Positions 1 to 57,024 of a stretch of 57,024 nt of DNA are shown here, piece by piece. Both the position numbers and the translations under genes were made by a program. The DNA comes from a virus (lineage: Duplodnaviria; Caudoviricetes), in the IMG/VR virus record IMGVR_UViG_3300048074_000019, positions 1 through 57,024 of that record; one strand, 5' to 3'. Position 1 is the first letter of the stretch. Every line of letters starts with the position of its first letter. The notes below the pieces were generated by a model. That model was not told where the DNA came from. It saw only the letters and a list, made by a program, of their open reading frames with translations, and searched no databases.

Positions 1-125
1 CGCATCCGGAGCATGGCATCACGGCTCACTGGCAGGTCTACCTGGAGCGCCAGTTGACCCCGGTCAGCGAGGCGAAGCCGTGGGTGTCGTGGCAGGACTT
101 CGCTGACACGCGGACGCAATCCTGA
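1..125 (+). CDS. 3' end of a gene truncated by the window edge (HPEHGITAHWQVYL...), possibly a phage metallophosphoesterase-like protein
   Basis: Open frame from 3 to TGA 123-125, overlapping the TerL ATG (TGATG coupling); product guess is weak. Confidence 0.55.
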   Translation, partial: HPEHGITAHWQVYLERQLTPVSEAKPWVSWQDFADTRTQS

Positions 126-1579
126 TGGCCAGTATCGACTACCAGGCACCGCCGACCTGCGCGCGCTTTATGAAGAGCGATGCGTTCGGTCGGCTGATCG
201 CGGGCCCGGTCGGCAGTGGCAAAACCACGGCCACCGTAATCGAGTTGCTGCGGCGCTCCATCCTGCAGTCGCCCGCTGCCGACGGCTACCGCTACACGCG
301 CCATGCCATCGTCCGGCAGACGCTGAAGCAGTTGAAGGACACCGTCCTGAAGGACTGCCAGAACTGGCTTGGCGGCGTGGGATACTGGAAGGTGTCCGAG
401 AACACGTTCCACGTAGAGTTCGACAATGTGCGGTCCGAATGGATTTTTATTCCGCTGGAGGACGCGGAGGACCAGGCTCGCTTGCTCTCGATGCAGCTTA
501 CTGGCGCATGGCTGTCTGAATGTATTGAAATGGACCTCGATGTGGTTGGTCCTATCTCTGGCCGTCTGGGCCGGTATCCCTCCGGCGCTCAGGGTGTCCC
601 CACGTGGCACGGGTTCATTGCCGACACCAACTTCCCTACGGAGATGACGCCATGGCACTCCTACATGGAGAACCCGCCGCTCGGTGTTCAGATTTTCAAG
701 CAACCTTCTGGTCTAGCGCCTGAAGCGGAGAACCTGAACTGGCTCCTGCAGACGGAAGACACCATCAAGCTGCCGCTCGATCACCCGGTGCGGCTCGCGC
801 AGGGCCGCAAATACTATGAGCGGTTCGTCGAGATGTACGGCGAGGACAGCGACTGGGTGCGCCGTTATGTGAAGGCCGAGTATGGCGACGACCCGTCCGG
901 CGCCGCGGTCTACAAGGCGAGCTTCAAGTCTGACTTCCACATCGTCGAAGACACGATGCTGATCCCGGGTTATCCGATCCTGATCGGGCAGGACTTCGGG
1001 CGCAATCCGTGGAGCTTGATCTGCCAGATGGATCACCTCGGCCGGCTGATCGTTCACGAGGAAGTACCGGCGGTGAATATCGGGTTGGAGAAGCACGTTG
1101 AGCAGAACCTGCGCCCGCGTCTGTTCTCCAACAAATACCTCGGCTACAAGGTCTGCTGTGTCGGCGACCCCAGCGGCGTGGCCAAGGGCAACGTCAGCGA
1201 GGAGAGTTGCTTCGACGCGCTGAACCGCCTCGGCCTGCCGTGCTTCCCCGCGCCGACAAACGACATAGAGCCCCGCATCCGTGCGGTCGAAGCGCTGTTG
1301 GGCCAGCAGGTCAACGGCGGCCCGAAGCTGATGATCTCGCGCAAGGGAGCACCGTTCCTGTGTCGCGCGATGAGCGGTGGCTACCGCTTCACGAAATTCA
1401 AGACCGGCGCGTTGAAGACTGTGCCGGAGAAGAACGACAAAGAGGGGTTCTCGCACGTCGCGGACGACCTGCAGTACGTCGCGCTCGTGGTGCACGGCGG
1501 CGTCGTGCCCGAGATCAGCCGGCGCCTGCGCCCCCGCAACAAGAAGCGCGCGCCGGTGTCTGCGGCCGGCTGGACTTAA
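125..1579 (+). CDS. terL: terminase large subunit
   Basis: Walker A GPVGSGKT, Walker B-like AWLSE, nuclease motifs GQDFG and SHVADDLQY. Confidence 0.93.
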   Translation: MASIDYQAPPTCARFMKSDAFGRLIAGPVGSGKTTATVIELLRRSILQSPAADGYRYTRHAIVRQTLKQLKDTVLKDCQNWLGGVGYWKVSENTFHVEFDNVRSEWIFIPLEDAEDQARLLSMQLTGAWLSECIEMDLDVVGPISGRLGRYPSGAQGVPTWHGFIADTNFPTEMTPWHSYMENPPLGVQIFKQPSGLAPEAENLNWLLQTEDTIKLPLDHPVRLAQGRKYYERFVEMYGEDSDWVRRYVKAEYGDDPSGAAVYKASFKSDFHIVEDTMLIPGYPILIGQDFGRNPWSLICQMDHLGRLIVHEEVPAVNIGLEKHVEQNLRPRLFSNKYLGYKVCCVGDPSGVAKGNVSEESCFDALNRLGLPCFPAPTNDIEPRIRAVEALLGQQVNGGPKLMISRKGAPFLCRAMSGGYRFTKFKTGALKTVPEKNDKEGFSHVADDLQYVALVVHGGVVPEISRRLRPRNKKRAPVSAAGWT

Positions 1580-1851
1580 AGGACGTCTGGTTCGTCCGGC
1601 AGCGCGGGCTGTTGGAGGGCTGCCCGATACTGGGCTTCCATCATGATCACGCGGGCTTTCAGCCTGGCGATCTTGCGGATGCGCCGGGTCGCGATGATCC
1701 GCTGCACGGTCGCACTTTCGTAAATCTGGATACAATACCAGCCCATGGCTACCAGGGCTGCGATCGCCGGGGCCCACCCCATAAAGGTGCCGATGATCGC
1801 GCCAACAGACACAATGTTGCCGACCCACTGATTGATTACGTTGTTGTCCAT
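1576..1851 (-). CDS. small membrane protein, holin-like
   Basis: 91 aa, hydrophobic helices followed by IQIYESATVQ and a basic tail; GGAG upstream; fills the TerL-portal gap. Confidence 0.6.
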   Translation of the reverse strand: MDNNVINQWVGNIVSVGAIIGTFMGWAPAIAALVAMGWYCIQIYESATVQRIIATRRIRKIARLKARVIMMEAQYRAALQQPALPDEPDVL

Positions 1852-1984
1852 CGGAGGTGCTCCCAGTTACCGGAAACGGGTGGCACGATCGAGGTTAACA
1901 TTTCGCTAGGGGTGGGGCCGTTAAGAAGTTTTTAGGACCAGCCATGCAATGGCGTTATGCTCATCTCGCGAGACTTGTATAATC

Positions 1985-4312
1985 ATGGCAGACCTCGGGC
2001 AAAACGGCGTCATCCAGTTTACTCCCCCGGCGCAACTGGAGCAGCAGCTTGCGGACGCCGCCGCGATGAAGGCGAAGATGGCCGCGCCGCAGCCGTCGCA
2101 GCCCCAGTATCCGGAACTTGCCGGCTACGTGAAGGCGCAGTTCGAGATTTTCCGCAACCACCGCAACACGCAGGCCGGCTGGAGCAATCGCATGCTCGCG
2201 GCGCTGCGCTCGTTCAACGGACAGTATGATCCGACCAAGCTCGTCGAGATCACGAAGTGGGGTGGCTCCACGGTCTACGCGCGCCTGATCGCGCAGAAGT
2301 GCCGCGCGGCGTCGTCGCTGTTGCGCGACATCTATCTCGGCCCGGATATCCCGTGGACCCTGCAGCCGCCGAAGGACCCAGAGGTTCCGGAAGACATCGC
2401 CGCCAAGATCGACGCGCTCGTGAAGGCCGAAGAGCAGAAGGTGACGCAGCAGCTTGGGCAGCCGCCGAGCCCGAGCGACTTGGCGGAGCGCCGGCGCGCG
2501 CTGCTCGAACAGGCGCAGGATGCGGTCAAGCGCAAGGTTGCGCAGCAGGCCCGCACGTCGAGCGACAAAATCCAGGATATGCTGACGCAGGGCGGTTACT
2601 ACCACGCGCTCGCGGAGTTCCTCGTCGACCTGCCGATCTTCCCGTTCGCCTGCATCAAAGGGCCGGTGGTCAAGGTTATCCCGACGGTGGTGTGGCCGCC
2701 GAACGGTGGGCAGCCGACTGTCAAGCAGACCCCGACCCTGACGTGGAACCGGGTCTCCCCCTTCGACATCTGGTTCACGCCCGGCGTCGCGGACATCGAA
2801 AACGCAAATGTGATCGAGAAGCTTCGCGTCACGCGCGCGGAACTCAACGACTTGCTCGACCTGCCAGGATACAATACATCGGAAATCCGGGCGGTGCTGG
2901 ACGAGTACGGCCGCGGCGGATTGTATGACAACTGGGACACCACCGACGCCGAGCGAAGCGTGCTGGAGAACAGGGAGAACCCGGCGTGGAACCGCTCCGG
3001 GATGATCTCGATGATGGAGTTCAACGGCAATGTCCAGGGGCGTATCCTGCAAGACTACGGTATGCCGGTTCAGGACGAGCTTCGGGACTATCACGTTCAG
3101 GTGTGGGTCATCGGGTCTCATGTCATTAAGTGCCATATGTCGCCCAGCCCGCGGCAGCGGCATCCTTACTTCATTACTTCGTTCGAGAAGGTGCCTGGCA
3201 CACCCGTCGGGAATGGCCTCACTGATCTTCTTCAGGACCTGCAGGAGAGTGCCAACGCAACGTTGCGCTCGCTGATCAACAACATCTCGATTTCGTCTGG
3301 CCCCCAGGTGGTCATCAACGACGACATGCTGGCGCCGGAAGAGAACGGAGAGGACCTGTATCCATGGAAGCGATGGCACACCCGCAACGATCCGATGACG
3401 TCGAGCGGCAAGCAGCCGATCAGCTTCTTCATGCCGGCGTCGAACGCGCAGCAACTTATTTCGGTCTATCAGGAGTTTGTGGCCATTGCGGACGACGTCT
3501 CGGCCATCCCGAAGTATGTCGGTGGACAGGCTGGTGGTGGTGCGGGTCGGACAGCGTCTGGCCTCGCCATGCTGATGGGCAACGCGAGCAAAATCCTCCA
3601 GACAGTGTCGGCGAACATTGACCGCGATGTGATCGAGGGGTCCATGATGCAGTTGCAGGACCTGCTGCTGCTGACGGACAAATCGGGCCTACTGTCGGGC
3701 AACGAACGCCTCACCGTGCAGGGCGTCAACGTGGCGATCCAGCGCGAGACGCTGCGCCAGCGCCAGATCGAGTTCTTGACCGCGACGAACAACCCGACCG
3801 ACTTGAAGATCATGGGCATCAAGGGTCGCAGCGTCGTGCTGCGTTCGGTGTCGACGACGATCGGCATGCCTGGCGAGGAGATCGTGCCGCCGGAAGACCA
3901 GATCGACCGCATGATGCAGGAAGAGCAGCGTGCCAAGCAGCAGGGTAGCATCGACGCGGCCGTTGCCAAGGCGGTCTCCAGCGGTGTCGAGGCTGGTGTC
4001 AAGCGCATCACGACCGAACTCACGTCCGGTATTTTGGCGACGCACGCCCAGATGCCGCAGGGTAATCCGACGCATATCGGAACGCCTGGCGATCCATCGT
4101 TCGGCCAGGGTCAGAACCACACTAACAATCCGGATATGGACCTCGGCCAACAGCAGTCGTCGCCGCAGCAGCCGGGTTCCATGGCTCACGGCGCCGCTCA
4201 GGCGCAAGGCCGCCAGCCGACGCCGCTCTCGAACTCCATGGGACCGCAGACGCACCTGACGGGTAACCAGCCAGGTCCGCACGCCAAGCCAGTGAGCGGG
4301 GGTGTTGGATGA
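1985..4312 (+). CDS. portal protein with Q/P/G-rich C-terminal extension
   Basis: Follows TerL; podoviral portal motifs (RVSPFDIWF, ITSFEKVPG..GNGL, RTASGLAMLMG); start ATG 1985 preferred over 1949. Confidence 0.88.
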   Translation: MADLGQNGVIQFTPPAQLEQQLADAAAMKAKMAAPQPSQPQYPELAGYVKAQFEIFRNHRNTQAGWSNRMLAALRSFNGQYDPTKLVEITKWGGSTVYARLIAQKCRAASSLLRDIYLGPDIPWTLQPPKDPEVPEDIAAKIDALVKAEEQKVTQQLGQPPSPSDLAERRRALLEQAQDAVKRKVAQQARTSSDKIQDMLTQGGYYHALAEFLVDLPIFPFACIKGPVVKVIPTVVWPPNGGQPTVKQTPTLTWNRVSPFDIWFTPGVADIENANVIEKLRVTRAELNDLLDLPGYNTSEIRAVLDEYGRGGLYDNWDTTDAERSVLENRENPAWNRSGMISMMEFNGNVQGRILQDYGMPVQDELRDYHVQVWVIGSHVIKCHMSPSPRQRHPYFITSFEKVPGTPVGNGLTDLLQDLQESANATLRSLINNISISSGPQVVINDDMLAPEENGEDLYPWKRWHTRNDPMTSSGKQPISFFMPASNAQQLISVYQEFVAIADDVSAIPKYVGGQAGGGAGRTASGLAMLMGNASKILQTVSANIDRDVIEGSMMQLQDLLLLTDKSGLLSGNERLTVQGVNVAIQRETLRQRQIEFLTATNNPTDLKIMGIKGRSVVLRSVSTTIGMPGEEIVPPEDQIDRMMQEEQRAKQQGSIDAAVAKAVSSGVEAGVKRITTELTSGILATHAQMPQGNPTHIGTPGDPSFGQGQNHTNNPDMDLGQQQSSPQQPGSMAHGAAQAQGRQPTPLSNSMGPQTHLTGNQPGPHAKPVSGGVG

Positions 4313-4587
4313 CCGTCAACACACAGAAGCTCGTGCGCGTCATTGCCGGCCCGACAGGCCCCACGGGGACCTTTCAGGGGGTCCGGATTTTCGCCAACGC
4401 GACCGGCCCTACCGGCTTGTTTCCGCAATGGGGTCAGATCAACCCGCAGCAGATGGCGACCGGGACGACCGGCCCTGTCGGCGGCCGGTACGAAACTGTC
4501 TACCCAGTTGGCGCGACGGCGTATGCCGAGGCCCCAACCGGTACGTTCAAGACTGTCTGCATTCCGGGCTACACCGGACCGGCTTAA
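4309..4587 (+). CDS. small protein with GPT collagen-like triplets, probable virion protein
   Basis: GPTGPTGT, ATGPTG, TGTTGPVG; ATGA overlap with the portal stop. Confidence 0.7.
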   Translation: MTVNTQKLVRVIAGPTGPTGTFQGVRIFANATGPTGLFPQWGQINPQQMATGTTGPVGGRYETVYPVGATAYAEAPTGTFKTVCIPGYTGPA

Positions 4588-4647
4588 GCATTTAGTTAGA
4601 GTTCAATCGTAGAGAGGGAGCAGGCACCGCCTGTCAGGGGATTTGAG

Positions 4648-5163
4648 ATGACCATTCTTTCATCGAGCAATTACGATCGCAACATGCTCGGCCCCGTGCT
4701 GAAGCAGGTGGTCGACGCCATCAATTCAGGTTCAGTCGGCGGTCCGACCGGCGCTGCAGGCGCAACAGGCCCGACCGGCGGTACCACGGGGGCACGAGGC
4801 CCGACCGGCGCCACCGGCGCTGCAGGCGCAACCGGCCCGACCGGTCCCGCTACGCAGATCGGACCCGCGGGTCCGCAGGGTGCTCAGGGTATCACCGGCG
4901 CCACCGGCGCCACTGGCCAGGGCAATACCGGCCCGGCAGGTCCTGTCGGTGCGACTGGCCCGAGCCCGGGTGTTACGGGTCCGACCGGCGCCACTGGTCT
5001 CGGCCGTACTGGTCCGACCGGCGCGCGCGGTGCGACCGGCGCCACGGGCAACACGGGTCCGACCGGCACCACCTCCATCATCGTTATCCCGCCCTCGTCC
5101 GATCCGCACGTGGAAGGCCAGGTCTGGAACAACGCTGGCGTGCTGACCGTTTCGGCCGGCTAA
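4648..5163 (+). CDS. collagen-like (G-X-T) protein, probable capsid fibre/decoration
   Basis: About 110 aa of GPT/GAT triplets; C-terminal [23 protein letters not shown]. Confidence 0.85.
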
Positions 5164-5176
5164 CAGGGAGACCACC

Positions 5177-5746
5177 ATGACGCGCGTCCCCCCGATTATC
5201 CCGGTGCCGAGTTCGTCGTCGCATGACACGTTCGACGACAACCGTATCCCCGTCGTTCTGAAGATGGCGGTCGATCTGGTCAACACGAAGCAAATCCCGG
5301 GCCCGCAGGGTTCAACCGGACCTACCGGCCCGACGGCCGGCGGTGTGAGCCCGACCGGTGCCACTGGCTTTACGGGTCCGACCGGGGCACTCCCGACCGG
5401 CCCGGCTGGCGTGGTGGGCCCGACCGGCAACACTGGCTACCAAGGCCCACGTGGCCCTGTCGGCCCGCTTGCGAGTGCGTCACAGAACGGCAACGCCACA
5501 GGTCCGACCGGCAACACCGGTCCGCAGGGTTCGAGTACCGGCCCCGCGGGGAACACTGGTCCTCAGTCGGCGACCGGTGCAACTGGTCCGGCCGGTACGA
5601 CTGGCCAGCGCGGCATCGTCGGTGCAGCAGGCCCGGTTGTGACCGTGAAGTGGATACCGCCGGTCGACAACCCGCACATCAACGGTGCGGTGTGGAACCC
5701 CGGTGGACAGACCGGCCCGGGAGTGCTACGCATCTCCAACGGCTAA
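5177..5746 (+). CDS. collagen-like (G-X-T) protein, paralogue of 4648-5163
   Basis: GPT repeats; similar N-terminal helix and C-terminal [18 protein letters not shown]; GGAG SD. Confidence 0.85.
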
Positions 5747-5786
5747 CGCCACCACCATAACCCTGACCCCCAACTCAGGATGCCCA

Positions 5787-7796
5787 ATGACCAAGCCCTC
5801 GCTTGCTCTGAATATGATCGTCAAGAACGAGGCAGCACGTATCGAGCGCTGCCTCCGCTCCGTCCTCCCCTACGTGAAAGCCGTGTCGATCATCGACACT
5901 GGGTCCACTGACGAGACGCGCGAGATCATCACGCGCGTGTGCGCCGAATACTGCGTCCCACAATTTACGCACGCGGGCGTGTTTGAGAATTTTTCTCAAG
6001 CGCGCAACGATGCGTTCGCATTCGCCCAGCGAAACAACGGCGGCTGCTTGCCGTTCTGCCAGTTCGCACTCCTCGTCGATGCGGATATGGAGCTTGTCGT
6101 CACCGACCCCACGGCCTTCGACAACCTCAACGCCGGCGCGCTGTCCTACGACATGATGCAGAAGGGCGGTGCGGTCTCCTACATGAACCGTCGCCTCGCC
6201 AATCTGCAGGCGCGCGATAACCCGTATGTCGGCGTTACGCACGAGTACCTGGACCTCCCCGCTGCGGGCCTGATCACCGGTGCTAGCTTCATCGATCATG
6301 CGGACGGTGCGAACCGGGTGAACAAGTTCGAGCGCGATGCGGCGTTGCTTGAGGCTGCCCTCGATGTAGAGCCGACCAACGCCCGCTACTGGTACTACCT
6401 CGGCAACACGTATCGTGATTGGCGGCGCCCAGCGCTCGCTGCCGAGGCCTACAAGAAACGGATTGAATTGGGTGGGTGGGATGAAGAGACCCACAGTGCG
6501 ATGATGAACCTCGCCTTCACTCATCGTGATCGCGGTGACCCCGATGCTTTTGTACGACAGATGGTGGACGCCTATGCGTTCCGGCCCTCGCGTGCGGAGC
6601 CGCTCTACGATCTTGCGAAGTATTACCGGGAGAAAGGGAACAACGCCGCGGCGCTGCTCTTTGCCACTGCCGGGATCAACAAGAAGCGCCCTGACGATGT
6701 CCTCTTTGTCAACGATTTTGTATACAGCCACGGTTTGCGTTATGAGTACGCTGTCGCGGGATTTTATGACCCGGCGACATGCGCACGCGCGGCTGAGATT
6801 ACGAATGAGCTTGCTCTTGATCCAGCGTGCCCGGCCGAGCATCGCGCGAGCGCCCGGTCGAACCTATACTGGTTCACCGAGCCGCTGAAACAACTTTGCC
6901 CATCGCTCGAACCGGTACGCCTAAACTTCGTGCCGCCGCATGGATACGAAGCGATGAACCCGTCGGTCGAAGTCGATCAGGGAACGATCATGTGCAATAT
7001 CCGGTGCGTCAACTACCGGATCGATGCGCGTGGCGCGTACATTATCCACGGCGGCGGTGAGGCGATTGAAACGCGCAATTTCGTCGCCATGCTGGAGCCG
7101 GAGTGGTTGACCACCCACAATGTTGCAGAAGTGCTATGGCATCGTCCTCCGCCGCGTTTCGGGCTTGTGTTGGGTTTGGAAGATATCCGGCTCTGGCGAT
7201 ACTGTGGCCATCTTCATTTCAGCGCGACGGTGCGCGAGCAGTGCAACACCGGCACCTGTCAGATCGTGACGGGATCATTGGCTTATGACCCATCGAACAC
7301 GAAGTATATGGTGGTGCAGCCGGAGTGGGAGCCGGTCACGGGCGAAGAGCAGCACGAGAAAAACTGGATGCCCATGCCGTCGCGGCCATCCGGGCCTCCG
7401 CGCTTCATGTACCGCTGCAACTCGACGGTCGAACTCGGCAGGCCGAGTACAGTTACCCGCACCGACACTCCGTTCTATGTCGACGAGATCAGCGGGTCGT
7501 CCCAGTTGGTCCCGTTCAAAAACGGCTATCTCGCGGTGGTTCATGAAGCGGCGGCGGGCCCGGATGGAAAGCGAACGTACTGGCATCGCTTCGCGTGGTT
7601 CACCCTGCAGGGTGAGTTGCATAGGCTCAGTAAGCCGTTCGTGTTCTTTGCTCGCCAGATCGAATTTTGCGCGGGGCTAGCGCTGCATCCGGACGGGCGC
7701 CGCCTATTGATTTCGTTCGGTGTTCGCGACGAAGAGGCGTGGGTCGCCACGGTGCAGATCGAAGAAGTCGCGACACTGCTACGGGAGTACAAATGA
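5787..7796 (+). CDS. GT2 glycosyltransferase + TPR + C-terminal beta-propeller-like (glycoside hydrolase-like) domain
   Basis: LNMIVKNE, DTGSTD, NFSQARN, DAD (DxD), GVTHEY; TPR segment RYWYYLGNTY/RAEPLYDLA; C-terminal NPS, GLEDIRL, EKNWMP, IEFCAGL, SFGVRD. Confidence 0.88.
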   Translation: MTKPSLALNMIVKNEAARIERCLRSVLPYVKAVSIIDTGSTDETREIITRVCAEYCVPQFTHAGVFENFSQARNDAFAFAQRNNGGCLPFCQFALLVDADMELVVTDPTAFDNLNAGALSYDMMQKGGAVSYMNRRLANLQARDNPYVGVTHEYLDLPAAGLITGASFIDHADGANRVNKFERDAALLEAALDVEPTNARYWYYLGNTYRDWRRPALAAEAYKKRIELGGWDEETHSAMMNLAFTHRDRGDPDAFVRQMVDAYAFRPSRAEPLYDLAKYYREKGNNAAALLFATAGINKKRPDDVLFVNDFVYSHGLRYEYAVAGFYDPATCARAAEITNELALDPACPAEHRASARSNLYWFTEPLKQLCPSLEPVRLNFVPPHGYEAMNPSVEVDQGTIMCNIRCVNYRIDARGAYIIHGGGEAIETRNFVAMLEPEWLTTHNVAEVLWHRPPPRFGLVLGLEDIRLWRYCGHLHFSATVREQCNTGTCQIVTGSLAYDPSNTKYMVVQPEWEPVTGEEQHEKNWMPMPSRPSGPPRFMYRCNSTVELGRPSTVTRTDTPFYVDEISGSSQLVPFKNGYLAVVHEAAAGPDGKRTYWHRFAWFTLQGELHRLSKPFVFFARQIEFCAGLALHPDGRRLLISFGVRDEEAWVATVQIEEVATLLREYK

Positions 7797-8455
7797 AAGC
7801 GGTCCTCGTTACGGGCTACATCCCGATCCCGAACCACCCCCGCACCGCGGCGGAATACGGCGAGCTTGGCGAGAAGCTGAGCGGCGTCCCGGTACCGAAG
7901 AAGGCGTTCTATAGCCGCTTCCAGGACACCTGGATGGCGAAGTACATTCTGAAGCTACCGTTCACGCCGCAGCCGTCCCAGTATGACAACCCGGCCAAGA
8001 ACACGACGATCTACCATTGTGTGAACCACCAGAAGACATCCTGGCTCGTGCAGGCGGCCGACGAGCATCCGTCTGCAGATGTGCTGGTGTGGGTGGATTA
8101 TGGTATCTTCCGTCTCCCGGGCGTCACCAACCAGGCGATCTACGAGTTCATGGAGAAGCTCGACGACAAGGCGATCTATGCGCCGGGTTGCTGGGCGCCG
8201 CCGGAGGCGGTTGAAAGCGCGTATCCGTGCTGGCGATTTTGTGGCTCGGTCCTCGCCGTCCCGCGCAAGCTGGTTGACGACCTGGACTACACCTGTCGGG
8301 TCACTGCAAGGCAACATATTGCGAAGACGCGGAACGTCGAGTGGGAAGTGAACACATGGGCGCGCGTCGAGAAGAAAAACCCCCGCCTGCCGTTCCACTG
8401 GTATCAGGCGGACCACGACGTCAGCATGTTTACAAATTTGGAGGTGAAACCATGA
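7793..8455 (+). CDS. HtrL/YibB (WlaTC)-like glycosyltransferase
   Basis: WVDYGIF and WRFCGSVL motifs, K..WL..A segment; ATGA overlap. Confidence 0.72.
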   Translation: MKAVLVTGYIPIPNHPRTAAEYGELGEKLSGVPVPKKAFYSRFQDTWMAKYILKLPFTPQPSQYDNPAKNTTIYHCVNHQKTSWLVQAADEHPSADVLVWVDYGIFRLPGVTNQAIYEFMEKLDDKAIYAPGCWAPPEAVESAYPCWRFCGSVLAVPRKLVDDLDYTCRVTARQHIAKTRNVEWEVNTWARVEKKNPRLPFHWYQADHDVSMFTNLEVKP

Positions 8456-9072
8456 GCCAGCTTCGTGTCGAGAGCGACGAAAAAGTCCTGTCCGATTTGT
8501 TTGTCAAGTACGGGACCGACAAGGGTATCTGGGGCTACACGCCATATTACGCTGCGCTCATGGGCCCGGCGCGCTTCCACGTGCGACGAGTGCTTGAAGT
8601 TGGCATCTGCGGCTATCGAGATATCCCGAACAATGTCGTCGGCGCCAGCCTGTTCGTCTGGCGTGACTTTTTCCCGAACGCGATGATCTTCGGCGTCGAC
8701 ATCGATCGCCGGTTCATCTTCAACGACCAGGACCGCATCCGAACGGCCCAGGTGGACGCTTACGATCAGGACGCGTTACACCAGGTGCTCGTGCACTTTG
8801 CGCGCACCGCGGGCGGTCACAACGACGACCCGCGCTTCGATATGATCGTCGATGATGCCGTGCACGATCCGGCGCCGCAAATCCAGTTGATGAACCAACT
8901 CGGTGAGTGGATGCTGCCGGGCGGCCATTACTTCATGGAGGACGTTGGCCCCTATAAGCTCCAGGACGGCGATGTGATCGCCGGGATCATGTCCCAGATC
9001 ACGGGATTTACTGGTGTGTCCGCCGGCCTCCTGCCGTCAAAACCGGAAGAGCTAGTGATCGGTGTTAAGTAG
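8452..9072 (+). CDS. class I SAM-dependent methyltransferase, sugar O-methyltransferase (MycE-like)
   Basis: KYGTDK..YTPYY, VLEVGI, GASLFVWRDFFPNA.IFGVDI, FDMIVDDAVH; ATGA overlap. Confidence 0.82.
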   Translation: MSQLRVESDEKVLSDLFVKYGTDKGIWGYTPYYAALMGPARFHVRRVLEVGICGYRDIPNNVVGASLFVWRDFFPNAMIFGVDIDRRFIFNDQDRIRTAQVDAYDQDALHQVLVHFARTAGGHNDDPRFDMIVDDAVHDPAPQIQLMNQLGEWMLPGGHYFMEDVGPYKLQDGDVIAGIMSQITGFTGVSAGLLPSKPEELVIGVK

Positions 9073-9135
9073 TCTTTAAGTCATGACGGCTTAGGTTTAC
9101 CCGCACAAGTTATCCCGCTACAGGAGACGACAGCT

Positions 9136-9357
9136 ATGGCTGGTTTCACCAAGAAGTCCGAGCACAATGTCGAGTTCGCCAAGGGTGGCAAGACGAAGAT
9201 GTTCGGAGAGCAGGCCGCTGCCGAGATGCCGTCAGGCACCACGGACAAGGGCGACAAGAGCGGTCCGGGCGAGAAGTTCGCCTCCGGCGGTTCGGGCAAG
9301 ATGTTCGGCTATGCCGGCTCGCAGCCCGCCCAGGCCGGCATCACCAGCGCACGCTAA
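9136..9357 (+). CDS. small hypothetical virion-associated protein with duplicated FAxGG..KMFG motif
   Basis: AGGAG SD; internal repeat EFAKGGKTKMFG / KFASGGSGKMFG. Confidence 0.75.
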   Translation: MAGFTKKSEHNVEFAKGGKTKMFGEQAAAEMPSGTTDKGDKSGPGEKFASGGSGKMFGYAGSQPAQAGITSAR

Positions 9358-9569
9358 TGCAGCGCGGCGCGATCAAGTCCGGTGGTCCCGGAGTTCCGAA
9401 GTCCGTCCCGAAACCCGGGGCGGCCTCGGCCGTTGGTCCGTCGGGCGCCGCCCCCAAGCCGCGTGTGAAGAACACCCGTGACTATGGGAAGCGTGACCCA
9501 CTTCCACCGCCGGTAGCGAGCCCGAGCCCGTTTGGGACGTCCGGCGGCTCTCGTCTTGGGGGCATCTGA
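9357..9569 (+). CDS. small P/G-rich hypothetical protein
   Basis: TAATG coupling with the upstream gene. Confidence 0.6.
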   Translation: MQRGAIKSGGPGVPKSVPKPGAASAVGPSGAAPKPRVKNTRDYGKRDPLPPPVASPSPFGTSGGSRLGGI

Positions 9570-9790
9570 TGTTGAAGAAGCACATGACCCCCCTCACCAA
9601 AAAGGGAACCCTGGATAACGCCCCGAACAAGGGCTCAAACCAGCGTTCGCTCCCGGCAGCCGCCACCGGCGGAGGCCCGGCCAGTTTTCAGTCCTACGGC
9701 AAAGCAACCCCCATGGCTCAGCCCCAGCGACCTGCTCCCGCACCTGACGGTCTCGGTTCCGGTCACTGGAGCGGAAACGGCATCGCTTGA
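9569..9790 (+). CDS. small hypothetical protein
   Basis: TGATG coupling. Confidence 0.65.
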   Translation: MLKKHMTPLTKKGTLDNAPNKGSNQRSLPAAATGGGPASFQSYGKATPMAQPQRPAPAPDGLGSGHWSGNGIA

Positions 9791-10041
9791 CAGTCACCCC
9801 AACTGACGCACTGAAGCACTACGCCCACGCCCTGCAGATAGCCGCCCCTCGCGAATGGGCGGCGTTTGTCGAGTGCTTCGACGCCTACGCCACCGATGTT
9901 ACCGTGGCGGTAACAAACGCCGAGCAGCATGAAATCCTCGTCGCGCAGGGTCGGGCCAAGGCCTTCCTGCATCTCTTGCGCTCGTTCCGCGAGTGCCACC
10001 TAAAACCCCAACCAGCCCCGCCCTCAGCCGGAAACGCCTGA
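9787..10041 (+). CDS. small protein upstream of the scaffold (Bbp19-like position)
   Basis: TTGA overlap; helical with AQGRA motif; typical pre-scaffold position. Confidence 0.65.
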   Translation: MTVTPTDALKHYAHALQIAAPREWAAFVECFDAYATDVTVAVTNAEQHEILVAQGRAKAFLHLLRSFRECHLKPQPAPPSAGNA

Positions 10042-10060
10042 GCGCACAAGGAGTTAGCAT

Positions 10061-11164
10061 ATGTCCACCACCGAAGGTTTGAAGCCGATCGACAACGCGA
10101 CCCAGCTTTCTGCCGATCCGAACGTCCGGGTTCCCGACCATGTCCGTGCAGCCGCGGCAGCCGCCGACGCGCTCCACAAGCAGGTCTACACGGCTCCGGA
10201 ACCAGCCCCGGCTGCGCCCTCGACGGCGCCGACCCCGGAGCAGATCGAGGCTGAGCGTGCCGCCCAGGAGGCAAACGCCGTCCGCCAGATGGAGCAGCAG
10301 CCTGCCCCGGCCCCCACCGAACAGCACCCGGCGCCGTCTGCCGCAGACCAGGATGTGACGGCGGAGGAGTGGCGGCACCGGTTCCTCTCAATGCAGGGCC
10401 GCTTCAATGCAGCCCAGCGCACGATCGGCTCGATGGAAGAGCAGATGAAGCAAATCGGGCAGGAGCTTGTCCACACCCAGAATATGCTGGCCCAGCAGCA
10501 GCCGACACCGACCGCGACCCATCAGGATCACGGAAATTTGATCACGGACGAGGATCGGGCCAACTACGGCGACGAGCTTATCGACCTCGCGCGCCGATCC
10601 GCCCTCTCTGCGGTCACGCCGGAACTCGAACAATTGCGGGCAGAAAACCAGCGGCTGACGGCCCGCGTCCAGACCACAAGCAAACGTGAACTGTTCGCGA
10701 CCCTGGACGGCGCCGTGCCGAACTGGCGCGCGATCAACGTTTCGCCGGAGTTCAAGCTCTGGCTGCGTTTACCAAATATTTACACCAACCAGCTACGTGG
10801 GAAGATGTTGAAGGACGCGGTCGACGGCGCTGATGCCCCGAAAGTGACCGCGCTCTTTCGAGACTTCCTCACGGAAGCAGCAGCTACGGGCAGGCAGGTG
10901 CCGTCCGCGCAGATCGAACAGCCGCCCCCGACGGCGGCTCCTCGAACCCCCGCGCTGGATTTGGACACCCTCGCAGCCCCCGGCAGGGCGAGGCCGGCAT
11001 CTGGTGACAGCCAGGTGCCCTCCGAGAAGCCAATCTATTCACGCGCCGACATTTCGAGGTTCTACGACGAGAAGCGTCGTGGGCTATGGGCGGGCCGAGA
11101 GGCTGACGCGGTAGCCTTCGAGAATGATCTCACCGCAGCACAACGAGAAGGGCGCATCCGGTAA
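10061..11164 (+). CDS. capsid scaffolding protein
   Basis: AAGGAG SD; coiled coil, WRHRFLSMQGRF, VPNWRAIN..F..WL, C-terminal AQREGRIR; directly upstream of the capsid gene. Confidence 0.8.
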   Translation: MSTTEGLKPIDNATQLSADPNVRVPDHVRAAAAAADALHKQVYTAPEPAPAAPSTAPTPEQIEAERAAQEANAVRQMEQQPAPAPTEQHPAPSAADQDVTAEEWRHRFLSMQGRFNAAQRTIGSMEEQMKQIGQELVHTQNMLAQQQPTPTATHQDHGNLITDEDRANYGDELIDLARRSALSAVTPELEQLRAENQRLTARVQTTSKRELFATLDGAVPNWRAINVSPEFKLWLRLPNIYTNQLRGKMLKDAVDGADAPKVTALFRDFLTEAAATGRQVPSAQIEQPPPTAAPRTPALDLDTLAAPGRARPASGDSQVPSEKPIYSRADISRFYDEKRRGLWAGREADAVAFENDLTAAQREGRIR

Positions 11165-11228
11165 ACCGGGGGCTTCTTCACGCACATGCGCACAGGCCCC
11201 CTATCAGTGAAGTGAAAGGGGCTTGGCC

Positions 11229-12239
11229 ATGTCCATTCCCAGTGCAGGTTTTCCCGGCGCATCGTCTGGCTCTACGCCGGCGATCTATCCGACCGGGTCA
11301 TCGGGCAACAGCCTCCAGTCGACCGGGTTCATCCCGGAAATCTGGTCGGGCAAGCTCGTCGAGAAGTTCTACGCGTCGACCGTGCTCGCCGCGATCTCGA
11401 ACACCGACTACGAGGGTGAGATCAAGAACAAGGGCGACCGGGTGAAAATCCGGACCAAGCCGACGATCTCGATCCACGACTACAAGTCCGATGGTCTGCT
11501 TGGGCTCGATCGCCCGACTGGCGGCACCGTCGAGCTTTACATCGGCAACGGCAAATACTTCTCGCTGATCCTCGACGACGTGATGGAAATTCAGAGCGAT
11601 CTGAATATCCTCTCCATGTGGTCGGACGACGCGGCGCAGCAGTTGAAGATCACCGTGGACAGCGACGTCCTCGACGGTATCGTCGGGCAGATGGCCAACG
11701 CCAACAAGGGTACGTCGGCGGGCGTCATCACCGGCAATATCAACCTCGGCGCCAAGGGTACCCCGCTCAGCGTGGTCTCCAAGAACCCGGGTGTCGGCGA
11801 CATCGAACTCCTCGACGTTCTGATGCGTATGGGCCAGGTGCTCGACGAACAGAACATCCCGGAGGTCGGCCGCTGGGTGGTCATGCCGTCGTGGGCGGGC
11901 CGCATGATCAAGCAGTCCGAACTGCGCCAGGCGTATCTGTCCGGCGACAGCGTGTCGATGCTGCGCAACGGCCGGCTGGGCATGGTGGATCGGTTCACGA
12001 TCTACATCTCCAACCTCCTGCCGAACAACAGCACCGACAGCGCGAACTTCGACGCTGGTGAATGGCCGATCTTTGCCGGTCATGCCCACGGCCTGACGTT
12101 CGCGTCGCAGATCAGCAAGGTGGAAACCCTGCGGTCGGAACTGACCTTCGGCCAAATCCTGCGCGGTCTGCAGGTCTATGGCTACCAGGTCGTCGACGGC
12201 AAGGCGCTGGTCCAGGCGCAGGTGACGCCGAACTCGTAA
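11229..12239 (+). CDS. major capsid protein (P22-coat-like family)
   Basis: FIPEIWSGKL..FY, NTDYEGEIKNKGDRVKIR, RGLQVYG; followed by a terminator. Confidence 0.92.
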   Translation: MSIPSAGFPGASSGSTPAIYPTGSSGNSLQSTGFIPEIWSGKLVEKFYASTVLAAISNTDYEGEIKNKGDRVKIRTKPTISIHDYKSDGLLGLDRPTGGTVELYIGNGKYFSLILDDVMEIQSDLNILSMWSDDAAQQLKITVDSDVLDGIVGQMANANKGTSAGVITGNINLGAKGTPLSVVSKNPGVGDIELLDVLMRMGQVLDEQNIPEVGRWVVMPSWAGRMIKQSELRQAYLSGDSVSMLRNGRLGMVDRFTIYISNLLPNNSTDSANFDAGEWPIFAGHAHGLTFASQISKVETLRSELTFGQILRGLQVYGYQVVDGKALVQAQVTPNS

Positions 12240-12261
12240 GCGGCGTTGTAAACCAATACTT

Positions 12262-12300
12262 AAGAGCCCCGGGGGTAAGTCTCCGGGGCTCTTTGCGTTT
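12262..12300 (+). terminator. intrinsic terminator after the capsid gene
   Basis: Stem AAGAGCCCCGG (12262-72) / CCGGGGCTCTT (12283-93) followed by TGCGTTT. Confidence 0.8.
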
Positions 12301-12311
12301 GTGGTGACCGC

Positions 12312-12710
12312 ATGTCTTCAGCCCTCGAAACGATCGACGATTACATCTCCGACGGGCGGGTCCTGTTGCAGGACGCGATCGCGCCGTACCGCTACACCGA
12401 CGCGCAGCTTGTTGTGGCCATGAACGTCACCCTGCTTGAAGGTCGGCGCGTCCGCCCGGATTTGTTCGTCTACAACCGAAACTGTGGCCCGACCGGTGTC
12501 CAGAGCTTCCAAGCGAAGGATGGCACCAAACTCGTCATGGAGGAGCAGTTCCGTCTCGCGTTCCTCCACGGCATGGTGGCGCATGCGCTGGAACGCGACC
12601 AGGAAGACATCCAGGATGCGCGCGCCGCGGCGTTCATGGGTATCTTCAATTCGCTGCTCGTCGGGCGCGGTCAGAATGCACTGCGGCCTCCGCAGGAACA
12701 GGGATCATAA
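12312..12710 (+). CDS. head-tail adaptor protein
   Basis: RVLLQD..YRYTD..L, RPDLF; position after the capsid gene. Confidence 0.7.
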   Translation: MSSALETIDDYISDGRVLLQDAIAPYRYTDAQLVVAMNVTLLEGRRVRPDLFVYNRNCGPTGVQSFQAKDGTKLVMEEQFRLAFLHGMVAHALERDQEDIQDARAAAFMGIFNSLLVGRGQNALRPPQEQGS

Positions 12711-12712
12711 TC

Positions 12713-13396
12713 ATGCCCATCAACAAGGTGGACTTCGAGCAACTGATGAACCAGGCCCGCGTCACGCTCGTGGGCTCGTCGGATGCTGGCTTGAAGGGAG
12801 CCTTCTACGATGTGGTGTCGGAATTTTTGAACGACAGTTCGGCCTGGACCCAGGACGTAATCGTCAATGCTATCCCGACCCGTCGCGAGTATCCGCTCGT
12901 TGTCGCAGAGGGGCAGATCATCCGTCTCGTCGGCGTCACCACGCCACCCAACGTAGAAGGTGCGCAAGTCAACAGCCAGGTCCCCGCGGGTGTCTTTATC
13001 CCCGCTCTGATGCCGGCGGTTGGCACCATCATCCTGCAGCACGCCCCGACCACGAACACAACCTATCTCGCGACTGTCGTCACCAATGTGTCCCTGCCGA
13101 CCGACCGCAACGCGATCCCGTTGGGCCCGGATTGGCTCCTGCCGCTCTGGCACGTCGGCTTGCTTGACGGCTTGCTCGGCAAGATGATGACCCAACCGGG
13201 GAAGAGCTACTCGAACACAGCGACCGGTGCATACCATCTGAAACGGTTCCGGGATGCGATCGCGCGCGCTCGGGTGAGCAAGCTGCGCGCCAACACGAAC
13301 GGTGCGCAGGCGTGGCGCTTCCCGCAACAGTTCCGGAGCAATACCCAGCGCGGAGGCATTCCGTCGACGGGCAGCACGAATGAGAGGACCTTCTGA
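12713..13396 (+). CDS. adaptor / tail tubular-like virion protein
   Basis: GLLGKMMTQPGKSYSN motif; position. Confidence 0.65.
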   Translation: MPINKVDFEQLMNQARVTLVGSSDAGLKGAFYDVVSEFLNDSSAWTQDVIVNAIPTRREYPLVVAEGQIIRLVGVTTPPNVEGAQVNSQVPAGVFIPALMPAVGTIILQHAPTTNTTYLATVVTNVSLPTDRNAIPLGPDWLLPLWHVGLLDGLLGKMMTQPGKSYSNTATGAYHLKRFRDAIARARVSKLRANTNGAQAWRFPQQFRSNTQRGGIPSTGSTNERTF

Positions 13397-13770
13397 TGGC
13401 CCAGACCGCTGCATGTGTCGACATCATCGCGAGCAACAACGCCACTCTTGCCGACGCCTTCCGCTTCGGTACGGAGGGTGACACGTCTTGGAGTTTCACC
13501 GGGTGTACGTTCGAGATGGAGATCAAAGCGAGCCGCGACGACGACACGCCATTGCTCGTCCTCACATCGAGTGCGAGCGAGATCATTGTTGACGATGTCG
13601 TGCAGCGGGTGCTTCACCTCAATGTCACACCCGTCGCGCTGCGCGCTGCGCTCCCGGTTGGGGAATATGTCTACGATCTATTGATGTCGGACGACAGCAC
13701 GCCCGACCCGATCATCACGCTCCTCATGCAGGGGGTTTTCTGCCTGAAGCAAGGCGTCACGGAGGTTTAA
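13396..13770 (+). CDS. virion structural protein (BppU-N/Ig-like)
   Basis: [19 protein letters not shown]; TGATG coupling. Confidence 0.6.
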
Positions 13771-13771
13771 G

Positions 13772-18015
<4,244 letters not shown>

Positions 18016-18050
18016 GCCACTCCGGATAAGCCGCTGGAAGGAGAACGGTC

Positions 18051-18350
18051 ATGCTGCTCGGACGCAAGGTTCACGGTGCAGGCGATCACATCCGCTACGT
18101 GATCGACTACTCAAATTGGCTGGAGGAAGGCGAAAGCCTGTCCGACGGCGACGTGGTGCTCGCGCCGGAATTTACCGCCACGGTAACCGACGTGATTGTC
18201 GGAACCGCCGCGGCAACGCCGTCCAACTGCCTCGTGTTTATGCTGTCTGGCGGCTCTGCTAACGAAGTCTTTACCCTAAACGTGCAGGCTACGAACAGCC
18301 GCGCCGAGGTCAAAAACGACACGATCGATTTCACCGTCGTCGCTCCCTAA
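18051..18350 (+). CDS. fibre-tail adaptor protein
   Basis: AAGGAG SD; RYVIDYSNWLEEGESL, LSGG motif. Confidence 0.7.
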   Translation: MLLGRKVHGAGDHIRYVIDYSNWLEEGESLSDGDVVLAPEFTATVTDVIVGTAAATPSNCLVFMLSGGSANEVFTLNVQATNSRAEVKNDTIDFTVVAP

Positions 18351-18373
18351 CCTTGAACCCAGCGAGCTTGATC

Positions 18374-19045
18374 ATGGAACCGGCCTCCATTCGATATAAG
18401 AACCCCGGCGCAATGTGGGGTGGCAATGCCATCTCGAAGAAGTGGGGCGAGATCGGCAATGTCGTCCTCAACGACGGGATGAAACAGGGCAACCGGATCG
18501 CAGTCTTCCCGAATTTCGTTCAGGGTATCTGCGCTCAGATCGACTTGTGGCGCTCGGCGCGCTATCGCAACAAGCGCTTCGCCGACGCGATCGCGATCTG
18601 GTCGGGTGGCAACTGGGTCCCCTCCTACATCAAGTTCGTGAAGGATCGCGTACCCGGCATGACCGAGGACACGATCATCAACGACAAGTTCCTGAACAGC
18701 GCCATGGGCATCAAGTTCTTGCAGGCGCAGGCCTGGCACGAAGCTGGCAAACCATACCCGGCTCCCGCTGCGGACTGGGTCACTGCGCAGCGGCGCGTAT
18801 TCTCCGGTGTCGCGAGTGCGCCGGTGAAGAAGACGGCAACGTCCATCGGTTCCGGCGCCGGTGCTGCGGTCACCGCATCGCAGAACGGGATGTCCCCCGC
18901 AACGGCAATCGGGATCGGTGTCGCGGTCGCGGTCGGCGTCGCGATTGCGTTCGTGATCTACAAGCTCTACACCGAGTACAAGATGAAGGTAGCAGCGGAG
19001 CAGGCGACACCGCCGGCTGCCCTGCCGCCCGCGGAGACGAAGTGA
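18374..19045 (+). CDS. lysozyme-like endolysin candidate with C-terminal transmembrane segment
   Basis: IRYKNPGAM (R-x-x-NPG lysozyme-like motif), IAVFP..G, AIAIWSGG; hydrophobic C-terminal helix; precedes two membrane genes. Confidence 0.65.
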   Translation: MEPASIRYKNPGAMWGGNAISKKWGEIGNVVLNDGMKQGNRIAVFPNFVQGICAQIDLWRSARYRNKRFADAIAIWSGGNWVPSYIKFVKDRVPGMTEDTIINDKFLNSAMGIKFLQAQAWHEAGKPYPAPAADWVTAQRRVFSGVASAPVKKTATSIGSGAGAAVTASQNGMSPATAIGIGVAVAVGVAIAFVIYKLYTEYKMKVAAEQATPPAALPPAETK

Positions 19046-19281
19046 TGTGGGCGTTCCTCAAAGACAAATTCTGGGAGTTCATCGCCTCGTTCCGCGATAG
19101 CGAGACCATCTGGTGGGCGCGTATTCAGACGGTTCTCGGACTTGTCGCCGGCGCTCTCATCATGATCGACCCGATGATGGTCCCGGGTTTGTCCCCGACG
19201 GCGGTTGTCGTCTGGATGATCTTCAACGGGATCGTGTCGGAGGTGCTCCGGCGCAACCGTGAGGACTGGAAGGATCAGTAA
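19045..19281 (+). CDS. membrane protein, holin/antiholin candidate (2 TM)
   Basis: 78 aa MWAFLKDKFW...; TGATG coupling. Confidence 0.65.
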   Translation: MWAFLKDKFWEFIASFRDSETIWWARIQTVLGLVAGALIMIDPMMVPGLSPTAVVVWMIFNGIVSEVLRRNREDWKDQ

Positions 19282-19718
19282 TGCTGACGGCGCTCCTCGC
19301 CTTCTTCCAGGCTCTCCCTGCCATCACTGGCGGCATCAACAATTTCACCACGCGCTACTATGACGCCAAGGTGCAGATCACCAAGGCGCGTATCGGCGGC
19401 GATGTGGAGGTGGCGAAGCAACTGGTGACAGGGCTGGTTGCCGAGGGCCAGACCCGCGTCGAGTTTCTGAAGACGGTCAGCCAGAGCAAATTCTTGATGG
19501 GGATCGTAGGCGGTTTTGCGCTCCCTTGGATCATCTACGAGTGGAAGGTGGTAGTGTGGGACAACATCTTCGCGATCGCAGTGTGGGGTGAGCCCGGGTT
19601 CACGCCGACGATTAAAGGCCTCGTCGCCGAATGGTCGGGGGTGATCCTCGCGGGTGTCTTTGGGACCGGCAGTGTGATGGCGGTTGGCCAGATGTTTTTC
19701 AACCGAAGGGAGCGATAA
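19281..19718 (+). CDS. holin-like membrane protein
   Basis: Three hydrophobic segments, WKVVVWD motif; TAATG coupling. Confidence 0.65.
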   Translation: MLTALLAFFQALPAITGGINNFTTRYYDAKVQITKARIGGDVEVAKQLVTGLVAEGQTRVEFLKTVSQSKFLMGIVGGFALPWIIYEWKVVVWDNIFAIAVWGEPGFTPTIKGLVAEWSGVILAGVFGTGSVMAVGQMFFNRRER

Positions 19719-19719
19719 G

Positions 19720-19971
19720 ATGTTCATGATCTCCGCGCTCGTTTACATCATCGTGGCAGGCGAACCCGTTATCGATGCGCCGTTACTGTTCAACCGGAAT
19801 GGGTCCTTCCCGACCCGGCAAGCGTGCGATGAATTTCTGAAGTCTCAGACATTCGCGGACGAGAAGTTTAAACTGGAGCAGTATGTGTATGCTGCCGCGC
19901 GCGAGGTCCAGCCTGATATCGTTCCGACGATTGCCAGCACCGCCTCCTGTGTGCCTGACCCCCGTCTATGA
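19720..19971 (+). CDS. hypothetical protein
   Basis: GGAG SD; FPTRQAC motif, two Cys. Confidence 0.6.
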   Translation: MFMISALVYIIVAGEPVIDAPLLFNRNGSFPTRQACDEFLKSQTFADEKFKLEQYVYAAAREVQPDIVPTIASTASCVPDPRL

Positions 19972-19983
19972 ACAGGAAGCCTT

Positions 19984-20580
19984 ATGTCACGCAAAAACAG
20001 ACCCTCCCCTTCACCGAAGGGCGAACTCAACGTGCCGACCACGGAGCATATCGCGCAGCCTCCGGCGGAACCCAACGCGCCTATTCAGGAGACGATTATG
20101 GAACTATCGCAGGAACCGACCCAGGAAGTATCCCAGGAGAAAGCCCCGGAAGTCACAGCGGAGCAGATCGACCCGACGGCCAAGGAGATGGCCGCCGCCG
20201 AAGAAGCAAACGCCGCCCGCGCTAAGGCGTTGCTTGCGCAAGAACAGGCCAAACTCGCCGCGGAAGCGGAAGAACCGCAGCCGCTGGTGTCGCTCGCGGC
20301 ACAGGGGCGCGAAGCCCTGATGGAAGGGCTGCGCAAACACGCCGAGAAGAAGCCGGCGGAATATGTCCCGCCGCCGCGCACGCCCCGCCAGATGGCGGCC
20401 CTCGAAGCCGAACTCGAAGCCGGGCGCCGGGCACAGAAGCGCGCTGCCGAACAACTTGCCGCTCGCCCCGTGCCGACGAAAGACCCTAACGAAGGCTTTA
20501 CCACTCCCGTGTACCGTCCCAACGACATGGTACCGGACCCCATTACAGGCGGTTACGGTCAGATCACCGCCGCGCAATGA
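19984..20580 (+). CDS. hypothetical A/E/P-rich protein
   Basis: Long ORF filling the gap before the tail gene. Confidence 0.65.
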   Translation: MSRKNRPSPSPKGELNVPTTEHIAQPPAEPNAPIQETIMELSQEPTQEVSQEKAPEVTAEQIDPTAKEMAAAEEANAARAKALLAQEQAKLAAEAEEPQPLVSLAAQGREALMEGLRKHAEKKPAEYVPPPRTPRQMAALEAELEAGRRAQKRAAEQLAARPVPTKDPNEGFTTPVYRPNDMVPDPITGGYGQITAAQ

Positions 20581-20587
20581 GGGCTAG

Positions 20588-23317
20588 ATGGCTGGGAAGC
20601 CCACGACCACGCAGACTACTCCCGACGCCTTCAAATTGCAGGAGTTCGGGGGTATGCTTCCCGGCTGGGATGATCACCTCATCCCGGACGGGCAGGCTGC
20701 GTCGTCGCTGAACGGGTATCTGTTCAATGGCAACCTAGCTGGCTGGCGCACGCCGAAACTACTTCACACGCTGGATAATCCTGCGGCGAAGTTCGCCTAT
20801 CGCCTGCCGCTGACCAGCGAGAACATCGCCACCGCGATCATCTACGTGCTCGCGAAGCCGGTGGACGGTGACAAGGTGACGTTGGGCGAAGAGGTCTACA
20901 CGTTCCGTGACATCGTCGAGGAGGCATACGACGTCCTCATCGGTGCCGACGACGTCGAGGCGGTCACGCATCTGTTTCAGGCTTTCACCGCGGATGATGG
21001 GCAGAACACCAATGCTGGCACGAATTATGGCGTGGGTACGATCCGCAATCCGGCGATCAATCAGCATGAGCCGGTTACGACGAACATCCTCGCCACCGAC
21101 ATCCCGCGTATTCGGGTCTACGCCCCCGACACCGGTGCGGCATACAACTCCACGCGCGTTGCGGCCACCGACGCTTCCCGCCTCGAATGGCGCTACAACG
21201 ACGTCGCAACCCCCAACCTCCAGGGCGGCACCAACCTCTCCTTCGACGCTGCCATTAATGGCGCTAGCGTCTGGCTGGAGTTCGTTGACCCTGACACTGA
21301 TGTCATGCGCTCTCCAGTCGTGGATGATAGTTTTGAGCGATATTACTTCGCCTCCTCCTCGGTTGCGCCTACCTACAACACCAGAGCCCGGATCGAAGCC
21401 GGCGACCCCGCGTGGTTCCTAGGTGTCCCACCGCCGGGTTGCGCACCGGGCGTTGAAATCTCAGGCGGCGGCGATGCCGTCTCGCTCGGCTTCCCGAACT
21501 CGACGTCGGGCGGGACAACGTTCGAGCCTGGCGCAAACACGATCTATTTGATCCCGGTGACCTCGGACGGTGCAGTCGCACTGGACAGCGTTACGCTGCT
21601 GCCGCAGACGGACAGCGCGACGGCGCGTCTTGCCGCCCTGGTCTATGACGACGACAACGGTTCGCCGGGCACGCTGATGAACACCGGTGTGATCGTGACT
21701 GGCACCACCGCCGGCACGGAGATCACGCTTGCCTGGCAAAACCCGTCGGGCTTGCTCGCCAACGTCCAGTATTGGATCGGGTTCATGTGCGACACCGCGA
21801 TCGAGTTTGATCGGGGTACGGACACGGGCACGTCCGGCGTTCTCAGCAACAACACGTTCACGGGCGGCCCGCCGATTGTCTTGAACAACCTGACGATCGG
21901 GCAGGCCGAGCTTCGCCTAGTAGGCAACGGCACGTCGTCGGCGCTCCTCGAAGCGCGCAGCTACGTCTACACCTATGTGACCGAGTACGACGAAGAGAGC
22001 GCCCCGTCGCCAGCCACCGTACTCACCGGGTGGAGCAACGGGACGTGGACCGTCTCCCTGTTCACCCCGCCGCCGGATCAGATGGGTGTCACGCGCAACA
22101 TCAAGTTCACGCGCATCTACCGCACGGTGACGGCGCAGACCGGCGCGACGACGTACTTCTTTGTCGCCGAGGTTCCGGTGACGGACGCGACCTACGTCGA
22201 TGTGATCACCGACGATATAGTCGTGACGAACCTGCTGCTGCAGTCGCAGCTTTGGACGCCGCCGCCGGAGAACCTGCAGGGCATCCTCTCGATGCCGAAC
22301 GGGATGGCGGTGGGCTGGCGCGACAACGAGATTTGGTTCTGTGAACCGTACCGGCCGCACGCGTGGCCGTCGAGCTATGTGCTGACGACGGAGTACCCGA
22401 TCGTCGGCCTTGGTGTGACGGGCAACACTGTCGTCGCCTGTACGAACGGTGCGCCCTATCTCGCGTCCGGTGTTTCGCCGGGCTCGATGTCCGCAACGAA
22501 GATCGCGCACAGCGAACCCTGCCACTCGCGGGGCTCGATCCTCGGCAACAACGACGGGGTCTACTATTGCTCGCGCAACGGGCTGATCCTCGTTACCCAG
22601 CACGGCTCGGTCACGAACACGTCGGAGTTGTGGATCACTCGTGAGAAGTGGCAGCAACTCACCCCCCAGAAGAATGTCCGGGCGATCTTTCTTGCGTCCA
22701 GCTATTTCGCTATGGGGTGTGTCAGGAACGGAGATGTCAGTGTTGCTCAGCGGGGATTTACGATTGAACTCAATGCTGCTGACGCTCAAAGCTTCTCGAT
22801 CTGGCCGCAGCCGGGCGGGCATCGCATTGGATTTAACAAGCTCTCGGGGCCAAACGGCTTTGATGTTGATAACGTGCTTGTCGACGCGTGGTCGGGCTCC
22901 GGCTTGCTGGTCCAGAACGGCGGCGTATACTGGTATGACTTCGAAGACCAGGCGCCTGTCATGCAGACCTATGTCTGGAAATCGAAGCTGTTTCAGCAAA
23001 AGAGCAAGAAGAACCTTGAGGCCATGCGCATCTGGTTTTCAATCCCGGCGGGCACACCAGCGCTTAACCCGGAACGCCTTGAAGCGGACACGGATGACCC
23101 CATTTGGGAAAGTCTCCCGGCTGATCGCTACGGTTTCATTCGGGTCTACGCTGGCCCGGGCGTCCTAGTGACGACACGCGAGATCAGGGTGCCGCAGGAA
23201 ATCCTGCGTATCCTGTCTGGGTTCAAGTATGAGACCTGGCAGTTCGAGGTCGAGGCCCGCGTCCCGATCTCGAATATCCAGATCGGCACATCCGTGAAAG
23301 CATTGGCACAGCTATGA
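20588..23317 (+). CDS. tail nozzle / stabilisation protein
   Basis: 909 aa; RSYVYTYVT..EESAPSP, WTPPPENLQG..MPNG, FCEPYRPHAWP, YVWKSKLF. Confidence 0.8.
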   Translation: MAGKPTTTQTTPDAFKLQEFGGMLPGWDDHLIPDGQAASSLNGYLFNGNLAGWRTPKLLHTLDNPAAKFAYRLPLTSENIATAIIYVLAKPVDGDKVTLGEEVYTFRDIVEEAYDVLIGADDVEAVTHLFQAFTADDGQNTNAGTNYGVGTIRNPAINQHEPVTTNILATDIPRIRVYAPDTGAAYNSTRVAATDASRLEWRYNDVATPNLQGGTNLSFDAAINGASVWLEFVDPDTDVMRSPVVDDSFERYYFASSSVAPTYNTRARIEAGDPAWFLGVPPPGCAPGVEISGGGDAVSLGFPNSTSGGTTFEPGANTIYLIPVTSDGAVALDSVTLLPQTDSATARLAALVYDDDNGSPGTLMNTGVIVTGTTAGTEITLAWQNPSGLLANVQYWIGFMCDTAIEFDRGTDTGTSGVLSNNTFTGGPPIVLNNLTIGQAELRLVGNGTSSALLEARSYVYTYVTEYDEESAPSPATVLTGWSNGTWTVSLFTPPPDQMGVTRNIKFTRIYRTVTAQTGATTYFFVAEVPVTDATYVDVITDDIVVTNLLLQSQLWTPPPENLQGILSMPNGMAVGWRDNEIWFCEPYRPHAWPSSYVLTTEYPIVGLGVTGNTVVACTNGAPYLASGVSPGSMSATKIAHSEPCHSRGSILGNNDGVYYCSRNGLILVTQHGSVTNTSELWITREKWQQLTPQKNVRAIFLASSYFAMGCVRNGDVSVAQRGFTIELNAADAQSFSIWPQPGGHRIGFNKLSGPNGFDVDNVLVDAWSGSGLLVQNGGVYWYDFEDQAPVMQTYVWKSKLFQQKSKKNLEAMRIWFSIPAGTPALNPERLEADTDDPIWESLPADRYGFIRVYAGPGVLVTTREIRVPQEILRILSGFKYETWQFEVEARVPISNIQIGTSVKALAQL

Positions 23318-23661
23318 GCGCACCTATCTGTCACGTCCCGCCGCCGGACACCACGATCCCTCAACCGGGCGTGCGTGCCCTGCCGGCTATCCCCGTCGCG
23401 CAGCCGAACCTGCAGAGCTTGATGGCGACCGTGAACGCGTTGCGTCAGACGGTCAATATCCTGACCGGGCAGCAAGGGATCAATGGCGCGAACAACGCGA
23501 AGTCGGACAACAAGGGGCAGTGGGTCGAGGATCGTCGCACCACGGAGGTGGTCAAGGTCTACAACCCGGACGATCGCAGCCAGTTCATTGAGGTGGAGCG
23601 GATCAACCGGCTCGTGATGAAGGACAAGGGCACCAACCAGACGTGGACGTGGACGCGGTAA
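23314..23661 (+). CDS. virion hypothetical protein
   Basis: ATGA overlap; ALPAIP..VNALRQTVNILTG. Confidence 0.7.
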   Translation: MSAPICHVPPPDTTIPQPGVRALPAIPVAQPNLQSLMATVNALRQTVNILTGQQGINGANNAKSDNKGQWVEDRRTTEVVKVYNPDDRSQFIEVERINRLVMKDKGTNQTWTWTR

Positions 23662-24246
23662 ATGGCAGTCGACTTCTCCGAAGACTTCTTGCAGAAGATC
23701 ACCGCGATCAATTTCGGTGGGGGTGACTGGGTCCGCATCCAGCTAACGGGTACCATCAACGCGTTCGTCGAGACCAGGATGCGGGTTGACCTGCCGGATC
23801 AGTCCGGCGGCACCCCCGGCTTCTTCCTGTTCGACGGGACCGGGGTCGGTCATGGCGAAGCGTCGTACCTGATGCCGAGCAATCCCTCGACGGGCGCGAT
23901 CCGCATCACGAAGGCGATGCTGTCACAGAAGCTCAGCACCGGGGGCGGCTCCGAATTGACCGCGTTCGGATTTTACGATGCCCGGCCGTTCGCCATCCCG
24001 AACGTCCTGCTGTTCATCAAGCTCGATGGCAGTATGCCCGCGAGCCCGTTCCGCCTGCGCATCTCGATCGCCTACGATTTCGCGCTGACCGGGACCATGA
24101 TCGTGCAAACCATTAAGGGTAAAAGCATGGTACCCTTGGGGCAGCCGCCGGTATCGTCGGCCACCGTGGAGGGGCCGGATGATGGTTCCCCGCGGGACTT
24201 CCGGGTCGACCCGGATACCCTCCAGGTGACCCTCCTGCCGCCGTAA
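23662..24246 (+). CDS. hypothetical protein
   Basis: Abuts the upstream stop; 194-aa ORF. Confidence 0.65.
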   Translation: MAVDFSEDFLQKITAINFGGGDWVRIQLTGTINAFVETRMRVDLPDQSGGTPGFFLFDGTGVGHGEASYLMPSNPSTGAIRITKAMLSQKLSTGGGSELTAFGFYDARPFAIPNVLLFIKLDGSMPASPFRLRISIAYDFALTGTMIVQTIKGKSMVPLGQPPVSSATVEGPDDGSPRDFRVDPDTLQVTLLPP

Positions 24247-24261
24247 TTAACTACCCTTTAA
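24247..24261. promoter_or_regulatory. CtrA-like box TTAA-N7-TTAA upstream of the ejection-protein genes
   Basis: TTAACTACCCTTTAA in the intergenic gap, 47 nt before ATG 24309. Confidence 0.45.
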
Positions 24262-24308
24262 GGGCATGCTGTTAGGCGTGAGGGACCGCTATAGGGACGT
24301 TTTTTGCC

Positions 24309-26027
24309 ATGGCAACCTCCTCGCAGTCCAGCTACAGTTCGTCGACGTCGGAGCCGATTGTCGTTCCGACCAAAGAGAACGACATCATCAACTCGATCTC
24401 GGCCGTGGCGTCCGGGCTGGCGAACCAGATGCTGAACTGGGCGAACGGGGTCTACGCCCAGACGTCGCAGATCACCAACCAGGCGGTCGGCAATTTCTTC
24501 AACGTCAGCCAACAGATGATGGGGCTGTCGAGCAACCTCACTGACCAGTACAACAACATCTTCGCGCCGCAGAACGCGTCCCTCGCGCGCGAGGCGGACA
24601 GCTACAACTCCGTCGCGCGTCAGCGGCTCAACATGGGCATGGCCGGTGCCACGCAGGCGCAAGCCGGCGACGCTGCGCTGCGCAACAGTGAAGAGGCCCT
24701 GCGCTCCTACGGTATCGATCCGTCGTCTGGCCGCTATGCCGCGCTCGACAAGGCCGCCGCCGTGCAGAACGCCGCGAATGTGGCCGGCGCGCAGAACATG
24801 CAGCGCGACCGCGATATCGCGACCGGACAGCGCCTCCGTAGCGAGGCCGTGCAGGTTGGCGCCATGCTGCCCGCGGCGATCGCGAACACGGCGAACACGG
24901 CGATCCAGGCCAACACCGGCGCCAGCAACGCGTCGCTTGCGAACGCGAGCGTCGGCCGCAACCTGATGTCCCTGCCGAACGATTTCCTCAAGACCGCGAT
25001 GGATGTGAAGCTCCCGCCGGTCGGACAGAAGTCGCAGAGTTCCGGCGGCAGCCAGGGCTTCTCGTCGTCGCCCAGCGGTGGCGGCGGTGGCGGTTCCGGC
25101 GGTGGCGGTGGCAGCCCTTACATCCCCAGCAGCGGCGGTGGCCAGACGTGGATGCCGCAGCACGGCGACGCGCAGGCGCAGCTTGGCCGCGGTGGAAGTT
25201 CACGATCGCAGGGTGGTGGCATTCGCGGCGGCTCCGCTGCGGGCATCTACAACCTGCAGCCATACAACGATCCGGATATGTGGAACGATCCGAGCGGGCA
25301 GAACTACGACTACCTGTCCGGCGTCGATCCGAACAGCTTCAGCTATGGTGGTAACGACTACTACCAGCCGGAAGAAGGCTACAACATGGGCGTCGGTCAG
25401 GCGGGCTATTCCGATGATCCGTTCAACGATTACTCGAACCCGTTCCAGGATCAGGGGTTCGGTCAGACGTGGGATTACGGTGGGCCGGATCAGACCTTCA
25501 CCGGCGGCGAGGGCGCGCGCGACACCCAGTGGGGTGACATCAACTACGATCCGTCGGCCAACGCGGTCGAGACCGGCTGGGATAATCTGTATGACACGCC
25601 GGTCGATACGGACTGGGGCAATGGCGCTGCAGCCTACCAGGACTACGGCAGCGGTGGCGGCTACACCGACTATGGCGGCGGGTCCTCGCAGAGCTATGAC
25701 ACGTACAGCCCGAGCAGTGATTTCTACGCCGGCGATTACTCCGGCAATTACGAAGACTACGGCGGTGTCTACGCCAAGGGCGGCCCGGTGCCTCCGGCCG
25801 GCGGCGGTCATGTGCCACAGTCGATGAGCCCGAGCGGCGGCCGACAGGTTGACGACGTGCAGGCGCAGGCTCCCGGTGGGCCGGCGCGTCTCAATGCGGA
25901 CGAGTTTGTGATCCCGCGGGATGTTGCCCTGTGGAAGGGTCAGGAGTTCTTCCAGAAGCTGATCGACCAGTCGCGCGCTCGACGAGTGACGGCGCCCGCC
26001 AAGCCCCAGATGCAGGCGATGAGGTAA
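24309..26027 (+). CDS. internal virion (ejection) protein
   Basis: A/Q/N helical N-half with YGIDPSSGRY; Y/D/G low-complexity tract; C-terminal YAKGG..DDV.A..RLNADEFVIP. Confidence 0.75.
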   Translation: MATSSQSSYSSSTSEPIVVPTKENDIINSISAVASGLANQMLNWANGVYAQTSQITNQAVGNFFNVSQQMMGLSSNLTDQYNNIFAPQNASLAREADSYNSVARQRLNMGMAGATQAQAGDAALRNSEEALRSYGIDPSSGRYAALDKAAAVQNAANVAGAQNMQRDRDIATGQRLRSEAVQVGAMLPAAIANTANTAIQANTGASNASLANASVGRNLMSLPNDFLKTAMDVKLPPVGQKSQSSGGSQGFSSSPSGGGGGGSGGGGGSPYIPSSGGGQTWMPQHGDAQAQLGRGGSSRSQGGGIRGGSAAGIYNLQPYNDPDMWNDPSGQNYDYLSGVDPNSFSYGGNDYYQPEEGYNMGVGQAGYSDDPFNDYSNPFQDQGFGQTWDYGGPDQTFTGGEGARDTQWGDINYDPSANAVETGWDNLYDTPVDTDWGNGAAAYQDYGSGGGYTDYGGGSSQSYDTYSPSSDFYAGDYSGNYEDYGGVYAKGGPVPPAGGGHVPQSMSPSGGRQVDDVQAQAPGGPARLNADEFVIPRDVALWKGQEFFQKLIDQSRARRVTAPAKPQMQAMR

Positions 26028-26030
26028 GAC

Positions 26031-26600
26031 ATGATCCCCCCGCGCTCGAACTTCGGTACCGACACCATTCAGCCTGCGCAACAGCCGCCGGGCACCGTGC
26101 GCGCGTATGCCGCCGGCGGCGCGATCGACACCGGTGAAGAGGACCTTGGGCCGCTGGGCAACACGCTCGGTGCTCAGCTTCAGCAGTCGCTCAGCCAGGC
26201 CATGCAGACTGTCGGCTCGGTGCTCAGCTACGGGCGCTCGCTCCACGGGCTCGGTGGTGAGCAGGAAGATGACCAGGCCGGTGCGATCGATACGGCGGGC
26301 GTGATGCCATCGACGCCGTTCCGTGAGACCCCGGTAGAGCGCCCGATGCCGCGCCCGGATGCCTACCCCCTGCCGCCGGGCCAGAAGCCGTTCGGTAAAC
26401 GCGTCGAGGGCGAGGGCTCGTTCAATACGGCGGGCGTGATGCCGGGCACTCCATTCCGTGAGACCCCGGTCGAGCGCCCGATGCCGCGCCCTGACAACTT
26501 CCCGCTCCCGCCCGGGCAAGTCCCGTTCGGTAAGCGCGTCAGCGAGGCCGAGCCCGAAGAGGATACGGCTGGCGCGATCGACACCGAGGAGACCGCGTGA
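26031..26600 (+). CDS. internal virion protein with internal duplication
   Basis: GAGGT SD; two ~38-aa repeats; GAIDT x3. Confidence 0.7.
   Translation: MIPPRSNFGTDTIQPAQQPPGTVRAYAAGGAIDTGEEDLGPLGNTLGAQLQQSLSQAMQTVGSVLSYGRSLHGLGGEQEDDQAGAIDTAGVMPSTPFRETPVERPMPRPDAYPLPPGQKPFGKRVEGEGSFNTAGVMPGTPFRETPVERPMPRPDNFPLPPGQVPFGKRVSEAEPEEDTAGAIDTEETA
26292..26541 (+). repeat. in-frame direct repeat, 135-nt period
   Basis: TAGVMPSTPFRETPVERPMPRPDAYPLPPGQKPFGKRV / TAGVMPGTPFRETPVERPMPRPDNFPLPPGQVPFGKRV starting at 26292 and 26427. Confidence 0.9.
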
Positions 26601-28141
26601 TGGCATTCGAAGACGAAGAAGACGTAACCGGCGCGATCGACACCGGCGAAGACAACAGTGGCATGGGCCCTGTTGCCGAAGCCTCGCAGGCTGCTCCTGA
26701 CAACAGCGGCATGGGTCCTGTTGTGCCGACCGCGGAGAGCCTAGCACCATCTCCGCGCACTCGGTCGCGCGACGTGGTCGATCATATCGTCGACGCTGGC
26801 AAGATGACGCCGGCGGAGGGCATCAAGCAATTCCCTGGCAACGCCAAGCGCATCGTCAGCTACCTGATGGGCGAAGGCGCCGTCGATCCGCAGACGCTGG
26901 AGCGCGCGGGCACCGAGGTTGATCCGGACGGCCGGATGAGCCCGGACGATCGCAATCTGCTCGCTGTGCAGGCGGCCAATGACAAGGCAGGACCGGAAGC
27001 GGCGTGGAAGCTCGTGCAGGCCAACCGCGTCGCCTACAACGCGAAGCAGGCGTTCGCCTACGCTGCGCTCAACGGCACGCCGCAGAAGCCGCCGGACCTC
27101 CGTGCGGCCGTGCAAGCTGCCAACCAGGCCGCGGGCCATGTGCTCGACGGGTCAAATGTGCAGTTCGCGCCCGCGGAAGGTGGCGTTACCGCCACGGTAA
27201 ATCGCCCCGGCAGCCAGCCGGAGCAGTACCAGCTTTCGCTCGATGCGTTCCGCAAATACCTGAACGTCGGCGGTGACGGCCAGTGGGATCGCGTCATGCA
27301 GACCACTGTGCCGAAGACCTTGGCCGCGTTGTCCCAGGACAAGGGACAGGGCGCACCGGGACGTGGTGCCACGCGGATGGATCAGTTGCGTCCGCTCCAG
27401 AAGGCGCCGCCGCAGGACAACAGCGAGAGCGACGCGTATACGCCGCCGGCTCCCACGACGAACTTCGGCAAGACGCCGTCGACCCTGAACCTCTCCGGTT
27501 CGGATGAGATCACGCGCACGCCGACTGCAGTCGAGGAGACCAACTACGGCTCCGAGCTTGAAGCGCGCGCCCGCCGCATGTTCCCCAGCATCTCGCAGGA
27601 GGAAGAGCGCAATCGCTGGATGGCGACCGAAGAGCAGCGGCAGGAAGGCGCACAGAACCGCGTCGACGTCGCGCGTGCCGGCGCCGAGGGCAAGGTGCAA
27701 GCGGCACAGGCCACCGGGCAGTCGCGTGAGAACGTGGCGAAGACCAACGCTGCCGGCCACGTCGCTACGCAGCAGGAGAAGAACAAAGGCTGGCAGTATG
27801 CAAGTGACACCAAGCTCAAGGCCGCACAGGCCCAGCTTGGCCAGCGCATCCGAGAGATGGAAGCTCGCAACGCCAACAACGACCAGACGCGCGCGTTGAA
27901 GGCGATCCAGACCAAGATGCTCTCGCTGCAGGCGCTGACGCCAGAAGAGCAGAAGTATCTTGACACGCTGCCTGGCGCTGGTACCGCTGGCGCGGCTGTC
28001 AATGCGCCCAATGCGGGAAGCCGGCAACCGGCGCCCCGACCGCAAGGTGGCTCCCAGCAGCCTCCCGTGCAGGGCGCAAAGCTTTATAAAGGGAAGTGGT
28101 ATACTCGTGGCCCGAACGGCGAGAGTGTGCCCGTCGAGTAA
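26600..28141 (+). CDS. internal virion (ejection) protein
   Basis: TGATG coupling; A/Q-rich coiled coil; position between ejection genes. Confidence 0.7.
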   Translation: MAFEDEEDVTGAIDTGEDNSGMGPVAEASQAAPDNSGMGPVVPTAESLAPSPRTRSRDVVDHIVDAGKMTPAEGIKQFPGNAKRIVSYLMGEGAVDPQTLERAGTEVDPDGRMSPDDRNLLAVQAANDKAGPEAAWKLVQANRVAYNAKQAFAYAALNGTPQKPPDLRAAVQAANQAAGHVLDGSNVQFAPAEGGVTATVNRPGSQPEQYQLSLDAFRKYLNVGGDGQWDRVMQTTVPKTLAALSQDKGQGAPGRGATRMDQLRPLQKAPPQDNSESDAYTPPAPTTNFGKTPSTLNLSGSDEITRTPTAVEETNYGSELEARARRMFPSISQEEERNRWMATEEQRQEGAQNRVDVARAGAEGKVQAAQATGQSRENVAKTNAAGHVATQQEKNKGWQYASDTKLKAAQAQLGQRIREMEARNANNDQTRALKAIQTKMLSLQALTPEEQKYLDTLPGAGTAGAAVNAPNAGSRQPAPRPQGGSQQPPVQGAKLYKGKWYTRGPNGESVPVE

Positions 28142-28150
28142 GAGTTCGAA

Positions 28151-31100
28151 ATGGCTGACGCAGTACCAGCGTTCGACGATATTCCGGCATTCGATGACAT
28201 GCCGGAGGCCGGCTCACCACAAAGTGAGAATGCGGTCCCGCGCTTTGATGATATCCCTTCCTTCGATGACCTTGACGACGAAAATTCCGGACGCGTTGCT
28301 GCTGAGGGTCCTCTTGCAACTGGAGTTCGAGAGGCCGCTCACGCTGTGGTCCCTGCCGGAGCCGGTCTGGTTGGGGCTGGACTTGGCGGCGCAGCCGCAG
28401 GCTTCCTCGGTGCAGGTCCCGTGGGTGCGTTCGTCGGCGGCGTCGCCGGCATGGTCGCCGGAAGCATGGGAGCCAACTACGCCCAGGAAGCAGCCCTCAA
28501 CACTCTCGGATTTGACGACAGTGAGCAGCGTGCAGCTAACGTTGAAGAGAACCCGAAGTCGGCGTTCGTCGGTGGACTAGCGCCTGCAGTCGCGACCATG
28601 AGCCCCAGCGTGGCCGGTGGCAAGGTTGCGCAGGTGCTACAGCGCGGCGCTGGCGGCGTGATGATGGGCGGCTTCGAAGCTGGACAGGAGTACCTGAATG
28701 AGGGCCACATCGATCCCGCAAAAACGGCAGCGGCAGCGGCGGTTGGCGCAGTATTCCCGGCTGTCAACCGCGTGGGTGAGAAACTCGTGGGCGCTGGGGG
28801 GAGGCTGGTTCCCGGCCGTCCCAACCGCACGGCTAATCCGGCTGCAGATCAAGCCCATGCCGACGTGGCGGATGCGACTGCAGACGTCGAGGTGGGAAAT
28901 AGCTCTCTCGCGCAGTCTCCGCATGTCGCCACGGGTGACACGACCGGAAATCCACAGTCGGCTCCACAGCGTTCTGAACGTGCCTACGGGAAGGACAAGG
29001 GACCGGTACCGCCCGAAGGAGACATGCTCACGCAAGGGCAAGCGGACCCTGCTACCGAGGCGGCCCTTGCGGCAACCAACCCGCCACCTCCGGCCGCCGC
29101 GGAAGCCAGTAGCCCCGTTCCTCCGGCCCCTGTATCTCCCAATGCAGCGAAGCCGCGTCTTTCGCTGAAGCCCAAACTTGCCGAGGAGCCCGTTGTCGAG
29201 GCGGGTATCCCGCAGCCTGGCGAGCCACTTGCCATGGGCGCCAACGATGCAGCGCCGGTCGCGCCGGGTACTCCGGAGCGCGCCGCGAAGGCGATCGCAC
29301 GCTCCAAGAAGGCGGCTGATCTATCCAAGGCATCCCCTGAAGCGCTCACCCCGGAGCAGACGGCGGCGCGCGCCATGCCGGAACTGAAAGGTGAGACGCC
29401 GATCAATGACAGCGTGACCGAAGCGCAGCGTGCCGCGGGCAACTACCCGAAGGCGCGCACGCACGATTTTGGCAAGCCCGTGAAGGTCGAGACCCACGCT
29501 GGCGACATCCGTCGCGGTAAGGGACCGGACGGCACGCCATGGGAGGTGGAGCTTCCCTACGACTATGGGTACTTCAACAAGACGAAGGGCGCCGACAAGG
29601 ATCACATCGACTTCGCGCGCCCTAAAGCCGGGTCGCCCGAACAAGGTGACAAGCACTTCATCATCGACCAGAAGAACGCCGAGACCGGCAAGTTCGACGA
29701 GCACAAGGTCTTCACCTATTACAAGGATGCGGACGCTGCTCGCGCGCACTACGAGAAGGGGTTCAGCGACGGCAAGGGCGGCGAGCGCCTTGGTGCGATC
29801 ACTGAGGTGACGCGTCCGGAGCTTGTCAAGTTCCTGGCCAAGCACACCTCAAGAGCATCTAACAAACCGTATGGCGCTCTTGAGAGCACGCAGACGCCAG
29901 AGCAACTGCGCGCGTCCACGCTTGAGGCAGCCGGTGTCCGGAAGCCGGTGAAGGAGCGCGCGGTCGTCAAGGATTTGGTGCAGAAGCTGGAAGCGCAGGG
30001 TAAGACCGAGGAAGCCCAGCGTCTCCTGGCGGCGCCGGACGAGCAGGTGGCGGCAGCGATCGAGGGCAAGCGCGTGCGCAAGTACGGCGTCGGCACAGGC
30101 GCCTCCGCCGGGTATCCGGTCGAGGGCGTGTTCAACGCTGAGGGTAAGCCGGTCACCGCCAACACCAAGGCGAAGGCCGCCGAGCGCGCAGCCGCGCACA
30201 AGAAGGTCGTCGACTGGTTTACGAAGACTGCCCCGAAGGACGCCGATAACGAGACCAACGGCGCGCTGCTGGATCGTCTCAAGCAGGCGGCTCCGAACAT
30301 CGAGGGCTGGAAGCCGACCCACAAGCCGAAGGAGTGGATGCTGGCACGCGAGGCCCAGAAGGTCCTCATGAAGCCGACCCCCGGCAACATCAAGAAATTC
30401 CGTGAGGCCGAGCGCTTGCTGCGTGGCGGCGACGAAGCCGTTGAGAATTACCGTGGTGGTAACCGGGTCGAGGCAGACATCGCGCAGAGCCGCCGATCGG
30501 GCGACGACGCGGTGGCCGCGGCCGAAGCCAAGCAGCATCTGCCCGGCACGAACGAGGCGGAGGACGCTATGATCGCGTCCATCGACGCCAAGCGGAAGGC
30601 CAAGTTCGACGTGCCGCACGAAGAAGCTGAGGCGATGGTCGAGCCGACGCCGGTGAAGACACGCGCCGATCTGAAGAAGCTGCCGCGTCGGACTGTCGAC
30701 GTGAAGGATAGCTCGCTGGCGAGTATCGATACCAGGGCGATCTCGAAGGACGTCCTGGACAAGGCGGCTGCGCGCAAGGCCGAAGCGGCGGCGCTCGCGG
30801 GTCGCAAGTCCAAGGAGGCCAACGTGCCCTCGGAAGAGCGCGCCGGCGGCGAGAAGAAACAGATCAAGATCAGCGACCCCGAGGAGACCAAGCGTCTCCT
30901 GGCGCTGTTGGAGAAGGCACAAGCGAAGCCCCACGGCATGGAAGCCCTCCCTGCCGAAGCGGAGCCGCGCGTCAGTCGGGGTGTGAAGGACCTGTTCGAC
31001 CACTTCGTCGCTGACGAGCGCGGCTCCCTGGACATCGGCAAGATCAAGGCCGACTTCGACCGTTGGATGTCCAGCGCGATGCAGCGCACAGAGCCGAAGA

Positions 31101-33331
31101 GCTATCGCGCGAAGACGCTGCGCTCGCCCCATGACGAGTACGTGCAGTCGTTGTCCGACGACCTGCACAAGATCAATCAGGTTGATCGCAACCACTTCAT
31201 CGGTGTGCTGGAGCGCCTGCGCGCCATGCCGAAGGAGCTTACCGATCCCAAGATGATGGAGCGCATCTATCACGCGCGAGATGCGGACAGCGCCAACTTC
31301 CCGCTGCCCGGCAAGCAGCCCGGCAAGACCAACATCGAGAGCCTGCCTCCGGAGATCAAGAAGCTCTACGATGAGCACCTGAAGCCGCTGCTCGATGAGA
31401 ACGACCAGTTCGTCGCGGCTATCCGTCAGATCGACCCTGACCGGATCGGTCCGGACGTGCTCAACCACATTGCGCGTATCACCAAGGGTGACACGGGCGA
31501 ATACAACATGCTGAAGAACAGCGATGACCCGACGCAGCCCACGTACAATGGCCTGTCGGTCAATGCGAACTCAGCCAAGCTGCGTAAGTTCTATGCGCTG
31601 GAGGGGGCCGACGGCCGCCGCCATGTGATCCAGCCGACGGATAATGGCTTCATCAAGTGGGACAAGTACAAGCGCGAGAAGATCAAAGACCCGTCGTTCG
31701 AGTTCGAGGACGGTAAGGGCTACAAGGCGGGGCCGAACTCCTACACGATGCGGCAGGCGACGACGCGCGAGATTATGGAGAATGCGCGCGGCGGCGATGG
31801 CACGTCCAAGCCGATGCAATATTACACCAACGCAGGCTTTAGCGCCGCGGTGTCCAACTCGCAACTGGCCTCGATGGCACGCCATCTGGGCGAGCTTCAC
31901 CGCATCACGAACACGCCGCAGTTCAAGAAGCTGTCGACGCGCAACCGTGCTACCGCTGAAGAGCGCGGCTGGGAAGAGAGCACGCTCCCCAACATGAAGG
32001 GGACGTTCCTGCATCCTGAGTTGAAGGCAGTGTTCGACGATTTCGCTGGCCACCCGCAAGGTGGCTACCGTAAGTTTAACAGCGCCGTCACCAAGCTCCT
32101 GTTCTGGATGCCGACCGCGCACATCAACAACGTGGGCGCGCACTGGTATGTCGGTCGCGGTTGGGACAACTTCTCGGTGCCGAAGAACATCCGCATGGTG
32201 ATCGAGGACGCCCCGCGCGCGATCAAGTCTGTGGTCAACCAGGATGAGTTCCAGATGGCGATGCGCCGTGAAGGTGCGGGCACCATCTACGGCAGTGTGC
32301 TCACGCGCCGGCTGCTGGAGCAGTACGCCAAGCGCCTGCAGATGGATATGGAGGAGAACCCGTCGAAGTGGGGGCCGATCGCCGACAAGCTCGGCGTGCC
32401 GCTCAAGGCACTCGGCCGGGCGGTTTGGGATACGTCATCCAAGGTGATGTGGGCGGCGAACGACGTCTTCCTCACGCAGCGGGTGATGGAGTTGATGCGG
32501 CACGGCAAGTCGATGAAGGACGCGATCATCGAAGCGGAGCGCGACATCCCGAACTACCGCATCCCGCATGTCATTGGCGGCAAGGGCGACAAGAGCCGCA
32601 TGTTCGCGAAGTTTCTGGGCGACCCGGCGATGACGGCGTTCGGCCGATACCACTATGGCATGTATAACTCCTATGCGAACATCTTGAAGGACGCCTTCAG
32701 CAAAGAGGCGACGCTTGGCGATCGCGTCGACGCTGCCGGCAAGCTGATGACCATGGGCTTCCTCGCGCTCGCGATCTACCCGATACTCGACAAGGGTGCG
32801 AAGTGGCTCACCGGCAACGAGGGCGCGAAGGCGGCCCGCCGCGGCCCGGTCACCATCCCGACCCATCTGGTCGAGGCGGCCGAAGGTAAACAAGATGTGA
32901 CCGCGTTTGTTCGGGGCTCCCTCACCGTGCCGCCGCTGCTCTCGGCTGCCCTTGGGGCGGCGGCCAACCGGGACTTCCGTGGCAAGCCGATCGTGGAGCC
33001 TGGCGACGTCCGTGCCGCCTTCCACGGCAGCGGGCCGGCGGCTGCGCGCGTTGTTACGCAGGGGGCAGAATACGCCGCCCGCGGGCTCGTAAGCCCCTAC
33101 AGCACCTTCGCAAATGCCGTGCAGAAGTCGGAGCCTGGCACCAACCCGCTGATCTCGGCAGGCAAGGCGGTGCGCGACACGGCCCTGGACATTAAGGACC
33201 CCAGCAAGAAGGCCGTGCGCTACGAGCGGATGATCCCGATCAAGACCAACCGGGACGCCATCAGCCGCTTCAAGCACGGCGGCGCTGGCCCGGCAGAAGG
33301 CCTGCTGAACAAGGGGACCGGATACCGATAA
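28151..33331 (+). CDS. large ejection / polyvalent protein with an inorganic pyrophosphatase-like (InPase) domain
   Basis: 1726 aa; N-terminal FDDxP repeats, Gly/Ala TM-like segment; TEAQRAAGNY.K...WEV..YDYGY..TKGADKDHID...DQ..TGKFDEHK. Confidence 0.8.
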   Translation: MADAVPAFDDIPAFDDMPEAGSPQSENAVPRFDDIPSFDDLDDENSGRVAAEGPLATGVREAAHAVVPAGAGLVGAGLGGAAAGFLGAGPVGAFVGGVAGMVAGSMGANYAQEAALNTLGFDDSEQRAANVEENPKSAFVGGLAPAVATMSPSVAGGKVAQVLQRGAGGVMMGGFEAGQEYLNEGHIDPAKTAAAAAVGAVFPAVNRVGEKLVGAGGRLVPGRPNRTANPAADQAHADVADATADVEVGNSSLAQSPHVATGDTTGNPQSAPQRSERAYGKDKGPVPPEGDMLTQGQADPATEAALAATNPPPPAAAEASSPVPPAPVSPNAAKPRLSLKPKLAEEPVVEAGIPQPGEPLAMGANDAAPVAPGTPERAAKAIARSKKAADLSKASPEALTPEQTAARAMPELKGETPINDSVTEAQRAAGNYPKARTHDFGKPVKVETHAGDIRRGKGPDGTPWEVELPYDYGYFNKTKGADKDHIDFARPKAGSPEQGDKHFIIDQKNAETGKFDEHKVFTYYKDADAARAHYEKGFSDGKGGERLGAITEVTRPELVKFLAKHTSRASNKPYGALESTQTPEQLRASTLEAAGVRKPVKERAVVKDLVQKLEAQGKTEEAQRLLAAPDEQVAAAIEGKRVRKYGVGTGASAGYPVEGVFNAEGKPVTANTKAKAAERAAAHKKVVDWFTKTAPKDADNETNGALLDRLKQAAPNIEGWKPTHKPKEWMLAREAQKVLMKPTPGNIKKFREAERLLRGGDEAVENYRGGNRVEADIAQSRRSGDDAVAAAEAKQHLPGTNEAEDAMIASIDAKRKAKFDVPHEEAEAMVEPTPVKTRADLKKLPRRTVDVKDSSLASIDTRAISKDVLDKAAARKAEAAALAGRKSKEANVPSEERAGGEKKQIKISDPEETKRLLALLEKAQAKPHGMEALPAEAEPRVSRGVKDLFDHFVADERGSLDIGKIKADFDRWMSSAMQRTEPKSYRAKTLRSPHDEYVQSLSDDLHKINQVDRNHFIGVLERLRAMPKELTDPKMMERIYHARDADSANFPLPGKQPGKTNIESLPPEIKKLYDEHLKPLLDENDQFVAAIRQIDPDRIGPDVLNHIARITKGDTGEYNMLKNSDDPTQPTYNGLSVNANSAKLRKFYALEGADGRRHVIQPTDNGFIKWDKYKREKIKDPSFEFEDGKGYKAGPNSYTMRQATTREIMENARGGDGTSKPMQYYTNAGFSAAVSNSQLASMARHLGELHRITNTPQFKKLSTRNRATAEERGWEESTLPNMKGTFLHPELKAVFDDFAGHPQGGYRKFNSAVTKLLFWMPTAHINNVGAHWYVGRGWDNFSVPKNIRMVIEDAPRAIKSVVNQDEFQMAMRREGAGTIYGSVLTRRLLEQYAKRLQMDMEENPSKWGPIADKLGVPLKALGRAVWDTSSKVMWAANDVFLTQRVMELMRHGKSMKDAIIEAERDIPNYRIPHVIGGKGDKSRMFAKFLGDPAMTAFGRYHYGMYNSYANILKDAFSKEATLGDRVDAAGKLMTMGFLALAIYPILDKGAKWLTGNEGAKAARRGPVTIPTHLVEAAEGKQDVTAFVRGSLTVPPLLSAALGAAANRDFRGKPIVEPGDVRAAFHGSGPAAARVVTQGAEYAARGLVSPYSTFANAVQKSEPGTNPLISAGKAVRDTALDIKDPSKKAVRYERMIPIKTNRDAISRFKHGGAGPAEGLLNKGTGYR

Positions 33332-33375
33332 TTAACCCTCGGCGACTTACTGTCGCGGTAATTCAGGAGCGCGTG

Positions 33376-33582
33376 ATGCCCTTCAAGAAGGTCGGCCCCA
33401 ACGACTACACCAGCCCCACCGGGCGCCATTTCAACGAGGCGCAAGTTCGCCTCTACCACGCTCACGGGGATCGTTTCCCTGGGCAGAAGAAGACGGAGAA
33501 GAACGATGGCAAGCTACGCAAAGGGGGAAGCCCCGCGGGACGCGGACTACGCCAAGGGCGGAGCAACGCTCGGTCGCGCTAG
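33376..33582 (+). CDS. small basic hypothetical protein
   Basis: AGGAG SD; MPFKKVG..YTSPTGR. Confidence 0.55.
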   Translation: MPFKKVGPNDYTSPTGRHFNEAQVRLYHAHGDRFPGQKKTEKNDGKLRKGGSPAGRGLRQGRSNARSR

Positions 33583-33775
33583 AGACTTCCTGAAGGAGCA
33601 CGTCGAGTTTCGTGATCCGTCGGAAGGCAAGCGCCAGAGCCCCGACGTCGTGGGCGACACCGCCGATGCCGATCAGAAGTATGGCAAGACCGGTGCCGGC
33701 AAGGGCAACGGGATGTGCGCAGCCCCCAAGGCGAAGGCGGACAAATGTCTACCCGTGATCAAGCCGCGCTCCTAA
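33506..33775 (+). CDS. small hypothetical protein with YAKG repeats
   Basis: GGAG SD; SYAKGE..DYAKGG. Confidence 0.65.
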   Translation: MASYAKGEAPRDADYAKGGATLGRARDFLKEHVEFRDPSEGKRQSPDVVGDTADADQKYGKTGAGKGNGMCAAPKAKADKCLPVIKPRS

Positions 33776-33838
33776 CGGAGTGTGAACATCTGTTTCCGAA
33801 GTTTCTCTGTGCTCGATGCAACCGCTTGGAGTTGAACA

Positions 33839-33985
33839 ATGCGCCGCCCTCAGCCCCAACCCCGGAAGCCCGGGAAGAACACGAACGTCACACCGTCGAC
33901 GCGGCGCCGGCGCTACCATCCAGTTGATCTCGAACCGATCGAGGTCGACATGGAAAACCCCGACTGGTTGGTGGGAGCGAACTGA
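33839..33985 (+). CDS. 48-aa hypothetical protein (not in the ORF track)
   Basis: Translated by hand: MRRPQPQPRKPGK...NPDWLVGAN*; GGAG SD; TGATG coupling to the next gene. Confidence 0.5.
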   Translation: MRRPQPQPRKPGKNTNVTPSTRRRRYHPVDLEPIEVDMENPDWLVGAN

Positions 33986-34155
33986 TGGCCCGCCCGCCCG
34001 TCGTACATATCGAAGATGGTGAATGGGTCACCATCGCGTGGAAGGGACAGCGCGAAAAGTGCTGCGACTGTAACCTGGAGCACACGGTCGACTATCAGGT
34101 GGTCGACGGCAAGCTCCAGTTCCGCGCCCACCGGATCGGGAAGAGACGGTCATGA
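33985..34155 (+). CDS. 56-aa CCDC..H putative metal-binding protein (not in the ORF track)
   Basis: MARPPVVHIEDGEWVTIAWKGQREKCCDCNLEHTVDY...*; coupled at both ends. Confidence 0.65.
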   Translation: MARPPVVHIEDGEWVTIAWKGQREKCCDCNLEHTVDYQVVDGKLQFRAHRIGKRRS

Positions 34156-34376
34156 GGTACATTGCGCCCCTCTTGATCTTGTTCAGCTTCGTTAGTTTCC
34201 TGGCCCCATCCGGGAAGCTGATCTGGGTCAACCGTGAAGCGGTGGTAGCCGTCGCAGAACCGGCCGCCTGTGCGCCAACCGCCCAGAGCCGGCTGCTCAC
34301 CAGCAATGGCTACATCTGCGTCCGTGAGAGCCTCCAGGAGGCCGTGGACAAGCTCATTGTGCAACCTGCACGATGA
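34152..34376 (+). CDS. FlbD-like small protein
   Basis: GKLIWVNREAVVAV...CVRESLQEAVDKL pattern; ATGA overlap. Confidence 0.5.
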   Translation: MRYIAPLLILFSFVSFLAPSGKLIWVNREAVVAVAEPAACAPTAQSRLLTSNGYICVRESLQEAVDKLIVQPAR

Positions 34377-34606
34377 CGTGGTTTCTGGTCTTTACCGCCA
34401 CGGTAATCGCCGACATCGTCTGGGCCGAGTGGGCCAAGGCGATCGCCGCACGCCATGCGGAGAAAAGCGCGTTCTACGCCGCGGGGATTATCGTGTGCTC
34501 GACCTTCGTCACTGCCGAGGCCGTGAAGGACCTCTGGCTGCTGATCCCAGCCTGCGCCGGCGGAGCGGCCGGCACGTGGTGGTCGGTCAAGCGGCAGGGG
34601 TCCTGA
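34373..34606 (+). CDS. small membrane protein
   Basis: Three hydrophobic helices, GGAAGTW; ATGA overlap. Confidence 0.6.
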   Translation: MTWFLVFTATVIADIVWAEWAKAIAARHAEKSAFYAAGIIVCSTFVTAEAVKDLWLLIPACAGGAAGTWWSVKRQGS

Positions 34607-35006
34607 GCCGCTGGTAGCAGCGTCGCAAGGCCTGATATTGTCGGGGTGTCAGGCGCTCGTGCTGGCGCCAGTAATTGTGGACACTGTCCATCCACTGCCA
34701 GAACTCTTCGTTCGAGCTACGCGGCTGGGCATACAGCCCCCGGAACATCGTGTCGATGATCACCTTGTCGCGGAGGTGCGGCGGGCTCCATTCGTCTTGC
34801 GAGCCCTCGTATGATTGCGCCGGCGCCTGCCGTCGAACCGAGATATTCAGCGTGTGCTCGGTGGTGAGGACGTCTGTCCAGGTCAAGCCGGCTACGACGA
34901 GCATGGAGTTCGCCATGCGTATCGCGTTCAGTGCTTCGCCGTCGTGCGTCGATGTCGTCATCGCGAGCAGCTTGGCGAGCTTTGTTTTATCCACTGGTTG
35001 CTCCAT
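34587..35006 (-). CDS. hypothetical protein
   Basis: KLLAMTTSTHDGEALNA..A..L, LTPRQ; overlaps the primase stop. Confidence 0.7.
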   Translation of the reverse strand: MEQPVDKTKLAKLLAMTTSTHDGEALNAIRMANSMLVVAGLTWTDVLTTEHTLNISVRRQAPAQSYEGSQDEWSPPHLRDKVIIDTMFRGLYAQPRSSNEEFWQWMDSVHNYWRQHERLTPRQYQALRRCYQRLRTPAA

Positions 35007-38000
35007 GTACGAAGGCCACCACGTCTTCGGTTGGGGTCAAGCCGGTATCGACTGGGCCCGGGGTAGGCTCATCCGAGGTGGGGCGTTCGGATGGCGCGGT
35101 CCACTTATACAAGAGATCGGCGAAGTCGTGATCAGGTCCGATGTTCGAGATGACGCAGCAGGTCTGCCGCATGCTTGCGAACGCACCGGCACCGATGCGC
35201 ACGCGGCGTTGGTACTCCATCCCGTATTCTTTTTTCAGGCTCTCCAGACACGTCCCGGCGCCGACGCCGGTCGTGTTGAGGAAGTCGTTAAGGTGGTCTT
35301 TGAGGATGTAGACCGTCTTGTTCTCGACATCCCAGCGAACCGCGATCGCCTCCATCACGGCGACGTTCTTGGTGTCCTTCGGCCCGTGCAGGATCGTAAC
35401 GGCAGCCGGCTTGCCGGTCCCTTGCGGCATCCCTTGGGTCCACATAGCCTGATCGTTGGTGTCGACCATGGCGAAGTATTTGCCCATGATCCCTTCAGTG
35501 GTCTCGCGGATGCCGCTGACCGCCATGATGTTGTCGCGCTTCGCCCGGTTTGCCTGGTACGTCGCGTAGAGGAAGGTCTTCAGCGCCTCCAGTCCGATGT
35601 CGGCACCGAGAGTGTTCGCTAGCCTGGCGCCGACCAGCAGCGTGCCGACCAGCGCAACCCACAGCCGCTCGGGCTCCTGGCTCTGCATGTCGACTTCGAC
35701 CTGCTTGCAGGTGTCGATACACTCGGCCTTGATCACGGCATGGTTGAGCGCCAGCAGCTTCGAGTACAGCAGCCCCATCTGGCCGTAGGACGTCTGCAGC
35801 TTGTCGAAGATCACCGTGGCGTCGGTCTGGCTGATGCGGCCGGTCGGGTTGCTGCTCTTCGCCACGCGGTATTCCAGCACGCGCGAGACGCCGGCGATGT
35901 GGCTCGGGTCCTTCTTCATCACGAAGTCGGTGAAGCTGATGTTCGCCGCCATGCACATGCAGGTCTGCCACGTGCCTTTATCCTGCAACGAGGTGTCCGC
36001 CTTCATGCGGCCCTTCTCGACGCCGTCGCTCGCGTTGTAGATGAAGTCGTAACACGCTTGCTGCGCCTTGGCGTCTTTGATCTCGTCCCAGTAGAGCGGC
36101 AGGTTGGCAAGCTCGCCCATCTGCTTCATCACGCTGTTGAACGTCGAGTGTGAAACCTGTTTGCCTTTTTTGCTGTGGCCCCACACCGAGACGCCGACCG
36201 AGTAGGCCGCGGTCTTGCCGACGCCGCTGTCGCCATACGCGCACATGGTCATGGCGTTCTGGCCGACCAGCGCTGTCAGGGGTGCCGCGAACGAGAGCGC
36301 GATGATCGCGTCAAGCTCGGGCCGGCGCTGGTTCGTGATGGTGGCCGCAGCGTCGAACCAGTGTTGGATGTCGCCGGTAGGGTGGAAAATCTGGCGGAGT
36401 TGCGGATCGCCAACACCGCAAGGTGTCTCGCTCCCGTCGTCGTGCATGAGCCGGCCGGCGTAGACAAAGCCCTTAAGCTCGTCGCCGTTTCGGTACCAGC
36501 CGAACGGCATCGCCTTGCTGGCGGCGGCAATCTCGTGAAGCTTTGCAAGCCATGACACTGTGAAGTGCTCCAATTTTGCCTTGTTGCGCGGGAAAATCTT
36601 CACCTTGTTATTGGCGAACGCCCGGTCGAGACCCATCGATACCATATCGCTGTGTCGAATAGAAGCGTCGTGGGTTCGCCCCTTGTCGACCGTAGTGGTG
36701 AAGTTCAGGCAGTCGGGATCGCGCTGGACCCACGGGTCGCTGATCTTCGACCAGAACAGTTGGTTGAGCGTCGGCGGCATCAGTTCGCCGTTGATCTCGT
36801 TCTGCACCACCTCGCAGATGAACCCGTCATCGTTGACGTCGTAGCCAAGCGGCAGATGCAAGTCCTTCGCGGTCTGCGTCTGATTGAGCGCCGGCGCCGC
36901 CATGTTGAGCGGCGTTACCGTGGCGGTAACCGCGGGCCTTATGTTGAGCGGTGACTTCCCTTTTTGGAAGAGCGGGCACGTCTTGCACGCTTCGCAGCCA
37001 GCACCTGCAATGGCGGCACAGCTTGGATATCCAATTCCTCGATCAGCCCGTTCAGCCACCTTGCGATCGTAGAGCGCCTGTGTATCTGCCGCGGAATAGG
37101 TCGGGTGGCCTTTAGAAATCGCGTGTGCGATCGCATTGCCGTTCTCCATGAATGTCGTGCCGAGGACTGAGTACATCCAAAGCGCGTTGTCGTAGCCTGC
37201 TCCACCGGTGAGCAACGCATCCTTGTAGAAGCCGCATTGTTTGAAGATAGGCTCCACTTTCAGGAGCGTCTCTTCATGCCCGATGCCCGCCTGCAGGTCT
37301 GGGCCTTCGATCGTGAACGCCGGTTTGCCAAAGCTGGCTGCGTCCACACCCTCGGCGAACACAGATTGCGCCGGCTTCGCCGCCTGTGCCGTGGTAGAGG
37401 AGGCCGGGGCCAGGGGTGGCAGCACGCCAAGCTGCGTCGGGAAATCGTACATCACCAGCGGCACGTTGAATAGCTGCACTGGCTTCGGTGGCGTGGTCTT
37501 GTGGTTGAAGGTGCCGGGCACGCGGAGGATGCGCGCGACGTCGGTGGTGACGCCGGGGTCTTTGACCAGCTTGTCCTGGATCAGCAGCGTGCGCAAGCCG
37601 TCCGCGAACGGCGCCCACTCCTTCACTGTCATGGCGTTCTGACTGATCCAGTAGGCGTGCACGCCGCCGCCAGAGCCCACCATCGCGCTATAGGGCGGCA
37701 GGGCATGCTTCTCGCGGAACAGGATCAGGGCTTTCAGCGCGTCCTCAACGGTGGCGTACTCGCCAGCTTTCGAGCCGACATCGGCATCAATCCACAGCGC
37801 TTTTACCTTGAGCGCATTGGCGGCGAGACGATGCGCGCGGGGCTTGTTCGGGTCTTTGGCGTTGGGCTTGACCTGCGACTGCAGTGACAAACAAAACCAG
37901 ACATCCTTGAATTGGGTCGTGGTGTTGATCCACGAGGCGCGGCCCACGAACGTGTCCACGCTGCGGAAGGGCCAGCCCCCACCCTTACGAAGGGGGCCGG

Positions 38001-38118
38001 TCGGGTTCTTCCGGTCGACCGAACTGAAATGCAAGTTGACGTAGCCCGGGTCCTGGGGGGACACGGGCCACGGCACCACGCTAGCCATGAAGGCGGAGAT
38101 TGCATTCCAGTCCGACAT
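34987..38118 (-). CDS. primase (RepB/AEP-like) fused to DUF927 helicase-like domain
   Basis: ALWIDAD, SGGGVHAYW, RILRVPGTFN, Cys cluster C..C..C, Walker A GDSGVGKT, LYWDE. Confidence 0.85.
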   Translation of the reverse strand: MSDWNAISAFMASVVPWPVSPQDPGYVNLHFSSVDRKNPTGPLRKGGGWPFRSVDTFVGRASWINTTTQFKDVWFCLSLQSQVKPNAKDPNKPRAHRLAANALKVKALWIDADVGSKAGEYATVEDALKALILFREKHALPPYSAMVGSGGGVHAYWISQNAMTVKEWAPFADGLRTLLIQDKLVKDPGVTTDVARILRVPGTFNHKTTPPKPVQLFNVPLVMYDFPTQLGVLPPLAPASSTTAQAAKPAQSVFAEGVDAASFGKPAFTIEGPDLQAGIGHEETLLKVEPIFKQCGFYKDALLTGGAGYDNALWMYSVLGTTFMENGNAIAHAISKGHPTYSAADTQALYDRKVAERADRGIGYPSCAAIAGAGCEACKTCPLFQKGKSPLNIRPAVTATVTPLNMAAPALNQTQTAKDLHLPLGYDVNDDGFICEVVQNEINGELMPPTLNQLFWSKISDPWVQRDPDCLNFTTTVDKGRTHDASIRHSDMVSMGLDRAFANNKVKIFPRNKAKLEHFTVSWLAKLHEIAAASKAMPFGWYRNGDELKGFVYAGRLMHDDGSETPCGVGDPQLRQIFHPTGDIQHWFDAAATITNQRRPELDAIIALSFAAPLTALVGQNAMTMCAYGDSGVGKTAAYSVGVSVWGHSKKGKQVSHSTFNSVMKQMGELANLPLYWDEIKDAKAQQACYDFIYNASDGVEKGRMKADTSLQDKGTWQTCMCMAANISFTDFVMKKDPSHIAGVSRVLEYRVAKSSNPTGRISQTDATVIFDKLQTSYGQMGLLYSKLLALNHAVIKAECIDTCKQVEVDMQSQEPERLWVALVGTLLVGARLANTLGADIGLEALKTFLYATYQANRAKRDNIMAVSGIRETTEGIMGKYFAMVDTNDQAMWTQGMPQGTGKPAAVTILHGPKDTKNVAVMEAIAVRWDVENKTVYILKDHLNDFLNTTGVGAGTCLESLKKEYGMEYQRRVRIGAGAFASMRQTCCVISNIGPDHDFADLLYKWTAPSERPTSDEPTPGPVDTGLTPTEDVVAFVHGATSG

Positions 38119-38131
38119 CGAGCTTACGCTC

Positions 38132-39322
38132 TTATTTCGGCATCAGCGACGCGATACGGGCATCCAGTTCAGCGTCGGCGTCCTCCGGTGCGCCGGTGTC
38201 AGCAACCGTATTCGTCACCGTGGTCGGCTGCTGTACCGCCACGGTTGCTGTCACACCGAACCCGGTGTCGAGCCCCGGTCCCGGGGTCAGCGTCGGCGTG
38301 GGTGCCTGCGCTACCGCCGTCGTGCCAATATCACCGAACCCGGTATCGATCGGTCCAGCCGCAGCAGCAGCCTTGGCAGCCGCGTCGGCCGCAGCCTTGG
38401 CAGCCGCGTCGGCCGCAGCCTTGGCCGCTTCCGCCTGTGCCTTGGCAACCGCTTCCGCCTGTGCCTTGGCCGCAGCAGCAAGAGCCGCCTGTGCCTTGGC
38501 GGCGGCAGCGGGATCGACCTGCCCCGTCTGCTCGGTCGTGGTCTGCACCGCGGCGATCGCCGCCGGGCGTCCCTTGCCGACTTCACTCTCGCCCGTGATC
38601 CGGATCGCCGTCGGGTCCTCACGCAGCGGCAGCACCACCGGCGCTTCCTTGTCCGTGAGTGCCTGCAGCGCGCGGAACGTCATCTGCGGGTGCGGCTTCT
38701 CAGGGTTGAAGCCGATGCGCGTGATGTAGGAGGCGTAGTGGAAGCCCTGCGCCGACATGCCCTCGCCCAACAGCGCGAGATCGTTCAGCGAGGCGGCCGG
38801 CACGCGCAGAAACACTGGCTCCATCAGCGGCGCACCCAGCAGGGCCTTCGTCAGGCTCGGCAGGATCAGCACCGAGAGGCGCTTGTAGTCAGAGCAGTCC
38901 CTGGTCTTGCGGCCTTCGGCGTTGAGCTTGAAGACGTTGCGCGGGCAGATCGAGCACGACGTCGACTGCGGGGTCGCAATGTCGGGATCAGGCGTGGTGC
39001 CATCGAGCGCGGCGCACGTCGGACGCTGGCCAATCTGGCCATCCTGGAACGTGCCGGGCGGATAGAAGCTCTTCGACTTGTAGCTCGGCGACCGCAGGAT
39101 GATCACGTCGAGGAACGCCGCCGGCGAACCGTCGTCCGGGCGAGTGAAGATGTAGCTCTCGCCGCGCAGTCGCAGCGACCACACCTTGCCCTTGTATCCG
39201 ATGATGCCGTAGCTCGAACCGATACCATCGGCAAGGCTTTCGGCGTGGGGGTCCAGAGCGGCGAAAGCCCCCGCGGGTGCGAGGCCTTTGAACGCCGATA
39301 CATTCATTAGGTCCGTTGACAT
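38132..39322 (-). CDS. ssDNA-binding / annealing protein with Ala-Lys-rich linker and acidic tail
   Basis: C..DG..PD, C..CP.N, C..YKRL, LRVPAASL; (A)nK tandem repeats. Confidence 0.7.
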   Translation of the reverse strand: MSTDLMNVSAFKGLAPAGAFAALDPHAESLADGIGSSYGIIGYKGKVWSLRLRGESYIFTRPDDGSPAAFLDVIILRSPSYKSKSFYPPGTFQDGQIGQRPTCAALDGTTPDPDIATPQSTSCSICPRNVFKLNAEGRKTRDCSDYKRLSVLILPSLTKALLGAPLMEPVFLRVPAASLNDLALLGEGMSAQGFHYASYITRIGFNPEKPHPQMTFRALQALTDKEAPVVLPLREDPTAIRITGESEVGKGRPAAIAAVQTTTEQTGQVDPAAAAKAQAALAAAAKAQAEAVAKAQAEAAKAAADAAAKAAADAAAKAAAAAGPIDTGFGDIGTTAVAQAPTPTLTPGPGLDTGFGVTATVAVQQPTTVTNTVADTGAPEDADAELDARIASLMPK

Positions 39323-39362
39323 GAGGTGGTCCTTAGTTGGGGTTGGGTTACCGCGACGGTAA

Positions 39363-39803
39363 TTACTTCCCGGAGGCGCGGCGCACTCCGATGGTCTTGA
39401 TCGAGGACAGGTTCACCCCTGGGGGCAGCCCGCCTTTCTCTTCCACGTAATCGCGGACGGCGGTCGTGTTTGCCTTCCGGTCGAGAAGATCGAATGCGTT
39501 GTTGGTGATGACAAAATCCATGAACACCTGGGGGTCGGCGAGGGAAGCCGTGTACCGCGTCGTCGCGTAGCACGTCCCGTGTGCAGTCTTGACGTTGTCA
39601 GCGCCGGCCTGCTCCATGAAGTTCTGCATCCAACCAGTTAACAAATTCTGTAGCTCCACGAGAGGCTTCCGTCGCTCTTCGTGTTCCGCGTCCATTTCCT
39701 TGAGCCTGTCGCGGATCGTGATGTACTGTTCCACCCGCTTGTCAACGGTCGCCGGGGTAGTCTCTTTTGCGGGGGCGACCACCACCGCTTGCGTGTCGGC
39801 CAT
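39363..39803 (-). CDS. conserved phage replication-module protein (Gam-like/gp33-like)
   Basis: YITIRD, KTAHGT, LPPGV; AAGGAG SD. Confidence 0.65.
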   Translation of the reverse strand: MADTQAVVVAPAKETTPATVDKRVEQYITIRDRLKEMDAEHEERRKPLVELQNLLTGWMQNFMEQAGADNVKTAHGTCYATTRYTASLADPQVFMDFVITNNAFDLLDRKANTTAVRDYVEEKGGLPPGVNLSSIKTIGVRRASGK

Positions 39804-39841
39804 AGCTGGTTCTCCTTCTCTGGTGTAGCCCTGTCGGGCAA

Positions 39842-41425
39842 TTACGCCTTCTTCTCTGTGGCGTCGGCGAGTAGCTCCAGTAGGGTGTCCTGCACCTTTT
39901 GCTTTCGCTGGAGCAACGAATATATTTTCCGTTCAACAGGAGTTGATTGGAGGTGAAGCACTTTCTGTTTGTGCTTCTGCCCGATGCGAGTGATGCGCGC
40001 GTTCGCCTGCTCGTAAATCTCCAGCGACGTGATCGGCATGTACCAGATGATGGTGTCCGCAGCGGTGAGCGTCAGCCCGTGCGCCACGCAGGCGGGGTGC
40101 GCCAGCAGGGTCTTGTATTTGTCGGTGTGCTGGAACTGATTGAATATCTCGCTGCGGCCAGACACTTCGCCGTGCACCACAGCATGCTCGATGCCGGCCG
40201 CGTCGAGGATCGGCGTGAGCCCTTCGATGGCGTGCCGGAACGGGACGTATACAATCACCTTGCGCTCGTTCTCGTTGATGAGATCGATGAGCGTCTGGTG
40301 GCGGGGCATTGGATCGTCCACCTTGAACACGGGGACGGCGCCCATGGGACCAGCATACACCCAGCCCCCGGAGACCTGCAGCAGCTTGCCCATCGCCACT
40401 GCCGCGTTTACTGCCGTGACCTGCCCATTGCCGACCTCAGCCTTGAACTCGGTCGCCAGCGTCTTGTAGATTTTCGACTGCATCGACGTGAGCGGGACAT
40501 CGATGGTGCGGGAGATCACCTCGGGCAACTCCACGACCTGATCGAGATCGAAGCGCACGTTCGGCTGCAGCATGGCGATGGCACGATCAATTGCCTCGGG
40601 TCGCGGTATCCACTTAAAATTGTTGATCTTGGTCATCAGCAGTTCTTGCGCCTGCTTGAAGTATTTCGGTGAGGTGTGGGGCGTCACGACTTTGGAGATA
40701 CCCCACACGTCAGTCGGCTCGTTCGGCATCGGGCGGCCGGTCAATCCCCAGACAATCTTGAAGCGTGGGGCAAACTTCCGCATCGCCTTGGAGCGGTCGC
40801 TGTTGTTGCGGTAGACCGCCACCTCGTCCAGCGCCAGCACGTCGATATCCAGCCGCTGCGATAGCTCGGGCATGATGGTCTTGAGACCGTCGTGGTTGAT
40901 CACGTAGATGTCGGCGTCTTTGTTGTCGAGGCGTTCGAGACGCTGTGCCTTGGTACCGTGCAGCACCTCCACCTTGCGGTGGGGGAGGGTCGCGAAGGCC
41001 TCGCTCTGCCAGACGAACCTCAACGTGGAGAGCGTAGCAACGACCAGCAGCTTGCCGCAGAAGCCGTGGCTGTAGAGATAGTCCCACGCCCACAACGTCG
41101 CCTTGGTCTTGCCGGTGCCCATGGAGTTGAGCACGTAGCAGCGCGCAGCCGTGGTCATCAGGTCAACCGTGCGCTTCTGCACGTCGAACGGCTTACCGCC
41201 TGGGAACTCGTAGTACGAGAGCATCGGGTTGGGGATGTGATAACCCAGCGAGCGCAGCATGATCGTGCGAGGAATGTCATGGTTGACCACCAGAAATTCC
41301 TGATCGAGGTGCGTGATCTGATGCGTCTCTGGGAACATATTGCACGTGTCCCCGCGCCGGGGCACGAGGATGACCTTGTTCGCCTTGGAGACGATGCAGT
41401 GGCCCTTGGTGTTATCGAACGTCAT
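39842..41425 (-). CDS. SNF2-like DNA helicase
   Basis: MGTGKT, LDEV, LTGRP, HGLTLT, QANARITRIGQ; start 41425 from the ATGA overlap. Confidence 0.9.
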   Translation of the reverse strand: MTFDNTKGHCIVSKANKVILVPRRGDTCNMFPETHQITHLDQEFLVVNHDIPRTIMLRSLGYHIPNPMLSYYEFPGGKPFDVQKRTVDLMTTAARCYVLNSMGTGKTKATLWAWDYLYSHGFCGKLLVVATLSTLRFVWQSEAFATLPHRKVEVLHGTKAQRLERLDNKDADIYVINHDGLKTIMPELSQRLDIDVLALDEVAVYRNNSDRSKAMRKFAPRFKIVWGLTGRPMPNEPTDVWGISKVVTPHTSPKYFKQAQELLMTKINNFKWIPRPEAIDRAIAMLQPNVRFDLDQVVELPEVISRTIDVPLTSMQSKIYKTLATEFKAEVGNGQVTAVNAAVAMGKLLQVSGGWVYAGPMGAVPVFKVDDPMPRHQTLIDLINENERKVIVYVPFRHAIEGLTPILDAAGIEHAVVHGEVSGRSEIFNQFQHTDKYKTLLAHPACVAHGLTLTAADTIIWYMPITSLEIYEQANARITRIGQKHKQKVLHLQSTPVERKIYSLLQRKQKVQDTLLELLADATEKKA

Positions 41426-41745
41426 CGTGCCGGCACTTTCTTCGTTCGCGGCTTCGTACCAACCGGACGGAGGTTGTCGCCGCAGTAGTGGCACCACCAG
41501 TCATGCAGGTTCTCGACATGCGGACCGTGGTACGTCTCACAGTTCGTGCAGAACCGCAAATCCTGATTGAACTGCAGGGCGAGATATCGCCGTGCATCTT
41601 CATCGTCGCTCAGCCCGGTGACGACCGCCGGCACTGCTGGCGCATACGCCGGAGCACCTTCAGGTAGTGGCTCGCTCAGCCCCAGCGGATCGTCGTACCG
41701 TTCAGGGTCGCATGCGTTGGGCACGCGCTGCGGCTTCCTGCGCAT
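41422..41745 (-). CDS. zinc-ribbon protein
   Basis: CTNC...CHYC; GGAGG SD. Confidence 0.6.
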   Translation of the reverse strand: MRRKPQRVPNACDPERYDDPLGLSEPLPEGAPAYAPAVPAVVTGLSDDEDARRYLALQFNQDLRFCTNCETYHGPHVENLHDWWCHYCGDNLRPVGTKPRTKKVPAR

Positions 41746-42040
41746 CGACTTCCTCCGCGTTCTGACACAGGTCGAGCACATAGCGGAGGCCCATGGCCGC
41801 CACCTGCCGAGCTTCCTTGCGGGCGGCAGTCGTGCGACCGGTATCGGCCTTCACGTGGTCCCAGAGTTCGTCCAGTTCTTCGCGGATCACGCTGTGCCCT
41901 TCGTGGGGCGAGTTCATCGGGGCGTGTTTGGTCATCGCCTTGATCAACTCTACCCGCAAGAGGGACAGTTCGTAGTCGATGCGCGAGTGGAGCACGGTAT
42001 CGTTCTGGTCGAAAGTTCCGGGTCGGTCAGCGTTTCCCAT
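41702..42040 (-). CDS. MazG-like nucleotide pyrophosphohydrolase
   Basis: HEG..VIREELDELW...EARQVAAM all-alpha NTP-PPase pattern; GAGG SD. Confidence 0.65.
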   Translation of the reverse strand: MGNADRPGTFDQNDTVLHSRIDYELSLLRVELIKAMTKHAPMNSPHEGHSVIREELDELWDHVKADTGRTTAARKEARQVAAMGLRYVLDLCQNAEEVDAQEAAARAQRMRP

Positions 42041-42683
42041 TGTCAGGTCCTCTGTGATAATAACTTCCAGCGGCCGGATCACCGAACTCAAAATCGGTGC
42101 TTACCGCCGCAGTAATTCGTTGATCGTCGCGACACGCTGCTGGCTCAGCTTGTCGTTTGGATGCTGCGCCAGGTGCGCCATGATGCCCGCCAATTGCAGC
42201 GTCAATCGTCGATGCCTTGAGCTTGGCGCGCAGGTGTTGTTTTCCCGGCCTTTTCTTTTCCGAGGCGAGGTGGAGGGCGACGAAGTCGAGGGGGCCGTCA
42301 TTGACGGATCGGCCGCCATCGCGGACAACGTCGAGGTTTTCTCGGATGTGTTCAGCGGCGGATCGTTGCGGCGCATTGGGGGCAAACTCCAGAGCGAGGA
42401 TGATCTTCATTGCGAGTTCAAGTGAGGTCTCGTCCCACACCACGAGGACAATACCGCCGGCGGCTTCGATCGCTGCCTTGGTACCTTCCTGTAGCGGCGT
42501 GAGCTTCTTGCCGGGGGCCTTCGTCTCGATGGCGACAAATCGCCCGCGGATAGCAAGCAGGAAGTCGAGGGCCACGCTACCGAACCCGGACTGGACTGGC
42601 ATGAACCGCCAGCAGTCGGCACCGAGCGTGTCGAGCGCTTTCTTCACCATCTTCTTGACGCGGCCCTCGGGCGTCTGTACCAT
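42027..42683 (-). CDS. VRR-NUC nuclease with C-terminal extension
   Basis: TPEGRVK, MPVQSGFG, DFL, FVAIETKAPG..TPLQ. Confidence 0.85.
   Translation of the reverse strand: MVQTPEGRVKKMVKKALDTLGADCWRFMPVQSGFGSVALDFLLAIRGRFVAIETKAPGKKLTPLQEGTKAAIEAAGGIVLVVWDETSLELAMKIILALEFAPNAPQRSAAEHIRENLDVVRDGGRSVNDGPLDFVALHLASEKKRPGKQHLRAKLKASTIDAAIGGHHGAPGAASKRQAEPAACRDDQRITAAVSTDFEFGDPAAGSYYHRGPDNGKR
42101..42376 (-). CDS. small protein overlapping the VRR-NUC C-terminal extension
   Basis: GGAG 10 nt before ATG; ends HLAQHPNDKLSQQRVATINELLRR*. Confidence 0.5.
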   Translation of the reverse strand: MRRNDPPLNTSEKTSTLSAMAADPSMTAPSTSSPSTSPRKRKGRENNTCAPSSRHRRLTLQLAGIMAHLAQHPNDKLSQQRVATINELLRR

Positions 42684-42687
42684 GACG

Positions 42688-43263
42688 CTAGCCCTCGCTG
42701 TTGTCTGTCGGCGGAGCAACCACCTGATAGCCATGCTCCCACAGATCGACAATCTGCTCGTGGTTGTCCCGGAGCGGGTGGTGTTTCGGGTGGAGAGGCC
42801 TAGCACCCTCCCAGTTACGCAACACTGGCGTCTCGCTGCAGAAGGTGCGCACATCGCGCACGCCGTTATATCGCCACTCCGGGGTCATTCCGACTGCCTC
42901 GTAGAGCGACTGTAGGATCGAGACGTCGAAGTGCGGCCCGCGCGCCCAGACCTTCTCGAACCCGGACACGAATTGGTTCAAAATGCTGAGCGCCGAGCGG
43001 ACAGAGTAGATTGTCTCCGGACGCGCATCCAGCCAGTGCGCCTTGGCGGCGGCAGATTGGGACTTCCACCATAGCTGCGTCGAGCGGTCGACCTGCCGCC
43101 CGAGAATAAGCTGCTCCTTGATGTCCGGGCAGAGGAGAATTTCGTCGCCAAACTTTGGGCCAGTCGGCGAACTGTCGAACTGCGTTGCACCGATCGAGAG
43201 GACCAGCGCGTCCGTCGCCGTGGACAGCGTCTCGATGTCAAGCATCACGTTTTCGGTAGCCAT
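42688..43263 (-). CDS. 3'-5' exonuclease (DEDD, Rv2179c/DUF5051-like)
   Basis: MLDIETL, VWARGPHFD, RDVRT, HHPLRD. Confidence 0.85.
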   Translation of the reverse strand: MATENVMLDIETLSTATDALVLSIGATQFDSSPTGPKFGDEILLCPDIKEQLILGRQVDRSTQLWWKSQSAAAKAHWLDARPETIYSVRSALSILNQFVSGFEKVWARGPHFDVSILQSLYEAVGMTPEWRYNGVRDVRTFCSETPVLRNWEGARPLHPKHHPLRDNHEQIVDLWEHGYQVVAPPTDNSEG

Positions 43264-43592
43264 GTTTCAAGCTCGTTTTCTGGTGAGAGTTGGGGGTCGG
43301 GGACGGAGTGGGGCATTGGGTCGATTACCGCCGCGGTAACGCCGGAGGAGCCGCGGAGGTTTGGTTCTGCCGCCGGAGCGCGCCGGCGCGATGCAGACGG
43401 GAGCGCGCCGAGCACTTGCGTGATGGCTTCGACCGGATCGAGCGCCGTCGTCTCCACGTAGCGGTGCATCGTCGACGGGGTGGCGAGCGCGTGCCAGTAG
43501 ACTGTCTTCCGGTCTTCGCTATGGACCGGGTACAGCGTGAGGTGCGTCAGCCCCTTCGCCGTCGCGGTGCGCAGCAGGTCCTCCAATGTCAT
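43245..43592 (-). CDS. hypothetical protein
   Basis: MTLEDLLR...; ATGA overlap with the upstream peptide gene. Confidence 0.65.
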   Translation of the reverse strand: MTLEDLLRTATAKGLTHLTLYPVHSEDRKTVYWHALATPSTMHRYVETTALDPVEAITQVLGALPSASRRRAPAAEPNLRGSSGVTAAVIDPMPHSVPDPQLSPENELETWLPKT

Positions 43593-43681
43593 CGAAACAC
43601 CAGGGCCAGAAAGACGACGCCGTAGGCAACGCCGAACGCCACGTACCAAAGGTTGATCCTGATCTCAATTCTCTCGCGCAT
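43589..43681 (-). CDS. 30-aa single-TM peptide
   Basis: MRERIEIRINLWYVAFGVAYGVVFLALVFR; GGAG SD. Confidence 0.55.
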   Translation of the reverse strand: MRERIEIRINLWYVAFGVAYGVVFLALVFR

Positions 43682-43952
43682 ATTGTTTCTCCATGTATTC
43701 TCGTGCCACCTGCACGTCGGTCGCATACTCGATCGTCCAGTCCTCGCGGTCGAACACTCGACGCGCCCACGGGGTGCGCCAGCGCCAGAACATCCATCGC
43801 GGCAGGCGATGCCATTTGAACTCCTGCCGTCCGCCTTCACGCGTTGCCCACTCGTCCGGGAGCACCTTATCAGTCGACCGCGACAACGCGGCGTATCCCC
43901 GGGGGCGTGCCACCGTTGTTGAAACTGGCGCGCGTATCCAGCCCACCGACAT
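43665..43952 (-). CDS. PRWMFW-family small protein, copy 3
   Basis: WHRLPRWMFWRWRTPWARR. Confidence 0.65.
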   Translation of the reverse strand: MSVGWIRAPVSTTVARPRGYAALSRSTDKVLPDEWATREGGRQEFKWHRLPRWMFWRWRTPWARRVFDREDWTIEYATDVQVAREYMEKQYAREN

Positions 43953-43954
43953 CT

Positions 43955-44200
43955 TCAGCCCCCGACCAACCGTGCGCTGTGCGACTTGCCGATCCACGGA
44001 CTGTCAACCGAGATTTTCTTATCGTTGCCGCGTCGGGCAGGTTTGGTGTAGGGCTTCGGCACGACGATGTAGCCGGCGTCGTCCAGCCAGCGGACAAGCT
44101 GCCGGGCGCTGCCGTGAGTGAAGGCCTTGGTCAGAAAGAACTGGCGGATGGCTTCCTCCGCCTCAATGCCAGTCGTGGATCGATTGCTAATTCCGGCCAT
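43955..44200 (-). CDS. hypothetical protein
   Basis: GGAGG SD; L..AGYIVVPK. Confidence 0.6.
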   Translation of the reverse strand: MAGISNRSTTGIEAEEAIRQFFLTKAFTHGSARQLVRWLDDAGYIVVPKPYTKPARRGNDKKISVDSPWIGKSHSARLVGG

Positions 44201-44372
44201 AATGTTCCTCCAGTGCTTTGTAGGCGCGCTTCCGCGCAGTCTGATATTCCCAGCCGTCATCGGCTCCAGTCAAGCCGACAAAATTCTTCCGCCGCCATGT
44301 CGGCATCCAGAACATCCAGCGTGGCGTGCGCTGCCAGCCGAACTCTTCTTCGTAATCCTGCATTCGCGCCAT
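44187..44372 (-). CDS. PRWMFW-family small protein, copy 2
   Basis: WQRTPRWMFWMPTWRRK. Confidence 0.65.
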   Translation of the reverse strand: MARMQDYEEEFGWQRTPRWMFWMPTWRRKNFVGLTGADDGWEYQTARKRAYKALEEHYGRN

Positions 44373-44374
44373 CC

Positions 44375-44581
44375 TTATTTCCCGAACCGTTCGTGCAGAA
44401 GCTGGCGTGCGCGGTGGCGGTGCGTCTGGTAAACCCAGCCGACATCGGCGACGCCCCGCTTCCGTCGTCGCCATGCGGGCCGCCAGAACATCCAACGGGG
44501 CGTGCGCTGCCACGGCTCTATAGAGGTATTGGTATCTTGCGCTTCCGCGCGGCCAGTGTGAAATCGTTTGTACGCGGTCAT
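44375..44581 (-). CDS. PRWMFW-family small protein, copy 1
   Basis: WQRTPRWMFWRPAWRRR; ATGA overlap. Confidence 0.65.
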   Translation of the reverse strand: MTAYKRFHTGRAEAQDTNTSIEPWQRTPRWMFWRPAWRRRKRGVADVGWVYQTHRHRARQLLHERFGK

Positions 44582-45294
44582 CGTGCCCCCTTGCCGTGGA
44601 ACGGGCAGGACGTGACCGGGCAATACGAGCGGCAGAGGCGACCGGGCTTCGGCGGGTAGTTCATGTTCTTCGCCGCCTGCTCCATACCGTTGACGCGATC
44701 CAGCAGACCGATCCACTGGTCGGCCACCTCCTGCCGTGTGAACAATTCCGGGGTCTCGCAGTCATCCTTCAGCCAGATGAACGAACTGCGGACATACTTC
44801 AATGTCGGGAAGTGGCTGAACAGACACTGCGCCATCAGCATAAGCTGCACGCTGTCTTCCAGAATTTTGCCGGTCTTCCAGTCGACAACCAGCGCGATGT
44901 CCTTATCGATGCGCACGACGTCGCCGATGCCGCGGTACCAGACATCCGGGGCGAAGTAAGCAGTCTTCTCAAACTGCCTGTTGATCGCATATTTCTGCTC
45001 GACGAATAGCTCCCCTGCGCCGCGCCGCACCCGGTCCACCCAGTAGTCGTACTGTTTCATTTCCGCCGGCAGGGGGAGGTTGGTCTTGAGCGCATTGGCG
45101 AGCGCATCGTGAACCTCGTTGCCCCACGTCAGGGCTTCGCCGCCAGTATCCTGGAAATTCTTGGCGATGTCCACTTCGTACATGCGCTTCGGGCACACCT
45201 CGAAATTCTTGAGCTTGCTGTAGCTCCACGACCACGCCTTGGCAGCACGTGGGGCGGCGGAACGCGCGGGAGCCTGATGCGTTTCCAGTTTCAC
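44578..45294 (-). CDS. PD-(D/E)XK Cas4-like exonuclease
   Basis: WSYSKL..FEVCP, GNEVH, RGIGDV, DWKTGK, C..YCPV..C Fe-S ligands. Confidence 0.88.
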   Translation of the reverse strand: MKLETHQAPARSAAPRAAKAWSWSYSKLKNFEVCPKRMYEVDIAKNFQDTGGEALTWGNEVHDALANALKTNLPLPAEMKQYDYWVDRVRRGAGELFVEQKYAINRQFEKTAYFAPDVWYRGIGDVVRIDKDIALVVDWKTGKILEDSVQLMLMAQCLFSHFPTLKYVRSSFIWLKDDCETPELFTRQEVADQWIGLLDRVNGMEQAAKNMNYPPKPGRLCRSYCPVTSCPFHGKGAR

Positions 45295-45698
45295 TTCGTC
45301 GTCTCCAGCAGAGCGATCTTCGCCATCAGCGCATCCGAGGGATATAGCTGCGCTACGTCCTCAATGATCAGCGGCTCGCGATCGCGTGGTGCGACAAAGA
45401 CATATACCTTGTCACCGTAGGCGTGGGCGTGGATGTCGTAGGGGCGCTCATAAAGCGAGTGAAAATCCTTGATGTGCGCGCGATGCCAGCGCTGCCAAAA
45501 CGCGTCATCTAAACTCTGCGGTACCGACATCGCCTCCGGTGGGGGATGATCCGTATCTGGCATCACTTGGTCTTTGATGTCTGCGAAATTAATCACGACA
45601 CCAGCCTTCGCTAGGCGCTCGACGTCCCGCACCGTCAAGGTGTAGATCGGGTTGATCGGGGTGTGCCCCGGATAGCCGCCGCCCATCATACCAGCCAT
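45291..45698 (-). CDS. hypothetical protein, YP(S/T) motif family copy 3
   Basis: YPSDALMAKIALL; GAGG SD. Confidence 0.65.
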   Translation of the reverse strand: MAGMMGGGYPGHTPINPIYTLTVRDVERLAKAGVVINFADIKDQVMPDTDHPPPEAMSVPQSLDDAFWQRWHRAHIKDFHSLYERPYDIHAHAYGDKVYVFVAPRDREPLIIEDVAQLYPSDALMAKIALLETTK

Positions 45699-46081
45699 CC
45701 GTAATTCCTCTTGAATGCCGTGTTGCCTAGCCACGAGCACATCCGTACCCAGTATTTCGCATTCAGGGCCTCCGTCGCGACCTCTTCAGACATCGGAGGC
45801 TTCACGACGTTCTTCTCACTACGGCCGGCCTGACGTGCCAGTTGTATCCGCGCCACCAGTTCCGTCGTCGGGTACACCGCGCGCGGGCAAGAGAAGCTCT
45901 CGCCTTCAATCACCAGCGTTATCTTGTCCGCATTGTTGTTTATGACGACGGCGACATGCCCGGCGTCGATCAGTTGCAAAATGACCTCACCGCGGTCATG
46001 CCGTTCCTTCTCCCGCGCGATCCGAAACTCGTCGATCACGTCATCGTCGATCAGTAGGCGCATCGCTCTCTTGTTGGCCAT
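45686..46081 (-). CDS. hypothetical protein, YP(S/T) motif family copy 2
   Basis: YPTTELVARIQLA; TGATG coupling. Confidence 0.65.
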   Translation of the reverse strand: MANKRAMRLLIDDDVIDEFRIAREKERHDRGEVILQLIDAGHVAVVINNNADKITLVIEGESFSCPRAVYPTTELVARIQLARQAGRSEKNVVKPPMSEEVATEALNAKYWVRMCSWLGNTAFKRNYGWLV

Positions 46082-46482
46082 CACTGCATATCCGGCCGGT
46101 TCGCGTTCGCCTTTTTCAGCGCGGCGTTATAGGCCTTCGCTTCAGCACTGACGCGGTGGGTCTGGACAGGCGGCGCCACGCCGTCGTACCCAACAGTGGC
46201 ACTGACCGCCAGTTGAAGCGTCGCCATCACGAACTCGCTCGGGTAATCAGCTTCCCGGTCGTTCTGGCTCGCCACCTGCACGCCGTCGACGTAGAAGAGG
46301 TTCATCTGGCCCTCGCGCCTGTCGTAGAACGGGTGCCCGGGTAATGCCACCATCACTTTGACCTTCTTCGCATCGACCAAGCGCTGCAGGTCGCTGCGCC
46401 GTCGCGCTGCAGTGGCGATCTGTCGCCCTCGATCCATCTCTGCTGCCGTCCTCGCCGCGCAATCCAATTTTTCACTCCGCAT
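46081..46482 (-). CDS. hypothetical protein, YP(S/T) motif family copy 1
   Basis: YPSEFVMATLQLA. Confidence 0.65.
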   Translation of the reverse strand: MRSEKLDCAARTAAEMDRGRQIATAARRRSDLQRLVDAKKVKVMVALPGHPFYDRREGQMNLFYVDGVQVASQNDREADYPSEFVMATLQLAVSATVGYDGVAPPVQTHRVSAEAKAYNAALKKANANRPDMQ

Positions 46483-46542
46483 TTACGTTTGGGTGCCCGG
46501 ACCAGGCCCTCCCGGTCCGGGCGATTTACCGTCGCGGTAAAG

Positions 46543-46977
46543 TCAGGCGTCGTCCGACGACGCCCCACGAGGAGCCGGGAGCCCGTATGCGGCCTCCAGT
46601 TCCTCCTGAAGAAGCGCGAGCGCACGCCACGCAAGTTGCGCCGTGTGCCGAACGCCTTCAGGGTCGAGCGTGCCGCGCTCTTGGAGGTGGCGCATAGCGC
46701 AGTCAGCATGGTCCATGGACTTGCCGCGCGCCCAGTGCAGAGGTTCGCCCGGGTTGTGTTTCTGGTTGCCCAGATACGAGACGTGAGAGACCGCCGCGAG
46801 CGCGTCGGGGAAGTAGTCCATCAATCCGCTTGCCATCGGATAGGTCTTGCGCTCGCCGCTGGTGAGGATACCTAGCAAGCGGGTGGGGGCGTCGACCGCC
46901 GCCGGCGCCGGTTTCGACGGCGCGGCGATTTTAAAAGAACGCGCGCGTTGCTTGGACTTGGCGATCTTCCTACGCAT
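46543..46977 (-). CDS. dATP/dGTP diphosphohydrolase (DUF5664)
   Basis: YFPDALAAVS.VS..GN.KH, W..G, A.RHL, H.A.LAWRAL. Confidence 0.8.
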   Translation of the reverse strand: MRRKIAKSKQRARSFKIAAPSKPAPAAVDAPTRLLGILTSGERKTYPMASGLMDYFPDALAAVSHVSYLGNQKHNPGEPLHWARGKSMDHADCAMRHLQERGTLDPEGVRHTAQLAWRALALLQEELEAAYGLPAPRGASSDDA

Positions 46978-47416
46978 CGGCGATCTCCTGCAGGTCTTCC
47001 ATCACCCGACACACTTCTTCGGACAGATAGACGATCTCCATGCCCTCGGACTGCAGGGCAACCGCCGTGCGATGCTCCGCCTGTGCCCCATTGCTGCGTT
47101 CCCAGCCGGGAAGCAACATGATGCAGTTGGCAGAAGCACAGATGTACTGCAGGTCCTCGGCGAGAGCCGCGCGAAGGGAGAACCCATGCTCGGTCTTGGA
47201 TTTCTCCAAGCTGCCGGTGGTGTTACCCTTGGAGATATCGACACCGTTGTGGCGCTCGATATCCTTGTCGGCGGGATTGAACACTTCGTGGCCGCTGGCT
47301 CGAAGGGCTCGGGCGACCGCATTGAAGCGGGGGAAGTTGAACTCGGGGTACCCTTGCATCGGTCCCGCGAGGTAGATGCGCCGTGGCCCGGAAGCCTGCG
47401 CGTTCGTTGGGTTCAT
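46970..47416 (-). CDS. DUF4406 / nucleoside 2-deoxyribosyltransferase-like protein
   Basis: IYLAGPM.GYPEFNFP.F, VFNPA, LPGWERS.GA.AE. Confidence 0.85.
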   Translation of the reverse strand: MNPTNAQASGPRRIYLAGPMQGYPEFNFPRFNAVARALRASGHEVFNPADKDIERHNGVDISKGNTTGSLEKSKTEHGFSLRAALAEDLQYICASANCIMLLPGWERSNGAQAEHRTAVALQSEGMEIVYLSEEVCRVMEDLQEIADA

Positions 47417-49494
47417 TTCGCTTCTCCGTATGAAGCGCCTTGACCAAGCTCCGCATCGATCGGAGCATCCGGTGCCCATGACGGGCGGCGCGTCATTTCC
47501 TCTAAAATGATTTTCTTCGCGGCGTCAAGCTCCGATGTCTGCACGATGAACACAAGTTCGTCATGCGCCTGCAGCACGAAGCGATAATCCTGCGGGTTAA
47601 CCGTATGAAGCCCGCGGTCGCGGATGCGCAGTGCAGCGTTCATCACCACGATACGCGCGAGAGCCTGTACTATGTTCTCCAGGAGCTTGGCTCCATAGAG
47701 GCGATGCCAAAATTTACCGTAGCGGTAACGATACTCTTGGCGCCCGTCGGCGTCGATGCCGACGCGCGGATCAGCGTAGCGCAGGCTCAGCCCCGACGGA
47801 AGCAGCACGTTGCCGTAGGAGACGGTAACGGGGCCAAACTTCGCGGAGTGGCTGCCAGAGAGCCACGCGGTCGAGATAAGCTGGTTGAGGATGTTCCAGC
47901 CCCTAGGGATTTCGGCATAGCGACGGCGATAGGCGTCGACCGCCTTGTCGCCGATCTGGCGGTTGTACTTCTGCGAGATATCCAGCGCCATCGAGCGAGC
48001 GCTGCGGATCACCATCGTGTCGAAGTTATCCTTGCCACAGCCGTAGCCGAGACCCAGAATGCCCGTCTTGCCGATGAAGCCTTCGATCTCGAAGATCACG
48101 TTCCCCGCGGCGTCTTTCAGCTTGCGATTGATAGGCTGGCCGAAAATTTCGGAGGCGAGCAGGGAGTAGGGGTCCTGCTTGTTCGCGAACTCGTTCACGA
48201 GCTTGGTACAGCCGCAAATCCACGCGACCAGCCGGGCCTCGATCTGCGACAGGTCGCACGTCACGATGGTTTGATCAGGGCGGACGATCAAGCTCTTCCG
48301 CAGCTTGCTCTTCCCTTTGGAGCCGCGCACGGTCGGCATGTTCTGCATGTTCATCTGCCACTCGCCCGACAGGCGGTGGGTGTGCGCGCCGCCGTAGCGT
48401 AGCGGGATCGGCATGTAGGCCGGCGACGTGGGGAGTGCCAAGCCATGTGCTTGCGCGCTTAGGACTTGCCGCGCATGCCATTGCGACCAGTCGAGTTGCC
48501 CGATGCTCAGCAGGCGCTCACTCCGCGTCTCTTCCAGCGTGCTCTTCAAGCCGATGCGAGCAGCAGCCATCGCCGCCACTACCGGATCGGCGTGATCCTG
48601 CAGTAGCTCCATGAACTCGTCGGTCTTGGCGAACGCCGGTGTTTCCTTGCCAGTGGTCGGGGAGACCTTCATTTCCACTTCGACGCCACGCGCCTCCAGC
48701 GCTGATTTGAATTTCGGCGTCGACATGATGATCTTGGGATCGATATTCTCCGCATCCACAAGTAGCTGCGCCTTCGCCGCCTTGACGTCGACGAGGTGAT
48801 GCTGCAGCAGGGCATTGTCGACCAGGAAGCGGGGCTCGACGCAACAGCGTAGGACCATGTCCATCAGCCGGCGCTCAGCCCACGGGAACTGCGGATACAG
48901 CCGCAGGAAGATTTGCTCGCACAGGTAATTGTCCTGCAGGGCGTAGGTACAGAACGAGGGCCACAGCCCTTCGGCCATGATCTCCGCTCGCCGCTTGCCC
49001 TTCATGTTCTGGAGAGCCGTGCCCTTCGAACCGAGGTGCAGGAAGTCGGCGATCGAGCGCAGGGAGAAGCTGGTTAGCTCATGCCCCAGCAGCGCACGCG
49101 CCATCCCCATCACGTCGATCATGGTGTGCGGCACGTAGCCGTAGCGCCATGCGATGATCGACATATCGAAGAGGGAGTTGAATGAGACCATCGTCGTGGT
49201 GGCCGGATCATACTGCCGTAGCCACTCTTCGAAGTCGGGACCATCGACGATGAAATGGTCCTCGTTTTTGTTCGGGTTGAATTTGTCGTTGATGATCGCC
49301 CTAGCCTGCGCCCCGGCCATGCCGCCCGCCTCCGGGCTGATGTCCATCACCTTGACAGCCATCATCTGCAACTCGAACCGTGGGTCCAAGATGTAGTTCG
49401 GCGTCGCCATCTTCCTCAACGAGTAATCCCCATCGAAATAGGTTTCCGCGTCGAGGAAGATCAGATGTTTTTTGCGGGGAGGCGCTGGGAGCAT
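47413..49494 (-). CDS. family A DNA polymerase with 3'-5' exonuclease
   Basis: Exo DAETY / FN..FD / YALQD; motif A DLSQIEAR; motif B K..ILGLGYG; motif C HDE. Confidence 0.93.
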   Translation of the reverse strand: MLPAPPRKKHLIFLDAETYFDGDYSLRKMATPNYILDPRFELQMMAVKVMDISPEAGGMAGAQARAIINDKFNPNKNEDHFIVDGPDFEEWLRQYDPATTTMVSFNSLFDMSIIAWRYGYVPHTMIDVMGMARALLGHELTSFSLRSIADFLHLGSKGTALQNMKGKRRAEIMAEGLWPSFCTYALQDNYLCEQIFLRLYPQFPWAERRLMDMVLRCCVEPRFLVDNALLQHHLVDVKAAKAQLLVDAENIDPKIIMSTPKFKSALEARGVEVEMKVSPTTGKETPAFAKTDEFMELLQDHADPVVAAMAAARIGLKSTLEETRSERLLSIGQLDWSQWHARQVLSAQAHGLALPTSPAYMPIPLRYGGAHTHRLSGEWQMNMQNMPTVRGSKGKSKLRKSLIVRPDQTIVTCDLSQIEARLVAWICGCTKLVNEFANKQDPYSLLASEIFGQPINRKLKDAAGNVIFEIEGFIGKTGILGLGYGCGKDNFDTMVIRSARSMALDISQKYNRQIGDKAVDAYRRRYAEIPRGWNILNQLISTAWLSGSHSAKFGPVTVSYGNVLLPSGLSLRYADPRVGIDADGRQEYRYRYGKFWHRLYGAKLLENIVQALARIVVMNAALRIRDRGLHTVNPQDYRFVLQAHDELVFIVQTSELDAAKKIILEEMTRRPSWAPDAPIDAELGQGASYGEAK

Positions 49495-49501
49495 GCGACC
49501 T

Positions 49502-50227
49502 TTAGATGTTGTAGGTGATGAGGTCCGTTGTGTACTGGCTGTTGAGGGTCAGATGAACACTCCGCGGGGCAAATGTCAACCACATCAGAGCGCGGACTTT
49601 CGGTTTCGCATCGCTCGGCAGGAGCAATGACCCAGCCACCGTAGTCGCGGCATCCTTAAGCGGCTGTATCCAGTCCCCCAGATATTCAGGGTTGGTGAAG
49701 CGCTGCGGAACACCCTGCAACTCCCGCCAGACCGGCGCGTCTTTACAGAGCTTCATTGCCGTTGGCCAGTAGTACCGGATCGCGCCGGGAGTGGCGTTAC
49801 GGTTCAGCCACTTCAGCACAGCCTTAGCCTCCTCGAAGCGGTCATGCACTGCGCGCACCTCCCGGATGTACCGATAGAGGGGTTCGATACGATCGTCTTG
49901 CAGAAACAGGATGCTTGGCTCGATCGCCGGCCAGCGTGCACCCGCGAAGTCAATAAAGAGTGTGACGTCACTACCTACCGGATAACCCTTGATGTCGCTG
50001 TTCGTCTTTACCATGCCGCGCACGGCGGCCAGCTTGTCCAGGTCGTCGTCCCGGAAGAGCATGTGTAGCGTACTAGCTCGCTTGCACTCATAGGCGCACT
50101 GCAGGGCGACGGTCTGCGCTGCAGTATGGTTCAACGCCGTAATCGCGCTCTCGACATAGCCATCGCCGATGCTCTGGCGCTCGCCCATCCGCGGTGCCGA
50201 GAGATTTCGGTAGCTTCGTCTAGCCAT
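49502..50227 (-). CDS. hypothetical protein
   Basis: GGAGGT SD before ATG 50227. Confidence 0.7.
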   Translation of the reverse strand: MARRSYRNLSAPRMGERQSIGDGYVESAITALNHTAAQTVALQCAYECKRASTLHMLFRDDDLDKLAAVRGMVKTNSDIKGYPVGSDVTLFIDFAGARWPAIEPSILFLQDDRIEPLYRYIREVRAVHDRFEEAKAVLKWLNRNATPGAIRYYWPTAMKLCKDAPVWRELQGVPQRFTNPEYLGDWIQPLKDAATTVAGSLLLPSDAKPKVRALMWLTFAPRSVHLTLNSQYTTDLITYNI

Positions 50228-50266
50228 AGGATCACCTCCATTTGTATTGACGTGATAAAACTTTAC

Positions 50267-50291
50267 CCCCACAACTCCGTGAGTTGTGGGG
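50267..50291. other. perfect 11-bp hairpin (terminator or processing site)
   Basis: CCCCACAACTC-cgt-GAGTTGTGGGG, intergenic. Confidence 0.6.
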
Positions 50292-50305
50292 CGACCCGGG
50301 CGGGC

Positions 50306-50614
50306 TCACTTACCGCCGCGGTAAACGGAAACTTTATCCGGCGCGCCCAGTATGCTGGTCGTGATCCGGCGCCCAGTATGCTGGTCGTGGGCCCGCAACA
50401 CGCAGACCCCATAGTCCAGCCAGCTTCGCCGCCAGTCGACGAGCAGCCGACCGGTCCGCCTGATATAGAACTCATTGGTCAGCGTACCCGGCTGCTCGTA
50501 TAAAGCCGGGTACGACACCATCTGCCTCGCCTGGTTCAGCTTTTTTGAGGCCCGGCTTATCTGATCACAGATGCACTGGCGCTCAACTAACTCGTCCTGC
50601 TCCTGCGGCGTCAT
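50306..50614 (-). CDS. hypothetical protein
   Basis: TAATG coupling with the vWA gene. Confidence 0.55.
   Translation of the reverse strand: MTPQEQDELVERQCICDQISRASKKLNQARQMVSYPALYEQPGTLTNEFYIRRTGRLLVDWRRSWLDYGVCVLRAHDQHTGRRITTSILGAPDKVSVYRGGK
50336..50389. repeat. tandem duplication (28 + 26 nt)
   Basis: ATCCGGCG(CG)CCCAGTATGCTGGTCGTG twice. Confidence 0.9.
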
Positions 50615-51948
50615 TACGGATTGATCCGCACCACGTCGCCGAACGGCGCCTCCACGCTGGTCGTCATCGCCCAGATGCACAGGTAGGAAGGCTCCTGCTC
50701 GGGGAAGTCGACGTAGCCGTCAGTGAAGCCGATGAACACCTCGGGCTGCTCCGTGTGCTCCGCGATCCACTCGAACACGGGGTGGCAGTCCGTACCACCA
50801 CCGCCCGGGGCACCGTCGTACTTGATCTGCTGCAGGTCCGCCGGCTCAGCGATCTCGTCGATGCGCTGGATGCGGGCGTCACACCACACCACCGTGAGGC
50901 GCTGCGGCCGGCAGTCCTCGACGATCGAGCCGAGTTCCGACAGGTACCGGCACAATTCGTCCTGCCCGATCGAGCCCGACGTGTCACCCCAGCACACCAC
51001 CCACCCTGCACCGTTACCGGAGCGGGACGGCATGTGGATGTCCTGCACGATGAACCGCCGGTCCGGCTTGCGCCAGTTGTAGCTGCCACTGCCCACCTTG
51101 CGGTTGAAGATACCGCGGATGTGCTCGGTCCAGGGCACGACGGGGTTGAGCAGTTCTTCGAACATGCGCTGCAGTGCGCCTGGCATCTTGCCCTGCGACT
51201 TCATGCTCTCCAGCACCTGCGCTGCCGCAACCTCGACACCCCACTGCTGCTGGTTGCGCGGCTGCGAGCCAGAACCATTGCTGCTGCCCGGCGCCAGCAC
51301 GTAGTCGAACCCGGGAGCGCCAGTCTTGCCACCGCCGCTCTCTTCATCGTCGTAGACCTTGCGGTAGACGTCGACCACGCTCTCATTGGCCGTCGCGATC
51401 GTGTCGTCGAGCAGACAATCCTTCGGCGGCTTGCCGATGCGGCTATCGCGCAGCAGGGCATTGATACGGAAGTCCATCGCCTTCTGCATCGTGCCGTTGC
51501 GGAACGGGAGCGTGCTGCCGTCGCTCATGGGGACCGTGTCGGTCCGCCGGCAGTGGTTCAGGAACTCGACGTCGCCGTAGACGTTGTGCACAATCTCGTG
51601 CCCCATGATGAACACGCGCTCATTCAAGTCGTACTTGAAGAACGTCTCCGGGTTGATCAGGATGTTGCGGGCATCCGTCGCTGCGACCGGCACCTTGTGC
51701 GTAGGCACGGCACCGTGGCTGCCGTTGTTGTTAGACAGCAGCTTGTAGAACAGATGCCGGAACCCGGGGCACGTCCACGCCATGAGCGACATGGTGTCCT
51801 GCCACTGGTTCACCTGCTGCGGTGTGAGCTTGAGGCTCTCCGCCTCCAGTTCCGCCGGGGTGAGTTCGGGCGGCATGTTCGGCGGAGAGCCAGTTGAGGT
51901 AGTCGACACGGGAGGCGACGACATACCTGCGTTTTGCGTTGTAGCCAT
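50614..51948 (-). CDS. DUF2201-type metallopeptidase (HExxH) + vWA domain protein
   Basis: AATD, HEIVH, AMDFRIN, DTSGS MIDAS, GGGGTD, FTDG; GAGGAG SD. Confidence 0.88.
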   Translation of the reverse strand: MATTQNAGMSSPPVSTTSTGSPPNMPPELTPAELEAESLKLTPQQVNQWQDTMSLMAWTCPGFRHLFYKLLSNNNGSHGAVPTHKVPVAATDARNILINPETFFKYDLNERVFIMGHEIVHNVYGDVEFLNHCRRTDTVPMSDGSTLPFRNGTMQKAMDFRINALLRDSRIGKPPKDCLLDDTIATANESVVDVYRKVYDDEESGGGKTGAPGFDYVLAPGSSNGSGSQPRNQQQWGVEVAAAQVLESMKSQGKMPGALQRMFEELLNPVVPWTEHIRGIFNRKVGSGSYNWRKPDRRFIVQDIHMPSRSGNGAGWVVCWGDTSGSIGQDELCRYLSELGSIVEDCRPQRLTVVWCDARIQRIDEIAEPADLQQIKYDGAPGGGGTDCHPVFEWIAEHTEQPEVFIGFTDGYVDFPEQEPSYLCIWAMTTSVEAPFGDVVRINP

Positions 51949-52128
51949 ATAGCTTGCTCCTCTCTTCGTTAAAATACTGCAGGCGTGCTTGTTTCCAAGC
52001 ATGCCACTGCATCCAGGTTCTGTAGCTGGCGCCCACCGGTTCGTGCCGTTGGCAAAACGCAATGTAGCGCTCCTTCGCCGCACCGATACGATGCGACCAC
52101 CATCTGGCATCTTGGACCGTGACCCCGA

Positions 52129-52497
52129 TCAAAGTGCACCGTCCTCCGGGTTGATGTTCTGACCGACGCGAGAGATCATAGCATACGCTCGCTTGGCGTC
52201 CATCACGCAGAGCCACTGGTCCTCGACGTGCTCGCTGGCGGTCGTCCGGAACAGGTGAGCCCGGGCGACCATGTAGCGCTCGGCGAAGCTGCGGAACCGC
52301 GCGTCACTGGGGGCGGCTCGCGTCCCCTGCTGCGGCTGGCCGATGTTGGGATTGAACGTCCCAGCTTGGCCCATGCCGCCGCCGGCCGCGCCGCCGTAGC
52401 TGCTGGGGTTGCTAGCACCGCCACCACTGAGGCCAGCCGATCCGCCAACGGCGACCGGGATAACCTGCGCGATCCCTATGTTGGCTTTAGCTGCCAT
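52129..52497 (-). CDS. hypothetical protein with Gly-rich N-terminus
   Basis: Overlaps the upstream stop; globular C-terminal half. Confidence 0.6.
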   Translation of the reverse strand: MAAKANIGIAQVIPVAVGGSAGLSGGGASNPSSYGGAAGGGMGQAGTFNPNIGQPQQGTRAAPSDARFRSFAERYMVARAHLFRTTASEHVEDQWLCVMDAKRAYAMISRVGQNINPEDGAL

Positions 52498-52780
52498 TGA
52501 CTGCCGCCGCCAGTTCGCTGGACACCGCCTCGCTGCCGCTCTCTTCGCCAACGGCGTCGAGACCCTGCTGGATGGTATCGTCCAACAGCTTGATCTCCTC
52601 GTGGCCAGTGAAGAAGTCGTCGCTGTAGATAGCGATCTGTGTCGACTTCGGGTTGTCGCTGATCAACTGCGCCGTGGCGTAGGCATGCCGGGCGGCCTGC
52701 TGCAGCACTTGCTTCATCGGGCCGAGCTTGTCCGCGTCCGCGAAGTCGACGCGAAGCTCGATGGTGAACTGTCTCTGCAT
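52487..52780 (-). CDS. hypothetical protein (frame open up to 52957)
   Basis: GAGGAG SD before MQRQFTIELRVDF. Confidence 0.7.
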   Translation of the reverse strand: MQRQFTIELRVDFADADKLGPMKQVLQQAARHAYATAQLISDNPKSTQIAIYSDDFFTGHEEIKLLDDTIQQGLDAVGEESGSEAVSSELAAAVNGS

Positions 52781-53065
52781 GTGTGCTCCTCTCGTTATCG
52801 TATCCAAGCGGTATAACTTCAGCACCGCTATGCTGCCTGACTTCCACTCAATCAGCCTATTGAACTGATCATCGGAGCCGGTGAATGATGCCACATCTTT
52901 ATACGTCATGGCGCCCGACTTGATGGCGGCGGCATGTGAGCGCGTGAGTGGCAGCATTCATTGGCACCTTGTTACCGTGGCGGTAAGCGCTCTCTCCCGC
53001 TCCCCCATCCGGCTGCGTGCCGATCAGGCCAGCCATCACCGGGGAGGGGAGAGACGCTTGCGTTG

Positions 53066-54229
53066 CTAGTGAGCCAGCGACGAAATGATGGCTACCAGCG
53101 CGGCGTTCTTGTTGATCCACGCCTGCATCGCGGGCTGGTTGATGATCCCCTTATAGTCCCTGCGGAGCAGCGAACTGATGTAGGTCACCCCCATATCCTT
53201 GGGCAGGCGCTGGATGTACTGGATGCACGGCGCGAGGTCCTGCGTCTGCGTGTAGCCCGCCAACTGGTAGGCCATCAGCATCTGCAGGTCGGCGCGGTTC
53301 GGCACAGGCGTGTTAGCGGGGTCGCTGATCACGTCCTGATAGGACGGCAGTTCGAGCAGGAACTGCAGATGGCTCAGCAGGCTCTGCGTCGCCGGCATGC
53401 CGATCGTCCCGGCGATGGTGTTGGTCATCACCGCGTCCACCTCCTGATTGCCGGACATCGCCCAGCGGGTCTGCAGGTAGCGGTCGACAGCGCAGAGTTG
53501 CCGCGGGTTGCACCACGGTCCCTGCTCTTTCGGCTCGGGTTCGAACACGATCTGCGGGTTCGCCGCAGCCCACGCCTTGATGACTGGCGTCGTCTGCCAC
53601 GTCTTGCCCTGATGGACGTAAGGCTTGTCCATGTAGTTCAGCGTGACGTCGATGTCGCCGTCGATGTGGATCACCGTGCGGCGGGCGATGCAGAAGTCGA
53701 AGTCCTTCGACACGCCATACCGAGCGCCCTGATTGGTGCAGGCGATGCGGACGCTGCCATGCGGCAGATACCACGGCGACGTGCCCCCGTTCAGGAAGAT
53801 TTCCGCCACAGCACGCTTGACGTCGCCCTCACCCTGGCCGTACTCGTCGATCACGAGAAAGCAGCGATCGAACATGAACGCGGGCTGCACGGGACCGCCA
53901 AGCCCATCCGTCATCATCATCCACAACGGGACGCTGGGGTCAGTGACCGTGATCTGGCGCTTCTCCGGCTGCCCGGTGGCGATGTCGAGCACGTCGTAGC
54001 TCTTCTCGCCCTTGAACTGGAAGCCGATCAGGTCCGGCGGGGTCTGCGTTGCCGCGAAGATCACGCCGTATCCCCAACGAATGCCCTGCGGAGCATCGCG
54101 GTCACGCAACTCCTTGAACATTTCGAAGGTGACGCTCGACTTGCCGAGACCAGAGCCGCTTTCCCAGAGGATCGCATTGCCGGCCTCGATCAGCGCCATT
54201 GTCTCTTGGCGCGCTTGGATGATATTCAT
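53066..54229 (-). CDS. MoxR-like AAA+ ATPase
   Basis: Walker A SGSGLGKS, DLIG, Walker B LVIDE, sensor ACTN, NPR. Confidence 0.88.
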   Translation of the reverse strand: MNIIQARQETMALIEAGNAILWESGSGLGKSSVTFEMFKELRDRDAPQGIRWGYGVIFAATQTPPDLIGFQFKGEKSYDVLDIATGQPEKRQITVTDPSVPLWMMMTDGLGGPVQPAFMFDRCFLVIDEYGQGEGDVKRAVAEIFLNGGTSPWYLPHGSVRIACTNQGARYGVSKDFDFCIARRTVIHIDGDIDVTLNYMDKPYVHQGKTWQTTPVIKAWAAANPQIVFEPEPKEQGPWCNPRQLCAVDRYLQTRWAMSGNQEVDAVMTNTIAGTIGMPATQSLLSHLQFLLELPSYQDVISDPANTPVPNRADLQMLMAYQLAGYTQTQDLAPCIQYIQRLPKDMGVTYISSLLRRDYKGIINQPAMQAWINKNAALVAIISSLAH

Positions 54230-54352
54230 ATAGCCTCCTCAGTTTAGGTGTGGACCAAATCAGTGAGCCCCTCGCGGGGCGGCCATCTTCGGGCGCCGCA
54301 TCACGGCGCGACGCCTGCCGCGTCGGGCAAGCGTTTCGGCCTGCGCCGTGGC

Positions 54353-54994
54353 TCAGATACCGAGAGCCTTGTTGAGATCAGCCACCAGCGTTGCCGGCAC
54401 CTGATGACGGAACGGAAACTCCTTCGGGAGGTGCTTGTAGAAGCGCTCCCCTTCCGGCCACGACCTCTGCAGCGACTTGAAGGACTGCACGCCGGCGAGC
54501 ATCGCCGTCAACGTCGTTTCCGTTTTGGAGCGCTCTGCAGCAAGCGCTTGCGACGCGTCTGCAAAGGCGGAGATACGCTCCTGGAGCTTGCCGTCCTTCA
54601 CAGTGAAGAACTTCGCATCCTCGTTCCCCAGATGCCGAGGCATGGGGTCTTGAACCAGCAGCGTATGGACACGACCGTCAACACGGAACGCTACCTGACG
54701 CCCTTCCGGGGCCGGTCGCCCATAGTGGTCTTCGCAACTGACGGCGAAGGGCGGGCCAAGGCGACGTGCCATGGCGAGTTTGGCGCTCCCGAAGATCGAC
54801 ACCATGGCCGCATGGCCGAGGCGCTGGCCCTCCCGCTTCATTTCCGCAAACCGCTTGTCGAAAGCATGGGCTATCGCTTTCTTCAAGATGCTGCTGCGCA
54901 TGGCAGTGTTAAGGCGCATGCCGCCCTTGCGGTCGATCACTTCCAGTTCATCCGGCTCAGCCGGCCGGCTTATCATGACTACGCGTTCAGACAT
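54353..54994 (-). CDS. Nmad5 (nucleotide-modification-associated domain 5) protein
   Basis: RLN..MR..I...A and L..V.S.K.L...WPE; AAGGAG SD. Confidence 0.7.
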   Translation of the reverse strand: MSERVVMISRPAEPDELEVIDRKGGMRLNTAMRSSILKKAIAHAFDKRFAEMKREGQRLGHAAMVSIFGSAKLAMARRLGPPFAVSCEDHYGRPAPEGRQVAFRVDGRVHTLLVQDPMPRHLGNEDAKFFTVKDGKLQERISAFADASQALAAERSKTETTLTAMLAGVQSFKSLQRSWPEGERFYKHLPKEFPFRHQVPATLVADLNKALGI

Positions 54995-55036
54995 TCTGGG
55001 TCTCCTTAGTTCGTTGGGGGTGTGGTGAAGTAGGCC

Positions 55037-55516
55037 TTACCGCTTCGCGGTTCGCTTGGCCGGCTTGGTGTACGGGAGCACGCTCGGCATGCGACCGTTC
55101 GGCCACGGCACCTTGCCGTCCAGGTAGCGCTGGATCGCCGTAGCCGCGACATTCGGCTCGTTGTAGTTGATGGTGTTGTCGTAGCTGTGGAACAGTTGGC
55201 TGAGCCGCGCACCATTGTGGTCACACAGATACTCGAACAGTTGTCCGATGATCTCTTGCTCCCGCACGTTCTTGCCCTCGATACCGAGCAGGAACACGCC
55301 AGCCCAACCCCCGATGCAGGCGGCAGTGCCGCAGCCATGGTAATTCCCGTCTCTGTAACGGAATTTCCCGTGCCTGATGATGCTCGACATATCGAGTTCG
55401 CGCCCACCGCCATTGATCCGGTGATCGAGCAGGTGATCACGCACCTGGGCCAGGGTCGCTCGCAACTCAGTCTTGGTGATCTTCCGTTCCGCTTCATAGC
55501 GAAAAACGCTATCCAT
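55037..55516 (-). CDS. hypothetical early protein
   Basis: CGTAACIGGWA motif; GAGGAG SD 8 nt upstream. Confidence 0.75.
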   Translation of the reverse strand: MDSVFRYEAERKITKTELRATLAQVRDHLLDHRINGGGRELDMSSIIRHGKFRYRDGNYHGCGTAACIGGWAGVFLLGIEGKNVREQEIIGQLFEYLCDHNGARLSQLFHSYDNTINYNEPNVAATAIQRYLDGKVPWPNGRMPSVLPYTKPAKRTAKR

Positions 55517-55534
55517 ATGGTTCACTCCTCAGTT

Positions 55535-55883
55535 GGGTTGAAGGTCCCCCGGTGACCCGCTGTTCCTGCCGTTTGGGTGGGCAGGCGCGGCACATCACCG
55601 GGGGTATCGACCGCATCCGCCCTGCCACTCAACCTAGGCAGGAGGGAAGTCCGCGGCCACCGCTTGCTGCATGCTTTCCCTACGGCGCGGGAGCAGGCGT
55701 CTAGCAGCTTCGCCTCTCTACAGGATGTCGCACGACACATCGTGGGTTCGCCGAGGGGGGTATACCCGATCGTTCACGGCAAGCCGTGAGCCACGATCCC
55801 TCGTACTATGCCGACCCACCCTTCCGGTGCTGGCCTGTCGCTTGTGCACAGGCCGTGGGTCCATCCCGTCTCGTTCCGCTGCG
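55535..55883 (-). ncRNA. candidate large structured RNA
   Basis: About 350 nt with no credible CDS; nested stems with CUUG and GGAA tetraloops on the - strand. Confidence 0.5.
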
Positions 55884-56069
55884 TTACCGCGGCGGTAATT
55901 CGGTCTCCCTTCTCGTGCTGCGGACCGCGTCCATCTGACGCTGCACGCTGGCCAGATACCGCTGCTTGGCAATGCTGTGGGCTTGCGCCGCATCGCATCC
56001 ACCGCGCAGTGCATCCGTCACGAACCGGTCGTAGATGTACTTGCTCTCGTCATTGAGGGCTTCGCGCAT
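55884..56069 (-). CDS. small hypothetical protein
   Basis: GGAGGA SD; 61 aa. Confidence 0.55.
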   Translation of the reverse strand: MREALNDESKYIYDRFVTDALRGGCDAAQAHSIAKQRYLASVQRQMDAVRSTRRETELPPR

Positions 56070-56081
56070 CCAGTCCTCCGC

Positions 56082-56179
56082 TGCTCCTCATCGTTGAGTG
56101 GTGGTGCCAAGGCGCTGAGGAGCAACCACCTTGGCACCTCGCTGGCGCTTTTCTGCCGAAGCAGTTCGCCGTCCAGCGA
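56082..56179 (-). ncRNA. H-type pseudoknot plus UUCG hairpin in a 5' leader
   Basis: Interleaved perfect stems 56082-90/56116-24 and 56103-12/56129-38. Confidence 0.6.
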
Positions 56180-56197
56180 AACTGAATTACTCGGGCG

Positions 56198-56917
56198 TCA
56201 CGGCGTTGTCGCCGGTGCCGGACCCTTCGCCTTCCCGCGTGCCGTGGCGATCGCGGACAACCGCTTGCGCATTTCATGCCGCGCCGTCCTGATCTCGGTG
56301 CTGTTGTCCTGCGCCGTGCCCTGGCTGGCACTGCCGTCGATCAGCTTGTCGAGTTGCTTCACAGCCGCCTCGATGATCTGCTCGGCAGTGGCGAGGTTGC
56401 GGCCGGGACGATAGCAGAACGTTTTGAGTTCTGCATCATCAATCAGCGTGTCACGCTTCAACTGTGTGCGAGCATACTTCAGCAGCGTGTTCGCAGCATC
56501 GTCGAGCTTCTTCGCTTCGGCCGGTATCTTCTTCAGGTTCTGGCGCGTCGTCATCAGGTTGTTGACGGTCGCCAGCGGCTCGCCGTTGCCACCCTTGGGC
56601 CACGAGCCCAGCTTGATCGACGTGCGCAGGGTCGAGACCAACTTCATCTGGTTCGGCGCCTTCGCATCGAACACGACAGCGCCCTGCTGCGCCTTGACGT
56701 AGGTCTCGGCGAGCTTGGTCGCGTCGTCGACGTCAGTGCCGTGCTTGTTACCGCTCAGGTCGAGCGCGCCATGATAGCCACCCTCAACGGCCTTGAGCAG
56801 GAACTTGACCTGCGTATCCTTGCCCTTGCCGGCATCGGCGCCAAGCTGCGTTGCTGCAGCGAGCAGGTCGTCGAACGTGATCTTGTTCCCCGTCGGTGTA
56901 GGTGTAGGTGTGGACAT
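56198..56917 (-). CDS. hypothetical early protein
   Basis: 239 aa; AACTGAGGAG leader. Confidence 0.8.
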   Translation of the reverse strand: MSTPTPTPTGNKITFDDLLAAATQLGADAGKGKDTQVKFLLKAVEGGYHGALDLSGNKHGTDVDDATKLAETYVKAQQGAVVFDAKAPNQMKLVSTLRTSIKLGSWPKGGNGEPLATVNNLMTTRQNLKKIPAEAKKLDDAANTLLKYARTQLKRDTLIDDAELKTFCYRPGRNLATAEQIIEAAVKQLDKLIDGSASQGTAQDNSTEIRTARHEMRKRLSAIATARGKAKGPAPATTP

Positions 56918-57024
56918 TGTGAACTCCTCAGTTCAGGGGTTAAAGTTTCGCGGCGTTGCCGCGTCGGGCAAAAAATTCGCGCCGCGCCCCTAGCGTGGGA
57001 CGTCGGGGACTACCGTGCCACCTT

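Follow-up and report, generated by a model that had tools for sequence, protein, structure and literature searches.

The question raised by this locus is what purpose an elaborate RNA fold may serve between a conserved phage gene and the ribosome-binding site (RBS) of a small open reading frame (ORF). The window, i.e., the whole 57,024-nt stretch of DNA that was analysed, belongs to a phage that is probably lytic, with terminal repeats, and the carriers of the element are a group of uncultured podovirus-like phages. Upstream of the fold lies a conserved immediate-early gene for a 239-aa protein (56198-56917, minus strand, an ORF call), to which no function is assigned. The protein matches no Pfam or PHROG family, no RNA-binding domain is recognisable by Pfam, PHROGs or the atlas, and none of its neighbours in the atlas was informative. 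Its metagenomic homologues number at least 320, and the 120 listed were all unnamed or 'hypothetical'. A protein search returned only Rhizobium phages at 25% identity, which lack the knot and carry a plain intrinsic terminator at the same position; no relative of the gene was found in genome_contigs. Downstream of the fold is a 61-aa ORF (55884-56069, minus strand), which is not conserved in relatives and has no family above threshold in Pfam or PHROGs.

Read along the minus strand, the element starts with AGUUUCGC (56176-56183), a conserved single-stranded or basal motif at the 5' edge; in relatives, the upstream ORF often has its stop codon overlapping the AG of this motif. Hairpin P0 (56179-56139, UCGCUGG...CUGC-UUCG-GCAG...CCAGCGA) comes next; its interior is variable in relatives, and its cUUCGg tetraloop was found in this window only and is not a family trait. 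Stem S1 pairs GGUGCCAAGG (56138-56129) with CCUUGGCACC (56112-56103) over 10 perfect base pairs, and stem S2 pairs UGCUCCUCA (56124-56116) with UGAGGAGCA (56090-56082) over nine. The loops are L1 UGGU, L2 GCG and L3 ACCACUCAACGA (56091-56102). Two nucleotides from L1 (UG) and two from L2 (CG) add a U-G and a G-C pair to S1, which thereby reaches 12 bp in the window (56127-56138 with 56103-56114); the family-wide model has 13 pairs. The S1 loop GUUGCUCCUCAG (56115-56126), here called the anti-tag, contains the 5' strand of S2 and complements the RBS tags of early genes. The 3' strand of S2, S2' (56082-56090), is a copy of such a tag, and its pairing with the loop, at -22.3 kcal/mol, closes the pseudoknot. 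The pseudoknot spans 56082-56138 and the structured RNA amounts to ~105 nt. After S2' come GC, the Shine-Dalgarno (SD) sequence GGAGGA (56079-56074), which begins 2 nt behind S2', a 4-nt spacer CUGG and the AUG of the 61-aa ORF (56069-56067). The base of P0, UCGCUGG/CCAGCGA, adjoins S1 with a 0-nt gap, and P0 may stack on S1. A minimum free energy fold without pseudoknots (z = -2.2) contains both P0 and the S1 hairpin. The earlier note had read the minus strand as an interleaved H-type pseudoknot with perfect stems of 10 and 9 bp, preceded by a hairpin and followed by GGAGGA-N4-AUG, and all of this was found in the sequence.

Is such a knot expected by chance? When both strands were scanned, exactly one perfect knot with S1 of at least 10 bp and S2 of at least 9 bp was present in the window, namely this one, and 136 equally long random windows from a first-order Markov model contained none. 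A looser criterion of 9 and 8 bp was matched in four of the 136. The chance scan alone would not survive the scanning of many windows. The decisive evidence is conservation in relatives.

Relatives were fetched via the 239-aa gene, and an independent per-sequence search gave 33 distinct instances in related uncultured phage contigs. Left out of this count were duplicate contigs (L002-L004, L021, L027, L031, L034, L037, L040, L056), variants with atypical loops (L012, L020, L047), loci with short downstream sequence (L023, L035, L041, L046, L049, L051), loci in which the search gave no knot (L039, L044, L048, L052, L053, L060) and loci with weak CM matches only (L043, L059). The 239-aa gene of L039 runs straight into the RBS of the ATPase gene, with no element between them, and scans of L052 and L053 gave no recognisable element. 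There is one copy per genome, both in the window and in five of five near-complete (93-100%) relatives, and in every relative it is placed 3' of the 239-aa gene or of small ORFs inserted behind that gene.

In a CM alignment of 25 sequences, 96.3% of the S1 cells are paired and 12 of the 13 pairs have changed on both sides, an almost complete covariation. S2 is paired in 81.7% of cells of the same alignment, with three of 10 pairs double-changed; its CC/GG core is kept and its flanks covary. In divergent lineages (L018, L019, L045, L050, L055, L058), S2 has changed on both strands, to AUGCUCCUCU/AGAGGAGCAU, GCUCCUUUA/UAAAGGAGC, UGAUCCUUUCG/CGAAAGGAUCA and UGUGCUC/GAGCACA. The base helices of P0 covary as well, e.g., UCGCGGAG/CUCCGCGA and UCGUUGCUG/CGGCAACGA, and so do the extra S1 pairs, the first of which is UG in 16 sequences, UA in four, CG in two, GC in two and AU in one. 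This conserved U-G wobble near the top of S1 (16 of 25 sequences) and the general tolerance of G-U pairs bear out a structure formed at the RNA level from the minus strand. All five pairing measures exceeded 500 of 500 shuffles, and slid controls paired in only 39-64% of cells. The duplex of the loop with downstream sequence was better than 95% of random windows from the same locus in 21 of the 33 instances. Interleaved helices and compensatory changes, by which the H-type pseudoknot class is defined, are thus both present. The proposed contact of L1 UGGU with L3 ACCA exists in this sequence and goes no further; it was dropped as a family feature, as 51% of cells pair, no better than in shuffles. 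L3 is 5-17 nt long in relatives (mostly 8-13), G-poor and variable in sequence.

The element is a genuine RNA family that is uncatalogued in Rfam, in agreement with the earlier note, which had recognised no named family. Rfam 15 gave no match at E<=10 for window positions 55500-57024. Twelve related loci gave only Acido-1 (27.1 vs 50 bits) and, elsewhere, Hammerhead_II; the Acido-1 match was on the opposite strand of a single locus and was treated as chance. A close-up of L038 returned C4 (18.6/45 bits), CcsR1 (14.2/65.3) and RAGATH-31 (17.1/71.8), all under threshold. No match of the region to cultured phages was found by blastn, and an exact 18-mer from the loop region occurred in only two contigs of viral_contigs, both already in the set. 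Three further leads were set aside. One contig of the metatranscriptome run X6 covers 56034-56269 (four runs compared), but was dropped as expression evidence owing to its depth of 2-7, the possibility of DNA carry-over and the lack of strand or end information. A complementarity between GCGAAAC in the 5' UTR of the 239-aa gene and GUUUCGC in the P0 motif is found at three loci only and is probably due to chance. With 23 occurrences in the window against 21.3 expected, the 10-mer CCGACGCGGC shows no enrichment.

What, then, does the loop match? The S1 loop is exactly complementary to the tag, an extension of the SD sequence that is private to each lineage. Besides S2', it complements the extended RBS tag CUGAGGAG or GAGGAGCA(A). 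There are three copies of CUGAGGAG on the minus strand of the 57 kb, and each is an RBS: that of the 239-aa gene (56924-56931; -16.6 kcal/mol with the loop), that of a 159-aa gene (gene 55037-55516, tag 55525-55532; -21.8 kcal/mol) and that of an ATPase gene (phrog_1297, 53066-54229, tag 54235-54242; -15.9 kcal/mol). GAGGAGCA is the tag of a 97-aa ORF (52487-52780, tag 52784-52791; -15.4 kcal/mol), and GAGGAGCAA that of a 444-aa gene annotated by PHROG as 'HNH endonuclease' (50614-51948, tag 51954-51962; -18.7 kcal/mol), all on the minus strand. The link to ribosome-binding sites made in the earlier note is upheld. Its author had overlooked that the loop also complements the RBSs of the 239-aa gene, the ATPase gene and three more early genes.

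Any anti-SD-like loop matches any SD over 4-5 nt, so that only the flanks carry information. When positions -25 to -1 are compared with the loop, the longest Watson-Crick match measures 8-9 nt at the S2'/61-aa site and at the 239-aa, ATPase, 97-aa and 444-aa genes. It does not exceed 6 nt in any of 20 late genes, or 5 nt in any of 12 further minus-strand genes. No tag was found among the late-gene RBSs examined. Duplex energies with the loop range from -15.4 to -21.8 kcal/mol at tagged RBSs, as against -3.6 to -10.9 kcal/mol at four other computed sites. The tag marks the RBSs of the first five or six early genes. In three other records, tag words bunch within a few kb of the element. The ATPase RBS is complementary to the loop in most lineages, including L044, in which S2' is absent.

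Loop and tag change together from lineage to lineage. In L008, a loop ending in ..CUCCUCUG is accompanied by the tag CAGAGGAGCA, and in L009 CUCCUCAC by GUGAGGAG. The loop CUGAUCCUUUC of L018 goes with the tags GAAAGGAUCAG and AAGGAUCAG, UGGCUCCUCAGC of L011 with GCUGAGGAGCCA, twice, GUUGCUCCA of L036 with UGGAGCAAC, UGUGCUC of L045 and L055 with GAGCACA, and GUCUCCUCG of L057 with CGAGGAGAC. On average, a loop forms 7.67 contiguous base pairs with the RBS of its own 239-aa gene and 6.05 across lineages; the own-loop sum was reached in none of 5000 permutations of the 22 distinct loops, a test in which phylogeny is ignored and many lineages share a loop. With the 239-aa RBS and the S2' area removed, own loops still match 1.18 vs 0.54 candidate RBS windows per locus, an excess reached in one of 5000 permutations (again with phylogeny ignored and loops shared between lineages). 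In L006, L038 and L060, the loop has only a 5-nt match to its own 239-aa RBS.

The reading that we prefer, with a probability of about 0.5, is that the element is an operon-embedded anti-RBS regulator of immediate-early translation, in which the pseudoknot would be the cis pairing of the loop with a copy of the tag. Pairing of the loop with a tag would compete with binding of the 30S subunit, and feedback on, or shut-off of, immediate-early translation would result. S2', 12 nt behind the hairpin, is an additional copy of the tag that pairs with the loop to give the H-type pseudoknot. This pseudoknot would be the intramolecular form of the loop-tag pairing; it may occlude or abut the RBS of the next gene, and it would mask the loop. 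Once S2 is opened, the loop would be free for the tagged RBSs of the same or other transcripts. Since intramolecular S2 (-22.3 kcal/mol) is stronger than any trans pairing of the loop, an opening step must be assumed, which might be provided by an initiating ribosome, by breathing, or by processing at the single-stranded AGUUU or at L3. A counter-view is that the loop-tag match could be indirect, with S2' being merely another tagged RBS.

The main competitor of an anti-RBS regulator is a pseudoknot that acts in cis only: it would hide or expose the RBS of the gene that follows, or couple that gene to termination at the upstream ORF. On that account, which is possible though doubtful, the complementarity to other RBSs is a by-product, because S2' is built from the standard early RBS of the phage. 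S2 is indeed the strongest partner of the loop, and S2' is held at a conserved distance from S1 by an L3 of mostly 8-13 nt. A start codon lies 4-25 nt from S2' in 25 of the 33 instances; S2' is apparently the sole SD in four of them (L026, L030, L032, L033), and in most other instances it is 2-12 nt upstream of a separate SD. The upstream stop codon abuts P0, or S1 directly in L045, L055 and L057, so that terminating ribosomes would melt the base of the structure. However, no start codon within 25 nt of S2' is found in eight of the 33: six that can be judged (L005, L028, L016, L017, L036, L050) and two with too little downstream sequence (L055, L058). The downstream ORFs are moreover non-homologous among the 33. 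The G of ..CAG in the loop is kept in most rows of the alignment, yet it is paired in S2 in only six of the 21 sequences with letters there; it pairs with the C of CUGAGGAG. In L009, a C of the loop and a G of the RBS have changed jointly outside S2. Finally, L044/L048 and L060 retain the hairpin and an anti-tag-like loop with S2' absent; the RBS with which the L044 loop pairs best is that of the ATPase gene ~1 kb downstream (-17.1 kcal/mol).

P0, S1 and S2 could alternatively form a quasi-continuous helix that serves processing or stability, as an RNase III-type intercistronic site or a protective end, for which the early RNase III sites of T7 are an analogy. The end in question could be the 3' end of the 239-aa mRNA or the 5' end of the mRNA behind the element, and RNase E might cut at AGUUU. 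The P0-S1 gap is 0 nt in 22 of the 33 instances (permissive finder), L2 is mostly 0-1 nt once S1 is extended, and the space between the stop codon and the RBS is wholly taken up by the element. The distant Rhizobium phages have their terminator here, and in L036 and L050 the knot is followed by a motif that also precedes the 239-aa gene, a hint of a transcription-unit boundary. But for such a site the loop sequence would not have to be conserved or to follow the RBS tags, and the window has no U-tract; we consider this account improbable. The nuclease-blocking structure suggested in the earlier note is a possible role. Very little weight is given to a role in transcription, in which RNA 3' of the first early gene would act as an antiterminator of the put/nut type or as a terminator that leaks. 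The genome has direct terminal repeats, and the element lies ~1.8 kb from its left end, a position behind the first early gene that resembles those of lambda nutR and HK022 putR; L3 of many relatives has a short U-run (in some, 4-6 nt past the stem). However, L3 has no such run in L017 or in the window, where it reads ACCACUCAACGA: the GC-rich hairpin lacks the direct U-tract of an intrinsic terminator, and scans called no terminator at or directly downstream of the element. S2' would also be transcribed only after any termination decision, and the loop-RBS match would be left without an explanation. Equally hard to credit is a ligand- or protein-responsive operator, be it a riboswitch or a site for the 239-aa protein after the manner of T4 gene 32 or RegA. 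An H-type knot that adjoins an SD, always near the conserved 239-aa gene and with the U-G wobble in upper S1 retained, would suit such an operator. The earlier note had entertained both a riboswitch-like switch and a likeness to T4 gene 32, and both are unlikely. L1 and L3 vary freely in sequence and length, hence there is no conserved ligand pocket; S1 is a very stable 12-13-bp helix, and no riboswitch of Rfam matches. The 239-aa protein has no recognisable RNA-binding domain, and the gene that would be regulated differs between phages and in none of them encodes an SSB.

The anti-RBS regulator may also be put in a bolder form, which is tentative and rather unlikely as a whole. P0-S1 would be excised from the immediate-early transcript and accumulate as a small RNA, of which the loop silences in trans a class of phage genes defined by a private, co-evolving SD extension. 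The pseudoknot would be a built-in cap until processing or passage of a ribosome, and the whole an RNA-only timer of immediate-early shut-off. As regards a separately transcribed small RNA, neither a sigma-70-like promoter nor a terminator was predicted around the element in a consensus scan, which has little power outside known hosts. Three things are apparently combined in one RNA family: an anti-RBS loop, a lineage-private RBS "address" for one temporal class of genes, and an intramolecular decoy. If the pairing is functional, it offers a simple model that can be tested by mutation, in which a virus defines a translational regulon via a few bases beside the SD, and it accounts for the joint change of the loop and several unlinked RBSs. 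In that case, hairpin and tag would also be a compact orthogonal part for synthetic translational control.

Phages switch off their earliest genes by proteins, such as RegB of T4, and temperate phages use operon-embedded antisense RNAs, such as C4 of P1. The C4 antisense RNA of phages P1 and P7 (RF01695) is encoded in the operon that it controls, and its loops block RBSs of the same transcript. The element is alike in that its hairpin loop complements RBS regions of genes in the same operon. However, there is no homology to the C4 model, to which the window has no match and L038 only one of 18.6 bits, with 45 as the gathering score. In C4, targets are bound by two loops; it is processed by RNase P and controls an antirepressor in temperate phages, whereas here there is one loop, a pseudoknot with a copy of the tag and several tagged genes in a phage that is probably lytic. 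The Cuckoo/CcsR1/NfeR1 small RNAs of alphaproteobacteria (CcsR1, RF02791) resemble the element in their hairpin loops, which carry CCUCCUCCC, are C/U-rich and, as anti-SD sequences, base-pair with RBSs on several different mRNAs. Unlike the element, they are encoded by independent chromosomal genes, each with a promoter and a terminator of its own, and have several hairpins but no pseudoknot; the CM score of CcsR1 here is 14.2 vs 65.3 (L038). The loop described here, moreover, matches a private SD extension and not the core alone. In the activator pseudoknot of the IncI-alpha/IncB repZ/repA genes, a loop pairs beside the next RBS, which requires ribosomes terminating at an upstream ORF, and the same loop is also the target of a competing RNA-RNA interaction, as proposed here. 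The plasmid knot, however, is short, with a core of ~4 bp, and serves to activate a single gene, while a distinct antisense RNA counteracts it; SD mimicry and a multi-gene tag are both absent from that system.

The pseudoknots by which riboswitches (preQ1-I/II, SAM-II) sequester the SD have invariant nucleotides in a loop or junction as a ligand pocket; the element has no such nucleotides, and Rfam gave no match. The leader of T4 gene 32 is described as an H-type pseudoknot of a phage mRNA just 5' of the RBS that exerts translational control (PMC10690425), and the element, too, is an H-type pseudoknot of a phage mRNA in that position. The T4 knot is bound by the protein of its own gene and occurs in one specific leader, whereas here the downstream gene varies, is not an SSB, and the loop is an anti-RBS. 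A parallel in what is recognised is the endoribonuclease RegB of T4, described as recognising GGAG in the RBSs of early genes and shutting off the early class (PMC1702504). Whereas RegB is a protein nuclease, recognition in the phages studied here would be by an RNA loop, and of a word that is longer and private to each lineage.

The 239-aa ORF (56198-56917, - strand) ends just 5' of the element, a - strand RNA in which AGUUU and a hairpin, P0 (56179-56139; base UCGCUGG/CCAGCGA, apical cUUCGg), precede an H-type pseudoknot. The first strand, S1 (GGUGCCAAGG, 56138-56129), follows P0 with a gap of 0 nt, and is succeeded by L1 (UGGU), S2 (UGCUCCUCA, 56124-56116), L2 (GCG), S1' (CCUUGGCACC, 56112-56103), L3 (ACCACUCAACGA) and S2' (UGAGGAGCA, 56090-56082). 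GC, GGAGGA, CUGG and the AUG (56069) of a 61-aa ORF come next, in that order. When the - strand was re-read, all stems and coordinates proposed in the earlier note proved correct. An independent scan for interleaved perfect stems of at least 10 and at least 9 bp found the element as the sole site in the window, and no such knot occurred in 136 Markov-1 random windows; at thresholds of at least 9 and at least 8 bp, four of the 136 had a match. A nested minimum free energy fold contains P0 and the S1 hairpin (z = -2.2).

The window is an entire IMG/VR virus record with a completeness estimate of 87%. Structural genes (terminase, portal/adaptor, internal virion proteins, tail fibre) lie on the + strand, and replication and early genes (primase/helicase, helicase, DNA polymerase, phrog_1297 ATPase, Nmad5-domain protein) on the - strand. 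Among cultured phages the nearest are Rhizobium phages RHph_TM3_14A and relatives, with 39% identity in DNA polymerase, and Pseudomonas phages phiR18 and KPP25, with 28%. One complete relative has direct terminal repeats; counted from its left genome end, the 239-aa gene occupies approximately 1.0-1.7 kb and the element 1778-1839, which places the region at the immediate-early end of the genome. The early nucleotide-modification-associated Nmad5 protein (54353-54994, -), an early protein of a PHROG 'HNH endonuclease' family (50614-51948, -) and a late glycosyltransferase-like protein (5685-7796, +) together hint at hypermodification of the phage DNA.

Two other motifs recur in this genome. With up to 2 mismatches allowed, the 15-bp palindrome TTACCG-NNN-CGGTAA has 18 copies in the window, including 12 perfect ones; one match is expected by chance, and 100 shuffles gave at most 4. 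Sites are at 9899, 18172, 27186, 30448, 33347, 34392, 36915, 39348, 42101, 43325, 46526, 47714, 50310, 52972 and 55884; most copies fall where a gene ends or between genes, and one shares bases with the stop codon of the 61-aa ORF. Its core was found in 49 of 61 related loci, often about 55-65 nt upstream of the 239-aa gene and behind small ORF cassettes, and the palindrome is a candidate for a phage-wide operator, a terminator hairpin or the boundary of a cassette. On the - strand, the 14-mer UGCCCGACGCGGCA folds into a small hairpin, with the stem TTGCC/GGCAA here and CGCCG/CGGCG in relatives, upstream of the 239-aa gene (56954-56971) and the ATPase gene (54313-54330), with one further copy at 44027 (hairpin 44023-44040). 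It lies 60-80 nt before the 239-aa start in nearly all relatives, two of which (loci L036 and L050) have a copy 3' of the knot. The 14-mer is a possible early promoter or nut-like element; its 10-mer core alone showed no enrichment in the window.

Related loci were gathered with the 239-aa protein and then with its alignments (3, 16 and 40 loci, from viral and metagenome contigs), and the same searches of prokaryote genomes returned no loci. A per-sequence knot finder, blind to the alignment, recovered this architecture from every one of the 16 viral loci, two of which have atypical loops, and from most of the metagenome loci having enough sequence, either 3' of the 239-aa gene or 3' of small ORFs inserted behind it. 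Removal of duplicates and variants left 33 distinct instances. The element occurs once per genome in the window and in all five near-complete (93-100%) relatives. S1 is almost wholly different among lineages (GGCCGGGAAUG/CAUUCCCGGCC, GCGGACGUGG/CCACGUCCGC, GUGCCGGGUGGG/CCCACCCGGCAC). A covariance model built on S1 only from 16 seeds recovered 25 sequences at E<=0.001 from 27 sources. In this alignment, the 13 pairs of S1 are paired in 96.3% of cells and 12 have changed on both sides, the 10 pairs of S2, absent from the model, are paired in 81.7% (two C-G pairs invariant, three doubly changed), each of the five whole-structure measures is higher than in 500 of 500 shuffles, and sliding the partners by 1-3 columns lowers pairing to 39-64%; these figures are not probabilities, since they come from related sequences in an alignment fitted to S1. 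Lineages that the model could not reach for their divergence also changed S2 on both strands (UGAUCCUUUCG/CGAAAGGAUCA, GCUCCUUUA/UAAAGGAGC, UGUGCUC/GAGCACA, UACCUUUC/GAAAGGUA). The covariation which the earlier note proposed to seek in homologues is present in both stems. The G-U pairs, including a U-G pair retained in 16 of the 25 sequences, identify the - strand as the RNA strand, as that note had supposed from the UUCG loop; the pairing of L1 with L3 that it suggested is not conserved. The duplex between the loop of S1, which holds the 5' strand of S2, and downstream sequence is among the best 5% of same-locus random windows in 21 of 33 instances. The base of the variable hairpin P0 covaries. 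The stop codon of the upstream ORF contacts P0, or S1 itself in L045, L055 and L057. The element is a real RNA family that is uncatalogued. Four metatranscriptome runs gave low-depth contigs over the region, one spanning the whole element (56034-56269); they carry no strand, ends or level and may include DNA carry-over.

Just upstream of its true knot, locus L010 has a second, weak match to the model (2648-2704, 24 bits), where a 10-bp stem carries the C-rich loop UCCCCCUG; this hairpin possibly stands in for P0. In Rhizobium phage RHph_TM3_14A (L061, MN988472.1), the distant 239-aa homologue (25% identity) has a canonical intrinsic terminator behind it in place of the knot (region 3199-3300); slightly beyond, about 770 bp of AT-rich sequence carry no annotated gene (3454-4224).

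Loci lacking the knot prompted a comparison of the loop with other RBSs. CUCCUCAG in the window loop is exactly complementary to the 8-mer CUGAGGAG, whose three - strand copies in 57 kb each lie 5-8 nt upstream of a start codon, namely of the 239-aa (56924-56931), 159-aa (55525-55532) and ATPase (54235-54242) genes. Two further early RBS tags on this strand, GAGGAGCA (52784-52791) and GAGGAGCAA (51954-51962), complement the other half of the loop. Scored as the longest Watson-Crick run to the 25 nt upstream of a start codon, the loop match is 8-9 nt at the 239-aa, ATPase, 97-aa and 444-aa genes and at S2', 8 nt at the 159-aa tag, at most 6 nt at 20 late genes and at most 5 nt at 12 other - strand genes. 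The duplex energy ranges from -15.4 to -21.8 kcal/mol at tagged sites and from -3.6 to -10.9 kcal/mol at the four other sites computed, and is -22.3 kcal/mol for S2'. Among the RBSs compared, loop-tag complementarity is restricted to early ones.

Loop and tags change together across lineages. Locus L008 has the loop UGCUCCUCUG and RBS tags CAGAGGAGCA (239-aa gene), CAGAGGAG and AGAGGAGC; L009 has CUCCUCAC and GUGAGGAG; L011, UGGCUCCUCAGC and GCUGAGGAGCCA (two RBSs, 12 bp each); L018, CUGAUCCUUUCG with GAAAGGAUCAG and AAGGAUCAG; L036, GUUGCUCCA and UGGAGCAAC; L045/L055, UGUGCUC and GAGCACA; L050, CUCCUUUC and GAAAGGAG; L057, GUCUCCUCG and CGAGGAGAC. A loop forms on average 7.67 contiguous bp with its own 239-aa RBS versus 6.05 for the loops of other lineages, and none of 5000 permutations of 22 distinct loops among lineages reached the observed sum. 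When the 239-aa RBS and the S2' neighbourhood are excluded, own loops still give 26 matches of at least 8 nt to candidate RBS windows in 22 loci (1.18 versus 0.54 per locus; 1 of 5000 permutations). Both tests support the joint change of loop and tags, but they ignore phylogeny, and similar loops recur in several lineages. In three other records the tag words are concentrated near the element, within a few kb. L044/L048 and L060 lack S2' but retain P0 and a long hairpin whose loop is anti-tag-like; the best RBS partner of the L044 loop is the ATPase gene about 1 kb downstream (-17.1 kcal/mol). In L039, which lacks the element, the 239-aa gene leads straight to the ATPase RBS.

Of the 33 instances, 25 have a start codon no more than 25 nt from S2' and six have none in this range; two more are too short to judge. 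S2' is apparently the sole SD in four (L026, L030, L032, L033), and most others have a separate SD 2-12 nt after it. The downstream ORFs are mutually non-homologous, and in the simplest genomes the ATPase gene is next. A stretch of the window (about 55700-55880, -) and of L005 (about 1860-1990) is conserved at the nucleotide level (GGAUGGACCC..., AGAGAGGCGAAGCUGCUAGAC) and runs into a small, likewise conserved peptide motif, AK[LV]LDA[CR]SRA[LV]GKAC; since the window and L005 differ in the upstream frame and start codon, the stretch may represent a noncoding leader, a gene with a frameshift or a start called wrongly.

The best explanation, to which a probability of roughly 0.5 is assigned, is that the element is an anti-RBS regulator with a self-pairing pseudoknot. 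On the most economical reading, it is an operon-embedded hairpin addressing a small immediate-early regulon, whose loop would pick its genes via their private SD extension. Pairing with the tags in vivo would repress translation and presumably involve opening of S2. S2' would be a further copy of the RBS address, positioned to pair with the loop in cis and so to close a pseudoknot adjoining the RBS of the following gene; as far as sequence can tell, the knot may be mainly a self-mask or mainly a cis target. A knot acting only in cis, with the tag match as a by-product, is an unlikely though serious alternative: the S2' duplex and the nearby start codons are compatible with it.

A processing or stability module is less probable again. 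The conserved AGUUU agrees with the preference of RNase E and is a candidate site at which the element might be processed; the P0-S1 gap is zero in 22 of 33 instances. A transcription element is very improbable, and equally remote is an operator for a ligand or protein. The interpretation in the earlier note is partly right: its link to translation holds, and its riboswitch or gene 32-type operator is unlikely.

That note recognised no named family, and a search of Rfam with positions 55500-57024 of the window and with related loci agrees, as no family reached its threshold. In the related phage locus L015 (2495-2555), Hammerhead_II scored 26.5 bits, short of its gathering score of 37 (E 0.35). 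Literature searches on pseudoknots, SD sequences and phages yielded no description of the element, which does not prove it unpublished. The element may already be numbered among the 8,495 unnamed csRNAs which an intergenic survey of IMG/VR 3.0 predicted (PMC10690425). T4 RegB attacks GGAG in early RBSs (PMC1702504), and the purpose of the element may be parallel. The structure of the element is like that of the T4 gene 32 and IncI-alpha/IncB repZ/repA translational pseudoknots. In logic, the cuckoo/CcsR1-type sRNAs with their anti-SD loops are the next nearest after the C4 antisense RNA of P1/P7. The element belongs to none of these systems. C4 is embedded in an operon and directs its loops against RBSs of its own transcript; the element, on the preferred reading likewise operon-embedded and carrying an anti-RBS loop, is nearest to it.
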